DNA of 64,000 nt from an uncultured Actinomycetes bacterium (GTDB taxonomy: Bacteria > Actinomycetota > Thermoleophilia > Gaiellales > Gaiellaceae). The notes under the pieces were generated by a model. That model did no database searches. It worked only from the letters and a program-made list of their open reading frames with translations, and had not been told where the DNA came from. Shown here in pieces: positions 1 to 64,000 of this stretch; within the stretch, counting starts at the first letter, position 1, and each line of letters starts with the position of its first letter. The stretch lies in assembly GCA_963812695.1 (NCBI GenBank), contig CAWEWD010000006.1, positions 16,555-80,554 of the forward strand. The letters are read 5' to 3'. The translations under genes were made by a program, and so were the position numbers.

Positions 1-20
1 GCGTAACGCAGAAGTGCGTT

Positions 21-1148
21 TCAGGCCTGGCGACGGAGCCAGTCGGCCAGGAACGGCTCCGCGATCCGGTACTCGTTGTCGGACCGAGTGACGAGCTCGT
101 TGCGGGTCAGCGCCTGGAGTGCCCGCTGGACCGTGGATGCTCCCGGCAGCCTGTGACGGCGGCGGTAGTCGCCGCTCAGCGGGCGTCCGCGCTCGTGCGC
201 GAGAGCCTGGAGCGTCAGTCGTTGCGCCGCCGACGCCTGGTCCCAGATCAGCTCGAAGTGGGCGTGCTCCGCGCGGAGGACGTCCGCGAGCGCGCGCTCG
301 TACTCGGCGGGCCTGGCGACGCGAGCCTTCGACGTCTCTTCCCAGAGGAAGTAGCAGAGCTCCTGGGTCGCGTAGGGATGGCCGCCCGTGGTGTCGAGCA
401 CGGCGGCGATCGTCTCCGGGGCGATCTTCTTGCCGGTGCGCTCGAAGCTGGTCGAGAGATAGCCCTCGAAGCGGGGCGGGTCGATCACGCCGAGCTCCAT
501 CTGCCGGGCGCTGCGCCAGAAGGGCTCGTTCTCGTCGTTGAAGATGCGCTCCATCATGTGGCGCTTGCTTCCGAGGTAGACGTGCGCCACTTCGGGCTGC
601 TCCTGGAAGACGGAGCGCATCAGCTTCGGGAGATCCGGGTCGATGTCGACGACCTCCTGGAACTCGTCGAAGACGAGCGCGACCTTGCGCTTGCGCTCCG
701 CGGCGAGCTGCCCGGGGAGCTCGAGCAGGCGCTCGATCGTCGCGTCGACGTCCTGCCTCGGATAGCCGGCGTCGAAGCTGAAGCTCGGCGCGCCCGTCTC
801 GGGGTCGACCGTGACGATCGGACGGATGCGCAGGTCGGCGAAGATCCGCAGTCGCTCGCGCGCGCGGAAGAGGGCGGAGGCGATGTGCTCGTAGATCGTG
901 TCCGCGAGCTTTTCGGCGAGCCGCTCCTTCGTCGGCGTCGTCATCAGGTTGACCTGGGCGACGAGGACCTTCTTCTTGTCGACCTCCTGGATGACCCGCC
1001 AGACGAGTGACGTCTTGCCGTAGCGGCGCGGGGCGAGGACGACGACGTCCTGGCCGTTCAGGATGTCCCGCGTCAGCTCGCGGATCTCGTTCTCTCGGTT
1101 CGTGAACGCCTCGTCGAGGGCGAGGGCTCCGTACCGGAACGGGTTCAT
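21..1148 (-). CDS. AAA+ ATPase, archaeal-ATPase/ORC-like family (PF01637-like)
   Basis: 375-aa ORF. Walker A APRRYGKTS, Walker B LVFDEFQ, helix-rich C-terminal tail. GC3-rich codon usage. Confidence 0.75.
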   Translation of the reverse strand: MNPFRYGALALDEAFTNRENEIRELTRDILNGQDVVVLAPRRYGKTSLVWRVIQEVDKKKVLVAQVNLMTTPTKERLAEKLADTIYEHIASALFRARERLRIFADLRIRPIVTVDPETGAPSFSFDAGYPRQDVDATIERLLELPGQLAAERKRKVALVFDEFQEVVDIDPDLPKLMRSVFQEQPEVAHVYLGSKRHMMERIFNDENEPFWRSARQMELGVIDPPRFEGYLSTSFERTGKKIAPETIAAVLDTTGGHPYATQELCYFLWEETSKARVARPAEYERALADVLRAEHAHFELIWDQASAAQRLTLQALAHERGRPLSGDYRRRHRLPGASTVQRALQALTRNELVTRSDNEYRIAEPFLADWLRRQA

Positions 1149-1155
1149 CGCCGAA

Positions 1156-1200
1156 GCGTAACAGTGATTACGCTAAGTTGCGTTACGCACCGATGCGTAA
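1156..1200. repeat. Cluster of GCGTAA/TTACGC half-sites in the spacer upstream of the ATPase gene, with a related 10-mer at 1-10
   Basis: Read directly: 1156-1173 gcgtaacagtgattacgc, 1180-1188 gcgttacgc, 1195-1200 gcgtaa. 1-10 gcgtaacgca is the reverse complement of 1179-1188. Confidence 0.5.
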
Positions 1201-1204
1201 TCGA

Positions 1205-2545
1205 TCACACGAGTGCTGCGTGCTCGCCGATCAGGCCGTAGCTGGCGAGCACGTCGGCGAGGGTCGGCTCGCCGACTTCCTGCAGGCGATACGTGATCCG
1301 CAGCGCAGGGCGGCCGAAGTCGATCAAGGTGCGGAGGTCGATCGGCGTCCCGATCAGGACGAGGTCGGGATCGCAGCGCTCGATCGTCTCGCGAAGGTCT
1401 TCCCGCTGCTTCTGGCCGTAGCCCATCGCGGGGAGGAGAGCGCCGACGTGCGGGTACTCATCGAACGTCGCGGCGATCGAGCCGACGGCGCACTCGCGCG
1501 GGTCGATCAGCTCGGCGGCTCCGTTCGCCTTCGCGGCGAGCACCGCAGCGCCGTAGGTCATCTCGCCGTGCGTCAGCGTCGGGCCGTCCTCGATCGCGAG
1601 CACGCGCTTGCCGGCGATCTGCGAGGCGTCGCCTTCGACGTGGAACGGGGAGTTGGCGAGGACGACCTGCGCTTCCGGGTTGTGCGTCCGGATCGAGCCG
1701 AGCACTGCGTCGATGCCTTCCTGCGCCGCGCTGTCGACCTTGTTCACGACACAGACGTTCGCCATGCGCAGGTTCGTCTCACCTGGGTGGTAGCGGAGCT
1801 CGTGTCCGGGCCGGTGCGGGTCGACGACGACGATGTGGACGTCCGGCTTGATGAACGGCGTGTCGTTGTTGCCGCCATCCCACACGATCACGTCCGCCTC
1901 GCGCTCGGCGGCCTCGAGGATCGCGGCATAGTCGATGCCGGCAAAGACCAGGTTGCCCTCGGCGAGATGCGGCTCGTACTCCTCGCGCTCCTCGATCGTG
2001 CAGTCGGCGGCCTCGAGATCCTCGTAGCGCTCGAAGCGCTGGACGACCTGCTTCGTCAGGTCGCCGTACGGCATCGGGTGCCGGAGGACGGCCACACGCT
2101 TGCCGTCCTCGCGGAGCAGCTGTGCGACCCGGCGCGTCGTCTGGCTCTTGCCCGAGCCCGTGCGCACCGCGCAGATCGCCACGACCGGCTTCGAGGACGC
2201 GATCATCGTGTCGTGCGGCGACAGGAGCCGGAAGCTCGCACCGGCCGCAAGCGCGCGCGACGCGATGTGCATGACGTGCTCGTGCGTCACGTCCGAGTAG
2301 GCGAAGACGACCTCTTCCACCTCGTGCTCGTGGATCAACGCCTCGAGCTCGGCCTCAGGACTGATCGGGATGCCGTCGGGATAGAGCTCGCCGGCAAGCA
2401 GCGGGGGGTAGACCCGCCCGGCGATGTCCGGGATCTGCGTCGCCGTGAAGCCGACGACGTCGTATTCGTCGCGGCCGCGGTAGACGACGTTGAAGTTGTG
2501 GAAGTCGCGCCCGGCCGCGCCGGCGATCAGAATCTTCGTCCGCAT
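1205..2545 (-). CDS. COG2403-family P-loop protein (predicted GTPase / cyclic 2,3-diphosphoglycerate synthetase-like)
   Basis: 446 aa. N-terminus MRTKILIAGAAGRDFHNFNVVYRG, P-loop AVRTGSGKSQTT, WDGGNND, NKVD. Strong resemblance, from memory, to archaeal COG2403 proteins. Confidence 0.7.
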   Translation of the reverse strand: MRTKILIAGAAGRDFHNFNVVYRGRDEYDVVGFTATQIPDIAGRVYPPLLAGELYPDGIPISPEAELEALIHEHEVEEVVFAYSDVTHEHVMHIASRALAAGASFRLLSPHDTMIASSKPVVAICAVRTGSGKSQTTRRVAQLLREDGKRVAVLRHPMPYGDLTKQVVQRFERYEDLEAADCTIEEREEYEPHLAEGNLVFAGIDYAAILEAAEREADVIVWDGGNNDTPFIKPDVHIVVVDPHRPGHELRYHPGETNLRMANVCVVNKVDSAAQEGIDAVLGSIRTHNPEAQVVLANSPFHVEGDASQIAGKRVLAIEDGPTLTHGEMTYGAAVLAAKANGAAELIDPRECAVGSIAATFDEYPHVGALLPAMGYGQKQREDLRETIERCDPDLVLIGTPIDLRTLIDFGRPALRITYRLQEVGEPTLADVLASYGLIGEHAALV

Positions 2546-2587
2546 GTATAGAGAGTATGCACTTACACACCGGATAGAGTCGCTCCG

Positions 2588-3118
2588 ATGGCCTCGTTCC
2601 CGGAAAGACTGAACGACCAGGTGGCCTACGAGTTCGCGGCCTCACAGCAGTACGTCGCGATCGCGGTCTGGTTCGACGGCGAGACGCTGCCGCTCTTGGC
2701 CGCGCACTTCTACCGGCAGGCGGTCGAGGAACGGAACCACGCGATGATGATCGTCCAGTTCCTGCTCGATTCCGACCACGAGGTCGTCGTCCCGGCCGTC
2801 GAGGCGCCGAAGACGACATTTGCGGATGCCCGAGAGCCTGTGGCGCTAGCGCTCGACCAGGAGAAGCGCGTCACGGAGCAGATCGCCGCGCTGGCCGCGC
2901 TCGCCCGCGAGGAGAACGACCTCGTCGGCGAGCAGTTCCTGCACTGGTTCCTTCAGGAGCAGCGCGAGGAGGTGTCGAGCATGTCCGCGTTGCTGAGCGT
3001 CGTCGAGCGAGCGTCGGAGTCGAACATCCTGCTCGCGGAGGACTACCTGTCGCGGAACCCGGTCGGCGATCAGGGCGAGGCTGCGAACGCGCCACCTGCG
3101 GCCGGCGGCGCGCTCTAA
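2588..3118 (+). CDS. Ferritin (non-haem, Ftn-like)
   Basis: 176 aa. Ferritin-like four-helix pattern with QAVEERNHAMMIVQFL and EQFLHWFLQEQREE. Confidence 0.9.
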   Translation: MASFPERLNDQVAYEFAASQQYVAIAVWFDGETLPLLAAHFYRQAVEERNHAMMIVQFLLDSDHEVVVPAVEAPKTTFADAREPVALALDQEKRVTEQIAALAALAREENDLVGEQFLHWFLQEQREEVSSMSALLSVVERASESNILLAEDYLSRNPVGDQGEAANAPPAAGGAL

Positions 3119-3173
3119 GACATCTCGGTCGGCAAGGAGCCAGGCGGAGCCCGCCGCGGTTCGTGGGGACGTG

Positions 3174-3446
3174 CTAGCCGTCGAGTTGGCCGGCGATCTC
3201 CGCAATCTGAGGCCTAGTCGCGTGTCCCGCTTCTTGAAGGATCGCCGGGACCTCGGGGTCGGAGATGAAGTTCTGCCAGCCCTCGGCGTCCCAGTCGAAG
3301 AGCACCCAGATCCGGCCCTCCTCATTCGGGTCGCGAAAGACGTGCGAGCCCTTGGACCCGTGCTGTTTTCGCTTCTCGAGGCTCGTGGTTGAGAAGATAT
3401 TCATCCAACGGTCGAAATCCTCGACCTTGCTCGTTGCGAGAAACAC
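3174..3446 (-). CDS. Small conserved hypothetical protein (about 90 aa)
   Basis: In-frame GTG at 3446 preceded by GGAGGAGGAG. The longer 129-aa ORF adds an Arg/His-rich N-terminus that does not look coding. Confidence 0.55.
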   Translation of the reverse strand: MFLATSKVEDFDRWMNIFSTTSLEKRKQHGSKGSHVFRDPNEEGRIWVLFDWDAEGWQNFISDPEVPAILQEAGHATRPQIAEIAGQLDG

Positions 3447-3618
3447 TCTCTCCTCCTCCGTCGCTTTCGGCGCCGCAGCGCGATGCCGATGGTGCGGCGA
3501 GTGTATGGCCTCAACGCTGGGCGGCATCCCCGCCAAGCGTTTAGGACGGGCTCGAACGCCCATCGCTGCATGAGGTGCGCTCGAGCCTCTGCGACTGGGG
3601 GTTTGTCATGCTCGGTGC

Positions 3619-3840
3619 ATGAATTTCCAGAATCGGGCCGGCAGGCTCGGCGACATGGCCTTCTGGCTCTGGGCGCTCGTCGGAGTGGGCTTCGGCTTCG
3701 GGATCAGCGTGATCGGGCTCTTCACGATCCCCGCCAGCGTCGTGGTCGCGATCGTTCTGCTCACGCGGCCGCGGTTGCGCGCCTCGGCCTACGGCGTGCT
3801 CGTCGGAATCGGCGTGCCTCTGCTGGTCGTGGCGTACTGA
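3619..3840 (+). CDS. Small membrane protein; probably continues to 4007 in the -1 frame
   Basis: 73 aa with two hydrophobic helices. After the stop the adjacent frame reads LNREGPGTVCHS...WAAVGLAFVVAGVLAQMF, which includes another TM helix. Confidence 0.5.
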   Translation: MNFQNRAGRLGDMAFWLWALVGVGFGFGISVIGLFTIPASVVVAIVLLTRPRLRASAYGVLVGIGVPLLVVAY

Positions 3841-4010
3841 ACCGCGAAGGGCCGGGAACCGTCTGTCACTCGTTCGACGCGGGCCGCGGTGTCCAGTGCG
3901 ACGATCTCTACGACCCGCGCAAGTGGGCTGCCGTCGGCCTCGCGTTCGTCGTGGCGGGCGTGCTCGCTCAGATGTTCGCGACCGGTCCCCGAGCCTCGCG
4001 CGCCTGACGA

Positions 4011-4319
4011 CTAGCGCGCGGTGACGATCGCGATCACCGCGAGCACGCCGCAGACTACGATCACGCCCGCGAGGCCGGTGAAGATCGCCGCGACGATGAC
4101 CAGCGGAATCGACAGCGCCATCCCGCCGAGCACCATCTCCTTCTGGTGCTCGCGCTTGCGCCGGAGCGACTGCTCGCTCTCACGCTGCCGTTTTCCGAGC
4201 TCCTTCTCGATGCGGTCGACGAACGCCTCGATCAGCGCCGGCTCCGCTTCTTCGCCCAGCTCCTTGCGCGCCTCGATCGTCGCGCGCACCTCGTCTCGCG
4301 GTACGAGCTCTTCGCTCAT
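4011..4319 (-). CDS. Hypothetical tail-anchored membrane protein
   Basis: 102 aa. Charged helical N-terminal half and two C-terminal hydrophobic helices. 3-nt gap to the upstream ORF. Confidence 0.6.
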   Translation of the reverse strand: MSEELVPRDEVRATIEARKELGEEAEPALIEAFVDRIEKELGKRQRESEQSLRRKREHQKEMVLGGMALSIPLVIVAAIFTGLAGVIVVCGVLAVIAIVTAR

Positions 4320-4322
4320 GGC

Positions 4323-4628
4323 CTAGCCCATCGGTTGGATGTCGGTGATTCGGTGTCGGTTCGTTCCGACCCAGAAGCCCGTGGAGCTTCGTCCTCCGCC
4401 TACGGGGTCGCACTGATAGTCGACGTTTCTCATTGCGATGCTCCCGTCATTGTGAACACGGGTGCAACGAAAGTGAACGTTGCTTTGCAGGCGCGGATAC
4501 TCGGTCCGGATCTGAGCGGGTAGCGCCCGCTCGACAGCTCGAGCCGACATGTTCGAGCTCCACGGTCGCCAGATGAGGAGAACGGCCACCAGACCGGCAA
4601 CTGCACCGGCGATTGCCAACGTTCTCAT
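4323..4628 (-). CDS. Hypothetical exported/anchored small protein
   Basis: 101 aa. N-terminal signal/anchor MRTLAIAGAVAGLVAVLLIW and two Cys. Locally lower GC. Confidence 0.5.
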   Translation of the reverse strand: MRTLAIAGAVAGLVAVLLIWRPWSSNMSARAVERALPAQIRTEYPRLQSNVHFRCTRVHNDGSIAMRNVDYQCDPVGGGRSSTGFWVGTNRHRITDIQPMG

Positions 4629-4643
4629 GCCTCTGGGCCTCGT

Positions 4644-6143
4644 CTACGCCGTCAGGACGCCGCGGGTGAGCTGGGCGACCGCGTCCATCTCGAGCTCCTG
4701 GCCGGCCACCTCGTTCAGGATCTCATCGGCGGTCATGCTCATGCCGGTCTCCCAGAGCTCGCGGACGAGCGAGCCGGCCTCGCGCTTCGTGAACCAGTCG
4801 TTGCCGAAGCGCTCGCGCATGTGCGTTCGGAACTGCGCCTCGAACGCCCACGAGCGCAGGTAGCCGGTGACGTAGAAGCTCGAGTCGATGTCGGCCAGGT
4901 AGTCGGCGGCGGATGGCTCGATCTTCAGCGCGTCGCCGAGTAGCTCGACGTAGCGGTTCGAGAGCTGCGTCGGGTCGTCCGCCGAGTGGAACTCGATCTC
5001 GTATAGAAGCTTCGCCGAGTAGCGGCGCACCATGTACAGGAGCTGGGTCACGCCCTCGCGCTCGAACTCGTCGGGCCGCGGGAAGTCGAGGCGCCGCGTG
5101 AGCCAGGCCGGGTCGTCCGTCAGGTGCTGCATCAGCATCGCCCAGCCCTCGGTGACTGCGACATCGCCGAGTCGCTTCTCCTCCATCGAGAGGTCGGCGG
5201 AGGTGTTCGCGTAATGCTCCGTGTGTCCGGCCTCGTGGAAGAGAGCGCGCCAGTCGTCCGCGCCACCCATCGGCTGGATCACGAGCATGACGCGGCCCGG
5301 GATCTCGATCGGCGCGCAGAACGCGCGCGGGCTCTTCTTGGGCCGCTGCTCGACGTCGAGCTCCACGTTCTCCTGGGACTTGAGGTCGACTCCCATGTCG
5401 GCGAGCGTCGCCTCGAGCGCCGGCAGCATCTTCTCGGCCGGGAACTGTGGATCCCATTCGGGCGCGCGGAACATGCGGATCACGTCCCAGCGGCGGGCCC
5501 CGTCGAGCCCGATCCCGACGCGGGCGCGGAAGAGCCTGTCCGCCGACTCCTCGAACACCTTCTCGGTCGAGTCGAGGAGGTCGCGGCACTGAGCCGCCAG
5601 GTCGTCGAGGCGGAAGCCGAAGCGGCGGTAGAGCTCCGTGTAGTTGGGCGCCTCGAGGCGTTCGACGCCGTCTCGGACGATGCGGACACCTTCGGCGTGG
5701 AGCGGGTTCAGATGCTCTTCGGTCAGGTCGACGCGCGCCTTGTCGATCCGTTCCCGCTTGTCGCGGTCAGCCTCGTTCGCCATCGCGGGCCGGAGCATCC
5801 TGAACGGGATCGTCTCGCCGTCGATCTCGGCCTCGAGGGTTGCTTCGAGCTCGGCCACCTTCTCGGCCTGGTCGCGCGTCAGCTCACCCAGGAAGCCCTC
5901 CGAGGCGAAGCGCCAGAGCTCGGTCACGCGGCGGTCGCCGTTCGCGGTCTTGCCGAGCGCGAGCGCCTGGTCGAGCTGCGTCAGGTCGGTGAAGCGCTCG
6001 AAGATCGGGGCGAGCTCGAGCTTGTCCTTGTGGCCGGCGTAGTGGAGGTAGTACTCCTCGTCCAGTTCCGCGATGAAGCGGTCGGCTCGCTCGCGGAAGC
6101 GGTCGAGGTCGGCCGAGTTCAAAGGAGGGGCCGCACTGGACAA
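4644..6143 (-). CDS. Zinc metallopeptidase, M3-like gluzincin
   Basis: HEXXH motif FHEAGHTEH with TEGWA downstream. The coding-looking part begins near LSSAAPPLNSADLDRF. Only TTG starts are available (6143 or 6122); upstream ORF sequence is Arg/Ser-rich noise. Confidence 0.75.
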   Translation of the reverse strand: MSSAAPPLNSADLDRFRERADRFIAELDEEYYLHYAGHKDKLELAPIFERFTDLTQLDQALALGKTANGDRRVTELWRFASEGFLGELTRDQAEKVAELEATLEAEIDGETIPFRMLRPAMANEADRDKRERIDKARVDLTEEHLNPLHAEGVRIVRDGVERLEAPNYTELYRRFGFRLDDLAAQCRDLLDSTEKVFEESADRLFRARVGIGLDGARRWDVIRMFRAPEWDPQFPAEKMLPALEATLADMGVDLKSQENVELDVEQRPKKSPRAFCAPIEIPGRVMLVIQPMGGADDWRALFHEAGHTEHYANTSADLSMEEKRLGDVAVTEGWAMLMQHLTDDPAWLTRRLDFPRPDEFEREGVTQLLYMVRRYSAKLLYEIEFHSADDPTQLSNRYVELLGDALKIEPSAADYLADIDSSFYVTGYLRSWAFEAQFRTHMRERFGNDWFTKREAGSLVRELWETGMSMTADEILNEVAGQELEMDAVAQLTRGVLTA

Positions 6144-6162
6144 GGGTTCGTAGGATAACGAC

Positions 6163-6561
6163 GTGCGCGAGATCGAGATCAGCACCGAGCGGAAGACGCA
6201 GCTCGTGGAGATCACCCGCGAGGTCGAGTCCGCGTTGAACGGGGTCGAAGGCGCGACCGCCGCGCTCGTCTTCGTTCCGCACACGACCGCGGGCGTGACG
6301 ATCAACGAACACGCCGATCCCGCGGTCGCACGCGACCTCGAGGCCGCAATGGAGCGCGTCGTCGGCGAGGACTGGGGCTGGCAGCACATCGAGGACGGCG
6401 AAGAGAACGCGCCGTCGCACGTGCGCGCTTCGCTGGCCGGGCCCCAGGTTCTGATCCCGCTGCAGGACGGCCGTCTTGCCCTCGGAACGTGGCAGGGAAT
6501 CTTCTTCTGCGAGTTCGACGGTCCGAGGAAACGCAAGGTCTACGTCACGCCTCTCACTTGA
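6163..6561 (+). CDS. YjbQ/UPF0047 family protein (secondary thiamine-phosphate synthase-like)
   Basis: 132 aa. FVPHTTAGVTINEHADP and GTWQGIFFCEFDGPR are hallmarks of the family. Confidence 0.9.
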   Translation: MREIEISTERKTQLVEITREVESALNGVEGATAALVFVPHTTAGVTINEHADPAVARDLEAAMERVVGEDWGWQHIEDGEENAPSHVRASLAGPQVLIPLQDGRLALGTWQGIFFCEFDGPRKRKVYVTPLT

Positions 6562-7448
6562 TCGAGGTCGCGAACCTCACGAAGCGCTACCGGAAGACCG
6601 TCGCCGTCGACGATCTGAGCTTCAAGATCCGCGAGGGCGCGATCACCGGATTCCTGGGGCCGAACGGCGCGGGGAAGACGACCACGCTGCGCGTGATCCT
6701 CGGCCTCGTTCACCCGACCGCCGGCGGAGCGACCGTCATGGGGCGGCTCTACCGGCAGCTCGAGTCGCCGACGCAGCAGGTCGGGGCGGTTCTGGAGGCG
6801 ACCGACTTCCACCCGGGCCGCTCCGGACGAAATCATCTGCGGGTCCTGGCTGCGGCGACCGGACTCCCGCGCTCGCGGGTCGAGGAAGTGCTCCAGATCG
6901 TCGACCTCCAGGGTGCCGCAGGACGCCGCGCCGGGGGCTACTCGCTCGGGATGCGCCAGCGTCTCAGCCTCGCGGGGGCGCTGCTCGGCGATCCGCGCAT
7001 CCTCGTGCTCGACGAGCCGGCGAACGGGCTCGACCCTCAGGGAATTCGTTGGCTGCGCGAGTTCCTGCGCTCGCTCGCGGCGGAGGGTCGGACGATCTTC
7101 ATCTCGAGTCACGTCCTCGCGGAGGTGGAGCAGATCGTCGACGAGGTCGTGATCATCCACCGCGGCAAGTTCGTCGTCCAGGCGACGACGGCCGAGCTGG
7201 TGGCGCGCGCCGCCGGCGGCATCCGCGCGCGGAGCCCGCAGGCCGACCAGCTGCGCGCCGCGCTCGAGGAGGCGGGCGTCAAGGTCGCCTCGTCCGAAGG
7301 CGATTTGCTGACGCTCGCAGATGCGACCACGGCTCAGGTGGGCGAGATCGCCGCTGCCAGGGGAATCGTCCTGCACGAGCTGGTTGCCGAGAGCTCTTCG
7401 CTCGAAGAGGCGTTCCTCGATCTGACGTCCCAGGAGGAAGTCCAGTAA
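6558..7448 (+). CDS. ABC transporter ATP-binding protein
   Basis: TTG start overlaps the yjbQ stop (TTGA). Walker A GPNGAGKTT, signature YSLGMRQR, Walker B ILVLDEP. Confidence 0.9.
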   Translation: MIEVANLTKRYRKTVAVDDLSFKIREGAITGFLGPNGAGKTTTLRVILGLVHPTAGGATVMGRLYRQLESPTQQVGAVLEATDFHPGRSGRNHLRVLAAATGLPRSRVEEVLQIVDLQGAAGRRAGGYSLGMRQRLSLAGALLGDPRILVLDEPANGLDPQGIRWLREFLRSLAAEGRTIFISSHVLAEVEQIVDEVVIIHRGKFVVQATTAELVARAAGGIRARSPQADQLRAALEEAGVKVASSEGDLLTLADATTAQVGEIAAARGIVLHELVAESSSLEEAFLDLTSQEEVQ

Positions 7449-8176
7449 TGCGCCTGGTCACGGCGGAGCTCCTGAAGGTCTGGACGGCTCCTCGGGTCTT
7501 GCTCGGGATCCTGCTCTCAGAGCTCGCCATCGTCTTGATCGGGACGATCGCGACGATCCATTCCGCGGTGAACGACCCCGTGCTTCCTCCAAATCTGAGC
7601 CGAGACATCGCGACGATGGGCGGGGTCGCGCTGCTCTTCACGACGCTCGTCGGCGTGCTCATCGCGACGACCGAGTACCGGCACGGGACGATCACGCTCA
7701 CGTTCCTCGCGGCTCCGGTGCGGGAGAAGGTGCTCGCCGCCAAGACCGGCGCCGCTGTGATCGCGAGCCTGCTGCTCACCCTGCCGGCCGCGCTGCTTCC
7801 GATCGTGATCGCGGAGATCTGGGTCGGCGGGCGCGCCGACTACCACTTCGGCGGGCACGAGTGGCAGCTCGTGGCGCGCCTGTTCCTGGGCGCCGCGATC
7901 GTCGCCATGATCGGCTTCTTCATCGGGGCGAGCATCAAGCGGCAGCTCGGCGCGGTGATTCTCGTCCTGGCCTGGATTGTCTTTCTCGAGCCCGCGCTCG
8001 GCGGTCTCTTCTCCGGGACGAAGGACTATCTGATCGGCTCCGCACTCGGCGGCCTGCTAGGGGGCAGCGGAAATGACGTTCCGTCCTTCGGGCACTCGTT
8101 TGCGGTGGTGGTCGCCTATCTGGTCGGGCTCGGCGCTCTCGCCGTCGTTCTGACCAGGCGGCGCGACATCACGTAG
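7448..8176 (+). CDS. ABC-2 type transporter permease
   Basis: ATG overlaps the ATPase stop (TAATG). 242 aa, about six TM helices. Confidence 0.85.
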   Translation: MRLVTAELLKVWTAPRVLLGILLSELAIVLIGTIATIHSAVNDPVLPPNLSRDIATMGGVALLFTTLVGVLIATTEYRHGTITLTFLAAPVREKVLAAKTGAAVIASLLLTLPAALLPIVIAEIWVGGRADYHFGGHEWQLVARLFLGAAIVAMIGFFIGASIKRQLGAVILVLAWIVFLEPALGGLFSGTKDYLIGSALGGLLGGSGNDVPSFGHSFAVVVAYLVGLGALAVVLTRRRDIT

Positions 8177-9085
8177 CGAGCGGCCCGCTGACGACGATCT
8201 GAGTCGGAGCCGGGTCGGTAACCGAGGCTTGCGTTGACACCGCGCATGCCCACGTTCGTCTCGTCGTTCGTCGTGAAGATCTGCTCGATCCCGGCGGCTC
8301 GGGCGCGGGCGATCTGCTCCCGCTTGAGGGCAGTGGCGATTCCGCGCCTGCGCCAGTCCCGGCGTACCGCGGTGAGCAGGTTCTCGGCGATCGGCGAGAT
8401 CGAGCCCCGTCTTCGAAGGCCCGTGTACCCGACGACCTCGTCTCCTGCGACGGCGGCGATCATCGCTGCCGGAACGGCTCCAGGGCCTTCGAGGTATTGC
8501 TCGCGCCAGCGGGCGAACGGCTGGCCTGCGAAGTCGTCGCCCTCGGGCCGCGGGACATCCGCGCCGACCTCGCAGTCCACCTCGTAGACCTCCCGCTCCA
8601 GGTCGGGCCGGTCGGCGAGCGACACGAGCTCGATTCCGTCGGGCGGCTCGGACCGGGCTTCGGCGTGTGCCGTGTCGAGCACGACCTCGTACTCGCGGCC
8701 GGCCTCGCGGAAGCCGCGCTTGCGGAGGAAGTCGCGTGATCCGGCATCGTCTTCGCGCACGCGACCCCAGAGTGATTCGCGCCCGAGCGAGCCGGCGTGC
8801 ACCGACAGCGCCTCGTAGATCCGTGTCCCGGCGCCTTGCCCGCGGTGCTCCGGCAGGACGCGGACCATCGCGTACAGACTGCTCTGGATCGACGAGGGCC
8901 GGCCGACGCCGCAGCCGATCGCCTCGTCGCCTGCGAGCGCGAGCAGGAACGCGCTCTCCGTGTCCGACGAGACGAAGTGCGCGATCTCGTCGACGTCGAA
9001 CAGGTCCCCGGAAACCTGCTCGAGGATCGCCGCCCACTGCTCGTAACCGCTGCGGCGTCGAAGGCGTCTCGAACCTCAGCTCCAC
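8116..9085 (-). CDS. Two-domain GNAT N-acetyltransferase; frame interrupted twice (apparent +1 breaks near 9050 and 8210)
   Basis: Acetyl-CoA motifs VLPEHRGQGAG and VRRDWRRRGIA. The N-terminal GNAT strands lie upstream of M8868 with no canonical in-frame start. GTG 9085 lies in the -1 frame. An alternative C-terminus LGYRP-APTQIVVSGPLAT stops at 8169. Confidence 0.7.
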
Positions 9086-9107
9086 GCCCGAACCCTATGC
9101 TGGGCCC

Positions 9108-10466
9108 ATGGCCGCGCCCGTTCGACTGGACGACGAGCTCGACCTCAGGATCGAGTCGCTCGCCTACGGCGGGAACGGCGTCGCGCGTCTGAACGGCTTC
9201 GTCGTCTTCGTCCGCAGCGGTCTGCCGGGCGACATCGTTCGCGCACGCGTGACCCGCGTGAAGCGCAACCACGCGGAAGCACTCGCACTCGAGGTCGTCG
9301 AGGCGGGAGCGCCGCGGGTCGACGCGCCCTGCGAGCACTACCCGGCCTGCGGAGGCTGCCGGTTCCAGGACCTCGCGTACGAGGCGCAGCTCGAAGCGAA
9401 GGCGGCGCAGGTCGACGAGGCGCTCCGCAGGATCGGCAGAGTCGAGGACCCGCCGCTCGAGCCGATCGTCCCGGCCGAGCCGTTCCACTACCGGAACAAG
9501 ATGGAGTACTCGTTCACGACGACGCCGGACGGTCCTGCGCTCGGCTTGCACCGCGCCGGCCGCTGGGACGAGGTGCTGGACATACGCAAGTGCTGGCTCA
9601 CGACCGACCTCGGAGACGCGATCCGAGAAGCCGTGCGTGACTGGGCGCGCGCGGAGCGCCTCGAGGCGTACGACCAGGCCGAGCACACGGGCTTCCTGCG
9701 CCACCTCGTCGTCCGCGAAGGGCGGAACACGGGACAGGCGCTCGTCCAACTCGTGACCGCCCCGGGCTTGCTCGACGTGGACAGCTTCGTCGCCGTGCTC
9801 GAGCGCTTCCCCGAGGTGCGGTCGATCCACTGGTCGGTCAACGACCGGCCCGCCGAGGTGACGAACCTCCCGACGCAGCTCCTGCACGGCGCCGACGCGA
9901 TCGAAGAGGAGCTCTGCGGGCTGCGGTTCCGGGTGCGTCCGAACGCCTTTCTCCAGACGAACACGGCGATGGCCGAGCGCCTGTACGAGCTCGCCCGCGA
10001 GTTCGCAGCCCTGACGGGCGAGGAGAGCGTCTACGACCTCTACTGCGGCATCGGGACGATCGGGCTCACGCTGGCCCGCGACGCGCTGACCGTGTGGGGG
10101 ATCGAAGTGTCCGAGGAGTCGGTTGCGTGCGCGCTCGAGAACGCGGACCTGAACGGGATCACGAACGCGGCGTTCTACGCGGGCGAGGTGGGGGAGGCGA
10201 TCAACGACCTGAGAGAGCGCGCCGGTGCTCCTGACGTCGCGGTCGTCGACCCGCCGCGGGCCGGGCTCTCGGGCAAGGCGCTGCGCCGTCTCGCGCGCCT
10301 CGAGCCGCAGCGCATCGTCTACGTCTCGTGCAACCCGACGACGCTGGCCGGAAACGTGAAGGAGCTCGAAGCCGAGTGGGGCTACCGCCTCGTGCGCGCA
10401 CGGCCCGTGGACATGTTCCCGCACACGCCGCACATCGAGACGGTCGCTCTGCTGGAGCGCGCCTAG
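9108..10466 (+). CDS. 23S rRNA (uracil-5)-methyltransferase, RumA/RlmD family (TRAM + Fe-S + SAM MTase)
   Basis: 452 aa. TRAM-like N-terminus, Cys cluster CEHYPACGGCRFQ, SAM motif DLYCGIGTIG, catalytic VSCNP. Confidence 0.85.
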   Translation: MAAPVRLDDELDLRIESLAYGGNGVARLNGFVVFVRSGLPGDIVRARVTRVKRNHAEALALEVVEAGAPRVDAPCEHYPACGGCRFQDLAYEAQLEAKAAQVDEALRRIGRVEDPPLEPIVPAEPFHYRNKMEYSFTTTPDGPALGLHRAGRWDEVLDIRKCWLTTDLGDAIREAVRDWARAERLEAYDQAEHTGFLRHLVVREGRNTGQALVQLVTAPGLLDVDSFVAVLERFPEVRSIHWSVNDRPAEVTNLPTQLLHGADAIEEELCGLRFRVRPNAFLQTNTAMAERLYELAREFAALTGEESVYDLYCGIGTIGLTLARDALTVWGIEVSEESVACALENADLNGITNAAFYAGEVGEAINDLRERAGAPDVAVVDPPRAGLSGKALRRLARLEPQRIVYVSCNPTTLAGNVKELEAEWGYRLVRARPVDMFPHTPHIETVALLERA

Positions 10467-11222
10467 CCGGCCTCGCCGCGCTCGGAGCGCAAAGACCCCC
10501 AGGCGTCCTCCGACCGAAGCTTGCGCCAGAGCAGGTCGGCGTTCGGCGCGAGGAAGCCGAGCGCGAGCAGCGGCAGGGCGGGAAGTCCCGCGACGTCCCG
10601 GTGGATGACCCGCGGTAACGCGGCCGTGAGCGCCAGCGTCGTGCCGAAGGAGAGCGTCATCGCGGCCCAGGTGAGCCGCGTGCGCAGCCCCCAGCGGTCG
10701 GCCGCGCCGAGGAAGAGGGCGAAGAAGAGAAGATCGGGCAAGGCCGAGTTGCGCGGTGTTCGCCTCGCCCGGGACCGGGAATGCGAACGAGAAGGTCGTG
10801 AACAGCTCTCGCTGGTGCGTGACGATGTGCTTCGTCGGCCCGCGCCAGACCGAGGCCGCGTCCACCCAGGGCACGATCAGCGCGACGACCACCACCCACG
10901 CGGCCGTCTCGAAGAAGCCGAGGAACCACCACGCGAGCAGCGTGACCGCGGCCAGCTTCGCGAAGTTCGCGAGCACGTCGAGCCCGACGATCTGCAGTAC
11001 CGCGGCCAACAGGGCGACGCCGATCCCGGCCGGAAGCAGCCAGCGTGCGGTCCGCAGCGGCAGCGCGAAGTAGACGAGCGCGAACACCGGCGGGATGACG
11101 AGCAGCGAGATGATCGCGATGTCCCACCAGAGACTGAAGGTCGGCAGCGACTCCGCCAAGGCGTAGTACGCCCCGAGGTAGATCGCAAGGAGTAGTAGGG
11201 CGGCGGCTCGGCGTGCGCTCAA
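10463..11222 (-). CDS. Polytopic membrane protein with presenilin/SPP-like motifs; frame interrupted near 10739
   Basis: TTG 11222 overlaps the upstream stop (TTGA). Several TM helices. PWVDAASVW ... TKHIV ... AQLGL|PDLLFFALF ... AGLPALPLLALG. Confidence 0.6.
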
Positions 11223-11807
11223 TAGGGCGGTAACTCTGCCCACCACGGACCCAAAGCTTTGAACGCGTTCCAGAACTCCGTCTTCGCCGGCTGCTCGTCG
11301 AGCGACGCGTCGATGTCCGGCACGTACGAGCACCTGCACGGTCGGCGTCCAGTCCTGGAGCACGCCCAGCTCGGGCTCGAGGTCGGCCGCGAGCGGGAAC
11401 TCGAGCGCGTTCAGGAACCCGAGCGCGTCCTCGCCCATGACGACGACGAGCTTCGGCTGGACGATGTGCAGCTCGCGCACGAGGAACGGGCGAGCCTCGT
11501 CCGCGGGCTCGTCGGCGAACTTCAGGCAGTTCGTCCCGTAGACCGAGAGCGGGTCGACGTTCAGGCGCTGAAGCGACTTGAGGATCGCCTGGCCCGTGCG
11601 TCCGAAGAACGCGACGCCCTCCTGGACCTCCGCTGCCTGCGGGCGGTGCTTGAGGAGCATCACGTCCGCGCGGGGATGCCCGGATCCGAGCACGGGCACT
11701 CGCTCGCCGTTTCCGGCGGCGGCGATCTCGTGCCCGAGGTCGTTGATCTCGGCGATCGCCTTCTTGAGGTACTTCTCGTAGATCTCATCGGTCGACACAG
11801 AGGTCAC
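11219..11807 (-). CDS. Uracil-DNA glycosylase superfamily protein (family 4-like, divergent motif A); frame interrupted near 11325
   Basis: VPVLGSGHPRADVMLL...FFGRTGQAILKSL...YGTNCLKF. The C-terminus VPDIDASLDEQPAKTEFWNAFKALGPWWAELPPY lies in the +1 frame and stops at 11219. Start is GTG 11807 or 11798 (the longest ORF starts at 11864). Confidence 0.65.
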
Positions 11808-11830
11808 AGCGGCACGTTTCCAGTTCTCGG

Positions 11831-13561
11831 CTAGCGAACTCTTTCCTTGACCTGCGCTACCCACTTCAGCGACTGCAGGTAGGCGAGTGACTTCGGTCGC
11901 CGCAGGATCTCGGCCGTCCGCAGGCTGAGCAGGAACTCGTCCGGGCCCTCGAACGCGCGCATCCGCAGGCCGCCCGTTGCGAGCCCCTGCAGGACGTGCG
12001 CGTCGGAGCCGGCGCCCATCGTCAGGTTGTACTTGCGGGCGAAGCGGAGCGCCTCGTCGTTATACGCCTCGAAGAGCAGGCGCGCGTTGTAGACCTCGAA
12101 CACGTCCACGTCGCCGAGGTTGCGGTGCAGCGTCGCCGGGTTCGGGATCGAGTGCATGCGGTCGAACGGGTGTGGGAGATAGACGAGCCCGCCCTGGGCC
12201 TTGATCGCAGCGATCGTGTCCCCGAACGACATGCCTCGTGGGATCTCCTCCTTGAGGAAGAGACCGATCACCTCGCCCTGGCCGTCGGTCTTGATCTCCT
12301 CGCCCGGGATCACGATCAGGTCGCGCCCCCGGGCGAGCTCCACGGCCTCGAGGGCGCCGCCGAAGACGTTGTGGTCGGTGACCGCGATCGCTCCGAGGCC
12401 GGTGTTCTCTGCGTGGTCGAGCAGATCTTCGACCTCGACGGAGCAGTCGGCGGACCACGACGTGTGCAGGTGCAGGTCGGCGAGGATCCAGTCCCGGTCC
12501 GCAAGCGGGTCGGGTGGCCTGGGCGTTCGCCGCCGCTTGCCGAGACTCTCGTACAGCTCCTCGAGCTCGGCGCCGACGTCGTCGAACGTCTTGCCCGCGA
12601 CTCCGCGCCTCGCCTCCTCCGAGAGCTGCTTGCGGAGCGGCTCGTTCTCGGCGAAGCGGGCAAGCGCGGCCGCTACGAGCTCGGGTTGCTCCTGCACGCC
12701 GGGGGGAGAGGCGATCGCCGCTCCGGCCGCGGCCGCCTCGAGCGAGACGCGCGACAGACCGTCGAGCGCCGGCACGAAGATTGCGGTCTCGGCCAGGATC
12801 GGCGCTCTGCTCTTCCCGTCGCGGGCCGTCCGCACGCGAGCGCGTCCGCGGAGCTTCGCCGGGACCGCGGGCCGTCCGGCCAGCTTCTTCGTGCGCAGGT
12901 AGACGAGCTCCCAGTCGGGGAGCTCGCCCAGGGCGCGCTGCACCGCCCGGGCGAGCGGGCGTTCGATTGGGCGCCACTCGAGGACGACGAGCTGCCGCTT
13001 CGTTCCCGGAGTGAAGAGCCCGGTGTCGACGCCTTCCGGGACGATCCGGTAGTCGCCGGGGAAACGCTGCGCAGCGGCGTGCGCGGCCTCGGGCGACGAC
13101 GCCACGAGCGCGTCGATCCGGGCGAGCAGCTTCTCGCGCTGCGCTTTCGCGGGCGGGTACCCGAGCCGCTCCGGCGAGAAGAAGCTCGCGACGCTCAGTG
13201 CGCGCCCATCCCGGAGAGCAAGGTACGAAAGGCTCGGCAGGCCGGGCTCGAAGCCGTGGACGACGTCGAACGCTCCGTGGGAGAGCGCTGTGGCCAGGTT
13301 GGCTCGGACGCCGACCGGCAGGCCGATCCTGCTTCGCCGCGAGATCGGCACGGCCGGACCGAGCGCGATCAGCGGCGCCTCGAGCCCGTCACGCAGCGCG
13401 CGGCGTCCCGCCGCGAGATCGGCCGCGCGATTCGAGGGCGCGAGGACGCTGACCGAGTGGCCGCGCTTCCGGAGCGCGTCGGCGATCCCCGCGACGTGCT
13501 CGTTCACGTCGTGCGGCTGAGACCACGAGAAAGGGGTCACCAGGCAGATTCGCAGGGACAC
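11831..13561 (-). CDS. GT4 glycosyltransferase (PimA-like) fused to a C-terminal PHP-domain metal phosphoesterase
   Basis: 576 aa. GT-B N-lobe MSLRICLVTPFSWSQPHDVNEHV, C-lobe SLEAAAAGAAIASPPG. PHP motifs LHLHTSWSADC, VTDHNVFGG, GSDAHV. Confidence 0.85.
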   Translation of the reverse strand: MSLRICLVTPFSWSQPHDVNEHVAGIADALRKRGHSVSVLAPSNRAADLAAGRRALRDGLEAPLIALGPAVPISRRSRIGLPVGVRANLATALSHGAFDVVHGFEPGLPSLSYLALRDGRALSVASFFSPERLGYPPAKAQREKLLARIDALVASSPEAAHAAAQRFPGDYRIVPEGVDTGLFTPGTKRQLVVLEWRPIERPLARAVQRALGELPDWELVYLRTKKLAGRPAVPAKLRGRARVRTARDGKSRAPILAETAIFVPALDGLSRVSLEAAAAGAAIASPPGVQEQPELVAAALARFAENEPLRKQLSEEARRGVAGKTFDDVGAELEELYESLGKRRRTPRPPDPLADRDWILADLHLHTSWSADCSVEVEDLLDHAENTGLGAIAVTDHNVFGGALEAVELARGRDLIVIPGEEIKTDGQGEVIGLFLKEEIPRGMSFGDTIAAIKAQGGLVYLPHPFDRMHSIPNPATLHRNLGDVDVFEVYNARLLFEAYNDEALRFARKYNLTMGAGSDAHVLQGLATGGLRMRAFEGPDEFLLSLRTAEILRRPKSLAYLQSLKWVAQVKERVR

Positions 13562-13624
13562 GACCCACCGAGTGTAGTGCGGTCGCGAGGGCCGGCCCGC
13601 ACCGGCCCCCGCGCGCTTTGCGAA

Positions 13625-15097
13625 CTAGGACTGAGCGGCCGCCTTGGCCTTCGCCTTCTTGCGTCCGTACTTCTTGATGAAGCTCTCGACGGCGTCCCGC
13701 GCCTCGTCGTCCGGGAGCTGCTTCGGCGGCGACTTCATCAGGTAGGCGCTGGGCCCTTCGAGCGCCCCGCCGACGCCGTTGTCGAGCGCCAGCTTCGCGA
13801 GCCGAACCGCGTCGATCACGATCCCGGCCGAGTTCGGCGAGTCCCACACCTCGAGCTTGAGCTCGACGTTGAGCGGCACGTCGCCGAAGGACGTGCCCTC
13901 CATGCGGATGTACGCCCACTTGCGGTCGGTCAGCCACGGCACGTAGTCGGACGGGCCGACGTGCACGTTGTCCGCGCCGAGGTCGTAGTCGAGCATCGAC
14001 GTGACCGCGTTCGTCTTCGAGATCTTCTTCGACTCGAGACGCTCACGCTCGAGCATGTTCAGGAAGTCGGAGTTCCCGCCGACGTTGAGCTGCATTGTCT
14101 TGTCGAGCTTCACGCCGCGCTCGCGGAAGAGCGTCGTCAGCACGCGGTGCGTGATCGTCGCGCCGACCTGCGACTTGATGTCGTCGCCGACGATCGGAAG
14201 CCCGCGCTCCTCGAACTGGCGCCCGAAGTAGCCGCCCTTGGCGATGAAGACGGGCATGCAGTTCACCATCGCGCAGCCCGCGTTCAGGATCTGCTCCGTG
14301 TACCACTTGGTCGCCTCCTCGGAGCCGACCGGGAGGTAGTTGACGACGACGTCCGTACCCGTCTCCTGGAGGATGTTCACGACGTCGTCCGTGTCGCCGG
14401 GCGCCTTGTCGACGATCTCGGACAGGTACTTGCCGAGCCCGTCGTGCGTCATGCCGCGCGAGACGGTGATGCCGGTCTTCGGGACGTCGGCGAACTTGAT
14501 CGTGTTGTTCGGCTTCGCCCAGATCGCGTCGGCGAGGTCCTTCCCGACCTTCGTCGTCGTGACGTCGAACGCGGCCGTGAACTCCACGTCGCGGACGTGG
14601 TAGCCGCCGAGGTCGACGTGCATGAGGCCGGGGACGAACTCATCCGGCGAGGCGTCCTTGTAGTACTCGACTCCCTGGAGGAGCGAGTTGGCGCAGTTGC
14701 CGACGCCGATGATCGCGACGCGGACCTTCTCGTTCCCACGCGTCTTGCCGTTCTGGCTGCCGTTCTTTGGCATTGGTTCCTTTCTGGGGATGGCTGCGTC
14801 GAGTCGCTCGGTGAGCGAGTCGACGACGACGGTGTTCGTGCTGCTGCTGCGCTCGCGAGCGGCGTCGTCGAGCCTGCGCTTGAGTGCGGGCGGGACGCGC
14901 AGGAGCACGTCGCCGCTCTCACCGGGCGCAGGGCCGCGCCGGCCGCTCGGCGTGAAGTCGACGTCGAACTCGTCGGCGAGGATCGCGACGGCGACATCGT
15001 TGAGAGTGCTGTCCCGGCGCGAGACCTCGCGGCCGAGCCGGCGCTTCAGGGTCTTCGGCATCCGGACGAGGATGCTGGTCTGCTCTCTCTTCGCCAT
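13625..15097 (-). CDS. ino1: myo-Inositol-1-phosphate synthase with an in-frame N-terminal tandem ribbon-helix-helix extension
   Basis: The Ino1 core starts at [38 protein letters not shown] (ATG 14773, preceded by AAAGGAA). 108 more codons run upstream with no stop. Confidence 0.85.
14774..15097 (-). other. Tandem RHH (CopG/Arc/MetJ-like) module encoded in frame with ino1
   Basis: Two repeats fit beta-helix-turn-helix: [36 protein letters not shown] and [36 protein letters not shown]. Confidence 0.6.
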
Positions 15098-15098
15098 T

Positions 15099-15125
15099 CT
15101 GCTAGCAGCGCACTGCTGCTAGCAG
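15099..15125. promoter_or_regulatory. Two perfect 10-bp palindromes CTGCTAGCAG, 17 bp apart, abutting the long ino1 start codon
   Basis: 15099-15108 and 15116-15125 are identical. A third copy, CTGCTAGCAC, lies at 15156-15165. Confidence 0.55.
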
Positions 15126-15129
15126 AGTA

Positions 15130-15711
15130 TCAACCTTGTCGGAGCTGCGAACGAACTGCTAGCACGCGCTGGACGACGGTGATCCACGCCGTCGCGGTCA
15201 GCAGGTAGATCGCCCAGGGCAGCACGCCCCAGGGAGCGAGCACGAGACCGGTCACGATCACGACCACGCGCTCGGCCCGGCTTCCGATCCCCACGTCGCC
15301 CTTCAGTCCGAGCGCCTCCGCGCGCGCGCGGGTGTAGCTGACGAGGAACGAGCCAACGACCGCCGCGAAGGCGAACGCGAGCGCCACGTCGTTCCCGTCA
15401 CGCGAGAAGACGAGCGCGATCGCTCCGAGCATGAACGCCTCGCCGATGCGGTCCGTCGTCGAGTCGAGGAACGCGCCGAACGTCGTCCCCTTGCCGCTCG
15501 ACCGAGCAAGCGCCCCGTCGAGGATGTCGAGCACCGAGCCGACGACGAAGAGCGCGGCCCCGACCCAGAAGCAGAGGATCTCGTTGCGGTACTCGAAGTA
15601 GACGACGACGCTTGCGATCGCGCAGATCGTGACGCCGGCGAACGTGAGCGCGTCGGGTGAGATCCGCGTGCGCGCGAGATGCCCCATCCCACGCGTGGCA
15701 GCACGGCGCAC
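15130..15711 (-). CDS. pgsA: CDP-alcohol phosphatidyltransferase (PIP synthase / PgsA1-like)
   Basis: Motif DILDGALARSSGKGTTFGAFLDSTTDRIGE (D-x2-DG-x2-AR...G-x3-D-x3-D). Start is GTG 15711 or ATG 15687. The longer ORF N-terminus is Arg/Gly-rich. Confidence 0.85.
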   Translation of the reverse strand: MRRAATRGMGHLARTRISPDALTFAGVTICAIASVVVYFEYRNEILCFWVGAALFVVGSVLDILDGALARSSGKGTTFGAFLDSTTDRIGEAFMLGAIALVFSRDGNDVALAFAFAAVVGSFLVSYTRARAEALGLKGDVGIGSRAERVVVIVTGLVLAPWGVLPWAIYLLTATAWITVVQRVLAVRSQLRQG

Positions 15712-15746
15712 ACCCGCCGTATACGCCTCTTTCAGGCCTCCGGCGG

Positions 15747-16505
15747 TCAGGCCGGTGCCGGGCGCACCCGCGCGACGAAGCGCCGCAGGTGCTTGTGGTT
15801 GACGACCGCGGCCGCGATGGTCGCGACGAGGATCCCCGCCACGATGTCGAGCCAGAAGTGGTTGCCGGTCGCCATCACGCAGAACCAGACCCAGAGCGGC
15901 CAGAGCAGCCAGAGCGCCTTCGCCCACTTCGAGCGGACGATGAAGAAGAGCCCGACGCCGATGATCAGCGAGTCAGCGGCGTGGAGGCTGGGCATCGCCG
16001 CGTACGGGTTCGCGTCGGCCCGGACGATCGCGCTGTTGTGGTTGATGCCGAAGTTGGCGAGCGTGTCGACGAAGCCGAGCTCCGGGAACATGCGCGGCGG
16101 AGCGGTCGGCATCAGGACGAAGCCGATCAGCCCGATCACGTTCGCGAGCAGGATCGTGTTGCGCAGCGGGACGAAGTGATCGTTGCGCCGCAGGTAGACC
16201 CAGAGCAGGACGAGCCCGAGGACCGTGAACTGCGAGTGCCAGTACGTCAGCGAGGTCGCTTCGCGCAGCACGTTCGAGGAGGCGACGAAGCTCTGGAGCG
16301 ACAACTCCCAGAGACCGGTGATGCGGTGCTCGAAGTCGGCCACGCGCAAGCCGTTCTGGAATGCCTGGAACGCGTCGCGGTCGGCGACCCCCCGCGTGTA
16401 GCGATATGCGAACAGGAAGCCGAACCAGATCGCCAGCTGGCGGATCAGGTCAAGGGGCCCGTGCGGGAGGATGCGGGCCCGAGCAGCCGTAGCGGCACTG
16501 GACAC
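15747..16505 (-). CDS. PAP2_3 (Aur1/IPC-synthase-like) membrane protein
   Basis: Multi-TM. AMPSLHAADS and GNHFWLDIVAG match the PAP2 C2/C3 motifs. GTG 16505. Confidence 0.75.
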   Translation of the reverse strand: MSSAATAARARILPHGPLDLIRQLAIWFGFLFAYRYTRGVADRDAFQAFQNGLRVADFEHRITGLWELSLQSFVASSNVLREATSLTYWHSQFTVLGLVLLWVYLRRNDHFVPLRNTILLANVIGLIGFVLMPTAPPRMFPELGFVDTLANFGINHNSAIVRADANPYAAMPSLHAADSLIIGVGLFFIVRSKWAKALWLLWPLWVWFCVMATGNHFWLDIVAGILVATIAAAVVNHKHLRRFVARVRPAPA

Positions 16506-16534
16506 GACGTTGCATTTTAGACTCAGGTGCGGGT

Positions 16535-17365
16535 GTGACGGAGTTTTCGCGGAATTCGACCGATCAGTGGAGCGAGGAGCTCCTACGTACGTCGGGGTAC
16601 GAACGAATCGGTTTTGCGGCTGGTTTCGACGCGAATCGGCCCGCGCCACCCGACGTTCTCGTCGAGATCCTGTGCCTGGAAGCGCACGTTGACAGACCGC
16701 GGCTCGTTGTCGATCTCGGGAGCGGAACCGGCCTTTCGACGAGGCTCTGGGCAGGTCGGTCCGACGAGGTCGTCGGTGTCGAGGCGAGCCCCGCGATGCG
16801 CGAGCAGGCCGAGGCTGCGACCTCGGCGGACAACGTGCGCTTCGTTCAGGCGTACGCGCAGGCGACCGGGCTCCCGGACGGCGGGGCCGACATCGTCACG
16901 TGCTCTCAGGCGCTCCACTGGATGGAGCCTGAGCCGACGTTCGCCGAGGCGGCGCGGATTCTCCGGCCGGGCGGCGTGTTCGCGGCGTACGACTACGACT
17001 GGCCGCCGATCGTGAGCTGGGAGGTCGAGGCCGCGTTCGAGGAGCTGCTGCGGCGCGTCCGGGCCGGCCGCGCGCCGGACGGCAGAGGGATGCGCTACGC
17101 GAAGGAGGGGCACCTCGAGCGGATCAAGGCGAGCGGGCACTTCAGGTACGCGCGCGAGATCGTGTTCCACTCCCGCGACCGCGCGGACGCTGCGCGAATC
17201 GTCGGCATGGCGCTCAGCCTCGGGCCGCTGACCGTGCTCCTCAACGACGGCAAGAGCGAGGAAGAGGTCGGGCTCACGGCTCTGCGCGAAGCCGCTGGGC
17301 GGACGTTGGGCGATCGCGAAGCCGAGATTTTCCTCGGCTACCGGATCAGGCTCGGCGTCCGCTAG
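16535..17365 (+). CDS. Class I SAM-dependent methyltransferase
   Basis: Motif I VVDLGSGTGLS; post-I and motif II DIVTCSQALHW; LRPGGVF. Confidence 0.85.
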   Translation: MTEFSRNSTDQWSEELLRTSGYERIGFAAGFDANRPAPPDVLVEILCLEAHVDRPRLVVDLGSGTGLSTRLWAGRSDEVVGVEASPAMREQAEAATSADNVRFVQAYAQATGLPDGGADIVTCSQALHWMEPEPTFAEAARILRPGGVFAAYDYDWPPIVSWEVEAAFEELLRRVRAGRAPDGRGMRYAKEGHLERIKASGHFRYAREIVFHSRDRADAARIVGMALSLGPLTVLLNDGKSEEEVGLTALREAAGRTLGDREAEIFLGYRIRLGVR

Positions 17366-18351
17366 CCGCCGATCTGCGACATCGAGCGCGACGCCCGCAC
17401 GAAGCCGGGCTCGTTGATCTTGTGCTTCAGCTCCTTGTGGCGGACCGCGAAGCGGAGCAGGTCGCGCAGGTCGTCGTCGCTCGCGCCCGCGCGCAGCGGC
17501 TCCTTCAGATCCCACTCGCGTCGGGAGAAGAGGCAGGTGCGGAGCTGGCCGTCGGCGGTCAGGCGGATCCGGTCGCAGCTCGAGCAGAACGGCTCCGAGA
17601 CCGGGTTCACGAACCCGATCTCGCCCGCGCCGTCGGCGAAGCGGAAGCGGCGGGCGGTCGACGACGCCTTCGCCGGGATCTCGACGAGCGGCCAGTGCTC
17701 CTCGATCAGCGCGCGGATCTCATCGCCCGTCAGCACCTCGTCGTCGCGCCACGCCTCGTCCGCGTCGAGCGGCATGAACTCGATGAAGCGGACGACGTAC
17801 GGCTTGCGCCTCGCGAGCTCGGCCAGCGCCGGAACCTCCTGCTCGGTGAAGCCCTTGATCGCCACGCAGTTGACCTTGATCGGGCGGAGCTCCGGATAGC
17901 GCTCGGCCTCGGCCAGGCCCGCGAGCACGCGGTCGAGTGCGTCGCGGCGGGTGATCTCCGCGAACCGGACGTGCGACAGGGAGTCGAGCGAGACGTTGAG
18001 GCGCGTCAGCCCCGCTTCGACGAGTGGGCCGGCGAGGCGGTCGAGGAGCACGCCGTTCGTCGTCAGCGAGAGGTCGCGCACGCCTTCGGTGTTCGCGAGC
18101 AGTTCGACCAGCACGGGCAGCTCGCGCCGTACGAGCGGCTCGCCTCCGGTCAGCCGGACCTCGTCGACACCCATCGAGGCGAGCACGCCGACCAGCCGCT
18201 GGATCTCCTCGAACGTGAGGAGCTCGTCGCGGGGGAGCCACTCGAGCCCCTCGGCGGGCATGCAGTAGCGGCACCTGAAGTTGCACTTGTCGGTGACCGA
18301 GACCCGCAGGCTGCGGATCTCCCGTCCCCAGGAATCTGTAAGTGGCTCCAC
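17362..18351 (-). CDS. moaA: GTP 3',8-cyclase MoaA (radical SAM)
   Basis: CNFRCRYC radical-SAM cluster and C-terminal CSSCDRIRLTADG cluster. GTG 18351. The upstream 168 codons of the ORF are Arg/Ala/Pro noise. Confidence 0.9.
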   Translation of the reverse strand: MEPLTDSWGREIRSLRVSVTDKCNFRCRYCMPAEGLEWLPRDELLTFEEIQRLVGVLASMGVDEVRLTGGEPLVRRELPVLVELLANTEGVRDLSLTTNGVLLDRLAGPLVEAGLTRLNVSLDSLSHVRFAEITRRDALDRVLAGLAEAERYPELRPIKVNCVAIKGFTEQEVPALAELARRKPYVVRFIEFMPLDADEAWRDDEVLTGDEIRALIEEHWPLVEIPAKASSTARRFRFADGAGEIGFVNPVSEPFCSSCDRIRLTADGQLRTCLFSRREWDLKEPLRAGASDDDLRDLLRFAVRHKELKHKINEPGFVRASRSMSQIGG

Positions 18352-18389
18352 GCTCCGGAGGTTACCGACCGACTCGTTAGGGTCGGGCC

Positions 18390-18857
18390 GTGTCTCTGAT
18401 CGAGGACTGGCTGCCCGAGTTCGACGTCGTGAAGCGGTACGACGCCGCGGTCGCCGCGGCTCCGGAGCACGCGCTCGACCTCGTCCTGGCCGCGCCCGTG
18501 GCGCCCGACCGGACGGTCGGCGCGCTCCTCGCGCTGCGCGGGATGCCCGCCCGTGACCGGACGGTGGAGGAGTACCTGCGGGCGCTCGACTTCGAGCACC
18601 TCGGGCGCACGCCGACCGAGTGGGCGGCTGCGCATGACGGCAGACGGCTGAAGATCGCGATCGCGTTCGAGGCCGAGCCGATTCCGGGCGGCTCGCGGCT
18701 CGCGACCGAGACGCGCGTCCGGACGCTCGACGATCGCGCTCGCCGCCGGTTCGGCATCTACTGGCTCGCGATCGGCCCGTTCTCGGCGCTGATCCGCCGC
18801 CGTTGGCTCGCGGCCGCGACGGCGTCGGCGAAGCGTTCGGCAGCGCCTTCCGCATAG
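18390..18857 (+). CDS. Conserved hypothetical protein
   Basis: 155 aa. GC3-rich and not low-complexity. I do not recognise the family. Confidence 0.55.
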   Translation: MSLIEDWLPEFDVVKRYDAAVAAAPEHALDLVLAAPVAPDRTVGALLALRGMPARDRTVEEYLRALDFEHLGRTPTEWAAAHDGRRLKIAIAFEAEPIPGGSRLATETRVRTLDDRARRRFGIYWLAIGPFSALIRRRWLAAATASAKRSAAPSA

Positions 18858-19628
18858 CCGAGGTAGAGCGACGGCTCGGTCAGCTCGACCTCGAGTAGCA
18901 GGGGGCCTGGGAGCAGGTCGACTCGTGCATACAAGAGTTGGCCGCGCTGGAAAGGGACGGTGTTCAGCGCCTGCTCAGCGAGTGCGAGCTCACCAGCGGA
19001 AGGCTCTGTCGCGCTGATCCGCTCTTCGACATACAGCCCTTCGCCCGGATCGCCCCCGCGGGGCAGTAACGCAGCCTTCCGGACGCAGTGCGAGAACTCC
19101 CCGCCCACAAACATGAGCGCGATCTCGCCTCTGTGGTCGACCGCCTCGAGGTACGGCTGCACCATCACCGTCTTTCCGGCGGCGTGCAGCCGATCGACGT
19201 GTTCCCGGGCTCGCTCGTCGCCGGCGTCGTAGCGCGCGGCTCCGATCGAGCCTGCGCCGACGGACGGCTTGACGACGAACGCAGCTATGGGTGGCGCGAA
19301 CGGCTCACCCGGCGCCACGAACGACGTCGGAACGGCGTCCCGCGCGAGCGTGGCGAGATAGCGCTTGTCCGTGTTCCAGCGCAGCACTTCCGGCGCGTTG
19401 AGTACCCGCGGGACCGATCCCGCCCACCTGAGGAACGCGTTCCTCCGATCCGGGTAGTCCCAGGTCGATCGGACGACCACGAGGTCGAAGTCGGCCCAGC
19501 GGACGCGTTCGTCGTCCCACACGGTGGGGGTGGCCTCCACGCCGCGCGAGGCGAGCGCCTCGATCAGCGGCAGGGCATCCTCGTCGCCCGCGCGGGACCT
19601 CTGCGCATGTCGCGAGAGCTACCCGCAG
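18758..19628 (-). CDS. ATP-grasp domain protein (RimK-like); frame interrupted near 19590
   Basis: VEATPTVWDDERVRWADFDLVVVRSTWDY...VVKPSVGAGS. The N-terminal strand LRVALATCAEVPRG lies in another frame with only a CTG start (19628). Confidence 0.65.
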
Positions 19629-19632
19629 GGCG

Positions 19633-20721
19633 CTAGAACGTCCACTCGCCGTTCTCCTGGACGACCTCGCCGTCGAGCTCGATCCGGCCGCCGTCGCGCA
19701 GGTCCTTGACCATGTCCCAGTGCGTGGCTGACTGATTCTTCCCGCCCGCGATCGGGATGCCCGCCCCGATCGCCAGATGGATCGTCCCGTAGATCTTCTC
19801 GTCGAAGAGCGTGTTCCGCATGTGCTGTTGGATGCCCGGGTTGCAGCCGATCCCGAACTCGCCGAGCACCCGGGCGCCCTCGTCGATGTCGAGCGCGCGC
19901 ATGAGCACGTCCTCGTTCGACGTCGCCGAGGCCTCGACGACGCGTCCGCCCTCGTAGCGCATGCGCACGCCGTCGACGACGTCCGGCTCCTGCACAGCCG
20001 GGAACTCCGAGAAGCTGACGACGCCCTCGGTCGAGTCCTCGACCGGACAGTAGAAGACTTCGCCGCCCGGCATGTTCATGTGCCCGTCGTCGACCTCGCC
20101 CTCGCGGCCGGCGATGCTGAACCGCAGGTCGGTCTCGTGGCCGACGATCCGCACCTCCTCGGCGGGATCGAAGCGCTCCTTGATCCGCTTCATCTTCTCG
20201 CCCTCGGCGTCCCAGTCGAGGAGCACCGCGCCGAAGAGGAAGTCCTCGAAGTCGCGCAGGCTCATACCCGCCTCCTGGGCCAGCGCCGGAGTGGGGTAGC
20301 GGCACGTGACCCATGGGATGCCGAGGGCGAGCCGGCGAGCGATCAGCGGGCGGGCGCCCTTCATGATCGCCTCCTGTTGCTCACGGGGCAGCCCGACGCC
20401 GTCGCGGGTGTTCTCGGGCGCGCCCACGCGGATCCAGGCGTCGCACTCGTCCTCGATCTTGACGCGGAGTGGGGAGCGCTCGGCGACGAGCTCCGGCGGC
20501 GCGGTGTCGGCCCAGATCGTCTCGAAGGGCCAGAAGTCCATGCCCGAGAAGCTGAGCTGGACGACCGGAACCGCCTTCCGCCGCCCGATCGCCCGGATGA
20601 TCTCCTCGATCAGCGGCCTGGCGTGGGTGCTGCCGACGACGACGACCTCCCAGCCGGGCTGGACGTCGACGCAGCGCTCGACGAGAAGACGTGCGTACTG
20701 CTCGATGCGTGGATCAGCCAC
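19633..20721 (-). CDS. Aminopeptidase, M29 (AmpS/PepS) family
   Basis: 362 aa. HMNMPGGEVF, GEFGIGCNPG and IHLAIG are typical of thermophilic metalloprotease M29. Confidence 0.85.
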   Translation of the reverse strand: MADPRIEQYARLLVERCVDVQPGWEVVVVGSTHARPLIEEIIRAIGRRKAVPVVQLSFSGMDFWPFETIWADTAPPELVAERSPLRVKIEDECDAWIRVGAPENTRDGVGLPREQQEAIMKGARPLIARRLALGIPWVTCRYPTPALAQEAGMSLRDFEDFLFGAVLLDWDAEGEKMKRIKERFDPAEEVRIVGHETDLRFSIAGREGEVDDGHMNMPGGEVFYCPVEDSTEGVVSFSEFPAVQEPDVVDGVRMRYEGGRVVEASATSNEDVLMRALDIDEGARVLGEFGIGCNPGIQQHMRNTLFDEKIYGTIHLAIGAGIPIAGGKNQSATHWDMVKDLRDGGRIELDGEVVQENGEWTF

Positions 20722-20729
20722 GATTCCCC

Positions 20730-20750
20730 CTTGCTATAGTCAGACTTAGA
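20730..20750. promoter_or_regulatory. Degenerate HAIR-like (HspR operator) inverted repeat upstream of dnaK
   Basis: CTTGCTA-tagtcag-ACTTAGA against the consensus CTTGAGT-N7-ACTCAAG. AT-rich leader with AAAGGAG SD at 20771-20777. Confidence 0.4.
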
Positions 20751-20785
20751 TTTTTTCCAAACCAGGGACTAAAGGAGCAAAACAC

Positions 20786-22705
20786 ATGGCGAAGACCATT
20801 GGAATCGACCTCGGAACGACCAACAGCTGCATGGCCGTGCTCGAGGGCGGTGAGCCTACCGTCATTCCGAACGCCGAGGGCGGCCGCACGACGCCGTCCG
20901 TGGTCGCGTTCACGAAGGACGGCCAGCGGCTCGTCGGCCCTCCGGCGAAGCGCCAGCAGGTGACGAACCCGCAGAACACGATCTTCTCGATCAAGCGCTT
21001 CATGGGCCGCAAGTTCGGCGAGGTCTCGGAGGAGATGAAGATCGTCCCCTACGAGGTCGCGCAGGGCGAGAACGGCGACGTGCGCGTCGAGGCCGAGGGC
21101 AAGGAGTACGCACCGCCGGAGATCTCGGCGATGATCCTCCAGAAGCTGAAGACGGACGCCGAGGCGTACCTCGGCGAGCCGGTCACCGACGCCGTGGTCA
21201 CCGTCCCGGCCTACTTCAACAACGCACAGCGCGAGGCGACGAAGGACGCCGGCAAGATCGCGGGCCTCAACGTCGTCCGCATCATCAACGAGCCGACCGC
21301 CGCCGCGCTGGCCTACGGGCTCGACAAGGAGAGCACCGACCAGACGATCCTCGTGTTCGACCTCGGCGGCGGGACATTCGACGTCTCGATCCTCGAGCTC
21401 GGCGACGGCGTCTTCGAGGTGAAGGCCACGAACGGCGACAACCATCTCGGTGGCGACAACTTCGACAAGGCGATCGTCGACTGGATGGTCGCCGAGTTCA
21501 AGAAGGACCAGGGCATCGACCTCGCCGTCGACAAGATGGCGCTCCAGCGCCTCTACGAGGCGGCCGAGAAGGCGAAGATCGAGCTCTCGTCGACGATGAC
21601 GACGCAGATCAACCTGCCGTTCATCACCGCGACGCAGGAAGGGCCGAAGCACCTCGACCTCCAGCTCACGCGCGCGAAGCTGAACGAGCTGACCGCCGAC
21701 CTCCTCAAGCGGACGGTCGAGCCCACGAAGCAGGCGCTCGCCGACGCGGCCCTCGACCCGAGCGCGATCGACCACGTCGTCCTGGTCGGCGGCATGACCC
21801 GCATGCCGGCCGTCGTCGACGAGGTCAAGGAGCTGATCGGCAAGGATCCGCACAAGGGCGTCAACCCGGACGAGGTCGTCGCCGTCGGCGCGGCCATCCA
21901 GGGCGGCGTCCTCAGAGGCGAGGTCAAGGACGTGCTCCTGCTCGACGTGACTCCGCTCTCGCTCGGCATCGAGACGAAGGGCGGTGTCTTCACGAAGCTG
22001 ATCGACCGCAACACGACGATCCCGACGAAGAAGTCGGAGGTCTTCTCGACGGCCGAGGACAACCAGCCGTCGGTCGAGATCCACGTCGCGCAGGGCGAGT
22101 CCGAGATGGTCGCCTTCAACAAGACGCTCGGCAAGTTCCAGCTCGTCGGCATCCCGCCGGCGCCGCGGGGCATGCCTCAGGTCGAGGTCGGCTTCGACAT
22201 CGACGCGAACGGGATCATCCACGTCTCGGCAAAGGACCTCGGCACGGGGAACGAGCAGCAGATCAAGATCGAGGGCGGCTCGGGCCTGAGCGAGGACGAG
22301 GTGCAGCGGATGATGAAGGACGCCGACTCGCACCGCGACGAAGCCCACAAGCTGCGCGAGCTCGCGGACGCCCGGAACATGGCCGAGCAGCTCGCGTACC
22401 AGACCGAGCGCACGCTCTCCGAGCACCGCGACAAGCTCGACGAGTCCGAGGCCTCGACGATCGAGGGCCGGATCATGGAGCTGAAGGGCGTGCTCGAGAG
22501 CTCGGACGTGAACGAGATCCGCGAGAAGACTCAGGCGCTCCAGGACGCGTCGCAGAAGCTCGCAGAGGCCGTCTATGCCCAGGCGACCGCGCAGCAGGCG
22601 CAGTCGGCTCCCGGCGGCGACAACGGCGCCGAGTCGTCCGATGACGAGGTCGTCGAGGAAGGCGACTACGAAGTCATCGACGAGGAGGAGGCCAAGACCT
22701 CGTAA
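20786..22705 (+). CDS. dnaK: Chaperone DnaK (Hsp70)
   Basis: 639 aa. [18 protein letters not shown], acidic C-terminus. Confidence 0.98.
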
Positions 22706-23223
22706 TGCCTGAGGAGCTCGAGAACCACGAAATCGAGGAGGCCTCTCCCGAGGTCGACGAGCTGGAAGCGCTTCGGAACGAGAACGAGGCTCTGATCGAC
22801 ACGCTCCAGCGGCTCCAGGCCGACTTCGACAACTACCGCAAGCGGGCCGCGCGCGACCAGGAGAGCCTCGTCGCGCGGGCCGGCGAGCGGATCGTCAACG
22901 GGCTTCTGCCGATCCTCGACGACCTCGAGCGCGCGCTCGAGGCCGCAGAGCAGCACGAGGAGGCGAAGCTCGAGGACGGCGTCCGGCTCGTCCACCGCCA
23001 GCTCGAGCAGCTGCTCGAGAAAGAGGGCCTGGCCCCCGTCGAGACCGACGGCCGGTTCGACCCGCACGTCCACGAAGCGCTGCTGACCCAGCCCTCGGAC
23101 GCCGACGAGGGCTCCGTGATCGAGGTGCTCCAGAAGGGCTACCGCCTAGGCGACCGCGTCCTGCGCCCGGCGAGGGTGGTGGTCGCGGGGCCGAAGGAGG
23201 AGCCGGGTGGCGACCCGCTCTAA
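22705..23223 (+). CDS. grpE: Nucleotide exchange factor GrpE
   Basis: ATG overlaps the dnaK stop (TAATG). DFDNYRKR motif. Confidence 0.95.
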
Positions 23224-24283
23224 GGACCTGTACGACGCGCTCGGCGTCTCGCGGGGCGCGTCGCAGGACGAGATCAAGAAGGCGTACCGCAAGCTCGTCC
23301 GCCAGTACCACCCGGACAAGAACCCGGGCGACAAGGAGGCCGAGGAGCGCTTCAAGGAGATCCAGGGGGCCTACGACGTCCTCTCCGACGCCGACAAGCG
23401 CAAGCAGTACGACGCATTCGGCTCCGCTGACGGGCGTCCGGGCGGATTTCCCGGTGGGGGCGGTGGGCCCGGCGGGTTCAACTTCGACTTCGGCGACATC
23501 TCCGACCTGTTCGGAGGCTTCGGCGACCGGTTCGGAGGCGGCCGCGCGCGTCAGCCGTCCGGTCGCGGCGCCGATGTCCAGGCGCGCGTCACGCTCTCGT
23601 TCGAGGACTCGCTCCAGGGCGTCGAGACGCAGATTCCGGTCGAGCTCGACGCCACCTGCCGCGAATGCGGCGGCTCCGGCGCACAGCCCGGCACGGCGCC
23701 GATCGTCTGCCCGGAGTGCCGTGGCCGGGGCGTGGTCACCGAGAGCCAGGGCCTCTTCGGTCTCTCGCACACGTGCCCGCGCTGCCGCGGAAATGGCACC
23801 GTGATCGAGAAGCCGTGCTCGCGCTGCCACGGCACGGGTCGCGAGCGGCGAACGAGGCGGTACAAGGTGAAGATCCCCGCCGGCGTCAAGAACGGGACGC
23901 AGATCCGGCTCAAGGGCAAGGGCGAGCCCGGCTACGGCGGCGGACCGGCAGGCGATTTGATCGTCGTGACTCGTGTGGCGGATTCGCCGCTCTACAAGCG
24001 GCGCGGCGCGGACCTCGAAATCGAGGTCCCGGTGACGTTCGCCGACGCGGCGCTCGGGGCGAAGGTCGAGGTGCCGACACCCGGTGGGCCGGTGTCGCTG
24101 AAGGTTCCGGCCGGCTCGGAGAGCGGCAAGCTGCTGCGGATCAAGGGCCGCGGCGCGCCGAAGCTGAAGGGCAGCGGCAAGGGAGATGTCCTCGCGCGCC
24201 TGACGATCGCGGTTCCGAAGAAGCCGAACAAGAAGGAGCGCGAGCTGCTCGAGGAGCTCCGGAAGGTGCAGAAGGCCCGATGA
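23207..24283 (+). CDS. dnaJ: Co-chaperone DnaJ
   Basis: J-domain with HPD (YHPDKNP), G/F region, four CxxCxGxG zinc-finger repeats. GTG start after GAAGGAGGAG. Confidence 0.95.
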
Positions 24284-24531
24284 GCCTCTGGATCGTCCTC
24301 GTCGTCTGGGGTGTCCTGCTGGCCGTCGGGCTCGGTGCCCTGGCGCTCATCAACCTCCATGCTGACGAGCCCCGGACGAGGAGCACCCAGCTCGTCTCGG
24401 TCCTCGTCGTCATTGCGCTGATGACCGCGGCCTTCGCCGTCGCGGGCTTCTGGGGGGCTGCGGTGATCCTCGTTCTGGCGATCGGCGTGGAGGCGGTGCA
24501 GCTCATGCGGCGCCGAGGGCGATCGACATGA
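24280..24531 (+). CDS. Small membrane protein (83 aa) inside the dnaK operon
   Basis: ATGA overlaps at both ends (dnaJ stop, hspR start). 2-3 hydrophobic helices. GC3-rich. Confidence 0.6.
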
Positions 24532-24914
24532 GCGACGGCACGCCCCGCTACATGATCAGCGTCGCCGCCGACCTCGTCGGGATGCACCCGCAGACGCTCC
24601 GCATCTACGAGGCGAAGGGCCTCGTCACCCCGCAGCGGACCGCGGGCAACACGCGTCTCTACTCGGACGCCGACCTCGAGCGGCTGCGTCTCATCCAGCA
24701 GCTGACGACCGAGCTCGGGCTCAACCTCGCCGGCGTCGAGCACGTGATCCGGCTCGAGGAGCAGATCCGCCGCATGCAGCGGACGATGGAGCGTCTCGAG
24801 CGCGACATGCGCGAGGCGATCGCCCATGTGCACAGGCAGTACCGCCGCGACCTCGTTCCCTACGACCCCACGGGCTCCGCGCTCGTGCCGAGGACATGGA
24901 CTTCCAGAGGCTGA
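24528..24914 (+). CDS. hspR: Heat-shock repressor HspR (MerR family)
   Basis: MerR-type [29 protein letters not shown]. Position after dnaJ is typical for Actinobacteria. Confidence 0.9.
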
Positions 24915-27367
24915 CCGTCAAGTCCCAGGAGGCGATCGCCGCCGCGCAGGAGCTCGCGCGCCGCCGCGGCAACCCGGAGATCGTTCCCGAGCACCTGCTG
25001 CTCGCGCTGCTCGACCAGGAGCTGCCGCAGACGCTGCTCGGGGAGCAGGCGGCCGAGGTGCGGGCGAAGGCGGAGGCCGATCTCGCGCGGCTGCCGTCGC
25101 TCCAGGGCGCGGCGCAGCAGCCCGGCGCATCGACGGCGTTCTCCCGCGTCCTCGACCGCGCCGAGGAGGAGATGCGCAAGCTCGAGGACGAATTCATCTC
25201 GACGGAGCACCTGCTGCTCGCGCTCGACGTCGTTCCGCGCGACGAGCTGCTCGCGAAGCTGAAGGACGTGCGCGGCGGCCAGCGCGTCACGTCCCAGGAC
25301 CCGGAAGGCACGTACCAGGCGCTCGAGAAGTTCGGCCGCGACCTGACCGAGCTCGCCGAGCAGGGCAAGCTCGACCCGGTCATCGGCCGTGACGAGGAGA
25401 TCCGGCGGGTGATCCAGGTGCTCTCTCGCCGAACGAAGAACAACCCGGTGCTGATCGGCGACCCCGGAGTGGGGAAGACCGCGATCGTCGAGGGCCTGGC
25501 ACAGCGGATCGTCGCCGGCGACGTGCCCGAGGGGCTGAAGGGCAAGCGCGTCTGGGCGCTCGACATCGGGGCGCTGCTGGCCGGCTCGAAGTATCGCGGC
25601 GAGTTCGAGGAACGCATCAAGGCCGTGCTCGCCGAGATCAAGAACGCGGAGGGCGAGATCGTCCTCTTCATCGACGAGCTGCACACGATCGTCGGCGCAG
25701 GCGCGGCCGAGGGCGCCGTCGACGCGGCGAACCTGCTCAAGCCGATGCTCGCCCGCGGCGAGCTGCGCGCGATCGGCGCGACGACGCTCGACGAGTACCG
25801 CAAGCACATCGAGAAGGACGCGGCGCTCGAGCGGCGCTTCCAGCCCGTCTTCGTCGGCGAGCCGTCCGTCTCGGACACGATCGCGATCCTGCGCGGGCTG
25901 AAGGAGCGCTACGAGGCGCACCACGGCGTGCGCATTCGCGACGCGGCACTGGTCGCAGCCGCCGTTCTCTCCGACCGCTACATCTCCGACCGGCAGCTGC
26001 CGGACAAGGCGATCGACCTCATCGACGAGGCCGGGTCGCGCCTGCGTATGGAGATCGACTCGGCGCCGCTCGAGCTCGACGAAGCCGAGCGCCGCGTCCG
26101 CCAGCTCGAGATCGAGCTGGCGGCGATGGGCAAGGAGTCGAAGGAGCGCCGCGAGCCGGTCGAGCGCGAGCTGTCGGAGGCCAAGAGCCTGCGCGACGAG
26201 CTCGCCGCGCGCTGGTCGCGCGAGAAGGAGGCGCTCGACCGAGTCAGCGAGATCAAGCGGCGGATCGACGAGCTGCGCATGGAGGCCGAGCGGGCCGAGC
26301 GGCACGGCGAGCTCCAGCGCGTGGCCGAGATCCGCTACGGCGAGCTGCCGGAGCTGGAGCGTGAGCTCGAGGAGCGCGCCGAGCCCGAAGGCGAGCCGAT
26401 GGTCAAGGAAGAGGTCGACGAGGACGACGTCGCCGAGGTCGTCGCGCGCTGGACGGGGATTCCGGTCTCACGGCTCCTCGAGGGCGAGACCGAGAAGCTG
26501 ATCCACATGGAGGAGCGGCTGCACCAGCGCGTGGTCGGACAGGACAAGGCCGTCGAGGCCGTGGCCAATGCGCTCAGGCGGGCGCGCTCCGGTCTCCAGG
26601 ACCCGAACCGCCCGATCGGCTCGTTCGTCTTCCTCGGCCCGACGGGAGTGGGGAAGACCGAGCTCGCCCGCGCGCTCGCCGAGTTCATGTTCGACGACGA
26701 CCGCGCCATGGTCCGGCTGGACATGTCCGAGTACCAGGAGAAGCACACGGTCTCGCGGCTCGTCGGCGCCCCGCCGGGCTACGTGGGCTTCGAGGAGGGC
26801 GGCCAGCTGACCGAGGCAGTTCGGCGTCGCCCGTACTCGGTCGTCCTGCTCGACGAGATCGAGAAGGCGCATCCGGAGGTGTTCAACATCCTGCTCCAGG
26901 TGCTCGACGACGGGCGCCTGACCGACGGCCAGGGCCGCACCGTCGACTTCCGGAACACGGTGCTGATCATGACCTCGAACGTGCCGAACGAGGCTGCGAT
27001 GCGCGAGACGTTCCGGCCCGAGTTCCTCAACCGGATCGACGAGATCGTCGAGTTCGAGCCGCTGACCCGCGACCAGATCGGCGAGATCGTCGAGCTCCAG
27101 CTCGCGCGCCTGCGCGCCCGCCTCGCGGAGCGTGGCCTGTCTCTCGAGCTGACCGACGCTGCGCAGGAGCATCTCGCCGAGGCAGGCTGGGATCCGACCT
27201 ACGGAGCGCGTCCGCTGAAGCGAGCAATCCAGCGCCTGGTCGAGAATCCGCTGGCGCTGCGGCTCCTCGAGGGCGAGTTCGAGGAGGGCGACACCGTGGG
27301 GGTGGACGTGGTCGGCGGCGAGCTGACATTCGAGCGAGCAGTCCAGTCGGCACCCGCACCAGCCTGA
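24896..27367 (+). CDS. clpB: ATP-dependent disaggregase ClpB
   Basis: 823 aa. Two AAA modules ([16 protein letters not shown]) and a coiled-coil M-domain. Starts 19 nt inside hspR. Confidence 0.95.
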
Positions 27368-27369
27368 CG

Positions 27370-27669
27370 ATGAGCACGATCGTCGCGCCGGCCGAGGTCG
27401 AGGTCCAGGAGCCCGTGTCGGGCGAGGACGTCGAGTACGACCGCCCGTGGGTGGTGATCGTCTGGAATGACCCGATCAACCTCATGTCGTACGTCACGCT
27501 CGTCTTCCAGAAGCTCTTCGGGTTCAGCATCCAGAAGGCGACGCACCTCATGCTCCAGGTGCACAACGAGGGCAAGGCGGTCGTCTCCAGCGGAAACCGC
27601 GAGAAGTCCGAGCTCGACGTGGCGCGCCTGCACGCGCACGGGCTCTGGGCGACGATGCAGCAGGACTGA
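27370..27669 (+). CDS. clpS: Clp protease adaptor ClpS
   Basis: 99 aa. [14 protein letters not shown]...[16 protein letters not shown]. Confidence 0.9.
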
Positions 27670-28134
27670 GTGCTCTCTCGACGGCAGTTCCAGCGCAGGG
27701 GCGACACGGTGCAGCTGCGGCTCGACGTGCATGAGCGGCTTCTCCTGAGCGACCTCCTCGACGAGCTCGAGGGCCTGCTCGACGACTCGGACGACCCCGA
27801 GCTCCGACGTCTGTTTCCGCCCGCGTACTCGGATCGCGCCGACGACGAGCAGTACCGGTCGCTCGTCCGTGATCAGCTCGTCTCGGGCCGAGCCAAGGCC
27901 CTGGCGACGGTCCGCAAGACGCTCGCCGGCGAGACGCTCGACCTCGAGCAGGCGGACCAGTGGCTGCGAGCGTTGAACGACATGCGCCTCGTGCTCGGGA
28001 CGCGCTGGGACGTGACCGAGGAGCTGGACTACGGGAAGCTCGAGCTGAACGACCCGCGTGGCCGCGAGCTCGCGGTCTACGGCTACCTGTCGTGGCTCCA
28101 GGAGCAGTTGGTCGAGGCGCTGCAGCCCACCTAG
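27670..28134 (+). CDS. DUF2017-like protein (ClpS-associated in Actinobacteria)
   Basis: 154 aa. GTG immediately follows the clpS stop. Acidic helical protein; family assignment is from memory. Confidence 0.65.
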   Translation: MLSRRQFQRRGDTVQLRLDVHERLLLSDLLDELEGLLDDSDDPELRRLFPPAYSDRADDEQYRSLVRDQLVSGRAKALATVRKTLAGETLDLEQADQWLRALNDMRLVLGTRWDVTEELDYGKLELNDPRGRELAVYGYLSWLQEQLVEALQPT

Positions 28135-28148
28135 ATACGGTCCCGCGC

Positions 28149-37175: not shown

Positions 37176-38760
37176 GACCGCCGATCGCTACAGCAGCCTC
37201 ATCCGTAAGGACCTGCACGACCTCGGTCTCTCGTACGACCTGTTTACGAGAACGACGACCAAGAACCACTACCGCGTGGTCCAGGACCTGTTCCGGACCG
37301 TGTACGAACACGGCTACATCGTCGAGCAGACTGCGATGGGCGCGTTTTCTGCCACCACCGGCCACACGCTCCCGGACCGCTACATCGAGGGAACGTGCCC
37401 GATCTGCGGGTTCGAGTCGGCCCGCGGGGACCAGTGCGACAACTGCGGCAACCAGCTCGATCCGATCGACCTGATCAACCCGCGCTCGAAGATCGACGGA
37501 ACGCCGCCCGTCTTCAGGGAGACGAACCATCTCTTCCTCGATCTCCCGGCCTTCGCGGAGCAGTTGACGGAGTGGGTCGGGCAACAGGACCAGTGGCGCC
37601 TGAACGTCCGGAATTTCTCGCTGGGGCTGCTCAAGGATCTGAAGCCGAGGCCGATCACCCGTGATCTCGACTGGGGCGTGCCGATCCCGGTCCCGCCCGA
37701 GTACGCGGATCGAGACGACAAGCGGATCTACGTCTGGTTCGACGCGGTCATCGGCTACCTGTCGGCGGCCGTCGAGTGGGCGGTGAACCGCGGGACGCCC
37801 GATGCGTGGCGCGAGTGGTGGCAGAACCCGGATGCGCGCCACGTGTACTTCATGGGCAAGGACAACATCGTGTTCCACACGGTGATCTGGCCGAGCATCC
37901 TGCTCGGGTACGGGGAGGGCGGCGAGCTCGGAGCCGGCAAACCACTCGAGCTCCCCGACGACATCGTCGCGAGCGAGTTCCTGACGATGGAGGGCAAGCA
38001 GTTCAGCGTCAGCCGTGGCGTCTCGATCGCCGTCGGCGACTTCCTCGGCCGCTACGACCCCGACCCGCTCCGCTACTTCCTGACCGCAGCCGGGCCGGAG
38101 ACGCAGGACACCGACTTCACGTGGTCCGAGTTCGTGCGGCGCAACAACGACGAGCTCGTCGCCAACTGGGGCAACCTCGTCAACAGGACGCTGAGCTCGG
38201 CGCACAAGAACTTCGGCGCGGTGCCCGAGCCGGGCGAGCTGACGGCCGACGACCGCGAGCTTCTCGATGCGATCGCGGCCGGCTTCGAGACCGTTGGCGA
38301 TTTGATCGAGTCCGCGCGCTACCGGGCAGCGCTCGGCGAGGCGATGAGGCTGGCGACGCTCGTCAACCGCTACACGGATCACCAGGCGCCGTGGGCGCTG
38401 ATCGAGTCCGACCGCGAGCGGGCCGGAACCGTCCTCTATGTCGCGTTGCGCGCGATCGACAGCCTGAAGACGATCTTCATGCCGTTCCTGCCGTTCTCCT
38501 CGCAGGCGGTGCACGAGCTGCTCGGCAACGAGGGAACGATCGCCGGGCCGCTCGAGCTTCGCGAGGTCGGCGGCGACGACGACCCGCACGAAGTGCTGAC
38601 GGGTGAATACGGGTCGTGGATTGGAACCTGGGAGCCGAGCGAGCTCTCCCCGGGACAGGTGCTTCAGAAGCCGCGTCCGCTGTTCAAGAAGCTCGATCCG
38701 GACGTCGTCGTGCCCGACGAGCTCGCTCGGATGGAAGCCCGCGCCGCAGCGTCGGAGTGA
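36921..38760 (+). CDS. metG: Methionine--tRNA ligase; N-terminus interrupted (+1 break between 36921 and about 36975)
   Basis: [22 protein letters not shown] (HIGH) lies in frame with ORF 37102-38760 but has no start. ATG 36921 ([10 protein letters not shown]...) lies in the -1 frame. Cys-rich CPICG...CDNCG zinc knuckle. Confidence 0.85.
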
Positions 38761-39503
38761 TCGACACCCACGCACACCTCGACGCCTGTGCGGACCGGCC
38801 GTCTGCGCTGATCAGGCGTGCACGCTCGGTCGGCGTCGAGCAGATCGTGACCGTCGGCACCGGCATCGACTCGTGCCGAGCGGCGCTCGAGCTGGCCGAG
38901 CTCCACGAGGAGGTCTTCGCGGCCGTCGGAATCGACCCGCACCAGGCCGGCGACTCGGAGGCGAGTCGCGTCGGCGAGCTGCGCGACCTCGCAGAACACG
39001 ATCGAGTGGTAGCCGTGGGGGAGACCGGCCTCGACTACTTCAGGGACCGCGCGCCGCGCGATCGGCAGCGCGGCCTCTTCGAAGCGCAGCTCGAGCTCGC
39101 CGCTGCCCTCGGCAAAGCCGTCGTCATCCATACACGTGACGCGGACGCCGACACGGCCGCCGTCCTCGCCGGGTTCGACGGCACTGTCGTCATGCACTGC
39201 TTCTCGTCGCCGGGCTTGCTGCAGACGGTGCTCGAACGCGGCTACTACGTCTCGTTCGCCGGCAACGTCACGTACCCGAAGGCCTCCGATCTGCGCGCCG
39301 CCGCGGCGCAGATTCCGGACGAGCGGATCCTCGTCGAGACGGACAGCCCGTACCTGGCGCCGCAGGCGCGCCGCGGCCGGCCGAACGAGCCGGCGAACGT
39401 CGTGCTCACCCTCGAAGCGCTCGCCAAGGCCCGGGGAATCGACGCCGCGGACCTCGGTGCGCAGATCACCGGGAACGCCGCGGCTGCGTTCTCGCTCCCG
39501 TGA
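38757..39503 (+). CDS. tatD: TatD-family metal-dependent hydrolase
   Basis: GTGA overlap with met[28 protein letters not shown]. Confidence 0.9.
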
Positions 39504-40282
39504 AGCTTCCGGTCGCACCCAACCGCGAGCTCGGACAGCACTTCCTCGTCGACGACAACATCCTTGGCGTCATCGGACGGCTCGCCGAGCTCGACGCCGA
39601 CGACATCGTGCTCGAGGTCGGGCCTGGCCTGGGAGTGCTGACCGAATACCTCGCTCAGCGAGTCGCGCGCGTGCACGCGATCGAGCTCGACCGCGGGCTC
39701 GAGCCACATCTCGCCGAGCGCCTTCATGGTCGAGACAACGTCGACCTCATGTTCGGCGACGCCATGCGCCTCGACCTCACAGCGCTCTATCCCGCACCCA
39801 CGAAGTTCGTTGCGAACCTGCCGTACAACGTCGCCACGCCACTGATCGCGGAGAGCCTGGACGGCCTGCCGAGCGTCACTCACTGGACGGTCATGGTCCA
39901 GCGCGAGGTCGCGGACCGCCTGTTCGCCCGGCCCAGCACGAAGGCGTACGGCGCAGTCTCGGTGCTCGTGCAACTCGCCACCGAGCGCACCGGCTTCCAT
40001 CCCGTCTCCCGGACGGTTTTCCGGCCGCCCCCGAACGTCGACTCCGCGTTGGTCGCCTTCCGCCGGATCCCGCTGCCCGACGACTTCGCCGCTGTCAAGA
40101 ACGTCGTCGAGGCGGCGTTCGCGCACCGGCGCAAGACTCTGCCGAACTCGATCGACCTCGCCGGCCTGGCGCCTCGCGCGCGGGCCGCGGAGGCGCTGGC
40201 CGCAATCGACCGCGACCCCGCTGTCCGGGCGGAAGCGCTCGAGCCGCACGAGTTCGTCGCGCTCACCGCAGCGTTGAGATGA
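39500..40282 (+). CDS. rsmA: 16S rRNA (adenine1518/1519-N6)-dimethyltransferase
   Basis: GTGA overlap. LGQHFL, EVGPGLGVLT, NLPYNV. Confidence 0.92.
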   Translation: MKLPVAPNRELGQHFLVDDNILGVIGRLAELDADDIVLEVGPGLGVLTEYLAQRVARVHAIELDRGLEPHLAERLHGRDNVDLMFGDAMRLDLTALYPAPTKFVANLPYNVATPLIAESLDGLPSVTHWTVMVQREVADRLFARPSTKAYGAVSVLVQLATERTGFHPVSRTVFRPPPNVDSALVAFRRIPLPDDFAAVKNVVEAAFAHRRKTLPNSIDLAGLAPRARAAEALAAIDRDPAVRAEALEPHEFVALTAALR

Positions 40283-41072
40283 AGGCGCTCGACGCTCCGG
40301 CGAAGATCAACCTGGCGCTGGTCGTCGGCCCGGTACGGCCGGACGGCAAGCACGAGGTCGCGACCGTGCTCCAGCGGGTCGACCTCGCAGACCGGATTTC
40401 GCTCGAGCCGGGCTCGGCGCTCGAGATCGACGGCTTCCCGGAGGACACGCTCGTCCGGGACGCGCTGCTCGCGCTCGCGAAGGCCTGCGGCCGCCGAGCC
40501 CAACTGGTCGGTCCGGATCGAGAAGAGAATCCCGGTCGCGTCCGGCCTGGGCGGAGGAAGCTCGGATGCCGCAGCCGCGCTTCGACTCGCGAACGAGACG
40601 CTGCCGGCTCCGTTGAGCGCCGAGTCCCTGCACGACGTCGCCGCGGAGCTTGGCGCGGATGTGCCGTTCTTCCTGACCGGCGGCTCACAGCTCGGCACCG
40701 GCGACGGCTCGGAGCTGGAGCCCGTCGACCTGCCGCGTGATTACGTGATCCTTCTTCTACTCTCAGAGGGCGCGACGAAGTCGTCGACGGGGGAGGTCTA
40801 CGCCGCGTTCACCGGCGAACACGACTTCGACGAGCGGCGCGCTCGGCTGATCGCGGCCGTCGAAGCCCGCAACCTCGCCGCACTGCCGCCGAACGACCTC
40901 GCCTCCTCGCCGCTCGCGCAGGAGCTCCGCGCCGCCGGGGCTTTCCGCGCGGACGTCTCGGGAGCCGGCCCGACGGTCTATGGGCTCTTCGCCGACGAAG
41001 CGCAAGCCGTCGCTGCTCGAGAGCCTCTTCGCCGACCGCTGCACGACCTGGCTGACGGCGCCTGCTTGGTAG
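40279..41072 (+). CDS. ispE: 4-diphosphocytidyl-2-C-methyl-D-erythritol kinase; frame interrupted twice (near 40492 and 41018)
   Basis: ATGA overlap. PAKINLALVV. The GHMP motif IPVASGLGGGSSDAAA lies in the +1 frame. The C-terminus ESLFADRCTTWLTAPAW lies in the next +1 frame and stops at 41072. Confidence 0.8.
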
Positions 41073-41081
41073 CGTTGCTGC

Positions 41082-41438
41082 GTGATCGAGCCAGGCGTCA
41101 TCGAGCACCGCCAGGGCCGCTTCGGCCGGTGGCTCCGCGAGCGCCGCGTGGCGATCGCGGTCTGGATCGCCGTCATCGAAGGACTGCTGCTGATCGTCCA
41201 TGCGATCCCGAGGCTGCTCACGCTCGCGATCGCCGTACTCGTCGTCGTCGCGTTCTTCTGGCTCGGACATCGCCTGCGCCCGGGAGCGCTCAAGGACATC
41301 GCGTGGATCGCCGCCGTCTCCCAGGCCTTCGTGATGCTGATCCCGATCCTCGCGATCGTCGTCGGCACGCTCGCCTTCGTCGCCGTCGGCATCCTCGCCG
41401 TCCTCGCGTTGGTGCTCCTCTTCACGAACCGAAGCTAA
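41082..41438 (+). CDS. Hypothetical membrane protein
   Basis: 118 aa, three TM helices, GTG start. Confidence 0.6.
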   Translation: MIEPGVIEHRQGRFGRWLRERRVAIAVWIAVIEGLLLIVHAIPRLLTLAIAVLVVVAFFWLGHRLRPGALKDIAWIAAVSQAFVMLIPILAIVVGTLAFVAVGILAVLALVLLFTNRS

Positions 41439-41454
41439 ACTGCGAGCGCCTGAT

Positions 41455-41525
41455 TGGGGCGTAGCCAAGTGGTAAGGCAACGGGTTTTGGTCCCGTGATC
41501 CCAGGTTCGAATCCTGGCGCCCCAG
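41455..41525 (+). tRNA. tRNA-Gln (anticodon UUG)
   Basis: Hand-folded cloverleaf. Acceptor TGGGGCG/CGCCCCA, anticodon stem ACGGG/CCCGT with loop TTTTGGT, T-arm CCAGG-TTCGAAT-CCTGG. No encoded CCA. Confidence 0.9.
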
Positions 41526-41539
41526 AACCTTTGCGTCCT

Positions 41540-42859
41540 ATGAGCCAGTCGAACCCAGCTGCTGTCGTGCTCGCCGGCGGTCTCGGCACGCGGATGAAGT
41601 CCGACACGCCGAAGCACTTCCACCGGATTCTCGGCCGGCGGATGGTCGACTGGGTGGTCGAGGCTGCGCGTGCCGTCGACGCGGATCCGCTCGTCGTCGT
41701 TACCTCCCCGCAGGGCGTCAGTGAGCTCGACGGGATCCAGACCGCGGTCCAGCGCGAGCCCCGCGGTACCGGCGATGCGCTCGCGGCGGCCCGGAAGGCG
41801 CTCGACGGCGTGGCGAGCGACCTGTTCGTGCTCAGCGGCGATGCACCCGTGATCAGCCCGACGCTCCTGCGCGACCTCCTCGAGACCCACCGGCGAGAGA
41901 GCGCCGCGGCCACGATCCTCTCGTTCCGCCCGCCCGACCCACGCGAATATGGGCGCGTGATCAGAGACGGTGACGGCGCGGTTCAGGCGATCGTCGAGGC
42001 AGCCGACGCGTCCTCCGACGAGCTCGCCGTCGACGAGGTCAACTCCTCGATCTACGTGTTCGCCGCGGATCGCGTCTGGCCCGCGCTCGAGCAGCTCGAC
42101 ACCGCGAACGAGCAGGGCGAGCTGTACCTCACGGACGCAGTCCGCGCACTGGTTGAGAATGGCGACCATGTCGCCGCGTACGTCGCACCCGATCCGATCG
42201 AGGCCGAGGGCGTGAACACGCGGGCCGAGCTCGCTGCTGCAGGCGCCGCCCTGCGGGACCGCATCAACGAGGAGCACATGCTCGCCGGGGTCACGATCGT
42301 CGATCCGCAGACGACCTGGATCGAGCCGGACGTCGAGATCGAGCCGGACGCCGAGATCCATCCGTTCACGGTCCTTCGCGGGAGATCGAAGGTCTCTGCC
42401 GGCGCGGTCGTCGGTCCGCATGCGGTCGTCGTCGACGCCGAGATCGGCCCCGCTGCGACCGTCGGGCCATTCTGTTACCTTCGCCCCGGAACCCACCTCG
42501 AAGGCGGAGCGAAGGCGGGCACATTCGTGGAGATCAAGAACTCGCGCATCGGCGTCGGCGCGAAGGTCCCTCATCTGTCTTACATCGGCGACGCCGACGT
42601 GGGCGAGGAGACGAACATCGGTGCGGGCGCGATCACGGCCAACTACCGGCCCGAGCTCGGCCCGGGCAAGTTCCGAACGGAGATCGGCCGCAACGTCCAC
42701 ACGGGCAGCGACAATGTCTTCGTTGCTCCGGTCACGATTGGCGACAACGCTTGGGTCGCTTCGGGCTCGGTCGTCACGAAGAACGTCCCGCCCGGAGCGC
42801 TCGCGATCGCCCGAAGCCGCCAGGTCAACAAGGAGGGATATGACGATCGAAAGCGTTGA
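41540..42859 (+). CDS. glmU: Bifunctional GlcNAc-1-P uridyltransferase / GlcN-1-P acetyltransferase
   Basis: LAGGLGTRMKS; left-handed beta-helix hexapeptide repeats in the C-terminal half. Confidence 0.92.
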   Translation: MSQSNPAAVVLAGGLGTRMKSDTPKHFHRILGRRMVDWVVEAARAVDADPLVVVTSPQGVSELDGIQTAVQREPRGTGDALAAARKALDGVASDLFVLSGDAPVISPTLLRDLLETHRRESAAATILSFRPPDPREYGRVIRDGDGAVQAIVEAADASSDELAVDEVNSSIYVFAADRVWPALEQLDTANEQGELYLTDAVRALVENGDHVAAYVAPDPIEAEGVNTRAELAAAGAALRDRINEEHMLAGVTIVDPQTTWIEPDVEIEPDAEIHPFTVLRGRSKVSAGAVVGPHAVVVDAEIGPAATVGPFCYLRPGTHLEGGAKAGTFVEIKNSRIGVGAKVPHLSYIGDADVGEETNIGAGAITANYRPELGPGKFRTEIGRNVHTGSDNVFVAPVTIGDNAWVASGSVVTKNVPPGALAIARSRQVNKEGYDDRKR

Positions 42860-43901
42860 GCTTACGGCGTCGCTACCCGGCTTCGAGTCCGCGGAGCCAC
42901 GTGCCGAGCCCGTGCCGGGACACTTCATCGAGCGCGGTCCGCTCAAGCGCCTCATGGTCTTCGCGGGGCGGTCGCACCCCGAGCTCGCGCAGCGCATGGC
43001 GGAGCAGCTGGGCGTGGAGCTCGGCGACGTCGAGCTCAAGTCGTTCGCGAACGACGAGACGTACGTGCGCTACACGGAATCGATCCGCGGCGCCGACGTC
43101 TTCATCGTCCAGACGGGCTCCGAGCCGGTCGACCGCAACCTCATGGAGCTCCTGCTGATGATCCAGGCGGCAAAGCTCGCGTCGGCGAAGCGCATCACCG
43201 CGGTCATCCCGTGGTTCCCGTACTCCCGCCAGGATCGCAAGGCGAAGCCGCGTGAGCCGATCTCGGGCCGGCTCGTTGCCGACATGCTCCAGCTGGCCGG
43301 CGCCGACCGCGTTCTGACGATGGATCTCCACGCGGGGCAGATCCAGGGCTTCTTCACGATCCCCGTCGACCACATGACGGCCCTCCCGCTGTTCGCGAAG
43401 CACTTCCGCGACCTGGGGCTCACCGGCGAAGGCGTCGTCTCCGTCGCGCCGGATGCCGGACGCGCGAAGCACGCGCTCAAATTCTCCGAGATGATCTCGG
43501 CCGACTTCGCGATCATGCACAAGACCCGGCCTGCCCACGAGCAGGTCGGGATCGTCGAGGTCACGGGGCGTGTGCGCGACAAGATCGCCGTTGTCGGCGA
43601 CGACGTGACGACGACGGGCGGGACGCAGATCGCCGGCGCGAAAGTGCTCCTCGAGCACGGCGCGAAGGAGGTCTGGATGTTCGTGACCCACTCCCTGCTC
43701 GACGCCGAGACGCTGAGCCGTGTCGCCGCCTCCGGGATCACCGGGCTCGTCGTCACCGACACGGTTCCGGTCGATCCGACCCGGAAGCCGGACAACGTCA
43801 CGGTGCTGACCGTTTCGCGCCTCCTGGCCGAGACGATCATGAACGTCTTCTCAGACGATTCCGTGTCGGCGATCTTCGGCGGCGAAAACCAGCTCTTCTA
43901 G
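42840..43901 (+). CDS. prs: Ribose-phosphate pyrophosphokinase
   Basis: AAGGAGGGA SD. DLHAGQIQGFF and the PRPP loop VGDDVTTTGGT. 30-aa N-terminal extension. Confidence 0.92.
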   Translation: MTIESVELTASLPGFESAEPRAEPVPGHFIERGPLKRLMVFAGRSHPELAQRMAEQLGVELGDVELKSFANDETYVRYTESIRGADVFIVQTGSEPVDRNLMELLLMIQAAKLASAKRITAVIPWFPYSRQDRKAKPREPISGRLVADMLQLAGADRVLTMDLHAGQIQGFFTIPVDHMTALPLFAKHFRDLGLTGEGVVSVAPDAGRAKHALKFSEMISADFAIMHKTRPAHEQVGIVEVTGRVRDKIAVVGDDVTTTGGTQIAGAKVLLEHGAKEVWMFVTHSLLDAETLSRVAASGITGLVVTDTVPVDPTRKPDNVTVLTVSRLLAETIMNVFSDDSVSAIFGGENQLF

Positions 43902-43937
43902 TTTCACCGCCCCGGGATCCGGGTAGCCATCCCGGAC

Positions 43938-44111
43938 ATGTTCAGACCGAGCCTCCTGGGCATCGTCTACCTGGTCGTGGGAGTCGCCGTTGCCGCGTCG
44001 CACCACTACTTCAAGCATCTGGACACGATCCGGCTGATCGCCTCGGCCGTGCTCGCGGTCGTTCTCTGGCCGCTCCTGCTGCTCGGAATCGACCTGCACA
44101 TCACGAAGTAG
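43938..44111 (+). CDS. Small membrane protein (57 aa; below the ORF-track cutoff)
   Basis: Hand translation: MFRPSLLGIVYLVVGVAVAASHHYFKHLDTIRLIASAVLAVVLWPLLLLGIDLHITK. Two TM helices, GC3-rich. Confidence 0.45.
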   Translation: MFRPSLLGIVYLVVGVAVAASHHYFKHLDTIRLIASAVLAVVLWPLLLLGIDLHITK

Positions 44112-44134
44112 CGTCGCTACACTTCGGCGCCGAC

Positions 44135-44854
44135 ATGGCGGGCGAACGCATGAAGCTGGAGGTCAACGACCGCGAAGGGCGCGGCTCCGCCGACGCGCGG
44201 CGCCTGCGCGCGGGCGGTCTCGTGCCCGGCGTTCTCTACGGGCGCGGCAAGAAGCCGCATGCGTTCTGCGTGCCCGAGCGCGACCTTCGCCGCGCGCTGT
44301 CCGGCGACTCCGGCCTGCACGCAATCCTCGACGTCGTCCTGGCCGGCCAGAAGACGACGCATCCGGCCGTGCTCAAGGACTATCAGCAGGACGTCCCGAG
44401 CGGCCGGCTGGCGCACATCGACCTGCACGAGGTTCGGCTCGACGAGCCGATCCAGGCGCAGGTGTCGATCGACCTGGTCGGTGAGTCGGCCGGCGTCAAG
44501 GAGGGCGGTGTGCTCTCGCAGGTGCAGCGCGAGATCAGGGTCGAGGCGCTGCCGCTCGAGATCCCTGACCACCTCGAGCTCGATGTGAGCGGGATGGCGA
44601 TCGGCGACACGCTACGGCTCGTCGACCTGCCTGTTCAGGAGGGCGTGACCTTCCTCGACGACCCCGAGGAGACGGTGCTGGCGACGGTGACCGCTCCGAC
44701 GGTGATCGTCGAGCCCGAGGTCGAGGAAGAGGAGCTGGAAGAGGGCGAGCTGCCCGAGGGCGAGGTCCCGGAGGGCGAGGAGGCTCCCGAGGGCGAGGCT
44801 GCCGAGGGCGAGGCTTCGGCCGAGTCCGGCGGCGAAGACCAGCCCGAGGAATAG
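44135..44854 (+). CDS. rplY: 50S ribosomal protein L25 / general stress protein Ctc
   Basis: RRLRAGGLVPGVLYG and an acidic E/G/P-rich tail. ATG 44150 is an alternative start. Confidence 0.9.
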   Translation: MAGERMKLEVNDREGRGSADARRLRAGGLVPGVLYGRGKKPHAFCVPERDLRRALSGDSGLHAILDVVLAGQKTTHPAVLKDYQQDVPSGRLAHIDLHEVRLDEPIQAQVSIDLVGESAGVKEGGVLSQVQREIRVEALPLEIPDHLELDVSGMAIGDTLRLVDLPVQEGVTFLDDPEETVLATVTAPTVIVEPEVEEEELEEGELPEGEVPEGEEAPEGEAAEGEASAESGGEDQPEE

Positions 44855-44857
44855 CCC

Positions 44858-45451
44858 ATGCGGCTGTTCCGTCGGGGCGAGCGGGCCTCGACGCTGGACC
44901 TGCTCGTGGCAGGGCTCGGAAACCCGGGTCGCGAGTACGAGAGGACGCGGCACAACGCCGGCTGGATGGTCGTCGACGAGCTCGCTCGCCGGCACGAGGG
45001 CTCGTTCCGATCGAAGTTCGACGGCCAGCTGTCGGAGATCCGGCTCGGCGACCTGCGGCTCGCGCTGTTGAAGCCCGAGACCTACATGAACGTCTCCGGC
45101 AAGTCGATTGCGGCCGCGCAGCGGTTCTTCAAGGTGGAGCCGGATTCGCTCCTGATCGTGCACGACGACGTCGACCTCGAGCCCGGGCGCTTGCAGGCAC
45201 GAGTCGGAGGCGGGCTCGGCGGCCACAACGGCCTGCGCTCGGTCGCGGGCGCGCTCGGAACGCAGGACTTCCTGCGGCTCCGCGTCGGCGTCGGCCGTCC
45301 CGGCCGGGGTGACCGCCGGCCGGTCGCCGACTACGTGCTGTCGGCGTTCGAGCCGGAGTTGGACGTCGACGCGCTGATCGCCAGGGCCGCGGACGCCGTC
45401 GAGACGATCGCGGTCGAAGGCCTCGAGCCGGCGCAGCAGCACTTCAATTGA
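44858..45451 (+). CDS. pth: Peptidyl-tRNA hydrolase
   Basis: GLGNPGREYERTRHNAGW, GGHNGLRS. Confidence 0.95.
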   Translation: MRLFRRGERASTLDLLVAGLGNPGREYERTRHNAGWMVVDELARRHEGSFRSKFDGQLSEIRLGDLRLALLKPETYMNVSGKSIAAAQRFFKVEPDSLLIVHDDVDLEPGRLQARVGGGLGGHNGLRSVAGALGTQDFLRLRVGVGRPGRGDRRPVADYVLSAFEPELDVDALIARAADAVETIAVEGLEPAQQHFN

Positions 45452-45601
45452 CCCGCTAGCGGCACAGTCGCGTCACACCGATCCACATACCCTCGAGAAC
45501 CCCGTGGGTGGGTGGGGGCTAGGGATGGGACCGACTCCGGGTTCCGCCTCGACCCCGCGGATAGCATTCAGACCCGCGGAACCTCGGTTCCGTCGCTCGT
45601 C

Positions 45602-48600
45602 ATGGACCTACCCGTCCTCCACCCGTTCGTCCGCGAGCTCGCCGAGAGCGAGCGCTTCCGCCTGTTCCTCGAGGAGCTGCCCGAGACACGCGCGCGCGTC
45701 TCCGAGGCCGCACTGCCGCTCGTCGTGGCCGCCCTCCACGAGGAGCTCGGCCGCCCTCTCATCGTGCTCGCCCCCGAGGACGCCGACGCGCACGACATCG
45801 CCGAGGCCGCCGCCTGGTTCCTCGGCGACGGCCGGGTCGCGTTCCTGCCGAGCCGCGGTGTGAGCTGGAGCTCGGGCCTGGAGCCGCCGCCGCACCTCGT
45901 CGGCGAGCGGGCACGTGCCCTCGACGTCCTCGCCGCCGGCGGGCTCGTCAGCGCCTCCGCAGCCGCGCTCGCCGAGGCTCTGCCCCCGCCCGAAGCGCGG
46001 CCGGAGCCGATGCGCGTGCGACCTGGCGACGACCCGGGGATCGACGCGCTGGCCGAGCGCCTCGCGCTCGCAGGCTATGAGCGCGTCGACCAGGCGCAGG
46101 AGCGAGGCCAGTTCGCGCTCCGCGGAGGCATCGTCGACGTCTACCCGACCACCGGGCGCGAGCCGCTCCGCATCGAGCTCTTCGGCGACGAGGTGGAGAG
46201 CATCCGCGCCTTCTCGCCCTTTACGCAGCGCACCCTGCATCCGGTCGACGAGGTCACGATCTACCCCGCGGCGGAACGGCGGCTCGACCTCGACGACGTT
46301 CGGCTTCCCGACGACGAGGCCGGCGAGGCTCCGAGACCGGTCCCGACCGATCTCGTGTCACCCGTCCCGTCGGGCCCGGACTTCGTCTGGCAACCGGTCG
46401 ACGTCCGCGAGGTCTGGGAGCAGGAGGAGCTGACGTCCGTCGACCTGACGAATGCGGTCGAGCTGGACCCGCTTCCGTCCGGCCAGCCGTTCTCGTTCGA
46501 GGCGCAGCGGCCCGCGATCGCCGCGCGCGGCCTCGCCGAAGCCGAGAACGAGCTCCGCGCGTTCGTCCGCGGCGGCCTGCGAACCGTCGTCGCGTTCCCG
46601 CACCAGGGCGAAGCGCTGCGGACGCAGAACCTCCTGCGCCGCGTCGAGTCCCGTCTGGTCGACGAGGGCGAGGAGCTGCCCGACGAGGCGGAGCTCCTGT
46701 TCGCCGTTACCCACGCGCGTCGCGGCTTCGTCTGGCGCGAGCTCGGGCTCGCCCTGATCCCGGACACGCAGGTCTTCCGCCGCCGCGCCCGCGGCCGCGC
46801 CGCACCCGCCGGCCGCGCGCTCCAGTCCTTCGCCGAGCTCCGCACCGGAGACCATGTCGTCCACGAGGACCACGGCATCGGGAAGCTGCTCGGGTTCGAG
46901 ACGCGCGCCGTCGCCGGAATCACGCGCGACTACCTCCAACTCGCGTTCCGAGGCGAAGACCGCCTCTACGTTCCGCACGAGCAGATCGGCAAGGTCTCGC
47001 GCTACATCGGCGCGGACGCGAAGTCGCCGACCCTGTCCAAGCTCGGAGGCAAGGCGTGGAACCAGCTCAAGAGCCGGGCGCGCGCGGCGATTCGCGAGCT
47101 GGCCGGCGACCTCCTGCAGCTGTACGCGCGCCGCCAGAATGCGCCGGGAATCTCGTACGACCTGTCGCAGGACTGGCTGGACCGGCTCGAGGCGTCGTTC
47201 CCGTACCGCGAGACCCCGGATCAGGCGGCGGCGATCGAGGCCGTCAAGGAGGACCTCGAGGCGCCGCGCCCGATGGACCGCCTCGTCTGCGGCGACGTCG
47301 GCTTCGGCAAGACGGAGGTTGCGGTCCGCGCGGCGTTCGCGGCTGCCCTGAACGGCAAGCAGACGCTCATGCTCGTGCCGACGACCGTGCTCGCGCAGCA
47401 GCACTGGAACACCTTCCGCGAGCGTTACCGCGACTTCCCGGTCACCGTCGAGATGGTCTCGCGCTTCCGCAAGCCGGCCGACGTCAAGCGAATCCTGGCC
47501 GACTTCCAGGCCGGCAAGGTCGACGTCCTGATCGGAACGCATCGCGTCCTCTCGCGCGACGTGATCCCGAAGGAGCTCGGCCTCGTCATCGTCGACGAGG
47601 AGCAGCGGTTCGGCGTCGCACAGAAGGAGCTGCTCCGCTCCCTCCGGCTCGAGGTCGACGTCCTCGCCCTGACCGCGACTCCGATCCCCCGCACGCTGCA
47701 TATGTCGCTCTCCGGCCTACGCGACATCTCGATCATCGAGACTCCACCGGAGGGCCGGCGCCCGATCCGCACGCACGTCGGCGAGTACGACGAGGAGCTC
47801 GTCAAGACCTCGCTCGAACGCGAGGTCGCGCGCGGCGGCCAGGCGTTCTACCTGCACAACCGGGTCGAGACGATCGACATGGCCGCCGACCGGATCCGGC
47901 AGCTCGTTCCGAGCGTGCGCGTCACCGTCGGGCACGGACAGATGCGCGAGCGCGAGCTGGAGGAGCGAATGCTGTCGTTCCTGCGGGGAGACGCGGACGT
48001 TCTCGTCTCGACGACGATCATCGAGTCGGGCCTCGACATCCCGCAGGCGAACACGCTGATCGTCGAGCGCGCCGACGCGCTGGGCCTCGCGCAGCTGTAC
48101 CAGATCCGAGGACGGGTCGGCCGCTCCGATCTGCTCGCCCACGCATACCTGTTCTATCCGGACGCCACGGAGCTGACGCCGGAGGCGCGCGCCCGCCTGG
48201 CGACGCTCGCCGACCACACCGAGCTCGGAGCCGGTTTCGCGATCGCGATGCGCGACCTCGAGATCCGCGGGGCGGGCGAGCTGCTCGGCGCCGAGCAGCA
48301 CGGACACCTGGCCGCGCTCGGCTTCGAGCTCTATGTCGAGCTCCTCGGTGAAGCCGTTGCCGAGCTCGCGGGAGAGAGGCGGACCGTCGGGCGGCCGGTC
48401 CGCGTCGACGCGCGAATCGATGCCTATGTGCCGGCCGAGTACATCCCGGCCGAGGCGCAGAAGATCGACCTGCACAGACGGCTCGCGCTGACCGAGACCG
48501 AGGACGAGCTGACCGAGCTCGAGGCCGCGACCGTCGACCGCTACGGGCCCCTGCCGGAGCCCGTGCAGAACCTGTTCGCGATCCAGGCCGCCAAGCTCAA

Positions 48601-48817
48601 GCTCGCGCAGCTCGGCGCCGACTACCTCGTGTTCCGCGGCGGCCAGTCGACGGTTGGTCCGCTCGTGCTCGGGTCCGACGAGCTACGCGCGCTCCGCGAC
48701 CGGGTCGACACAGCCGTCTATCGCACCGCCCGAAATGAAGTTTCGGTTAAGCACGAAGAGTTCCCGGAAGCGCTCCGATTGGTCGATGCTATACTCGAAA
48801 CGCGCCGCGCAGCGTGA
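45602..48817 (+). CDS. mfd: Transcription-repair coupling factor Mfd
   Basis: CarD-like HEDHGIG, DEAD-box helicase motifs GDVGFGKTE and DEEQRFG, TRG motif. ATG 45602 chosen over the longer ORF. Confidence 0.93.
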   Translation: MDLPVLHPFVRELAESERFRLFLEELPETRARVSEAALPLVVAALHEELGRPLIVLAPEDADAHDIAEAAAWFLGDGRVAFLPSRGVSWSSGLEPPPHLVGERARALDVLAAGGLVSASAAALAEALPPPEARPEPMRVRPGDDPGIDALAERLALAGYERVDQAQERGQFALRGGIVDVYPTTGREPLRIELFGDEVESIRAFSPFTQRTLHPVDEVTIYPAAERRLDLDDVRLPDDEAGEAPRPVPTDLVSPVPSGPDFVWQPVDVREVWEQEELTSVDLTNAVELDPLPSGQPFSFEAQRPAIAARGLAEAENELRAFVRGGLRTVVAFPHQGEALRTQNLLRRVESRLVDEGEELPDEAELLFAVTHARRGFVWRELGLALIPDTQVFRRRARGRAAPAGRALQSFAELRTGDHVVHEDHGIGKLLGFETRAVAGITRDYLQLAFRGEDRLYVPHEQIGKVSRYIGADAKSPTLSKLGGKAWNQLKSRARAAIRELAGDLLQLYARRQNAPGISYDLSQDWLDRLEASFPYRETPDQAAAIEAVKEDLEAPRPMDRLVCGDVGFGKTEVAVRAAFAAALNGKQTLMLVPTTVLAQQHWNTFRERYRDFPVTVEMVSRFRKPADVKRILADFQAGKVDVLIGTHRVLSRDVIPKELGLVIVDEEQRFGVAQKELLRSLRLEVDVLALTATPIPRTLHMSLSGLRDISIIETPPEGRRPIRTHVGEYDEELVKTSLEREVARGGQAFYLHNRVETIDMAADRIRQLVPSVRVTVGHGQMRERELEERMLSFLRGDADVLVSTTIIESGLDIPQANTLIVERADALGLAQLYQIRGRVGRSDLLAHAYLFYPDATELTPEARARLATLADHTELGAGFAIAMRDLEIRGAGELLGAEQHGHLAALGFELYVELLGEAVAELAGERRTVGRPVRVDARIDAYVPAEYIPAEAQKIDLHRRLALTETEDELTELEAATVDRYGPLPEPVQNLFAIQAAKLKLAQLGADYLVFRGGQSTVGPLVLGSDELRALRDRVDTAVYRTARNEVSVKHEEFPEALRLVDAILETRRAA

Positions 48818-48848
48818 CGAAATTCGCTGCAAATGGCGCTCTTTTTTC

Positions 48849-49880
48849 ATGACGAGGTCTCGCCTAATCGCATTCTTTGCCGTCGCCATCGCTGCCGGTA
48901 CCCTCGCGGCCGGCTGCGGTAGCTCGAACCCGAGCGTCGGCGCGGACGACGTCGCAGTCGTCGGCGACCAGACGATCTCGAAGGATCAGTTCGATCGTCT
49001 GATCAACCAGGCGAAGAAGAACTACGAGGCGAACAAGCAGGCGTGGCCCGCCGCCGGCACGGCGCAGTACATCGCTCTCCGCAAGCAGGCGATGCAGTTC
49101 CTCGTCCAGCGCGCGGAGTTCGAGCAGAAGGCCTCCGATCTCGGGATCAAGGTCACCGATGCCGACGTCGACAAGCAGCTCGCGACGATCAAGTCGCAGT
49201 ACTTCGGCAAGGGCGGCAAGTGCGACGCGACGTGCGAGCAGAAGTTCCAGGCGGAGCTGAAGAAGCAGGACCTCTCGCTCGACCAGGTGCGCGACGACGT
49301 TCGCGCGAGCGTCGTCCAGAACAAGATCTACGAGAAGGTCACGGCCGGGGCCCAGGTCTCCGACAAGGACATCACGGACTACTACGCAAAGAACAAGGCT
49401 CAGTACGTCCAGCCCGAGAGCCGAGACGTCCGCCACATCCTCGTCAAGAAGAAGGCGCTCGCCGACCAGATCTACCAGCAGCTCCTCCACGGCGCGAGCT
49501 TCGCGGCGCTGGCGAAGAAGTACTCGACCGACCCGAGCTCGAAGGACTCGGGCGGGAAGCTCACGATCTCGAAGGGCCGCCAGGTGCCGGAGTTCGACAA
49601 GGTCGCGTTCGCACTCAAGGCACACGAGCTCGGACAGCCGGTCAAGACGACCTACGGCTGGCACGTGATCCAGGCGCTGACGCCGATCAAGCCGAAGAGC
49701 GTGACGAAGCTCTCCGAGGTGAAGACGGCGATCAAGCAGCAGCTCCTCGGGCAGAAGAAGCAAGACGAGATGCGGAAGTGGGTCGACGACACGACGAAGT
49801 CCTTCGAGTCGAAGACGAACTACCAGGTCGGCTACGCGCCGCCTGCGACCACGACCGGCGCCTCCACCACCACGCCGTAG
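48849..49880 (+). CDS. Parvulin-type peptidyl-prolyl isomerase lipoprotein (PrsA/SurA-like)
   Basis: Lipobox LAAGC. Parvulin core VRHILV...FSDDPSS-like KKYSTDPSSKDSGG...GWHVIQ. Confidence 0.85.
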   Translation: MTRSRLIAFFAVAIAAGTLAAGCGSSNPSVGADDVAVVGDQTISKDQFDRLINQAKKNYEANKQAWPAAGTAQYIALRKQAMQFLVQRAEFEQKASDLGIKVTDADVDKQLATIKSQYFGKGGKCDATCEQKFQAELKKQDLSLDQVRDDVRASVVQNKIYEKVTAGAQVSDKDITDYYAKNKAQYVQPESRDVRHILVKKKALADQIYQQLLHGASFAALAKKYSTDPSSKDSGGKLTISKGRQVPEFDKVAFALKAHELGQPVKTTYGWHVIQALTPIKPKSVTKLSEVKTAIKQQLLGQKKQDEMRKWVDDTTKSFESKTNYQVGYAPPATTTGASTTTP

Positions 49881-49884
49881 CCGC

Positions 49885-52621
<2,737 letters not shown>

Positions 52622-52661
52622 TGCGACAAGTCTGCCCGAGCGCGCAGCTAGGCTGACGCGT

Positions 52662-54078
52662 ATGTCCGCCGAGCTGCCTCGCCGGACGAAGATCGTCGCG
52701 ACGCTCGGTCCCGCATCGTCGTCGCGCGAAGCCGTCTTCGAGCTCGCCCGTGCCGGGATGGACGCCGCGCGCCTGAACTTCTCGCACGGGACGCACGAGG
52801 ATCACGCGGGGCTGGTGCAGGTCGTGCGGGAGGTCTCGGAAGAGGTCGAGAAGCCGATCGCGATCATCGCCGACCTGCAGGGGCCGAAGGTGCGGATCGG
52901 CGATCTCCCCGAGCCGGTCACGCTCGACCGCGGCGACGAGGTGATCGTGGCCGCCGAGGAAGCCGCGAACGACGGCGAGCTTCCGGTGAGCCCGACCGCG
53001 GTCGGCGAGGTGCTCCAGCGGGGCCACGACATCCTCATCGACGACGGGCTCATCCATCTACGCGTGGAGTCGGTGGAGCGCGGCCGTGCCCGTTGCACGG
53101 TCGTCACGGGCGGGGTCGTCGCGTCGCACAAGGGTGTGAACGTGCCGGGCGTCCCGGTCCCGATTCCGTCGCTCACCCGCAAAGACATGGACGACCTCGA
53201 CTTCGCGCTCGACCAGGGCGTCGACTTCGTCGCGCTCTCGTTCGTGCGCTCCGCCGCCGACGTGCGCGACCTCAAGGACCTGATCCAGGGCACGGGCTCG
53301 CATGCCCACGTGATCGCCAAGATCGAGAAGTCGGAGGCGGTCGACTCGCTCGAGCAGATCCTGCGCGAGGCGGATGCGGTCATGGTCGCCCGCGGGGATC
53401 TCGGCGTCGAGATCGGGCCTGCTCTCGTCCCGCTGCTCCAGAAGCGGATCATCCTGGCCGCGCTCGAGCGCGCACGGCCGGTGATCACGGCGACCCAGAT
53501 GCTCGAGTCGATGATCTACCACGCCGATCCGACCCGGGCCGAGGCGAGCGACGTCGCGAATGCGATCCTCGACGGCAGCTCGGCTCTCATGCTCTCCGGC
53601 GAGACGGCGATGGGCGAGTTTGCGGTCGAGGCCGTCTCGTACATGGACCGCATCGCGCGCGCCGTCGAGCCGAGCCTCGACTACCGCCACGAGCTGCCCC
53701 AGGCGAGCGACGAGCCGACCGTCGGCCAGGCGATGTCGAACGCGGCCTGCGACATCGCCGAATCGCTGGGCGCGAAAGCGATCCTCGTTCCGACCTTCAC
53801 GGGGCGGACGGCCTCGGCGGTGGCGCGTCTCCGTCCCCGCAGGCTGGTCCTCGCGCTCTCGCATCACGACTACGCGCTCCGGCAGACGGCGATCGAGTGG
53901 GGCGTGACGCCGACGCTCATCGAGGAGGCGTCCGACGTCGAGGACCTGTGGGCGAAGTCGCTCGGGGCCGCGCGGGCGGGCGGCTATGTCGACGAGGGCG
54001 ATCTGGTCGTGATCACCGCGGGCACCGCGGTCAACCTGCCCGGGAACGACCGACGTCATCAAGGTCGAGCAAGCCTAA
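52662..54078 (+). CDS. pyk: Pyruvate kinase; C-terminus interrupted (+1 break near 54045)
   Basis: TKIVATLGP, MVARGDLGVE. The expected end PG-TTDVIKVEQA-stop (TAA 54076-54078) lies in the +1 frame. The uninterrupted ORF reads through into ftsB. Confidence 0.9.
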
Positions 54079-54122
54079 AAGGCGCAGGACCCGAGGCCGC
54101 TCCGGCGAACGAGAGAGGCCGG

Positions 54123-54452
54123 ATGGCTCGTCGCTCGAAGAAACGTGTCCCACGCGGACGGTTCCTGCTTCGCTGGCTCGGCGTGGGGACGCTTGCGCTC
54201 ATCGCGTTCCTCTACTGGCAGCCGCTGCGGAGCTACCTGGGGACGCGCGACGCGGTCAAGGAGCAGTCGGCCCAGGTACGCGCGCTGCGCGAGCAGAAGC
54301 TGCGGCTCGAGCGCCGGCTCGCGGAGTCGGACACGGCCCAGGCGGTGACGCGCGAGGCGCGGCGGCTCGGGTACGTCGAGCCCGGTGAGCACCTGTACAT
54401 CGTGAAGGGCATCCGGGCCTGGCGTCACCAGCACGAGCAGAAAGACCACTAA
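54123..54452 (+). CDS. ftsB: Septum formation initiator FtsB/DivIC-like
   Basis: 109 aa. N-terminal TM then coiled coil, RLGYVEPGE motif. Position between eno/pyk and DUF501 is typical. Confidence 0.8.
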   Translation: MARRSKKRVPRGRFLLRWLGVGTLALIAFLYWQPLRSYLGTRDAVKEQSAQVRALREQKLRLERRLAESDTAQAVTREARRLGYVEPGEHLYIVKGIRAWRHQHEQKDH

Positions 54453-54456
54453 CCTC

Positions 54457-54975
54457 GTGCACATGGAGCGCGACCGCGAGCTCGTCGCGAAGCAGCTCGG
54501 CCGGCCTCCGCGCGCGTTCGCCCGCGTCATGGTGCGCTGCCCGTTCGGCCGCCCCGCGGTCACGGAGCAGTCGCCCTACGACGACTCCGGCGAGCCGTTC
54601 CCGACGACGTACTACGTCACGTGCCGTCACCTGGTCGCGGCGATCTCCAGGCTCGAGGCGGCCGGAGGCGTGGAGCGCTGGTCCGAGCGGGCGCAGCAGG
54701 AGCCCGATCTCGCAGCCAGCCTGGTCCGCGCCACGGAGGAGCAGCGCCGCGTCCGAGCCGAGCTCGCCGCGGGCCGCACCGGCAGCGACCACGGAGCGTC
54801 GCTCGACCTCGGGATCGGCGGCTCCCGGAATCCGGAGCAGCTCAAGTGCCTGCACGCCCACGTCGCGTACGCCTTGGCGCGTCCGGGCTACGAGCTCGGC
54901 GAGCGGATCGCGGACGAGGTCGTCCCGCTCTGGCCGGAGAGATGTTGCATGGAGGGCGCAGACGCGTCCCTATGA
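54457..54975 (+). CDS. DUF501 domain protein
   Basis: PFPTTYYVTCRHL and KCLHAHVA motifs. Confidence 0.8.
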   Translation: MHMERDRELVAKQLGRPPRAFARVMVRCPFGRPAVTEQSPYDDSGEPFPTTYYVTCRHLVAAISRLEAAGGVERWSERAQQEPDLAASLVRATEEQRRVRAELAAGRTGSDHGASLDLGIGGSRNPEQLKCLHAHVAYALARPGYELGERIADEVVPLWPERCCMEGADASL

Positions 54976-54985
54976 TCGGACGGCC

Positions 54986-55291
54986 ATGAGCATGGTCGCC
55001 GTCGAGAACGCACGTCTCCAGTGGGAGGACGGCTACCGCCGCCTGAACGAGCATGCGTCCGACCCGCCGACCTACCAGCACCTGCTCACCCAGGTCGACG
55101 TCCTGATCGGCGAGCTCAACCGTCGGGTCGGCCAGACGTTCACGCTCGCCGACCTGGCCGTTGCGTACGACGACGCCGACCGGTGGCTGCTCGAAGTGCT
55201 CCCTCCCGGAGCGGGTGCGGTCCAGCTCGGCCTCGTCGAGGACGCCGCATTCCATCTGTACGCCCGCGGCGCCGTCGACTACGCGCCATGA
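54986..55291 (+). CDS. Conserved hypothetical protein
   Basis: 101 aa, not low-complexity, coupled to the next ORF by an ATGA overlap. Confidence 0.55.
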   Translation: MSMVAVENARLQWEDGYRRLNEHASDPPTYQHLLTQVDVLIGELNRRVGQTFTLADLAVAYDDADRWLLEVLPPGAGAVQLGLVEDAAFHLYARGAVDYAP

Positions 55292-55500
55292 GCCGGCACC
55301 CGCGGAAGCGCCGCCGGCGCATCGGCCCCTGGGTGCTGCGCGTGGTGGCGCTCGCCGTCGTGCTGGTGATCGGCATCGCGCTCGGGCAGGCGTTCGACGA
55401 CAGCTCCGCGCCGTCGGGCACGGAGACATCAGTGCGGACACTCGAGCCGGGAACTCAGAGCGTCCAGACGGTCACGGTGACCGTGACGACGACCCCGTAG
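55288..55500 (+). CDS. Small membrane-anchored protein
   Basis: 70 aa. Arg-rich N-terminus, one TM (WVLRVVALAVVLVIGIAL), Thr/Val-rich tail. Confidence 0.5.
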   Translation: MSRHPRKRRRRIGPWVLRVVALAVVLVIGIALGQAFDDSSAPSGTETSVRTLEPGTQSVQTVTVTVTTTP

Positions 55501-55527
55501 TTTAGGAATGCGCTAGAGAGGAAAGGG

Positions 55528-55533
55528 TAGAAT
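55528..55533 (+). promoter_or_regulatory. -10 box TAGAAT within the most AT-rich stretch of the window (55501-55549)
   Basis: tttaggaatgcgctagagaggaaagggTAGAATttagtaagtttcccccATG. Confidence 0.45.
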
Positions 55534-55549
55534 TTAGTAAGTTTCCCCC

Positions 55550-56155
55550 ATGGCAGAACCCCGTGACACCGCCGCCCGACCGCCCGTGCCCGCAGATGAG
55601 CCCGACTGGCTGACCCTCGGGCAGGCCGCGAAGTACCTCGGTATGGCGCAGAGCACGATTCGGAAGTGGTCGGACACGGGCCGGCTGCCCGCCTTCTACA
55701 CGCCGGGGGGTCACCGCCGCTATCGGCGCGCGGATCTCGACCAGTTCCTCGAGCGTGGGGGATCCACCGCACCGAGGCGCGGTGAGGGCCGGCGCGTGAT
55801 CCTGATCGTCGACGACGACGAGCGCCTTCGCGAGTTCGTCCGCGTCAACCTCGAGATGGAGGGCTACTCGGTGCGCGAGGCCGCGAGCGCCGACGAAGGC
55901 CTCGCCGCCCTCGAGGCCGAGCCGCCCGACTTGATCCTCCTCGACGTGATGATGCCCCAGGTCGACGGCTGGGAGATGCTGCGCCGCGTCCACGAGCGAC
56001 ACGGCGTCGGCGCCATCCCGGTGATCATGTTCAGCGGCAAGGTCGAAGAGGATTCGCTGCGGGCGGCCGCGTCCCGCGGAGCGCAGGGCTTCATCGGCAA
56101 GCCGTTCAACCCGCAGCAGCTGATCGAGTCGACGAAGCAGCTCGTCCCGGCCTGA
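55550..56155 (+). CDS. Response regulator with N-terminal excisionase/MerR-type HTH and C-terminal receiver domain
   Basis: HTH LTLGQAAKYLGMAQSTIRKWSDTGRLP...GGHRRY. REC: IVDDD, LLDVMMP (phospho-Asp), GKPF. Confidence 0.85.
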   Translation: MAEPRDTAARPPVPADEPDWLTLGQAAKYLGMAQSTIRKWSDTGRLPAFYTPGGHRRYRRADLDQFLERGGSTAPRRGEGRRVILIVDDDERLREFVRVNLEMEGYSVREAASADEGLAALEAEPPDLILLDVMMPQVDGWEMLRRVHERHGVGAIPVIMFSGKVEEDSLRAAASRGAQGFIGKPFNPQQLIESTKQLVPA

Positions 56156-56205
56156 TCAAGCTCGACACACGGCTCGAGCGCTGGGTCGTCCACCATCGCG
56201 TCGGC

Positions 56206-56682
56206 GTGCTCGACGACGTGTTCGTCGGGCTCACGCGCGTCGGGTCGCAGGGTGCGATCTGGATCCTGATCGCCGTGCTCGCATCGTTCTACTGGAGGCG
56301 GCCCGCGATCTTCCTCTACGTCACGTTGGCCGATCTGGTCGCAGGCGTGTCTTCGGCCGTGCTGCGACACGTGATCGGACGCGAGCGGCCGCCGCTTCGC
56401 TTTCCCGAGCCGCACCCGCTCGTCCACGTGCCGGGCAACCCGAGCTTCCCGTCCGGCCACGCGGCGATGAGCTTCGCCTGCGCCGCGACGCTCGCCTGGC
56501 TCACTCCGCTCTCGCCGGTCGCGCTCTACGCACTCGCGGCCCTGATCGCGTTCTCCCGCGTCTACGTCGGCGTGCACTACCCGCTGGACGTGATCGGCGG
56601 CGCCGCGCTCGGCCTGGGAATCGCTACAGCTCTTCGCCGGCTCGTAGAAGACCGCCGACGATCAGCCCCACAGCCGCGATGA
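56206..56682 (+). CDS. PAP2-family phosphatase (start may be CTG 56152)
   Basis: KxxxxxxRP-like GRERPP, PSGH, SRVYVGVHYPLD. Conserved-looking LIKLDTRLERWVVHHR lies in frame upstream without a canonical start. Confidence 0.8.
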   Translation: MLDDVFVGLTRVGSQGAIWILIAVLASFYWRRPAIFLYVTLADLVAGVSSAVLRHVIGRERPPLRFPEPHPLVHVPGNPSFPSGHAAMSFACAATLAWLTPLSPVALYALAALIAFSRVYVGVHYPLDVIGGAALGLGIATALRRLVEDRRRSAPQPR

Positions 56683-57013
56683 GGGCGATCCAGATCCCGA
56701 TCCCGCGCCCGTCGTAGGGGAAGAACTGGTCGGGAACCGAGATCACCCGGACGAGGACGAGGATCGTCGCCAGCGAGCCGAGGACGATGATCACGAGGCT
56801 CTCGGGAATCGTCGCGGGCAGCTCGATCCCGAGCTCGCGCAGCACGACGAGCACGACCACGGCCAGGCCGAGCAGGAAGACGAGCTTCCCGATCACGCCC
56901 GTGTGCCAGCCGATGACCGCGATCGTCGGCCCCTCGCCCGAGCCCGCGTACCAGCCCATGAACGTCGACAGCATCAGCACGAAGCCGGCCAGGGCCGTGA
57001 CGCGCTCGCCCAT
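56624..57013 (-). CDS. Hypothetical membrane protein
   Basis: ATG 57013 after GGAGGGA. Four TM helices. Confidence 0.6.
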   Translation of the reverse strand: MGERVTALAGFVLMLSTFMGWYAGSGEGPTIAVIGWHTGVIGKLVFLLGLAVVVLVVLRELGIELPATIPESLVIIVLGSLATILVLVRVISVPDQFFPYDGRGIGIWIALIAAVGLIVGGLLRAGEEL

Positions 57014-57117
57014 CGCCCAGATCCCTCCAGGGAGGAGCAGCAGCGGGTCGCGCCCGCGTTCGGTGTGAGCAGGTCGGTCGGGCGGGTAAGGCTCTGACGG
57101 CTCCACGGGCGAAGTAT

Positions 57118-57354
57118 CTACAGTCCGAACGTCCGCTGGATCTGGTGCCAGATGACGAGGCTCAGATAGATGCTCGCCGCGACGAGCGCGAAGAGCACGA
57201 TCCAGAACCGAAGCTTTGCGCGCTTCGTTTCGCGGCGACGATTGCGATGAACGCGGCGGCGGGCTCGATGTAGCTGATACGCGCGTTGCACAGCAGCCGG
57301 ATCGAGCTCCAGCGCTTCGTCCACCGGTTCCGGGCGGCGAGCCGGCTGGGCCAT
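57118..57354 (-). CDS. Small tail-anchored membrane protein
   Basis: 78 aa from ATG 57354. Arg-rich segment then one TM (FWIVLFALVAASIYLSLVIW). Confidence 0.5.
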   Translation of the reverse strand: MAQPARRPEPVDEALELDPAAVQRAYQLHRARRRVHRNRRRETKRAKLRFWIVLFALVAASIYLSLVIWHQIQRTFGL

Positions 57355-57417
57355 GCGGGAGAGCATAAACGCGCGGGCGGGCCGACTGACGCGATCAGGA
57401 ATACTTTTCGAGGGGGA

Positions 57418-64000: not shown

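Follow-up and report, generated by a model that had tools for sequence, protein, structure and literature searches.

On the reverse strand of the window, that is, the whole 64-kb stretch of DNA that was analysed, lies an open reading frame (ORF) of 490 codons in which an extension of 108 amino acids stands N-terminal to a complete inositol-3-phosphate synthase (Ino1). Most of the extension is a tandem ribbon-helix-helix (RHH) module, which is joined to the enzyme by a flexible linker. Three palindromic candidate operator boxes precede the first ATG, and a second possible start codon with its own Shine-Dalgarno (SD) sequence is found at the junction of the two parts (Table 1). An earlier reading made from the sequence alone (the sequence-only reading) had described an uninterrupted frame from 15097 to 14773 and an AAAGGAA motif ahead of the internal ATG at 14773. 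The frame contains no in-frame stop and its translation is identical to the text quoted in that reading, and the motif can be read in AGAAAGGAACCA. The same reading had remarked that the other frames have no nearby stop, an observation that carries no weight because the DNA is so rich in G+C. Public records label the 490-aa proteins just 'inositol-3-phosphate synthase', an example being a 491-aa homologue at NCBI (P0134).

Table 1. Features of the RHH-Ino1 locus (positions are those of the window; aa, residues of the 490-aa protein).
Feature	Position	Strand	Basis
Long ORF, 490 aa: tandem RHH module, linker and Ino1	13625..15097	-	ORF list, translation from ATG
Ino1 (myo-inositol-3-phosphate synthase) catalytic region, aa 125-474	13676..14725	-	TIGR03450, PF01658, 1GR0
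Flexible linker including the junction, aa 103-124	14726..14791	-	pLDDT <50 for aa 102-122 in the full-length AF2 model
Internal start, Met109 (codon 109), of the putative short isoform (Ino1 only, 382 aa, 13625-14773)	14771..14773	-	
Internal SD AGAAAGGAA, coding Arg-Lys-Glu with the rare codon AGA	14777..14785	-	anti-SD energy
RHH unit 2, aa 63-102: strand 63-68, helices 70-82 and 87-102	14792..14911	-	AF2
Connector joining the RHH units, aa 44-62, conserved F-x-P-S-G-R-R	14912..14968	-	alignments
RHH unit 1, aa 7-43: strand 7-12, helices 15-28 and 32-43	14969..15079	-	AF2, pLDDT 82-92
Potential 12-bp RNA hairpin from boxes 2 and 3, ending beside the first AUG	15098..15126	-	MFE
Candidate operator box 3, perfect palindrome CTGCTAGCAG, with its end 1 nt upstream of the first ATG	15099..15108	.	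conserved in relatives
Candidate operator box 2, perfect palindrome CTGCTAGCAG, overlapping the likely transcription start as well as the last bases of the -10-like element	15116..15125	.	
Extended -10-like element TGATACTCT (TGn + TACTCT); the TGA is the stop of the upstream gene	15124..15132	-	conservation
Candidate operator box 1, core TGCTAGCA, within the 3' end of the PIP-synthase-like gene	15156..15165	.	

The enzyme part aligns end to end with Ino1 of Mycobacterium tuberculosis (1GR0; E 3.1e-148, query 14-366 against residues 13-365 of 367), covering both the NAD-binding N-terminus (GVGNC) and the catalytic domain of that protein, and it matches PF01658 with an E-value of 2.2e-37. The match to TIGR03450 (mycothiol_INO1; E 2.6e-166) scores 553 bits, below the equivalog cutoff of 638; by these alignments the enzyme part is a clear member of the family though under that threshold, and its catalytic domain is intact. 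Ino1 enzymes are oligomers, and the solved homologues are tetrameric. A full-length AF2 model based on 30 close homologues reproduces the fold predicted for the module, but with a mean pLDDT of 54 and a poor Ino1 part it is silent on contacts between the domains.

The extension had been read as two consecutive RHH-like units that could act as a single chain, and both elements of that description hold up. The two halves share 17 of 45 residues (38%; BLASTP E 5e-08), and from this resemblance the units are judged to be related by internal duplication. In the AF2 model of the module (pLDDT 83.9, pTM 0.74) a beta-alpha-alpha arrangement occurs twice, and DSSP assigns two strands only, at residues 7-12 and 63-68, which in the predicted structure must therefore pair with each other. 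The best Foldseek matches of the module in the PDB are chains E, F and G of the F-plasmid relaxosome (9f0x/9f0y, TMq 0.62-0.69), which we take from their number and length to be three TraY molecules, followed by AvtR (4hv0), the permuted single-chain Arc (1u9p) and DndE. The two predictions support a single-chain RHH pseudo-dimer. The profile search proposed in the sequence-only reading gave weak matches to RHH families. HicB (PF05534, the RHH part) matches unit 2 (aa 60-93) only, scoring 22.1 bits where the cutoff is 21 (E 1.4e-4), a small margin that is reached only when the module is scanned alone. PHROG families of Arc-like and ParG-like proteins match both units (E 3e-6 to 1e-5), with unit 1 (aa 4-46) matching the RHH partition family phrog_2685 (E 3.5e-6) and unit 2 matching Arc-like PHROGs (E ~1e-5). 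The RHH_1, CopG and MetJ models gave nothing above threshold in the Pfam and NCBIfam scan of the module, in which RHH_10, YlcI and BrnA appeared as sub-threshold matches. A search of PDB sequences with the module profile returned CopG, AmrZ, Mnt and MazE7, all at E >0.07, and neither TraY nor AvtR was among its matches.

TraY of the F plasmid is a monomer with the RHH-dimer fold in one polypeptide (PMC12117103). The module shares with TraY and with AvtR, of an archaeal lipothrixvirus, the presence of two RHH units in each polypeptide that form a pseudo-dimer, and these proteins are its best structural matches. Several copies of TraY or AvtR bind adjacent sites. Identity in the structural alignments is, however, 13-19%, and the module forms a separate family with its own F-x-PSGRR connector, in which P50, G52 and R53 are invariant in alignments A1 and A2, and F48 and S51 are invariant in A2 and at least 90% conserved in A1. 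TraY serves the relaxosome as an accessory protein, AvtR is a viral regulator, and neither is fused to an enzyme. The module thus resembles TraY and AvtR in design and is outside their sequence families. Closer relatives are found among standalone tandem-RHH proteins of an unnamed family (100-126 aa), which has 536 representatives at E<=1e-3 and 184 at E<=1e-10 and is poorly covered by Pfam. These proteins have the same tandem layout and connector motif, and many end in PFGGGRR, a sequence that the fusions L048/L049 and P0183 retain in the linker. They lack an Ino1 fusion, and sampled members are not beside ino1, lying instead among ERF, HNH and transposase genes. A tblastn search of 50,697 phage records gave no match to the module.

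The sequence-only reading had offered two isoforms as one possible outcome of the internal start. Met109 is invariant among relatives, and in all 33 unique full ORFs the SD sequence ahead of it pairs with an energy of -7.3 to -10.3 kcal/mol (about -8.5). The anti-SD duplex at other internal Met codons has an energy of -2.6 +/- 2.05 kcal/mol (n = 323), and just 0.6% of these codons reach a comparable value, while the first ATG is without an SD (mean +0.11 kcal/mol, n = 41). Rare purine-rich codons make up 92% of the Arg codons at the SD site as against ~13% overall (AGA 21, CGA 10 and AGG 4 of 38 at the site; 2.7%, 7.3% and 3.4% overall). The short form, at 382 aa, matches the M. tuberculosis enzyme (367 aa) in length, and the internal site should, on this sequence evidence, also yield the plain enzyme. 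Part of the conservation of the SD and ATG could be due to constraint acting on the linker peptide, since R-K-E/D-x-M is also conserved as amino acids in most loci. In its strongest version this argument holds that the RHH module binds the boxes but that the long form alone is made, the junction SD and ATG being a conserved peptide or mRNA feature and the enzyme always remaining tethered. The conservation of the fusion and of the boxes is as expected from such an arrangement, but we consider it rather improbable given the codon bias and the rarity of comparable SD energies at other Met codons. Moreover, the SD persists where the amino acids have changed (L048/L049, with RRSEA and AGGAGGA, and L050), the case of L048 in particular disfavouring a peptide constraint, and in one relative (L069) the internal ATG is the sole possible start of ino1. 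Internal-start pairs consisting of a long form and a C-terminal short form are familiar in bacteria (CheA-L/S, ClpB 93/79, the IF2 forms, LysC alpha/beta); the N-terminal part of these proteins, unlike the one described here, is no transcription-factor module for the same gene.

A strong SD at the internal ATG and its absence from the first ATG would also suit a simpler explanation, namely that only the short Ino1 starting at 14773 matters and that the 108 codons ahead of it represent a regulator gene, recently fused or in decay, or else an artefact of annotation or assembly, without a function in the enzyme. It is true that in the L069 contig a GAA->TAA change at the junction separates the module gene from ino1, showing that the parts can be separate genes, and that frameshifts occur in the fusion region of some long-read assemblies (L005, L062). 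The extension is nonetheless kept in frame even among relatives as distant as 50% identity. Across the 60 related loci with the module motif VLLR[VMI]P (7 genome loci and 53 metagenome loci, module identity 50-96%) the frame runs without exception through the junction or to the contig end, and over 120 protein clusters, of ~490 aa each, align with 94-100% of the query at 80-97% identity. Over 524 pairs the module has a median dN/dS of 0.35 and Ino1 one of 0.16, and the value for the module falls to ~0.07 in close pairs. The linker differs among relatives in sequence and length, the SD and ATG excepted. Unselected loss of a stop codon would not last over such divergence, and the confident fold prediction for the module likewise argues against decay, so that the short-only explanation appears very unlikely. 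When relatives were examined for a separate RHH gene beside ino1, L069 was the one true split; nearly all of the short module-like proteins P0001-P0023 proved to be copies of the fusion that were cut off at a contig end or frameshifted. Judged from these comparisons, the fusion is real and selected, and is neither a chance event nor a local sequencing error.

The DNA upstream of the first ATG contains three copies of TGCTAGCA, all at 15100-15164 and at most 70 bp from that codon, where 0.18 copies would be expected in 64 kb; none of 100 shuffles contained three, and there is no further box elsewhere in the window. The centres of boxes 2 and 3 are 17 bp apart, and box 1 lies 40 bp upstream of box 2. 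The boxes are kept in every related locus with sufficient upstream sequence, at fixed offsets of -90, -50 and -33 in loci of the same synteny, with additional boxes at -129 and -168 in some and up to five boxes in some relatives. The core of box 3 is invariant in the 35 group-1 loci, and core variation among loci is confined to one position (G/T). Spacing varies by lineage, being 17-18 bp in one case and 14-15 bp in another, which may reflect a different binding geometry. In at least 29 of the 35 loci box 1 is written with CTA, a rare Leu codon that accounts for 0.7% of Leu codons in RHH-Ino1 ORFs and, in the window's four cluster genes, for 1 of 153.

A hexamer of the form GATACT, GATAAT or TATAGT is conserved abutting box 2 in nearly all loci. 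A sigma-70 consensus scan of 13400-16800 found no full -35/-10 promoter, and a terminator scan of the same region found none, so that the putative -10 element is assigned from its conservation. Boxes 2 and 3, being identical palindromes, give rise to a potential hairpin in the leader with an MFE of -23.5 kcal/mol (z -2.9; equally stable shuffles 0 of 200). Short repeated palindromes overlapping a promoter are the usual target of RHH proteins (Schreiter and Drennan 2007, cited in PMC12117103). In principle another factor could bind the boxes. The HicB label and the phage- or mobile-element-like contexts of the standalone relatives might also suggest that the module is an antitoxin-like domain (HicB/CopG-type), serves protein interaction, or has its DNA targets elsewhere, with the palindromes serving another regulator. 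Such a role for the module is highly unlikely, as repeated palindromes of this kind are what an RHH protein usually binds, the boxes accompany RHH-ino1 even where the upstream gene differs (L006, L007, L053-L055), the PF05534 match is limited to the RHH DNA-binding part, and the genes next to it are one PIP-synthase-like gene and one GT4/PHP gene. With no toxin gene nearby and the RHH part alone matching, a toxin-antitoxin reading of the HicB label was rejected.

We regard as reasonably probable an enzyme that represses its own gene in the manner of PutA, is built on a single-chain RHH of the TraY type, and is made in a long form (repressor and enzyme) and a short form (enzyme). The sequence-only reading had posed a self-regulating fusion and two isoforms as alternatives. 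The conserved palindromic boxes at the gene's own putative promoter favour the first, the conserved SD and ATG at the junction favour the second, and the two are compatible. On this reading the gene probably encodes an enzyme and its own repressor, the product being a bifunctional 'trigger enzyme' composed of a tandem RHH (aa 1-102), a flexible linker and a complete inositol-3-phosphate synthase. The RHH units would pair within one chain to give the two-stranded ribbon that otherwise needs a dimer, as in F TraY, and the module would bind the TGCTAGCA palindromes over the -10-like element, likely transcription start and 5' leader of its own gene. Once bound, it would repress transcription of ino1 and probably of the downstream GT4/PHP gene too. 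Because a strong SD is present at codon 109 and none at the first ATG, much catalytic-only Ino1 and little of the long form would be expected. Long-form subunits within the same oligomer could span the phased boxes, which lie 17 bp and ~40 bp apart, and repression would then rise with the enzyme's own concentration.

A more elaborate version of the autorepressor, which we put forward as tentative and somewhat doubtful, makes the Ino1 oligomer a scaffold on which the ratio of long to short subunits sets the valency of the repressor (0-4 modules) as it bridges phased operators. Binding of G6P, NAD(H) or inositol phosphate would alter the availability of the modules, and the leader hairpin may bias start-codon use between read-through and promoter-proximal transcripts. 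If so, the enzyme would sense both its own abundance and the metabolic state, and would control inositol-lipid synthesis without a separate regulator.

PutA of Escherichia coli and Salmonella is a metabolic enzyme carrying at its N-terminus a DNA-binding RHH domain, and is the autogenous repressor of its own regulon (PMC5293562). The present protein is like trifunctional PutA (proline utilisation A) in that a DNA-binding domain, here a predicted one, is fused to a metabolic enzyme, and the repressor would here too be part of the enzyme itself; it differs in joining a single-chain tandem RHH to Ino1, to which the PRODH/P5CDH enzyme domains of PutA are unrelated. There is one RHH unit in each PutA chain, so that dimerisation is needed, and the switch is a proline- and redox-driven association with the membrane; we know of no internal-start isoform of PutA. 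Dedicated transcriptional control of ino1 in Actinobacteria is exerted by IpsA, a LacI-type, inositol-responsive activator in Corynebacterium and Mycobacterium (PMC3899939). Unlike the module, IpsA is a separate protein with a LacI fold that is encoded elsewhere and not fused to the enzyme. In Arabidopsis, MIPS1 has been reported as a 'metabolic enzyme and transcriptional regulator' acting on its own promoter (PMC3597657). MIPS1 belongs to the same enzyme family but is eukaryotic and lacks any dedicated DNA-binding domain; it works by way of chromatin (ATXR5/6), as an activator and not a repressor, and the likeness is one of analogy, not homology.

Literature searches found no paper on inositol-1-phosphate synthase together with either ribbon-helix-helix or a fused DNA-binding domain and autoregulation, and a search on Gaiella and inositol found nothing relevant. 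The boxes and the conservation of the internal start are new here and go beyond the sequence-only reading. The candidate operator, the module and the two start codons are known to single-base precision and are directly testable, and the locus offers a compact natural part, a single-chain candidate operator binder with a 10-bp palindromic site. Its putative DNA-binding half, together with the standalone relatives (536 representative clusters), is without an adequate family model. If confirmed, the protein would join PutA as a natural RHH-enzyme autorepressor, differing from it in the single-chain TraY-like RHH, in the choice of an essential lipid-precursor enzyme, and in a second start that splits regulatory from catalytic pools. 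It would also mean that the Gaiellaceae, a widespread and scarcely cultured soil lineage, control inositol-phospholipid synthesis without a separate LacI-type IpsA.

Sequence analysis indicates that the locus encodes a translated, conserved fusion of a single-chain ribbon-helix-helix (RHH) pseudo-dimer and an intact inositol-3-phosphate synthase (Ino1). The ORF listing and a re-reading of the sequence bore out the coordinates, sequences and reading frame given in the sequence-only reading. Codon 109 is an ATG (14773-14771) with cccAGAAAGGAAcca just before it, and the predicted product from Met109 is 382 aa long with the N-terminus of a canonical actinobacterial Ino1. A complete inositol-3-phosphate synthase spans residues 125-474, matching TIGR03450 (E 2.6e-166, 553 bits; the equivalog cutoff of 638 is not reached) and PF01658 (E 2e-37), and M. 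tuberculosis Ino1 (1GR0) aligns end to end (E 3e-148, chain residues 13-365 of 367).

Coordinates of features in the window and in related loci
Feature	Sequence	Position	Strand	Remarks
RHH-Ino1 ORF	window	13625..15097	-	490 aa, ATG start at 15097
PAP2-like protein	window	15747..16649	-	weak match to phosphoinositol-dihydroceramide synthase
CDP-alcohol phosphatidyltransferase, PIP-synthase-like	window	between PAP2-like gene and RHH-Ino1	-	
GT4 glycosyltransferase-PHP phosphoesterase fusion	window	11831..13561	-	gene after RHH-ino1
Candidate RNA hairpin, boxes 2 and 3	window	15098-15126	-	12 bp, -23.5 kcal/mol, z -2.9; ends beside first AUG
Split junction	L069 (JGI Ga0613207_091818)	3301-3320		single G-to-T difference
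Standalone tandem-RHH	L063	4001-4321		
Standalone tandem-RHH	L065	40-411		
Standalone tandem-RHH	L066	722-1171		
Standalone tandem-RHH	L067	4001-4363		

The fusion is almost certainly real. Searching with the full-length protein gave more than 120 clusters of 471-517 aa with 80-97% identity and 94-100% query coverage, one of which carries the name 'inositol-3-phosphate synthase [Gaiellaceae bacterium]'. Related loci were fetched from species-representative genomes (seven loci, from Gaiellaceae or 'uncultured Actinomycetes' MAGs) and from soil metagenomes (54 further loci, module identity 50-96%). The VLLR[VMI]P motif of the module is present in 60 of these 61 loci, being absent from L061, and in 60/60 motif-bearing loci the module and Ino1 share one reading frame, or the frame stays open through the junction Met to the contig end. 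Module codons have a median dN/dS of 0.35 and Ino1 codons one of 0.16 (Nei-Gojobori, 524 pairs), with lower ratios in closer pairs (for example, dN 0.015 and dS 0.221 between the window and locus L009); it follows that the extension is a translated sequence kept by purifying selection.

Most of the short 'proteins' retrieved with the module as the only query are either pieces of the fusion cut off at contig ends or frameshifted long-read copies of it. Frameshifts fragment ino1 and neighbours such as moaA in three loci from apparent long-read MAG assemblies (L005, L062 and L064); these breaks are probably assembly errors and should not count as split genes. The sole true split is L069, where the junction GAA is replaced by TAA (AGA AAG TAA CCA ATG), giving a 103-aa tandem-RHH protein and, beginning 4 nt downstream, a separate ino1 gene. 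A junction stop occurs in only 1 of 62 related loci examined (L001-L061 and L069), and the TAA may reflect either a true polymorphism or an error in sequencing. The Shine-Dalgarno sequence (SD) of this locus is weakened (AGAAAGTAA).

The first 108 codons hold two similar segments (17/45 identities, E 5e-08, BLASTP of half against half), and profile matches to them are weak only. Pfam HicB (PF05534, the RHH DNA-binding part) matches residues 60-93 at 22.1 bits (cutoff 21), Pfam RHH_10 scores under threshold, and the PHROG families of Arc-like repressors and RHH partition proteins match both units at E 3e-6 to 1e-5. A PDB sequence search with the module listed CopG, AmrZ, MazE7, VapB26 and Mnt, all at E>0.07. 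Structure prediction was more telling: the AlphaFold2 model of the module (17 sequences; pLDDT 83.9, pTM 0.74) predicts a strand (7-12) and two helices (15-28 and 32-43) in unit 1, then a connector, and a strand (63-68) and two helices (70-82 and 87-102) in unit 2. Because there are no other strands in the model, these two pair with each other; the module as modelled is an RHH ribbon formed inside one chain. In a Foldseek search of the PDB, the top matches were F-plasmid relaxosome chains E, F and G (TMq 0.62-0.69), followed by AvtR (4hv0), a permuted single-chain Arc (1u9p) and DndE. The relaxosome contains three TraY molecules, and F TraY is a monomer with the entire RHH-dimer fold within one polypeptide (PMC12117103); the Foldseek table names entries, not chains, and the three chains are taken to be TraY by their number and length. 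A full-length AlphaFold2 model reproduced the module and predicted residues 102-122 to be disordered, its Ino1 part being poor because the alignment was shallow. An RHH fold for the module is very likely.

Conserved palindromes lie on the gene's own putative promoter and leader. The minus strand directly upstream of ATG 15097 reads gtGCTAGCAgttcgttcgcagctccgacaaggtTGATACTCTGCTAGCAGcagtgcgCTGCTAGCAGaATG, and the perfect 10-bp palindrome CTGCTAGCAG occurs there in two copies (15116-15125, box 2, and 15099-15108, box 3) with centres 17 bp apart. A third TGCTAGCA core (box 1) lies 40 bp farther upstream, at 15157-15164, within the 3' end of the preceding gene. The 64-kb window has no further TGCTAGCA site; 0.18 would be expected in it, and 0/100 shuffles reach three. 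Across 35 unique loci with the same arrangement, the invariant columns are the box cores and a GATACT element, the spacers vary, and the boxes keep fixed offsets of about -90, -50 and -33 from the first RHH strand; extra boxes in some loci, at -129 and -168, have a period of about 39-40 bp. Box 1 is encoded via the Leu codon CTA in at least 29 of the 35 loci, a codon that makes up 0.7% of Leu codons in RHH-Ino1 ORFs and 1/153 in the window's four cluster genes, and its retention indicates nucleotide-level selection within a coding region. In more distant loci, a pair of boxes spaced 14-15 bp apart, with GCTAGC, GCTATC or GATAGC cores, lies beside a TATAGT or TATACT element. Since this two-box pattern persists next to a different or divergent upstream gene (L006, L007 and L053-L055), the boxes belong to the RHH-ino1 gene.

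Within the window, TGATACTCT matches an extended -10 element (TGn-TAnnnT) adjoining box 2, its TGA being the stop codon of the upstream gene. A generic sigma-70 scan found no full promoter, and we therefore treat the -10 element as putative; transcription starting a few bases past the element would begin within box 2. The RNA of boxes 2 and 3, two copies of one palindrome, can fold into a hairpin, possible only on transcripts starting upstream of box 2 (for example, by read-through from the preceding gene), which might shift translation towards the internal start. In the divergent locus L006, an additional perfect CTGCTAGCAG is found at 4100-4112 within the coding sequence of RHH unit 1 (Leu-Leu-Ala, with the rare CTA codon), some 90 nt past the promoter boxes. 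This copy may be either an auxiliary operator on the downstream side or a product of chance.

By sequence, a strong internal SD and ATG are conserved at the junction in the linker; the first ATG has no SD. GAAAGGA, GGAAGGA, GAGAGGA or AGGAGGA stands 5-8 nt before the junction Met in 33/33 unique full-length ORFs. The duplex with the 16S 3' tail is predicted at -7.3 to -10.3 kcal/mol (mean -8.5), compared with -2.6 +/- 2.05 kcal/mol for 323 in-frame Met codons elsewhere in these ORFs, 0.6% of which reach -7.3. Arg codons within five codons before the junction Met (n=38) include 21 AGA, 10 CGA and 4 AGG, codons whose overall shares among Arg codons are 2.7%, 7.3% and 3.4%. The peptide differs in L048/L049 (GGRRSEA-M) and the DNA is still AGGAGGA; L050 reads GGAAGGGA at the junction, and outside the SD and ATG the linker is variable in length and sequence. 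Anti-SD complementarity is all but absent from the 15 nt ahead of the first ATG (mean +0.11 kcal/mol, n=41). The split variant L069, as sequenced, shows that the junction ATG can serve as the ino1 start. In-frame internal-start isoform pairs include those of CheA, ClpB, IF2 and LysC; in none known to us is the additional part a repressor module.

No in-frame ATG lies between the -10-like element and the first RHH strand in divergent loci L006, L007, L046, L053, L054, L058 and L060, where the long form would need a TTG/GTG start, or else a leader that is missing or very short. Gene callers often start the proteins of divergent loci at a Met inside strand 1, truncating the first RHH unit, as is evident where profile positions 13-101 match protein residues 1-89.

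Among 1.84 billion representatives, a profile search picked out 536 relatives of the module at E<=1e-3, of which 184 reach E<=1e-10. Many are complete at 100-126 aa (a range also given as up to 150 aa for the standalone family), with the tandem layout, an F-x-PSGRR connector and often a C-terminal PFGGGRR; Pfam barely detects these standalone proteins. Sampled members adjoin ERF recombinase, HNH, AAA ATPase and transposase-like genes and many small ORFs, in what looks like a phage or mobile-element context. Because many standalone proteins end in PFGGGRR and the linkers of some fusions (L048/L049 and protein cluster P0183) retain it, the comparison suggests that a standalone tandem-RHH gene with this tail fused to ino1 by stop-codon loss, with ino1's own SD and ATG retained; the event would have run from standalone to fused.

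The order PAP2-like, PIP-synthase-like transferase, RHH-Ino1 and GT4/PHP is kept over more than 50 loci (upstream part, window 15130-16649). The best models for the transferase are archaetidylinositol-phosphate synthase (E 1e-41) and phosphatidylinositol-phosphate synthase (E 1e-38), both under their equivalog cutoffs. The two upstream ORFs as listed overlap by about 180 nt; homologue alignments start at residue 66 of the transferase ORF, and its true start is therefore probably near 15730. The cluster is an inositol-phospholipid pathway, with the committed precursor supplied by Ino1. The downstream gene combines a GT4 part (residues 19-180) and a PHP/PHP_C metal-dependent phosphoesterase part (residues 362-548), and the full-length fusion occupies the same position in at least eight related loci (query 1-576 aligned). 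Given its clustering with a PIP-synthase-like gene and Ino1, the PHP phosphatase could plausibly catalyse the phosphatidylinositol-phosphate phosphatase step, to which, to our knowledge, no enzyme has been assigned in Actinobacteria.

In the proposed mechanism, the module would bind the TGCTAGCA boxes, occlude the -10 and start region, and so repress transcription; the long form would be scarce and the short form, from Met109, abundant. Since Ino1 homologues are tetramers, oligomers with long subunits could engage several phased boxes cooperatively, which would give negative feedback on enzyme abundance. The sequence-only reading had proposed an enzyme-repressor fusion or two isoforms, an interpretation supported by each computational test, its functional claims being predictions. 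The module probably binds its own operator and is autoregulatory, two isoforms from one ORF are likewise probable, and the model as a whole is fairly likely.

Among the papers covered by our literature search, none links Ino1 with an RHH or fused DNA-binding domain. RHH-Ino1 would work like trifunctional PutA, an enzyme with a fused RHH domain that is an autogenous repressor (PMC5293562), but it is not homologous to the PutA enzyme domains and uses a tandem RHH. The module would likewise work like F TraY or AvtR, although it falls outside their sequence families (13-19% identity). The ino1 regulator of Corynebacterium and Mycobacterium is IpsA, a LacI-type protein separate from the enzyme (PMC3899939). 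Arabidopsis MIPS1, reported to act on its own promoter, has no DNA-binding domain (PMC3597657) and offers an analogy only. The gene would unite at one locus an RHH-enzyme autorepressor, a single-chain RHH and a dual-start gene, each of a known kind.

Follow-up and report, generated by a model that had tools for sequence, protein, structure and literature searches.

Palindromic boxes before a predicted RHH-Ino1 fusion gene of Gaiellales: a conserved candidate operator

What is the role of two identical palindromes that stand directly in front of the start codon of an ino1 gene? Inositol-3-phosphate synthase (Ino1) is the committed step for phosphatidylinositol lipids in Actinomycetota, and Gaiellales are abundant, mostly uncultured soil bacteria. 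The stretch of DNA analysed here (the window, 64,000 nucleotides of a contig from an uncultured member of the Gaiellaceae) carries such a gene, with two copies of CTGCTAGCAG at its 5' end and an imperfect third copy further upstream. An earlier note on this DNA had offered two readings of the palindromes. They could be DNA operators for an adjacent RHH module, or they could pair in RNA and occlude the long-form start codon. The features of the locus are collected in Table 1.

Table 1. Features of the ino1 locus, in coordinates of the window
Feature	Position	Strand	Remarks
Glycosyltransferase-PHP fusion gene	11831-13561	minus	
Long ino1 ORF	13625-15097	minus	490 aa
Ino1 catalytic part	13625-14773	minus	382 aa; inositol-3-phosphate synthase; Pfam PF01658; in frame with module
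Internal start	14771-14784	minus	GAAAGGA (14778-14784), ACCA, ATG (14771-14773)
N-terminal module	14774-15097	minus	108 aa; two predicted RHH units in one chain, then variable linker
Long-form ATG (RHH-Ino1, 490 aa)	15095-15097	minus	first start codon after in-frame TAG
Composite dyad	15098-15126	minus	arms 15098-15109 and 15115-15126, 12 nt each; 5-nt centre
Proximal box CTGCTAGCAG	15099-15108	minus	core 15100-15107; exact match; ends 1 nt before long-form ATG
Distal box CTGCTAGCAG	15116-15125	minus	core TGCTAGCA 15117-15124; exact match; on the coding strand, first box after the -10-like element
Extended -10-like element TGATACTCT (TGnTANNNT)	15124-15132	minus	from conservation; last T is first base of distal core
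CDP-alcohol phosphatidyltransferase gene ('pgsA')	15130-15927	minus	Pfam PF01066; stop TGA 15130-15132
Third box CTGCTAGCAC	15156-15165	minus	9/10 match; core 15157-15164; coding strand reads GTGCTAGCAG
PAP2-family gene	15747-16649	minus	

The RHH module of the earlier note does not stand beside ino1 as a gene of its own but forms the N-terminal domain of the long Ino1 protein. The Ino1 part matches TIGR03450 at 553 bits over residues 125-474 and is closest to M. tuberculosis Ino1 (PDB 1GR0, E = 3e-148). A protein-pattern scan, with one genome per species, gave 46 loci from Gaiellales, Gaiellaceae or Thermoleophilia MAGs. In all of them the module is in frame with Ino1 and is followed by no stop, the length of the linker varying, and the same frame was found in 82 of the 82 cases whose sequence reaches Ino1. 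Identity to the module of the window falls as low as 45% among the 46 loci. The differences by codon position within the module are 0.19, 0.15, and 0.41, and therefore the module is translated and under protein-level (purifying) selection. Public gene calls contain the approximately 490-aa form many times, named only 'myo-inositol-1-phosphate synthase'. One NCBI record has the short enzyme only, and the module and the boxes are left in an apparently empty intergenic gap; the RHH-Ino1 fusion corrects the annotation of records that show only the short enzyme. Two sequences were set aside. In P0006/L168 the module is seemingly in another frame, but several genes of that contig are broken. In L058 it seems to be joined to a different protein, and this sequence appears to be a chimera.

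We modelled the module with AlphaFold2 from a 10-sequence alignment (pLDDT 85, pTM 0.78). The model has a strand (residues 7-12) and two helices (15-28 and 32-43) in the first unit, and again a strand (63-68) and two helices (70-82 and 87-101) in the second. This beta-alpha-alpha unit occurring twice in one chain is the hallmark of the single-chain tandem RHH fold. The best Foldseek matches were chains E, F and G of the F-plasmid relaxosome, a permuted single-chain Arc (1u9p), AvtR (4hv0) and DndE, all at TM 0.5-0.7. For the F-plasmid, Arc and AvtR matches TM is 0.6-0.7, with probability about 1 and sequence identity of 13-19%. With sequence profiles, PF05534 (HicB) scored 22.2 bits for the isolated module (cut-off 21) and 15.5 bits in the full protein. 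RHH_10 reached 15.5 against a cut-off of 27, NF041551 reached 19.5 against a cut-off of 30, and the module's own profile gave marginal RHH antitoxin and CopG matches among PDB sequences (E about 0.1). The module is thus predicted by the model to be a single-chain tandem RHH, a pseudo-dimer. A toxin-antitoxin reading of the Pfam 'HicB' label was rejected, as the module is fused to Ino1 and there is no HicA-like partner.

A search of the window found both copies of CTGCTAGCAG and the third copy exactly where and as the earlier note had given them. On the coding strand the junction reads TGA TACT CTGCTAGCAG CAGTGCG CTGCTAGCAG A ATG, the proximal box lying 17 bp downstream of the distal one. The claims that the proximal copy stands 1 nt from the ATG of the long ORF and that the third copy falls inside the 3' end of 'pgsA' were also borne out, the latter copy lying in the codons for RVLAVR. 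Beyond these three boxes, the 64-kb window has no match to CTGCTAGCAG with one mismatch or less. The shuffle mean for such matches is 1.06, and three or more were found in 7 of 100 shuffles; the count by itself is not significant. For the exact 10-mer, 0.06 copies are expected in the window and 2 were found, 17 nt apart. CTAG is 6.5-fold avoided in window DNA (28 observed vs. 181 expected). The 8-mer TGCTAGCA has three copies in the window, all inside 15100-15164, and a dispersed intergenic repeat of the REP or MITE kind was rejected for this reason. Random scatter of the motif, which the earlier note had held against a function, is contradicted in the window, where all TGCTAGCA cores lie within 67 nt. 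The decisive argument for the boxes is their conservation, not the counts.

Conservation in related genomes had been proposed as a check, and all 46 loci proved to have TGCTAGCA-type boxes at the same place, by the 5' end of the fusion gene. Allowing one mismatch, 128 cores of this type lie within 130 nt upstream of the DNA that encodes the first strand of the module, as compared to 61 in the remaining 390 kb of the related loci (21 vs. 0.16 per kb). Exact cores outside the 130-nt zone are few in these 390 kb, and all are within about 260 nt of the zone. The distal box is present in 44 of 47 sequences. In 15 loci of the same layout, mean pairwise identity is 100% for the distal 10-mer, 94% for the proximal 10-mer and for TGATACTC, 61% for the 7-nt spacer, and 70-83% for flanking coding DNA. 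The box-to-box spacing ranges from 14 to 19 bp across lineages.

In metagenomes the twin pattern matched at least 120 stretches. This junction accounts for 63 of the 120 among the matches listed, 61 of them with the module beside the match and 2 with the upstream gene at a contig end; the others among the matches listed are mostly low-GC unrelated contigs or tandem duplications. Eight high-GC stretches among the matches listed that have no module (L064, L072, L084, L125, L137, L143, L154, and L161) were considered as members of a regulon and rejected; they are tandem duplications or arrays with no -10-like element. The 64-kb window holds no other box pair as a sign of a regulon.

The boxes follow ino1 and not the upstream gene. 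The best models for 'pgsA' are phosphatidyl- or archaetidyl-inositol-phosphate synthases (NF040950, 142.7 bits; NF045883, 132.8 bits; both below the cut-offs), and its product is better described as a phosphatidylinositol-phosphate (PIP) synthase-like CDP-alcohol transferase, judging from these profiles. In L028, L029, L033-L035, L037, and L039, which lack the PIP-synthase gene or have it at a distance of 116 nt to 3.3 kb, the boxes stay at the 5' end of RHH-ino1.

The third box lies 40 bp upstream of the distal box, within the last codons of the PIP-synthase gene, where it is read as GTG CTA GCA GTT. Three of these codons are rare in four local genes: CTA serves for 2 of 179 Leu, GCA for 12 of 202 Ala, and GTT for 6 of 143 Val. 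Where no third box exists, the gene has R[IL]L[HSYF]V at the homologous position, encoded by common codons (ATC/CTC CTG ...). The rare codons, together with the common codons and other residues where the box is absent, argue that the third box is under selection as a DNA (or RNA) sequence. It is missing where the PIP-synthase gene is not adjacent and in clades that lack a third box. In L022-L026 more exact cores were found about 40 and 80 bp further upstream.

A promoter-like element overlaps the distal box. The TG of TGATACTCT is supplied by the TGA stop of the upstream gene. A TANNNT that ends on the first T of the distal core was found in 41 of 47 sequences. Among 44 unique metagenome sequences this register was kept in 42, and 38 of these also have TGn. 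The N positions vary freely (TACTCT, TAATCT, TAAACT, TAGACT, TATAGT, TATACT), as would be expected for an actinobacterial extended -10 element. A sigma-70 promoter scan of 14700-15500, whose consensus is of the E. coli type, found nothing. From its conservation we infer a promoter, with a transcription start at the distal box, and treat both as putative.

The long-form start codon shifts relative to the boxes between clades, unlike the -10-like element. In the clade of the window it follows the proximal box. In L030-L032, L036, and L043-L046 it lies in the spacer, and the proximal box encodes residues 2-5. L028 and L029 have one box only, between TATACT and the ATG, a layout with the spacing of a nearly leaderless mRNA. 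There is no Shine-Dalgarno sequence upstream of the long-form ATG, the preceding sequence being GCTAGCAGA. At the internal ATG, a Shine-Dalgarno-like motif is present in 68 of 68 unique sequences, as [AG]GAAAGGA-N4-ATG in nearly all, and it sits within an otherwise variable linker. Because this internal Shine-Dalgarno and ATG are conserved, an Ino1 lacking the RHH module is probably also translated from the same mRNA.

The twin boxes also vary together. The arms in the window are a perfect 12-nt inverted repeat (100% complementary by inverted-repeat search). Over 24 distinct arm pairs, 88.9% of cells are paired vs. 78.1% in shuffles, and none of 500 shuffles matched the observed complementarity; 31 cells are altered on both sides of the dyad, and the signal is lost once the partner arm is slid. 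Asymmetric variants are mirrored in six loci, from at least two events: TGATAGCA...TGCTATCA in L038, L041, and L042, and TGCTATCA...TGATAGCA in L043, L044, and L046. Only L033 has an uncompensated asymmetric box. Because asymmetric variants in one box are mirrored in the other, the two boxes behave as a single dyad-symmetric unit, and the dyad would be the unit of recognition. This mirrored covariation is predicted equally by an RNA hairpin and by asymmetric tandem-RHH modules on a twofold-symmetric oligomer. For two intrinsically asymmetric modules on such an oligomer, mirrored TGCTATCA...TGATAGCA pairs are expected.

The predicted DNA-facing residues were compared with the boxes. By analogy with Arc, we take the strand residues two and four before the invariant Arg (R-2 and R-4) to face DNA. 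All 37 loci whose boxes are canonical have Leu at R-2 of both strands. Among loci with variant boxes, L043, L044, and L046 have Ile and Val there, and in L038 and L041 the R-4 residue of strand 1 is Asp. The exception is L028 and L029, which carry TGATAGCA with canonical strand residues. The change of these residues along with the box variants is suggestive, and it is seen in two clades only.

We consider it probable that the boxes serve as a dyad-symmetric operator at which the enzyme, through its RHH domain, regulates its own gene. The operator reading of the earlier note is favoured by the comparative evidence, namely the co-occurrence of boxes and module, the place of the boxes at the start of RHH-ino1 even where 'pgsA' lies elsewhere, the fixed register of the -10-like element, the invariance of the boxes beside a drifting spacer and the rare codons of the third box. 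According to this proposal, the two-stranded ribbon of an RHH module would enter the major groove at a single 8-10-bp TGCTAGCA box. As inositol-phosphate synthases form homo-oligomers (tetramers), two modules on a twofold axis of the Ino1 oligomer could occupy both boxes of the mirrored pair simultaneously. The same operator may include the third box, 40 bp upstream. The distal box overlaps the last -10 base and the expected transcription start, and its occupancy would block RNA polymerase and so repress transcription of ino1 itself, a form of autogenous control. The internal Shine-Dalgarno and ATG would let the same mRNA also yield Ino1 without the RHH module. In short, from sequences and models we infer DNA binding by the module, repression rather than activation, cooperativity mediated by the oligomer, and two isoforms.

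Several observations do not favour the operator. The 14-19 bp spacing changes the helical phase, so flexible tethers would be required. L028 and L029 have a single box, and their TGATAGCA weakens the correlation between residues and boxes. The scores in curated RHH families are marginal, and the consensus scan found no promoter.

A more tentative extension, possible but in our view less than probable, is that RHH-Ino1 acts as a trigger enzyme. Long and short isoforms would then assemble into mixed tetramers, and the number of RHH modules, perhaps with the catalytic state, would set the occupancy of the boxes. The inputs that could report the catalytic state are glucose-6-phosphate, NAD(H), and inositol-phosphate.

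Among explanations that do not involve binding by the fused module, a role in RNA survives best, and we regard it as unlikely. Read-through transcripts would form a 12-bp hairpin beside the long-form start; this could block long-form initiation, with Ino1 made from the internal start, couple initiation to termination of the upstream ORF, or stabilise or process the message. The two copies can pair as the earlier note proposed, but its 10-bp stem is too short, as the arms are 12 nt around a 5-nt loop. The fold is strong: its free energy is -22.8 kcal/mol for the window, and 13 other loci give -11.5 to -22.2 kcal/mol. The inverted symmetry kept through two-sided changes suits a stem, the variable spacing of 14-19 would only alter a loop and be harmless, and the long-form ATG, lacking a Shine-Dalgarno, is 1 nt from the stem, while the internal Shine-Dalgarno and ATG are conserved. 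Other features suit a hairpin poorly. Five of the 12 pairs in the stem show no variation and the 8-nt core shows next to none, even where the module is at 45% identity, which is unusual for a purely structural stem. The start codon follows the stem, lies in the loop, or stands beside a single box according to clade, and L028 and L029 have no second arm at all. Neither the third box nor the extra boxes of L022-L026 have an inverted partner arm. A transcript from the putative promoter would start inside the 5' arm. No intrinsic terminator was found in 14700-15500, the hairpin being followed by AAUGGCG and no U-tract; the covariance models of Rfam 15 gave no match in 14600-15500 at E up to 1, and the folding z-score of the wider region is only -1.18. 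Thus occlusion of the long start by a strong and symmetric hairpin fits the data less well than a DNA operator. A dual role is possible, in which the hairpin forms part of read-through transcripts and these perhaps give rise to the short enzyme alone.

The boxes could instead be read by a separate trans-acting regulator, for example of the LacI or TetR type, and not by the fused RHH. Palindromic 8-10-bp boxes suit many dimeric regulators, and in Corynebacterium and Mycobacterium the LacI-type IpsA controls ino1 (PMC3899939). A TetR gene is found near ino1 in L169. We give this explanation little credence, however, as boxes and RHH module are inherited together in 46 of 46 loci, whatever the position of the gene. 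The locus has no further conserved regulator gene, and the predicted DNA-facing strand residues change with the box variants. That the boxes are neutral, through local duplication, a dispersed repeat, or as a by-product of neighbouring coding sequences, is hardly credible: the insignificant number of near-matches would allow it, but it is already contradicted by the place of the boxes, which is fixed in 46 of 46 genomes in contrast to the variable spacer, by the lack of dispersal or other exact cores in 64 kb, and by the strong avoidance of CTAG. The confidence left after these four readings belongs to mixed or unforeseen roles.

The candidate autoregulatory operator can be compared with known systems. 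PutA of enterobacteria, which regulates its own genes, likewise joins an N-terminal RHH to a metabolic enzyme. The presumed sites here also lie in the control region of the protein's own gene, and a DNA-binding-type and a catalytic domain share one polypeptide here in each of the 46 loci and 82 cases. The enzyme of PutA, described as a trigger enzyme, is proline dehydrogenase/P5C dehydrogenase, and here it is inositol-3-phosphate synthase. PutA has one RHH unit that dimerises, whereas the Gaiellales module is a predicted tandem single-chain pseudo-dimer with TGCTAGCA as its presumed box, and the conserved internal start may also give an enzyme without RHH. The inferred geometry is like that of NikR, with two RHH units on an oligomeric core, a dyad operator and a non-conserved spacer. 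In NikR, RHH dimers sit at both ends of a tetrameric, metal-binding regulatory core and bind two half-sites parted by a spacer, and here the core is an enzyme; in contrast to NikR, each box is itself palindromic and the centre-to-centre distance of 14-19 bp depends on lineage. F-plasmid TraY, viral AvtR, and engineered single-chain Arc also have two beta-alpha-alpha units in one chain with the RHH2 fold, but they are stand-alone DNA-binding proteins and not enzyme fusions. The met-boxes of MetJ and the operators of Arc, Mnt and CopG share multiple short (8-bp) palindromic boxes read by an RHH ribbon. The met-boxes are contiguous 8-bp repeats with dimer-dimer contacts, whereas here the boxes are 14-19 bp apart with another at 40 bp. 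Like the presumed system here, IpsA, the known ino1 regulator of Actinomycetota, controls transcription of the gene and thus the synthesis of inositol-derived lipids. IpsA is a separate trans-acting activator that senses myo-inositol, whereas here the predicted DNA-binding domain is within Ino1 and the positions of the boxes suggest repression. Full-text searches found no paper on RHH together with inositol-phosphate synthase, and the fusion goes unmentioned in the Gaiella occulta genome paper.

Across Gaiellales, Ino1 itself carries a predicted DNA-binding domain and its gene carries a conserved, matching candidate operator. If binding is confirmed, RHH-Ino1 would be a second, independent example of the PutA design of an enzyme with a fused RHH. 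Its operator would be compact and defined by sequence, and its mechanism might involve two isoforms. If the trigger-enzyme proposal is also true, phosphatidylinositol synthesis would begin with an enzyme that senses its own amount or load and adjusts its own promoter accordingly. Such control of ino1 would be of an undescribed kind, in an abundant order of soil actinobacteria.

A Shine-Dalgarno-like motif precedes the internal ATG of the RHH-ino1 gene, the possible start of an RHH-less Ino1, in all 68 unique sequences from the window and all related loci. Nearly all of them have it as GAAAGGA-N4-ATG, and the linker around it, which joins the tandem RHH module to Ino1, is otherwise variable. 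This motif is read in two ways, as the codons R/G-K-E/D-x-M and as the ribosome-binding site and start codon of a putative RHH-less Ino1. The public annotation of the related locus L169 (1140-1501, NCBI VAYH01000005.1) begins Ino1 at the internal ATG, giving a protein of 381 aa. This leaves a 360-nt gap without annotation, in which lie the RHH module, in frame with Ino1, and the twin boxes, the palindromes proposed as the module's operator. At L167 (3300-3320, one JGI contig), the boxes are intact and TAA replaces the linker codon GAA, which splits the gene into one ORF for the module (103 aa) and another for Ino1, with 3 nt between them. Either this split form occurs naturally or the TAA is a sequencing error.

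The tandem-RHH profile matched 473 proteins at E <= 1e-3 in a search of 1.84 billion representative proteins. Because many of these matches are 100-140 aa long and span the whole profile, the module probably also has stand-alone relatives that are not fused to Ino1.

The related loci L022-L026 carry additional exact TGCTAGCA cores within the coding sequence for the PIP synthase, upstream of the first strand of the module by about 131 and 170 nt. These cores and the boxes at -91 and -51 recur with a period of 39-40 bp. CTAG is found 28 times in the whole window (181 expected from base composition). Among the copies that lie outside the boxes, three or more overlap a TAG stop codon of a minus-strand gene (11831, 13625, 17362).

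Metagenome-assembled genome MFD08669.bin.1.20 has two PIP-synthase/RHH-ino1 loci (L002 and L020) on separate contigs, with boxes at both; the two are either paralogues or come from a mixture of strains. At L058, the frame contains the module followed by the first residues of Ino1 and then runs into an unrelated sequence of 200 aa, and the GC content is 0.62 vs. about 0.68 for the other loci. The L058 contig is probably chimeric.

Features of the RHH-ino1 region in the window
Feature	Position	Strand	Domains
GT4 glycosyltransferase-PHP phosphoesterase fusion	11831-13561	minus	Pfam Glyco_transf_4 + PHP + PHP_C
Internal Shine-Dalgarno-like motif and ATG	14771-14784		
Gene named pgsA	15130-15927	minus	

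The best-scoring models for the product of the upstream gene named pgsA were archaetidylinositol-phosphate synthase (142.7 bits) and phosphatidylinositol-phosphate synthase (132.8 bits), both below their cut-offs; the true PgsA model scored only 30.6 bits. The gene more likely encodes a PIP synthase. Immediately 3' of RHH-ino1 lies the GT4-PHP fusion gene, as it does in L168 and L169. In the setting of an inositol-lipid operon, its product appears to combine a PimA-like transferase with a candidate phosphatidylinositol-phosphate phosphatase.
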